19,351 nt of DNA from Selaginella moellendorffii (Eukaryota > Plantae > Lycopodiophyta), in contig NW_003314403.1 of the NCBI RefSeq assembly GCF_000143415.4, positions 308,311-327,661 of the forward strand. Direction: 5' to 3'. Below are positions 1 to 19,351 of the stretch, in pieces. The position numbers and the translations under genes were made by a program. Position 1 is the stretch's first letter, and each line of letters begins with the position of its first letter. Under the pieces are notes generated by a model. The model searched no databases. It saw nothing but the letters and a program-made list of their open reading frames with translations, and was not told the origin of the DNA.

Positions 1-3000
1 TGGTCCTGCATAGATAACTATGGCCTCCACGATTTCACTCAGCAAGAGCTTCACAATTCACAAGTCATTCCCTCAGAAGTTGCAAATATATGTGGTCTTA
101 CGTACCTCATCAAACATTTCGAAGATATCAATACTCGGTTGATGTATGGTACAGACAACGGTTCGGCCGGTTTTGACAGTGTTTCTGACGGCGCGCATGA
201 CCACCGCCGCAGCTCTTGCATCCAATCCCGATGTTGGTTCATCCATAAAAATGATGGACGGATTCGCAACAAGCTCCACTGCAATTGTCAGCCGCTTCCT
301 CTGCTCGGTGGAAAGCCCGTTGACCCCAGGAAGGCCAACAAGACCATTCTGGACGGGAGTGAGCTCCACAAGATTTAAGACTTCTTGAACAAACATCTGC
401 AGTTAATCCAGCCACCATTACGAGAATGAAAAGAACAATAAGACCACGCAAAAATTACCTTTCTGGTTCTGCTGTCAATCTCTTGAGACAGACGAAGCCA
501 TGCCGAGTAAGTAACTGATTCTCTTACTGTCACATATGGGGAGTGAATATCATTTTGCTCGCAGTATCCAGAGATTCGAGCAAACGTCTCTTGCTTTTTG
601 GGAAACCCGGAGATATTGATGCTTCCCTCGATGTAACCACCTGTCTTTCTGCCTGCAAGGACGTCCATCAACGTTGTCTTTCCAGCACCACTCACGCCAA
701 CGAGTGCCGTAAGAACTCCTGGTCGGAAGGCTCCAGTAATGTCTTGTAGCAGCTGCAGCTTGTCGTCAGACACTCCTTGCTTCTTCATTTCCTGTTTTGC
801 AATCCAGAATATGCGTCAAAACAAAAGGAAAATTCTTAAATGCACTCATACCAAAGGCATGTCAACGTAATAGTTGACATGGGAGAAAGAAATTGACAGG
901 GGAGGAAACGGCAGCACCATCCCTGTTTTAGTTGCCAATGCCATTTCCATCCCTTCCACTGCTCACAGGTAAAGTGTCAACGAAAAGAAGAACAATGGAA
1001 AATCGTACCGCTATCCCAGGTTTTACTGGCCTCGGAGAACTGAAATGTCTTTGTCTTTAGTCTTTTCTTCCGAAATAGCTCCCNNNNNNNNNNNNNNNNN
1101 NNNNNNNNNNNNNNNNNNNNNNNNNNNNNNNNNNNNNNNNNNNNNNNNNNNNNNNNNNNNNNNNNNNNNNNNNNNNNNNNNNNATTTAAGGAAAGCAACT
1201 CCAACAGTATCTGAAGAATTAGAAGGCTACAACGAAAGTTTTGGTGAGCAACACAACAAACAGCAGCAAAGAAACATGTACTCTTTGCCAGCGATGGGCA
1301 AGAAACTCGTTGGCAGAGAGTGCATTCTGCGCATAAGACAGCGGTGTACTCCAGTAACCCCAAGTTAGCCAATTTGGAATGTTCTCTGCACAAAAATTCT
1401 TGCTGAGCGAGAAGGAAAAGCGACCAACAATGTTTACCTCTGGACAAGATAAAGCCTCCTAGTGCGCACATAAGCAGGAACTGGAAAGAGCCTAGAGTGT
1501 TTGCCACAACTATAGTTCGAGACAGTGCGCCAACCATGCGAAACAATCCCAGCGACATAATATGGAGACAAATGAAGAGGAGGAACTGCTTGAAAAACCT
1601 GCAATAGCCGTGTAGGCAAATCAACCATCAGGTAAAGAAAACAGTTACCTGCTAGCCTCTGGTGCAAAGCCTATAACATAGTAAGTGATGACGGTCCATA
1701 TTGCAGAGTCCATAACAGACACCGGGATTTTCAAAAGTATGACTGGCAGTGCATACGCCCAAGCAGGATAGAACAAGAGGTCTCTCTGCTTGTAGAAAAC
1801 TGGAAGATAGACGACGGTCATGGCCATTTCAGCCATCCCATTGAAGGCTACGTTGAGCAGGCCATAAAACAAAGCACCAAGGTACTTGTTTCCATCCCCG
1901 ACGGTTTCATGATGCATTTCGGTACGCAAAAAGACTGTCATCCCGATGACTGAAACAATGCTAATCTGGAAAAGAGATAAGAATGTTGAATATTGGGAGA
2001 TAAAAAGCAAAAAAAAAAAAAAAACAATAGTTGTTACCTGTATAGCCTTGAAAATGAAGAGGAACGAGTTTCTTCTCATCAACAGCCATTCTCTGGCAAG
2101 GCATGCCTGAAACAGTTCCCAGTTTGTTAATGAGAATTTCTCGGTAACCAGAGCCGCGGGATGGCTGGTTGACTTGTCAAACGGTCGTGATAACTCCGAT
2201 ACAAGTTGCTGACCCACGCTAAATTTTTTAAACGCTTCAACGAAGTCCTCCACGGAGACGTATGAATATGGCTCATCCAATGCCCAGTATTGACTTTGAT
2301 CTTTTCTCGAAGTCACCTGATGCATGAACTAGTGAGTAGAGCTTAAAACCAAGTCTAAAGTCAGACCTCTTGTAGGAAATCAGCGACGCCTTTTCTTTCT
2401 GGACATCGGAATCCCTGAGCCTCGAAGAATTCAAGAACATTAGTACGAGGTCCTTGGTATACGATTTGGCCCTCGGACAAGAGAATAACGTCGTCAAACA
2501 GATCATATGTTTCAGGCGCCGGCTGCAGTAATGAGATGACCATAGTGCCACTCGTTGCATGAACGGATTGCTTGAGACACTTGACAATCTGATAAGTTGT
2601 TGAGCTGTCCAGACCAGTAGAAATCTCGTCCATGAAAAATGCTTTTACGGGCCCAACAAGCATCTCCCCTGGGCACAATTATAACCTTTGCTATTAAGAA
2701 AACTAAACAAGAAGATAAAGTACCTGTAGTGACTCTTTTCTTCTGACCTCCGGAAATTCCTCTCAACATGTCATTCCCCACAAAGATGTCTCCGCAAATG
2801 TCGAGACCCAGAATCTATAAGTTGATACAATTTGAGAACATTCTCAACAAAAAAACAAGAGTACCTTGAGAACATAGTCGGAAACTATACTTGTTCTTTG
2901 GCCTTGAATGGCTGAGGCCTGCAAATGCCAGCACAAATCCAGGTCAGGATCACGAGCAGAACATCACATACTTTCATAAACGCATCGATATCTGGATCTG

Positions 3001-4091
3001 GCTTGATTCCTGCTGCTCTCTCACGCTTGGCCAGTTCAGATAACATTTCTGCGTTGCAGGCAAGAGAAGTTGGAGTTTGTAGAGCAAGTAACAACAACAT
3101 ACAGACCGTATGAAGAGCCAACACCTTGGCAGCGCGATGAGAAGTCAAATGTCTCCCGTACTGTCAGTTCGCCAAGGTGTACGTCATTTTGACTTGTGTA
3201 TGAAGCAGTTCTTTGAGGCACAAACTCGTGTAATTCATGACCATTGTAGGTAACACTTCCAGTTACCTGCAAATTCTAAAGTTTAGGCAGTGCAACGGTC
3301 CATTTCAGTCTGACCTTCAAGTCATCGCTGAGCTTCCCAGAAAGAGCGAGAAGAAATGTGGTTCTTCCAGATCCGGGAGGTCCAAGGAGCAGTGTTATCC
3401 TGGAAAAGCTTCCCGATTTACGCAAGGAAAGAGATGGACATGAAACCGACCTCGATGGTTTTATTATCCCGCTAATGTTGTTTAGGACGGTAAGGGATCT
3501 TTTCCTGGTGGGAACAAGGCGCACCATGTCCAGTATGCTCTGGAGCATGCAGATTTGAGAAACATCGGACACAGGCAGATGAGTTAAAACCTCTATCCAG
3601 TTGAGTGTTGTGTTCCATAGCGTTGGCAAAGCCCTGCTTCCAACGTGAACGCGTGCAACGACATGAAGGTGTTTGAAACGAACTTCAATCTCAGGGAGTT
3701 TTAAGCCGACCCTGGACAAGAGTAGGAGATCTTAGTTTGAAAAGTCAAGCAAAAACAGGAGCGAGAGATACCTGTCAATCCTATCCCGTAACTTGGACAA
3801 GAACAGCTCGTTGTCTTCTTCGCCAATCCCAATTATCGTCTGCACAATCCTCTGCTTGTGCTCAACACCGAGCTTTGAAAGATCGACCTGTTCAAGCCTG
3901 CTACCAGACACATCTTTGAGAATTGAAGTTCTCAACCGGTTGTACGTAGGCAGCTTCTCAAGTGCGGCCCACAGCAGTGCTTCCTCCTCATTTAGTTGCC
4001 TCTCACGAGTCGACGACCGTGAGAAGACAGTGCCTTCTCTCCGGGAGCTCCTCGTGAGCGGGTTGTTCCAGAGAGGATTGTCCGTTGACAT
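1..4091 (-). CDS. Pleiotropic drug resistance (PDR / full-size ABCG) transporter, multi-exon, continues past the window start
   Basis: ATG at 4091. Spliced ORF pieces show [18 protein letters not shown]1 ([68 protein letters not shown]), TMD1 ([18 protein letters not shown]) and NBD2 ([51 protein letters not shown]). GT-AG introns, e.g. 3771-3712. N gap at 1084-1183. Confidence 0.96.
1084..1183. other. Assembly gap (100 N) inside the PDR gene
   Basis: Run of N. The flanks suggest the end of TMD1 is missing, so the true gap is probably longer than 100 bp. Confidence 0.99.
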
Positions 4092-4462
4092 TTGTGGTTA
4101 GGAAACGAGATCCAGAATTATCTATCGTCCCTGGATCAAGAAACACTTCACACAGATTTGAATCACCCAAAGAGTACCTCTTGACAGTGGGAGTGCATTA
4201 TGTTCCTCCGGAGTCACCGATGGTTCTTTCGAACTATAGGACAAGAGAGCCAACCAGTCTCGTCGCCGCCGCAGTATGGAAATCAAAATCCTGCTTGTCG
4301 TTTCCGGCCGACTGACTGACTAGCTACAATGCGGCAGCGGGGGGGTCAAGTCTTTGGTAGAGAACGAAAAGAATGAAATAAGAAGAACAGATAAAAAACA
4401 CGAAGTTCGCGAGACCAGCAAGCAGTGTAAACAAACAAACAAACAAACCTGTCTGCTCGAAG

Positions 4463-5136
4463 TCAAGGGCCGGCGCCGTGGGCCTTGTATGGAAGCTCGC
4501 ATGCCGGTTCGTGGCCTTTGGATTTATGGACACCATTTCCAAGCGTCTCGGACACACTCTTACACCGGCACTGGAGCCCGGGACGTATCACGTTTCCATA
4601 CACCGCCATCTCCACCAGGTCCAGCTCTCGCGCTGCCAAAACAAACAAGATATGCTGTGTGTATAGATTCACTGCGGAAGCTCAAGAGAAGGAAGAACAC
4701 CAACCTGTGAACTTGAGATCACAAGAGTACTGCTGGAGTAGATGTTCGTCAGCGTCTTTGTTGCTCTTCAAGCGATTGACACGCGACTGCAAAATCTGGC
4801 AGTTGCTCACATCGGTCTCTCCTCCTGTATCCAAAAATTCACGCACAAAATTACAATGTGGCTGCGAGTGAGGAAGAGGAAGCGAAGGATCGAGAAGGAA
4901 CCTTTGGAGAAGGGGCGAATGTGATCAAACTCGTAGCACATACAGCCCTCGCATCCAATGAACTTGCGGCACACCACATTTCCAGCTCCATCCTTGCGCC
5001 ATCGCTCCGGATGCCGCCCGGGAACCACCTCCGCCTTCTGCCAGCACTGGCGGCGCATCTTCTCGTCGAAAAGCCGCAGCTTCCGCGCGGCATTGTCCGG
5101 CAGAGGCGACGAGGAGGACGAGGTTGCCTCCTCCAT
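4463..5136 (-). CDS. Plant HNH endonuclease-domain protein (3 exons: 5136-4902, 4824-4705, 4632-4463)
   Basis: Spliced product reads ...CWQKAEVVPGRHPERWRKDGAGNVVCRKFIGCEGCMCYEFDHIRPFSKG|GETDVSNCQILQSRVNRLKS...CDLKFT|ARELDLVEMAVYGNVIRPGLQCRC...*. GT-AG introns have compatible phases. Matches the conserved small plant HNH family. Confidence 0.9.
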
Positions 5137-5197
5137 CAAAATAAAACACTCTCAAGAACCCTAAAATCAATGTCTCTTTCATTTAGGTGGAGAATCG

Positions 5198-5339
5198 AGT
5201 CTGTGGCGCATTCATTCCCAGCCGGAGCTTCTCCGGATCGTACTCCACCCACAGATTTTGCTGCCGATGATGTTGCGCCGCGTCTGGAACGCCAGGCACA
5301 GTGTCGTGTGCTCCTCGCTGCTGCTCGAATTAGGCGCAT
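5198..5339 (-). pseudogene. Aspartic protease remnant: start codon region fused to a degraded C-terminus
   Basis: gcattgtttgct (as at 9883-9894) is joined almost directly to SSSEEHTTLCLAFQ...NII...QNLWVEYD...CATD-like sequence (as at 8356-8517). About 1.36 kb is deleted internally, plus several small deletions. Confidence 0.88.
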
Positions 5340-5633
5340 TGTTTGCTTTGTCTTCTATCTTCGTGGCAAGAAGCAACTTAAGTTGGAAGCCATGCTTAAC
5401 ATCTGAGATTGACACGATTACAAGGTGGAAGATTCTACTTCCTTGGTGCAAGCGTAAGAAATCCAGGACTCGCCAGGAAAAGATGGTGATATCTCTCATA
5501 AGGTACTTGTGATCTTTCACATTCTACTTGTGGTTTTTGTGATAAAATGGAAGCAACTCGTCACAAGGAAAAGGCAAGCTCTCTTTCTTTGCTCTAACTT
5601 GTGCATACTTCGTTTCGATCGAGCAGCAAGATC

Positions 5634-6047
5634 ATGGGCGTCAAGAAGGATGTTTTGATCATCTGTACGATGGTGGTGGCGATGGTAGCAGCAGGAGCGC
5701 AGGGCGTGAAGCTACTCTCGGGGCTGTGCAGCGACGAGTCCATCCCAGAGGGGAGCACTTACTGGAACAGCCTCAATGCGACGCTGGCGGATCTCGTCCA
5801 GAGCACTCCCACCGCCGCCAACATGACTTACAGCACCAACAAGGGAGTCGAGGGCGACGTCCCCGCCTACGGCCAGGCGCAGTGCCTCCGCAACGCCACC
5901 ACCAACGTCCTCCCAAGCCAGGACTCGTGCAGAGGCTGCATCGACGACATCATCGCCAAGGCGTGGCTGGACTGTGTCGACGCCATCGCTGTGGATGTCA
6001 AGCTCAACGACGATTGCACGCTGCGCTACCAGGACTCTCCATTGTGA
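5634..6047 (+). CDS. Secreted single-domain DUF26 / ginkbilobin-2-like cysteine-rich protein
   Basis: Signal peptide (MGVKKDVLIICTMVVAMVAAGAQG), C..YWNSLNATLADL, AYGQAQC...C-x2-C, C...C-x-LRY. Intronless, 137 aa. Confidence 0.88.
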   Translation: MGVKKDVLIICTMVVAMVAAGAQGVKLLSGLCSDESIPEGSTYWNSLNATLADLVQSTPTAANMTYSTNKGVEGDVPAYGQAQCLRNATTNVLPSQDSCRGCIDDIIAKAWLDCVDAIAVDVKLNDDCTLRYQDSPL

Positions 6048-6608
6048 TCCAGGGAGAAAGAGATCTTCCATAAAAGTCTGCAGCTATATTATACTTAGCA
6101 AGTTCGCAGAAGCAAAAGCGCAGATCCTCGCTACTTACGTCGTGTGTTCACTTATAAGTTAGAGTTTCTTGCGTTGCTCGTGTAGTACCACTTCCACCAC
6201 ACGGGGATTTGCTGCACAGTTAACACGTTAGATGGAACCCCCGAGAAGAGGTTTCACATGATAGAAGAATGATGAGATAATGGCGCAGCGAAATAAAACA
6301 AGAAGCACCACGAAACGCCGGCGACGTTCTTGAGTATCCCTGCAATGCAAGTTTGTTATGGTATGAAGTAAGCAGGGAAATCGTGTACCTTTTGGAACCG
6401 GCAGTGAAGCGAAGGTGCCGAACAAGCTGATACGGAGGATTTCTCCAGCATTACCAGTACAGGCATGCTTTGCACTTGAGAGAATGTTGACGTGAAGTGC
6501 CAAGTCCTTAGAACCAGGACAGTGGAAGTCCATCTCCGGAGTCGACGATAGACTATGGACCAGCCAGTCTTGGTGTAATCGCGCTTGTCGTCTCCAAGTG
6601 ACCGACTT

Positions 6609-6672
6609 CAAGTCTTTGGTATAGAACAGAAAAAATGAAGCAAGTCTTTGGTATAGAACAGAGAAAATGAAG
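6609..6672 (+). repeat. 32-bp tandem duplication (2 units)
   Basis: caagtctttggtatagaacagaaaaaatgaag / caagtctttggtatagaacagagaaaatgaag. Single related copy in duplication copy 1, near 4348. Confidence 0.9.
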
Positions 6673-6923
6673 TAAGAACAGAAAAAGACCTGTGTGTCCA
6701 AAGTCAAGAGCTGGCGCCGTGGTCGAAGCTCGCATGCCGGTTCGTGGCCTTTGATCTCACCGAGCAAAGAAATCGGGGTACCATATGCAGAAGCTTGCCC
6801 AACCGTTCTCCACCCCGGCCTACAAAGAGAGGTTGGAGAACACACAAAGAGCAACGAGACTCACCTCTTGGATGATGGCAGCGCGCAAAAATCAAATTTT
6901 GCGAGTCGAAAGAGATTTGATCG

Positions 6924-7355
6924 TCATTCATGATTCAATGACTTACATCCACTCGGAGGCAAGATCCTCCCGTCAACCTGGCCATTCTGGACTCTCTGGC
7001 GAGCGAACGCTAATTCATTATCCAGGATGAGGCCTGATTTACCTCGATACTCTGGAGGATGCTCCATGCTACACAAGGGATCCGAATCATCAAATCCACA
7101 GCGCCCATAGCGAACCCACTTTGAGCAAATAGTGCCAAATACATTTCCACGGCTGTGCACTTCCCACAGCTCCTTGTTCTTCCTGTCAATCTCTTCCAAC
7201 TCCTCTTGAGATTTAACCCGTTTAGGCCTAGAATCCTTATATCCACGGATGCCATAAGGACCATACTCCACCTCTATCCAGTCAGGTTTCACGCCTGTCC
7301 TTGAGAATTCCATGACTACTTTAAGGAATTCCACCATCGCTTCCACCTCCGCCAT
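6924..7355 (-). CDS. Hypothetical protein with a CCCH-like zinc finger (C-x8-C-x8-C-x3-H)
   Basis: ATG-started 143-aa ORF with protein-like composition and the motif CSKWVRYGRC-GFDDSDPLC-SMEH. Candidate upstream intron at 7419-7370 and possible donor after HPPEYR. Confidence 0.5.
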   Translation of the reverse strand: MAEVEAMVEFLKVVMEFSRTGVKPDWIEVEYGPYGIRGYKDSRPKRVKSQEELEEIDRKNKELWEVHSRGNVFGTICSKWVRYGRCGFDDSDPLCSMEHPPEYRGKSGLILDNELAFARQRVQNGQVDGRILPPSGCKSLNHE

Positions 7356-7415
7356 AGCTTTTCCCTGCCCTAGAAAACTACGGCTATTAAAAAGACAAGC
7401 AAAAAGGATAAGACT

Positions 7416-7691
7416 TTACCCGGTGATCATCCTAAACTTTCTCGTTCTCGCTGCAACCTCGTCGCCCAGAAAACTGGAAACTCTCGAGGCTGGCAACTCT
7501 TGAGCGTGAGATCTTTCGAGGTGTCCACAAAGCCCGCTGAGATACTCCAGCATCGGGCAAGCCGCGACACACTTGTAGCGCTGCAAAACTGGCAGCTTCG
7601 CAAAGAGGCTTTTAAAACTGTAGAAGTCTCCAGCCATCCGGAAGCTCTCGAGCTTGCGGAAGCACGAGAGCAACCACCACACGCAATTCAA
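7416..7691 (-). pseudogene. Possible degenerate leucine-rich-repeat (F-box/LRR-like) gene fragment
   Basis: Segments such as RKLESFRM, LFAKLPVLQ and VAACPMLEYL resemble LRR units. No intact model. Confidence 0.25.
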
Positions 7692-8353
7692 GGCTGCCCC
7701 ACACCTCGAAGTCTAGAACCGTAAGAGAGTCGGGCCACAAGAGCCAGTGGCCTGTAGCTTCGGATGTTTTGAGGCGAGCGAGACCTTGAGCTCCTTGAGG
7801 CAGCTGGGAGCCATCTTGCTGGTGTGGCGTCTTCTTTCTTCTCAAACTTCGGGATCGCGACTTACGGCACTGATGTACTGGAAACACCAAAACAAACAAG
7901 ATATCCTGTGTGTATAGTTTCACTGCGAAAGCTCGAGAGAAGGAAGAACACCAACCTGTGAACTTGAGATCGCAAGAGTTAGAGTACTGCTGGGGTAGAT
8001 GTTCGTCAGTTGCTCTTCAAGCGATTGACACGCGACTGCAAACTCTGGCAGTTGCTCACATCGGTCTCTCCTCCTGTATCCAAAAATTCACGCACACCAT
8101 TGCACTGTGACAAAGATCGAGAAGATCGAGAAGGAACCTTTGACGAAGGGAGCGAATGTGATCAGTAGCACATACAGCCCTCGCATCCAACATTTCCAGC
8201 TCCATCCTTGCGCCATCGCTCCGGGAACCACCTCCGCCTAGCTTCCGCGCGGTATTGTCTAGCAGCCGAGGATACCTCCTCCATCAAATTAAACACTCTC
8301 AACTCTCAAGAACCCTAAAATCACTGTCTCTTTCATTTAGGTAGAGAATCTAG

Positions 8354-9886
8354 TTAGTCTGTGGCGCATTGCGCTGGGGCGATCCCCAGGCGCAGCTTCT
8401 CCAGATCGTACTCCACCCACAGGTTTTGCTGCTGGTAGTTCCCGATGATGTTGAAGGGAATGTCGCCGCTCATCTGGAACGCCAGGCACAGTGTCGTCTG
8501 CTCCTCGCTGCTGCTCACGGGTATGAGAATGCTGTTCTTGGGGAGCACCACGTCCAGGCCGCCGCGGAAATGCAGCGTGATCGAGGGAAGGATCGTGGAT
8601 TCCAGCGCGGCGGTGCCGCTGGTGATGTTGTAGCAGGGAGTGAAGCCGGAGTTATCGTCCACTTTGGCCAGGTGAGACGTTCTCGCCAAGAACTCTCTCC
8701 TCATCGCTTGGAAGGCAGGCTTCTTGAGGTACGTAAACGCAGTCCCCGAGTCGATGATCGTTCCGCCGCTGCCAGTCACCTTGTCGATGTCGAAGTTTTT
8801 GTGTGACAGTGGCAACCGGCTCTCGTCCACGCTGATCCCGACCAGGCCAACGTAGTAGTAGTCCAAGGATGCGCTTGGAACCGCCGGGTTCTGGACGAGC
8901 GGCGTGTATCGGAGATACGGGGAGATGATATCCGACTCCCCGAAGAAGACGAGGCCGGAAGAGTTGAGGTGGGCGATCTTGTCCGGGAAGCAGTGAGAAA
9001 ACTTTCGAGCGTACCGCGAGCTTAGCTGCGACGGGAAGGAGATCGGCCTCCGGTCCATTCCCAGCAGCCCGGACGCTCCCGTCGGTAAGCCTTCTCGATC
9101 GATATCCGCGCAACCGAGGGTGATGTTGCTGAGCTTCACAGGTTCGCCATCTCCAAAGTTTGGGGTGTTGCCGGCGATGGTTTCCATGGCCAGCAAGCCC
9201 GAGCTCAAGCTTCCATCACCGTACTGGATAGAGAAGAGGCAAGTTCTTCCAGACGGGCTGCAAAATGGCTTGACACCTTGGTAGACGTTGGTGCAAGTGG
9301 AGGAGGCGCAGGGAAGCTTGAAGAAGGAGGAAGAGTGGCGGGGATTGAAAGGTGGCCGGAGAGCCGGCACGCAGTCTTTGCAAGGCACGCACTGGATCCA
9401 GGAGACGTCGCTGCCCGTGTCCATGATGAGAACAACTTCCACTGCTGGTGTCCCGAGTTGGAGTGGCACGTAGTACTCGAGCCCGGCTTGTCCCAGCGTC
9501 ACAACGGGGCTCGTGAACCCGGTCAAGGCGTTTTTTCCATGGTTACGATGGTGGTGATGGTGGTGGTGGTGGCGGTGGTGGTGGTGGTGGTGCTTACTTC
9601 GACGATGTTTTGCTACTCGAGCCTGCCGCGCTTGAACGTACTGGATGACATCTTTGAAGGCAGCATCACGGTGCGTGGGAGAAGACTCGGAATCAAGCTC
9701 TAGTGCAAGCTTCTCGTCTCTCAGCTTGGACCTGGGTGCATCCCTGTGAACGACACTGAAGCCGATGCTTGTGCTTCCATCGCTGGCCTCGAGCACGGAT
9801 CTGACGTCCAGAGAATGAGCAGCAGCAGCAGCAACAGTCGATCTGATGAGCACAAACAGCAGCAACAATGGTTTGGAAGGCTGCAT
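8354..9886 (-). CDS. Secreted A1-family aspartic protease (nepenthesin/CDR1-like atypical class), intronless, 510 aa
   Basis: Signal peptide, EYYVPLQLGTP, catalytic DTGS and DSGT, Cys-rich QCVPCKDC insert, YGDGS, GLLG, IIGNYQQQNLWVEYD. His-rich prosegment. Confidence 0.96.
   Translation of the reverse strand: MQPSKPLLLLFVLIRSTVAAAAAHSLDVRSVLEASDGSTSIGFSVVHRDAPRSKLRDEKLALELDSESSPTHRDAAFKDVIQYVQARQARVAKHRRSKHHHHHHRHHHHHHHHRNHGKNALTGFTSPVVTLGQAGLEYYVPLQLGTPAVEVVLIMDTGSDVSWIQCVPCKDCVPALRPPFNPRHSSSFFKLPCASSTCTNVYQGVKPFCSPSGRTCLFSIQYGDGSLSSGLLAMETIAGNTPNFGDGEPVKLSNITLGCADIDREGLPTGASGLLGMDRRPISFPSQLSSRYARKFSHCFPDKIAHLNSSGLVFFGESDIISPYLRYTPLVQNPAVPSASLDYYYVGLVGISVDESRLPLSHKNFDIDKVTGSGGTIIDSGTAFTYLKKPAFQAMRREFLARTSHLAKVDDNSGFTPCYNITSGTAALESTILPSITLHFRGGLDVVLPKNSILIPVSSSEEQTTLCLAFQMSGDIPFNIIGNYQQQNLWVEYDLEKLRLGIAPAQCATD
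9540..9592 (-). repeat. (CAC)n-rich tract encoding poly-His within the protease prosegment
   Basis: ggt/gat triplet run on the + strand, translating as HHHHHHRHHHHHHHRNH. Confidence 0.9.
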
Positions 9887-10316
9887 TGTTTGCTCTTCTC
9901 TGGAGGGAGCAAGCTCCTTTTATGGGCAACGTCCAGCCGATCCATCTGTGGAGTAACGTAAGAGGCCTGTTCTCGAGGGGTGGTGGCAAGAAGCAACTTA
10001 AGCTGGAAGCCGTTTTGGTTTATGCTTAACATCCGAGATTGACACAATCACAAGGTGGAAGATTCTACTTCCTTGTACAAGCCTCAAAAATCCAGGACAC
10101 CAGGAAATATGGAAGTTTCATCTATGATCTCTCTCATCAGGTACGTGTCAATATGATCTTCCACATTCTAACATTCCAACTGTGCTTTATTGTAGCTATG
10201 TGTGATCGGGCGGAAACGATTCATCACAAGGAAAAGGTAAGCTTGCTGTTGTTTTCTTTGTTACTCTAACTTGTGCTTGCTTTGTTTCCAGAGCTCTTCA
10301 ATCGAGCAGCACGATC

Positions 10317-10535
10317 ATGGGCTTAGAGAGAAGGAAGTTGTGATCGTCTGGGCGGTGGCGGTGGCGATGGTAGCAGCAGGAGCGCAGGGCGTGAAGCTAC
10401 TCTCAGCGAGGAATCCATTCCAGAGTGGAACAGCCTCGGATCTCGATCATGGCACTTACTGGAACAGCCTCAACTAAAAGCTGTCGACTGTGTCGCAGGA
10501 CTCGACAACACTGCTCCCACTTCCAGGTGTGATCC
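10317..10535 (+). pseudogene. DUF26/Gnk2 pseudogene (paralog of 5634-6047)
   Basis: Retains VAMVAAGAQGVKLLS and TYWNSLN followed by TAA. Early frameshift after the ATG, and most of the Cys core is deleted. Confidence 0.88.
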
Positions 10536-10786
10536 TGTGCGAGAGAGTGGAAAGAAAAAAGAAAGAGATCTTCCATAAAAGCTTGGAGGAGATGATCTTT
10601 AAGTTCCAGCGACCAAGTCGAGAAGAAATAAACATCCAATAAAGGTCCCCGTGATAAAAGTGGAGGACGATTAACCTCCAACCCACATCGCCAATTGGAA
10701 GCATCCAGGTCGTGGACCGCGCCAGGAAATGTGAAACAGAGCCCAGCGATGCTGCTTTCTCGGGCTGCCCGTCACCATCCGCCGCT

Positions 10787-13700
10787 ATGGCCGATGCCCA
10801 CCGCCACCACCACGAGGAGCGCCAGGAGGAGGACGAGGGTGGCGGCGGTGGCGATGAGCAAATCCTCCACTCGTCAAAGGGATGCTGCCGCTTCCTGCGA
10901 TCGCTCCGGGCGCTGGTGGTGGTCACGCTGGTGCTCCACTTGGGCATCTCCGCGCTGGGCACCGCAATGGCTGTGGTGTCGTCCTCCTCCAGCGGCTGCC
11001 CACGATCGCTGCTAGTGGCGGCGGCGCTGGTTGCTAGCGGCGCTTGCGCGCGAGTGGCTTGGGTGGTGGGCACTGGCTTGTGCCAGGCCGCCACCGCGGT
11101 TACCATGATCGCCGAGGAGCACGTCCCAGCTTCTCGGAGGAGGACGAGCGGCGCCACCAGCGCGGCGATCAGGATTGGGAGACGGGTAAGAAACAAGCAA
11201 TGTGGATTCTCATCTCTTTTTTGCTCTTGCTCGAGCACAGATTTGGTATCGAAGGTGGCTATGGTGGGGACGATTTGGTGTTCTTGTCACCTCCTTCCAA
11301 ACAGGAGGAGCTTGCTACTTGACCATCTTGGCTGTGAGGAACGGTCGTTCATCCTTTTGCTTTCCTGGTAAGGATCAAGCACTGTGTTCTTTGGATCTTC
11401 TCTTTGTTCTAGCTCTATAGGATCTTCTCCTTTGTTTTCTCTCTCGTGTCACAGGCCCTGACGCGGCGGCATTGTTGCGAGACACGCTTGTCATCCTTCC
11501 CATCGCTACATGGCTGCTCGTCTTGGCACAGTGTTGCGTTGGCTCGGACGTGCTCTCTTGGAGGTCGCTCTACGAGATGCAACACGAGGCATGGCGCGCT
11601 CACTACCGCGAGATTTTCGATCGCGGCATTCGAGAGCTGCTTTGCTGCCTTGGGCGATCGAGATATCTGTGAGTCGCGAAAGAAAAATCGCTTTTTTCTT
11701 GTGTGCTCATCCAGTACTTGTGAATGAATCTCCAGGACAACCATGGATGAAGACGAGGTTGATACGGTGGCAGCACTTTTAGGCGATCTTGTTGCATACC
11801 GTGCTGCCGGTGCAAGCCATCTCGAGTTTCTCGCTGGTAAAGATTCATGGATAGAACTTGCGAGCAAGCTTTTTTATCCTTCTTTGTTTCTACAGGTGTT
11901 GCTCTTCTGAGAACTCGCAAATCCAAGCCTCCAGTTCCGAAAGATCTCCCTCCGGCTCCCGGTCCTCTGGTCACAGAAGCTGCTCTTCTCCATCCATATG
12001 CCGTGGCTGCGTACACGGTTTGCGATTGTCAAAACAATGCTCTCAGCTTCAAAGAGTTCTCTTGCTGATCTTCCCAGGGACCATTGCTGGACATTGGACG
12101 CACACCGCTACTCTTTCCCTGTGCTTGGATGTACCGGCAAGGACTCCTCAGCTTATGGAACCGCAAAAGGTAGCTCGAGTTTTTTCTTTCATCTCCGAGA
12201 AACAGCTAACTAAGCTTTGGCTTGCAGGAGTCCGAGTGTCGACGGTGATAATTGGTGGCGAGGCCATGCGACTGCGTTCCTTCGTGCTGCTCGCCTCCCA
12301 GCCGAGGCGCTCTTGAAAGGAAGGATTCACCAGGTTTTGATGTTTGTAGCGTCACAAGTTTCCCGCGAACTGACTTGGTCACTCACTATTTCAGAGAAAC
12401 CGAGAGACAGTCTACTTCGTGATTGAGTTGAAGGAACTCAAGTTGGTTGTTGTCGCTGTTCGTGGGACTGAAACACCGGAGGATCTTCTCACAGATGGCC
12501 TGGGACGTGAATGCATCCTTGCCGACACTGATTTTCAAGGATTGTTCATGTACGTAGTGCTCTCGCTCTCATTCCCTACAAGTTTGATACTCTACGCAGG
12601 TCTGGTCATTTGTCTGACACAGCAAAGCTTGAAATCTCGTCGTCAAATCCTCACTATGGCCATGCCGGTGTGGTGGCGGCGGCCAGAGAGCTTGCCTTCG
12701 AGTTGGACAGCCCTGAAGATAATCCCGAGCTTTCAGGTTTGGAAAAAAAAAGGCTTGCTCTTTAAGTTCATTTCTTTAGCAGGTAGCTCTGGATCATCGA
12801 AAAAAACTGGTTTTTTGACTTCCATACTCGGTCCCGGTGGGAAGTGTGAAGGCTTTTCTTTGAGATTTACCGGACACTCTCTCGGTGGATCGATTGCTGC
12901 TATGGCGGGAATGATGGTACGTATGCATAAGTTTTTCCTCTCTTGTTTTTCAATCTCTTTCTCTTTTTCGAGCAGCTATGGCACCGCTTTCCAAACTTAC
13001 ACACTTACGGATATGGCGTTTCTTCCCTGTGTCGACGCTGTTATCGCAGAAGCGTGCTCACCATNNNNNNNNNNNNNNNNNNNNNNNNNNNNNNNNNNNN
13101 NNNNNNNNNNNNNNNNNNNNNNNNNNNNNNNNNNNNNNNNNNNNNNNNNNNNNNNNNNNNNNNNTAACAAGGTAGGCCGAAAGCTTCTTTCATCCTGCCC
13201 TGACCGTCCACCACCTTTTAGTGTTGTGTATAACGACGAGTTTGCATCGAGGATGTCCGTGGCTTCGCTAATGAGGCTCCGCGCGGCCTCGCTTCGAGCT
13301 CTAGCAGCGGACTCGGACACCTCCGAGTCGGCAGTGATAGCGAGAGTGGCCAGAAGGCTCTTCGGCTCATGGAGGCGAGGCAAAGCTTCCAATGGAGTGG
13401 CCACTGGCAAAACTTCCAATGGAGGAGCCACTAACGAAGACTCCAATCCAAGTCCCGGTGGAGCAACGCAGTACAAGCGTGGCAAATGCGGCCACAAGCT
13501 CAAAGGTGGAGCCTTTCTTTGCTACCATGCTTGTCACTGTGTCATGGGCATGCCCAAGGGCGCTCATGGCAGCTCGACCGTGGTAATGGGAAGGCCGGTT
13601 GTTTCCGCGGCCAATGGTAGTGTTAATGGTGACGGTGGTAAGCTAGAGGCGACCAGGGTGGTGTCCGGGGAGGTTACGGTTGAGGAGAACGGTTCTGACG

Positions 13701-14257
13701 GGATGGTTGCTTCCCTGGATGCAGGATCTCGAGATAAAAACTCCAAGACCCGAGATGCCCGAGATGTCCGAGGTGATGTCCGAGGTGACGAACTCGGCTC
13801 TAGTGGCGAGTTTCTCCGAGGTGTAGTGAGCGGTGAGCTGCTTAGCAATGGGATCCCGGGCCAAGGCGAGAATGGTCTCGTAGGATTCAAGCCGGGGTCA
13901 GACTTGCAAGAGATATGGCCAGTGGAGCTCGTGATGCCAGGCTTGGTCATTCATCTGGTGCGTGTTCCAGACGAGGCACCGGGCTCGTCTTGGTTTACGC
14001 GGAGGAGGAAGAAACAGCACCAAGCAATCCTGAGAGACCGAGATGATTTCCGGGACCTCGTGGTGTCTCCCTCAATGTTCCTGGATCATATGCCATGGAG
14101 GTAACGTCGCCAACCTTGGTTCTTTTCCGTTCTTTGTTGTTGAGTTTCTGTGCTTTGCAGGTGCCAGCGCGGGTTGAACGACGTTCTCAAGCAAGTTTGC
14201 ACTCGACCACTTCACGCGGACGCGGAATCACAAGGCATCCAAGTCGATGGTTTCTGA
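10787..14257 (+). CDS. Membrane-anchored lipase class 3 (diacylglycerol lipase-like), multi-exon
   Basis: N-terminal TM segments, IWYRRWLWW, GSDVLSWRSLY...AWRAHYREIFDRGIRELLCCLGR, VAVRGTETPEDLLTDGLGRE, nucleophile motif GHSLG (12872-12886), VVYNDEF.SRMS, MFLDHMPWR|CQRGL...F* (stop 14255-14257). One apparent +1 T near 13020, next to the gap at 13065-13164. Confidence 0.9.
13065..13164. other. Assembly gap (100 N) inside the lipase gene
   Basis: Run of N. Confidence 0.99.
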
Positions 14258-14266
14258 AGAAAACTT

Positions 14267-15129
14267 TCAGTTGAAAAGAGTGGAAATGACAAGCTCTTGC
14301 ATGAATTTGACTCGCAAGTTTGCTTCCTTCAGTTTGTCGCACTGCTCCTCCGGGGACAAAGCTGCAGCCTCCAGCCTGTGTTTGGAGAGGAAGATTAGAA
14401 CCAAGACAACCGCGAGGCAATGCCATACCCTTTGTGTGAAGATTGGCTTGCGTGCGAGCTATCAGAGAGCGTGGTGAGGAACGGATCCACTGTGTTACTG
14501 GGCGGTGGAGGCCTAACAACGCTTGCATATGGATCTCTCTAAGCTCCTTGGTGAGCAAAGCCAAAGTTGCGTTTGATGCTAGTGCTCCTGATCTTCGAAA
14601 ACGCCGCCGTCTCTGGATGTGGATGTGTAGTCAAGGAGAATTATCTGATTTTGTTCGTGTTTCAAAACGTTTGAAAGGATATCTTGGAAAGCTGACTGTG
14701 GTCTAGCATTATGTGGCCGGCCATGTCTTTCCAAACTAGATCGGACAGACCTGCAGCTAGATGAACTTAGCACATCGCTTGCAATAAACAAGAGAAAGAA
14801 AAGAAAATTCGAAGGAAACACAGGATAGCAGCACAGACCAACCGCACAGAAACTAAAGGCACTTACTGCAACCTTAGACTCATAGCAGTGCTCGTCTTCT
14901 AGTGCGAACAAAGGACAGCAACATCGTAATCTTCGTAGCAATAGGGACACGAGTACTCGGTATGCTTCGTCTGGATTATCTGGCGATGAAGAGAAAGAAA
15001 TGAGAAACCATTCCAGAGATTTAGATATCCCCCGTACCTGATTGCTGGCGCTTGGGAGTTGACGAGGAAGCAGAAGAGGAGGACGAAGTTCCGGTGATTG
15101 CCGTTACAAGCATCTCCATCGCCATCCAT
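14267..15129 (-). pseudogene. Di19: Drought-induced 19 (Di19) zinc-finger family pseudogene, 5 exons, several frameshifts
   Basis: EYSCPYCYEDYDVAVLCSH/LEDEHCYESKVA|VCPI../VWKDMAGHIMLDHSQLSK|IQRRRRFRR...LLTKELREIHMQALLG/...VDPFL..|LSPEEQCDKLKEANLRVKFMQELVISTLFN*. Slashes mark frameshifts. Confidence 0.88.
14619..14682 (-). other. U12-type (minor spliceosome) AT-AC intron, 64 nt
   Basis: 5' site ATATCCTTT at 14682, branch site TTCTCCTTGAC at 14640-14630 and terminal AC at 14620-14619. Removal joins ...QLSK to IQRRRR in frame. Confidence 0.9.
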
Positions 15130-15197
15130 GTCGCAAGTCTTCCTTGCCAGTGGTGGTAGCGTTGGTGGCACGACCAAGCGGCCCCGGTACTATAACG

Positions 15198-15305
15198 TGT
15201 TGGAACTAAGCTGAACATGCACACAACCAGGGCAGGTAGCTACCTGGCACCGGTGTAGGAGGTTCTGGGTTCAATCCCCGGCCTGTCCAGATCCATTTTC
15301 CAACA
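15198..15305. mobile_element. 108-bp element with TGTTGGAA...TTCCAACA termini and 5-bp TSD (TAACG); solo-LTR/TRIM-like or integrase-mobilised mini-element
   Basis: Perfect 8-bp terminal inverted repeats, TG..CA ends, and TAACG at both 15193-15197 and 15306-15310. Confidence 0.8.
15230..15289 (+). ncRNA. Shortened tRNA-like sequence (60 nt) inside the 108-bp element; putative Pol III unit
   Basis: Acceptor stem GGGCAGG/CCTGTCC plus discriminator A. T arm CTGGG-TTCAATC-CCCGG (B box) and A-box-like TAGCTACCTGG. D/anticodon region is about 12 nt short. CAA just upstream, TTTT at 15296-15299. Confidence 0.7.
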
Positions 15306-15546
15306 TAACGGCCCCGGGTGCTAAGAGGGGTCTGACAAAGCCTCCGCCACCACCACCACCTCTCCCCCGTCCCCTGGCTAGCACCTCCTCGACCGTCACT
15401 TGTGCTAACCTTGCGCTAGAACAATGCATGGAAAAAGGGCCCTGCTTTTCGTTCTCTCGCTTTCCCTGTGCCTTGCGCCTGGGCCTTGTGTGCTCGGTGA
15501 AGGAAGACGACGCACCACCCGGCCACCGTGGACGCCACGTGGCCGC

Positions 15547-15948
15547 CTAGTCGGGCCAGTTGAAAGAGATGCGTAGTAACTCCTTGGGCACACGTCCGAA
15601 TCCCTGGCTGATGCGTAGCATCGCCTCAAACTCGTCGCTGTCCTTCTTCAGGCCGGAAAGTTGCTGGAGCGCCCTCTCCATGAAGGCGTCGTAGCTCTCC
15701 AGCGATTGCTTGGACGAGTTGGAGGTACTGCTTCGGGGGGACGACCTCACCAGGCTGTGGAGTGAGGACGAGAGCTTTGGAGAGTGCACAAACGGCATCA
15801 TCTTCGTCCAAGGGTGGAGGAGCCGGAGGAGCCGAGGAAGTATCAACCTCCATAGCTTCTTCTGCTGGAACAGCCAAATCCATCTTGTCTGCACGCTCGG
15901 GCTCTGGATCTTGACCCGAGTTGCTAGCCTCGCCTGGAGCTCCAGAAT
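15547..15948 (-). pseudogene. Frameshifted terminal-exon-like ORF of unknown (possibly transposon accessory) protein
   Basis: Acceptor ttccctttgtag at 15949, then SGAPGEASNSGQDPEPERADKMDLAVPAEEAMEVD...KQYLQLV, a frameshift, then QSLESYDAFMERALQQLSGLKKDSDEFEAMLRISQGFGRVPKELLRISFNWPD*. Confidence 0.4.
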
Positions 15949-16145
15949 CTACAAAGGGAAAACCAAGCGGGAGTTATATCCTCGTCGTCGAGGACGAGTC
16001 GAGTCCTCTTACCGACGTGATTCGAGTTTCCATTGCATGGATCGTTACACATCCGCGTCAAAACGGCTTGTATGTCGTCACCAGTCTCGGCCTAGCGGAC
16101 CCATCTCATCAAACGAGGAAGAAAAACTTAGCTAGCTCGCTTAGC

Positions 16146-17351
16146 TAACAAACCTAAACATGTTTGTGTTCAACATCTTTGGCAGGTACCTGATTGTCAA
16201 CCGATGGCTGTTGCTTTCGTTTCCTCGGAGAATATGTTCATAACTGTAGTTTTATGTAAACAGAAGAGCTGGTGGACATAAAATGGTGAACAAAATACCT
16301 GAACAGGCGGGCCAACAGTTCTCTGGAGTTCGATCTGCTGTTATATGTTAAAAATAACGGTTGTGGACATAAAATGATAAATATAAAACCTCAACAGGCG
16401 GCTGATCGTCATCGATGGTCCCTGCCGGGCTGGCCTCAGGCAGCTCCTCATCTTCCTCGGTGTTAAAAATAAATCTTGTGAACATAAAACGGTAAACAAC
16501 AAACCTGAACTGGCAGCTGATGGTCATCGGTTCCTTGCTCAACAGTCGCTGCCCCTTCAGCTTCGGTCTGTTAAATGTTAAAAGTAAGACAAGCGCATAT
16601 AAAACTGTAAATGGAAAACCTCAACAGGCGGCTAGCCTGCTTCATCTTCCTTGGTCTGTAGTTACATGTTAAAAGTAAACATTGTAAACATAAAAAGGTA
16701 AATAGAGAACCTGAATGTGCCTACGGTTGAGAAGCTCTTGGGCCTGATGGCGGTCGCCCGACATTGGATTCTCGAACCCAGCAGCAGCCAGGAGCCGGCC
16801 AAGAGTAATCAGAGGGGGTGCAGGGGAGTCGTCGATGGTGACAACAGCTGGTACTTCTCTCTGAAAAATTTTTTATGAAAGAAGAAAAGAGAAAAGAAAA
16901 ACCTTCTTCCACTGTAACTTCTTTTGCTCAATTTCGCTTTCAGCCTTTTTTGGAAACTGATGTTAACTTCAAAAGAAAAAGAAACCAAAATAGAGAGCTT
17001 GCTTCTCTCTCCTAGCCCTCCGATCACGCTTGCAAGTCTCACTCACCCTCTAGTACTTGTCTATAAGTTTCTCGTACTCTGTAAAGGTTGCGCGAAACGA
17101 GCAAATCTCTCTGAATTCTTGGTTTGTCGTTATAGGTCCCGGTGAGCTCTGACCTCATCGCGCTAATCAGAACCTTCTTTGTCTTTGTCTTTCTCAAGAA
17201 ACTTCTCCGCATGCATATATTTTTTGTTCTTCGATGGTTGGTGGGATCAATGTTTCCTCCCTGCTCCTCACTTAAACAATGTCTGCAACACAAACAGCAC
17301 AACGTTAAACGTCCACACAGTAACTATAAAACTGATTTCATACCTCTTCTC
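16146..17351 (-). repeat. Left arm (1206 bp) of a long inverted repeat
   Basis: Reverse complement of 17383-18613. Begins taacaaacctaaaca and ends actgatttcatacctcttctc. Confidence 0.97.
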
Positions 17352-17382
17352 TGTTGTGGACCTTCAAGTTTAGTTTCCTCTT

Positions 17383-18613
17383 GAGAAGAGGTATGAAATC
17401 AGTTTTATGGTTACTATGTGGACGTTTAACGTTTTGTTGTTTGTGTTGCAAGTGACATTGTTTAAGCGAGGAGCAGGGAGGAAACATCAATCCCACCAAC
17501 CATCGAAGAACAAAAAATATATGCATGCAGAGAAGTTTCTCGAGAAAGAACAAGCAAAGACAAAGAAGGTTCTGATTAGCACAAGGAGGTCAGAGCTCAC
17601 CGGGATCTATAACGACAAATCAAGGATTCAGAGAGATTTGCTTGTTTTGTGCAACCTTTATGAGTACGAGAAACTTATAGACGAGTACTGGAGGGTGAGT
17701 GAGACTCGCAAGCTCGAGCAGAGGGCTAGGAGAGAGAAGCAGGTAAGCTCTCTATTTTGGTTTTTTTTCTTTTGAAGCTAACATCGGTTTCCAAAAAAGG
17801 CTGAAAGCGAAATTGAGCGAAAGAAGTTACAGCGGAAGAAGGTAGGTTTTTCTTTTCTCTTTTCTTCTTTTATAAAAAAAATTTCAGAGAGAAGTACCAG
17901 CTGTTGTCACCATCAACGACTCCCCTGCACCCCTTCTGATGACTCCTGGCTGGCTCCTGGCCACTGCTGGGTTCGAGAATCCAATGTCGGGCGACCGCCA
18001 TCAGGCCCAAGAGCTTCTCAACCGTAGGCACATTCAGGTTCTCTATTTACCTTTTTATGTTTACAATGTTTACTTTTAACATGTAACTGCAGACTGAGGA
18101 AGATGAAGCAGACCAGCCGCCTGTTGAGGTTTTCCATTTACAATTTTATATGAGCTTGTCTTACTTTTAACATTTAACAGACCGAAGCTGAAGGGGCAGC
18201 AACTGTTGAGCAAGGACCGATGACCATCAGCTGCCAGTTCAGGTTTGTTGTTTACCGTTTTATGTTCACAAGATTTAGTTTTAACATGTAACTGCAGACC
18301 GAGGAAGATGAGGAGCCGCCTGAGGCCAGCCCGGCAGGGACCATCGATGACGATCAGCCACCTGTTGAGGTTTTATATTTATTGTTTTATGTCCACAACC
18401 GTTATTTTTAACATATAACAGCAGATCGAACTCCGGAGAACTGTTGGCCCACCTGTTCAGGTATTTTGTTCACCATTCTATGTTCACCAGCTCTTCTGTT
18501 AACATGAAACTACAGTTATCAACATATTCTCCGAGGAAACGAAAGCAACAGCCATCGGTTGACAATCAGGTACCTGCCAAAGATGTTGAACACAAACGTG
18601 TTTAGGTTTGTTA
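17383..18613 (+). repeat. Right arm (1231 bp) of a long inverted repeat; 31-nt spacer at 17352-17382
   Basis: Begins gagaagaggtatgaaatcagt and ends tgtttaggtttgtta. Arms differ by scattered transitions and small indels. Confidence 0.97.
17455..18569 (+). pseudogene. 5'-truncated multi-exon gene of unknown product within the right arm (mirror copy on the - strand in the left arm)
   Basis: Phase-0 GT-AG introns separate exons ..17742, 17800-17841, 17888-18037, 18093-18128, 18181-18242, 18298-18369, 18425-18460 and 18516-18569. Exon lengths are multiples of 3 except one 62-nt exon (63 nt in the left arm). Confidence 0.7.
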
Positions 18614-18639
18614 TTTATTATTCTGACTGTTGACTCTTT

Positions 18640-19351
18640 TAGTGACTCTTTTTTTGTCATTTCCCACAAAGATGTCTCCGCAAATGTCAAGGCCCAGAAT
18701 CTATAAGTTGATACAATTTGAGAACATTCTCAACAAAAAAACAAGAGTACCTTGAGAACATAGTCGGAAACTATACTTGTTCTTTGGCCTTGAATGGCTG
18801 AGGCCTGCAAATACCAGCACAAATCCAGGTCAGGATCACGAGCACAATATCACATACTTTCATAAACGCATCGATATCTGGATCTGGCTTGATTCCTGCT
18901 GCTCCCTCACGCTTGGCCAGTTCAGATAACATTTCTGCGTTGCAGGCAAGAGAAGTTGGAGTTTGTAGAGCTAGTAGCAACAACATACCGACCGTATGAA
19001 GAGCCAACACCTTGACAGCGCGATGAGAAGTCAAATGTCTCCCGTACTGTCAGTTCGTCCAGGTGTACGTCATTTTGACTGGTGTATGAAGCAGTTCGTT
19101 GAGGCACAAACTCGTGTAATTCATGACCATTGTAGGTAACACTTCCAGTTACCTGCAAATTCTAAAGTTTAGGCAGTGCAATATGGTCCATTTCAGTCTG
19201 ACCTTCAAGTCATCGCTGAGCTTCCCAGAAAGAGCGAGAAGAAATGTGCTTCTTCCAGATCCGGGAGGTCCAAGGAGCAGCGTTATCCTGGAAAAGCTCC
19301 CGATTTACGCAAGGAAAGAGATGGACATGAAACCGACCTCGATGGTTTTAT
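18640..19351 (-). pseudogene. Second PDR/ABCG copy, 3'-truncated within NBD1; 5' part extends beyond the window end
   Basis: Near-identical to about 2727-3463, introns included. The [10 protein letters not shown] signature segment is deleted near 18650 and homology stops at about 18640. Carries HLGE to HLDE and GRTT to GRST changes. Confidence 0.9.

Follow-up and report, generated by a model that had tools for sequence, protein, structure and literature searches.

Helenus elements are non-autonomous miniature LTR retrotransposons (TRIMs) with a tRNA-derived sequence in their LTRs, and have been presented as the 'twin' of the 5S-bearing Cassandra (Kojima, 2024, Biology 13:119, PMC10886601). 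The sole plant family described in that paper is Helenus-1_SMo of Selaginella moellendorffii. Its full-length elements measure 325 bp, with LTRs of 120 bp on either side of an 85-bp internal part, and are flanked by a 5-bp target site duplication (TSD; PMC10886601, TSD in Table S1). The internal part starts with the primer binding site (PBS) TGGTATCGGAGC and ends with AGGGGGGAG, the polypurine tract (PPT), and the tRNA-like part of the LTR consensus, 72 nt long, forms a complete pseudo-cloverleaf in which box A, TAGCTCAGTGG, is perfect (DataS1 of PMC10886601). Kojima inferred without experiment that the tRNA-derived boxes are a Pol III promoter, proposed that Helenus originated from a tRNA-derived SINE inserted into a TRIM LTR, and described solo LTRs arising from recombination between the two LTRs (PMC10886601).

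The locus under study lies in a window of 19,351 bp, the whole stretch of DNA that was analysed, on contig NW_003314403.1 of S. moellendorffii. The letters, read directly, define a 108-bp element that has TG...CA ends and a perfect 8-bp terminal inverted repeat, with TGTTGGAA on the left and TTCCAACA on the right, and is flanked by a perfect 5-bp TSD, TAACG. The coordinates and letters agree with an initial annotation of this DNA, which had taken the insert to be possibly the solo LTR of a tRNA-based analogue of Cassandra and possibly undescribed. The former proposal was to the point, since such an analogue exists in Helenus and Helenus-1_SMo matches the sequence. The latter was not, as the element is already described, the family having been published in 2024 from the same genome assembly (PMC10886601). 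We consider it almost certain that the insert derives from Helenus-1_SMo (TRIM type 'TRIMp3') as a solo LTR.

Aligned by eye with the LTR consensus (DataS1 of PMC10886601), the window copy is identical at 106 of 108 aligned letters and has one 12-bp deletion. The three differences are an A-to-G change at 15202, a C-to-T change at 15264, and the loss of CAGTGGTAGAGC between 15241 and 15242. The first of them puts G instead of A at LTR position 5, which makes the terminal inverted repeat perfect over 8 bp here. The tRNA-like segment has a 7-bp acceptor stem (GGGCAGG/CCTGTCC), a discriminator A, and a 5-bp T stem (CTGGG/CCCGG) around TTCAATC, with box B lying intact within the T arm. The initial annotation had already noted the acceptor stem, the T arm with box B, and a TTTT run overlapping the right terminus, all of which were found again; its 'fully paired' acceptor stem contains one G-U pair. 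The coordinates of these features are collected in Table 1.

Table 1. Features of the insert and its borders, in window positions.
Feature	Position	Strand	Basis
Left TSD copy, TAACG	15193..15197	.	Read directly; X4 and X9 contigs show a single TAACG followed by the right flank
Solo LTR assigned with near certainty to Helenus-1_SMo, 108 bp versus the 120-bp consensus	15198..15305	+	Published consensus; contig borders
LTR leader of 32 bp (U3-like), with CAA just 5' of the acceptor stem	15198..15229	+	Equal to the consensus except for G instead of A at 15202
tRNA-derived segment, 60 nt here versus 72 nt in the family; acceptor, anticodon, and T arms kept	15230..15289	+	Letters; consensus; folding
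Junction of the 12-bp deletion, family letters CAGTGGTAGAGC	15241..15242	+	Published consensus; other copies in contigs
Substitution, T here versus C in the family	15264	+	Consensus; C in 15/15 covering contigs from 4 runs
Box B GGTTCAATCCC of the tRNA-type Pol III promoter	15268..15278	+	Read directly; kept in the family consensus
TTTT run, 7 nt 3' of the tRNA-like end; possible weak Pol III terminator, to judge from its letters	15296..15299	+	Read directly; in the consensus too
Right TSD copy, TAACG	15306..15310	.	Read directly
First coding exon of the Di19-like gene	15038..15129	-	Partial zf-Di19 Pfam match; frames; X4 and X9 contigs

The window copy thus shares with Helenus-1_SMo the species, the LTR sequence, the TG...CA ends, the 5-bp TSD, the tRNA-derived core with box B, and the TTTT near the 3' end. 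It differs in being a solo LTR that lacks the PBS, the internal part, and the PPT, and in its length of 108 instead of 120 bp, owing to a 12-bp deletion that is absent from all other contigs examined. The PBS and PPT that lie between two LTRs in the family have no counterpart at this locus, where TAACG abuts a single LTR on both sides. This is the state expected of a solo LTR. The LTR sequence occurs only once in the 19,351-bp window. The defining features of the Helenus-1_SMo LTR that can be assessed on a solo LTR are present, apart from the pair of promoter boxes, in which box A was truncated by the deletion. The likeness to Cassandra TRIMs (Kalendar et al., 2008, as far as they are presented in PMC10886601) is one of organization, since these are also miniature, non-autonomous, and equipped with a Pol III-type small-RNA gene in the LTR and a 5-bp TSD. 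In contrast to the tRNA-type LTR of the window, the Cassandra LTR, as presented in the same source, has box A, IE, and box C within a 5S rRNA sequence. Cassandra and Helenus are of independent origin. Membership in Cassandra itself was rejected, as a search of Rfam returned no 5S rRNA match either at the gathering score or with E values up to 10.

We then inspected contigs from four public sequencing runs (X2, X4, X8, and X9), which were placed on window positions 15000-15500. The DNA run X8 contributed 41 contigs, most of which cover only 15198-15305; the depth of contigs cannot give a copy number. Loose ends of the X8 contigs lie at 15197/15198 and 15305/15306, and the agreement with the flank consensus is only 0.53-0.59. 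The low agreement of the flanks, combined with the exact borders, points to many copies that have the same ends and different flanks; the initial annotation had named many copies with the same ends and different 5-bp TSDs as support. The repeat is accordingly a dispersed, multi-copy one. A chance pattern is ruled out because the published repeat consensus matches and dozens of contigs from an independent DNA run match nothing but 15198-15305. In one X8 contig and two X2 contigs, letters of the type ...GTGTTCAGCTTAGGGGGGA stand just before the LTR start. The PPT-bearing contigs end in ...TTCAGCTTAGGGGGGA or a variant of it before the LTR, corresponding to the polypurine 3' end of the published internal part. 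Such a PPT directly 5' of the LTR indicates that full-length Helenus-1_SMo copies exist. The initial annotation had also called for paired copies flanking a PBS and a PPT. This was borne out in part, with PPT-bearing flanks in X8 and X2 and the full form published, while no PBS junction occurs among the loose ends listed. The contigs of other copies have C at 15264 and CAGTGGTAGAGC behind 15241, by which the consensus is reproduced independently.

The same contigs clarify the nature of the missing 12 bp. In the window copy, the D loop and the 3' D stem are gone along with the final base of the 5' D stem, and box A (TAGCTCAGTGG) has lost most of its letters, with TAGCT left. With respect to the boxes of the family (TRGCY...YGG for box A and GGTTC for box B), the window copy has kept box B and has box A cut to TAGCT. 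Other copies have CAGTGGTAGAGC or CACTGGTAAAGC inserted behind 15241 (contigs of X2, X4, and X9), and in X8 contigs the missing 12 nt show up in loose ends with CAGTGGTA. Where the window has TAGCTACCTGG (15237-15247), other copies in the public-run contigs read TAGCTCAGTGGTAGAGC. Therefore, TAGCTACCTGG is the deletion junction, and the A-box-like motif that the initial annotation had recognized in it is an artefact. None of the contigs placed from the four runs carries the window's own deletion. The 'compact, collapsed' tRNA is thus damage, seen in this copy only, and not design. The description as a compact Pol III transcription unit could accordingly not be upheld, with the D arm and most of box A removed by a deletion that no other placed contig has; with its box A truncated, the window copy is probably a poor Pol III unit, weak at best. 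The collapse reported for the D/anticodon region applies to the D arm, which is the missing part, but the anticodon arm CCTGG-CACCGGT-GTAGG is still there.

A second Helenus LTR variant was noticed among the contigs (X8 record 9 and X2 record 2). It aligns with the 108-bp copy without gaps and with 12-14 mismatches; with CAG at 15242-15244, its TAGCTCAGTGG is intact. The variant points to a subfamily whose 108-bp-long LTR has kept box A and lost 12 nt from another place in the tRNA-like part. Together with the possible presence/absence polymorphism considered below, this variant is among the few mildly new points of the analysis.

The proposed history of the locus would start from a 325-bp element composed of an LTR, an initiator-Met-type PBS, the 85-bp internal part ending in the PPT, and a second LTR. 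This element would have been reverse-transcribed and inserted with duplication of TAACG, the integrase and reverse transcriptase being supplied by an autonomous LTR retrotransposon; the integrase of such an element would account for the TG...CA ends and the 5-bp duplication. Recombination between the LTRs would later have removed the internal part and one LTR, and the solo LTR left behind would then have gained the two substitutions and the 12-bp deletion. We infer this order of events, and likewise the Pol III transcription of the family LTR. To make a genomic RNA, Pol III would need to pass the TTTT of the 5' LTR, which lies only 7 nt 3' of the tRNA-like end inside the LTR, and to terminate at that of the 3' LTR; the R region would then be ~80 nt long. 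As the window copy has neither PBS nor PPT, it cannot transpose and is an immobile relic.

The initial annotation had further speculated that the tRNA-like RNA serves as its own primer for reverse transcription. Self-priming was rejected, because it would need a PBS reading TGGTGGACAGG, the complement of ...CCTGTCCA-CCA, and the family PBS TGGTATCGGAGC does not match it. The latter is of the initiator-Met type and is one letter off the usual plant initiator-Met PBS. The published survey also argues against self-priming, in that no Helenus PBS is complementary to the element's own tRNA-like sequence (Kojima, PMC10886601). No PBS-like TGGTATCGGAGC was found beside the element; three matches with 2 mismatches occur elsewhere in the window, far off and at chance level.

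Two contigs bear on how recently the insertion took place. A 3218-nt contig of X4 runs from the Di19 exon through TAACG into GCCCCAGGTG, which is the right flank in the window with one change. In a contig of X9, 15180 is followed by 44 letters and then by 15305, from where the contig continues to 15344. These 44 letters are fully explained by a 31-nt indel, which is in X4 too, and the left flank up to ATAACG. With a single TAACG each, the two contigs show a precise empty site. By comparison, the filled site is represented by run X1 only, probably the source sample, which contains all its words. Looking for an empty site in the other haplotype had been suggested by the initial annotation. The empty site was seen, in contigs that have other differences to the window (+30 nt at 15088/15089, +8 nt at 15141, and +31 nt at 15179) and may therefore come from a close paralogue or from a closely related or sister taxon as well as from the other haplotype. 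The letters GGCCCCGG, present on both sides of the insert, were considered as a longer TSD and rejected; they are a property of the target locus, as the empty-site contig reads ...CGGCCCCGGTACTATAACG-GCCCCAGGTG.

The empty-site contigs hint at a polymorphism and so bear on how recently plant Helenus moved. That Helenus-1_SMo was recently mobile in S. moellendorffii, leaving this insertion polymorphic within the 5' leader of the Di19-like gene, is a tentative reading that we hold to be possible yet rather doubtful. If true, a plant tRNA-bearing TRIM would for the first time be shown to have been active recently, and the insertion would provide a usable presence/absence marker.

The solo LTR lies in a gene-dense region, antisense to its neighbors, between a DUF7615-type gene (15547-15894, minus) and the Di19-like gene (minus). 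The ATG of the latter is at 15129 or 15125 (minus), so that the element is 69-73 bp away, in keeping with the earlier estimate of about 70 bp upstream. If the X4 and X9 runs are RNA, which is a guess, the insert is located within the 5' leader (5' UTR) of the Di19-like gene, as their contigs cross from the exon over the insertion site. The insert adds two ATGs on the Di19 strand. The one at 15296 opens an 18-codon uORF, and the one at 15218 is in frame with the MAMEML start. The zinc finger of the gene (14899-15129, minus) is disrupted: the CPYC...CSH half is out of frame with the stretches on either side of it, with CPYCYEDYDVAVLCSH in one frame and the adjoining DNPDE... and LEDEHCYESKVAV in another, which looks like a compensating frameshift pair. 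The Pfam zf-Di19 profile gives a partial match in the downstream ORF, covering profile positions 2-20 only. The window copy of the gene looks like a decayed allele or paralogue, and the two upstream ATGs have been added to the leader of an already decayed-looking copy. For a damaged, immobile solo LTR of a published family, the finding matters little beyond correct annotation. Two further observations were made on this gene. Contigs of other runs have a longer DNPDEDESRT stretch, and a short GT...AG intron of 58 nt (14980-15037, minus) is implied by X4 and X9 loose ends at 15038.

Searches for a tRNA gave little. ARAGORN found no tRNA gene in the window copy, and Rfam had no match on the element at the gathering score. 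With lax settings (E up to 10), the Rfam tRNA model still gave no match. The best lax match was mascRNA-menRNA with 15.9 bits and E = 1.2, against a gathering score of 42.5. The outcome of the tRNA and covariance-model search proposed by the initial annotation was thus negative apart from this lax match; the acceptor stem and box B are nonetheless there. A functional nuclear tRNA gene was rejected on account of the negative ARAGORN and Rfam results, the deleted D arm, and the A at position 33 in the anticodon loop CACCGGT, where U33 is expected. In the folding calculations, the pair probability was 0.99 for the acceptor stem and 0.19-0.43 for the T stem. The D-armless tRNA-like fold has -18.8 kcal/mol compared with -22.7 kcal/mol for the minimum free energy (MFE) structure, i.e., it is 3.9 kcal/mol above it, and the z-scores of -0.44 and 0.03 demonstrate that the sequence folds no better than when shuffled. 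A stable tRNA-like fold, lying above the MFE and having a weak T stem and z-scores near 0, is therefore unsupported. For annotation, the element shows that short tRNA-like matches in the S. moellendorffii genome can be Helenus LTRs instead of tRNA genes or novel RNA genes.

These results also bear on whether the host has taken over the insert, either through transcription of the D-armless RNA and its maturation by RNase P, RNase Z, and CCA-adding enzyme to yield a mascRNA-like small tRNA mimic, or through regulation of the Di19-like gene by the insert. The robust acceptor stem, the possible T and anticodon stems, and the weak mascRNA-menRNA match are compatible with the former, and the position in the 5' leader with two ATGs added on the gene strand is compatible with the latter. 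We consider such a takeover very improbable, as box A is mostly deleted with a spacing of ~20 nt between its remnant and box B, the fold is no better than shuffles, and the Rfam score is far under the gathering score. In addition, a deletion in no placed contig and only 2 substitutions contain nothing that indicates selection, the neighboring Di19 copy has a disrupted zinc-finger frame, and no RNA contig of the filled locus was seen among those placed. The mascRNA and MEN-beta tRNA-like small RNAs (RF01684) also have an acceptor stem and a T arm with a reduced central region between them. They are, unlike the window element, 3'-end products of vertebrate lncRNAs, and the likeness is in shape only, with an insignificant score. 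A small tRNA mimic made from the D-armless copy would be a less likely extension of the reading that Helenus-1_SMo was recently mobile.

The tRNA-like acceptor stem, T arm, and box B would equally be found in a tRNA-derived SINE or in a dispersed pseudo-tRNA copied by LINE machinery. SINEs of the SINE2 type have a tRNA-derived head with box A and box B, as the family LTR does. In contrast to it, they are devoid of LTR ends, PBS, PPT, and a fixed 5-bp TSD, have 3' tails, and depend on LINEs. The window element has inverted TG...CA ends and the fixed 5-bp TSD, with no A-rich, T-rich, or simple-repeat tail after TTCCAACA; the similarity of other copies stops exactly at TG and CA, with some of them preceded by a polypurine tract, and the family possesses PBS and PPT (PMC10886601). 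Taken together, a SINE or pseudo-tRNA origin has next to no chance of being correct. A MITE moved by a transposase that gives 5-bp duplications would explain the perfect 8-bp terminal inverted repeat and the TSD, but is just as negligible, as the same sequence forms paired direct repeats around PBS and PPT in the published full-length family, PPT-bearing flanks occur in the contigs, short inverted TG...CA ends are normal for LTRs, and we know of no plant DNA-transposon superfamily with 5-bp TSDs.

Several other structures were noticed in the window, apart from the solo LTR of Helenus-1_SMo. A direct repeat of ~700 bp with 97-100% identity occupies 2769-3464 and 18655-19351. Its copies are ~15.9 kb apart, the second reaches the window end, and they may belong to a larger duplication, as its edge, or be a long terminal repeat pair. 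A run of N (assembly gap) at 13090-13200 falls inside a class-3 lipase-like gene (GHSLGG motif; Pfam Lipase_3). Tandem paralogous segments that are 89-95% identical (4600-5720, 7890-8520, and 10020-10400) adjoin a TAXi-type aspartyl protease gene (8354-9886, minus). Finally, a near-perfect 2.4-kb palindrome spans 16146-18613, with its center near 17367 and with arms that are 92-99% complementary. It is made of exon/intron-like units with 91- and 115-bp periodicity; either a repetitive gene segment was duplicated here in inverted orientation, or the structure is a foldback element.
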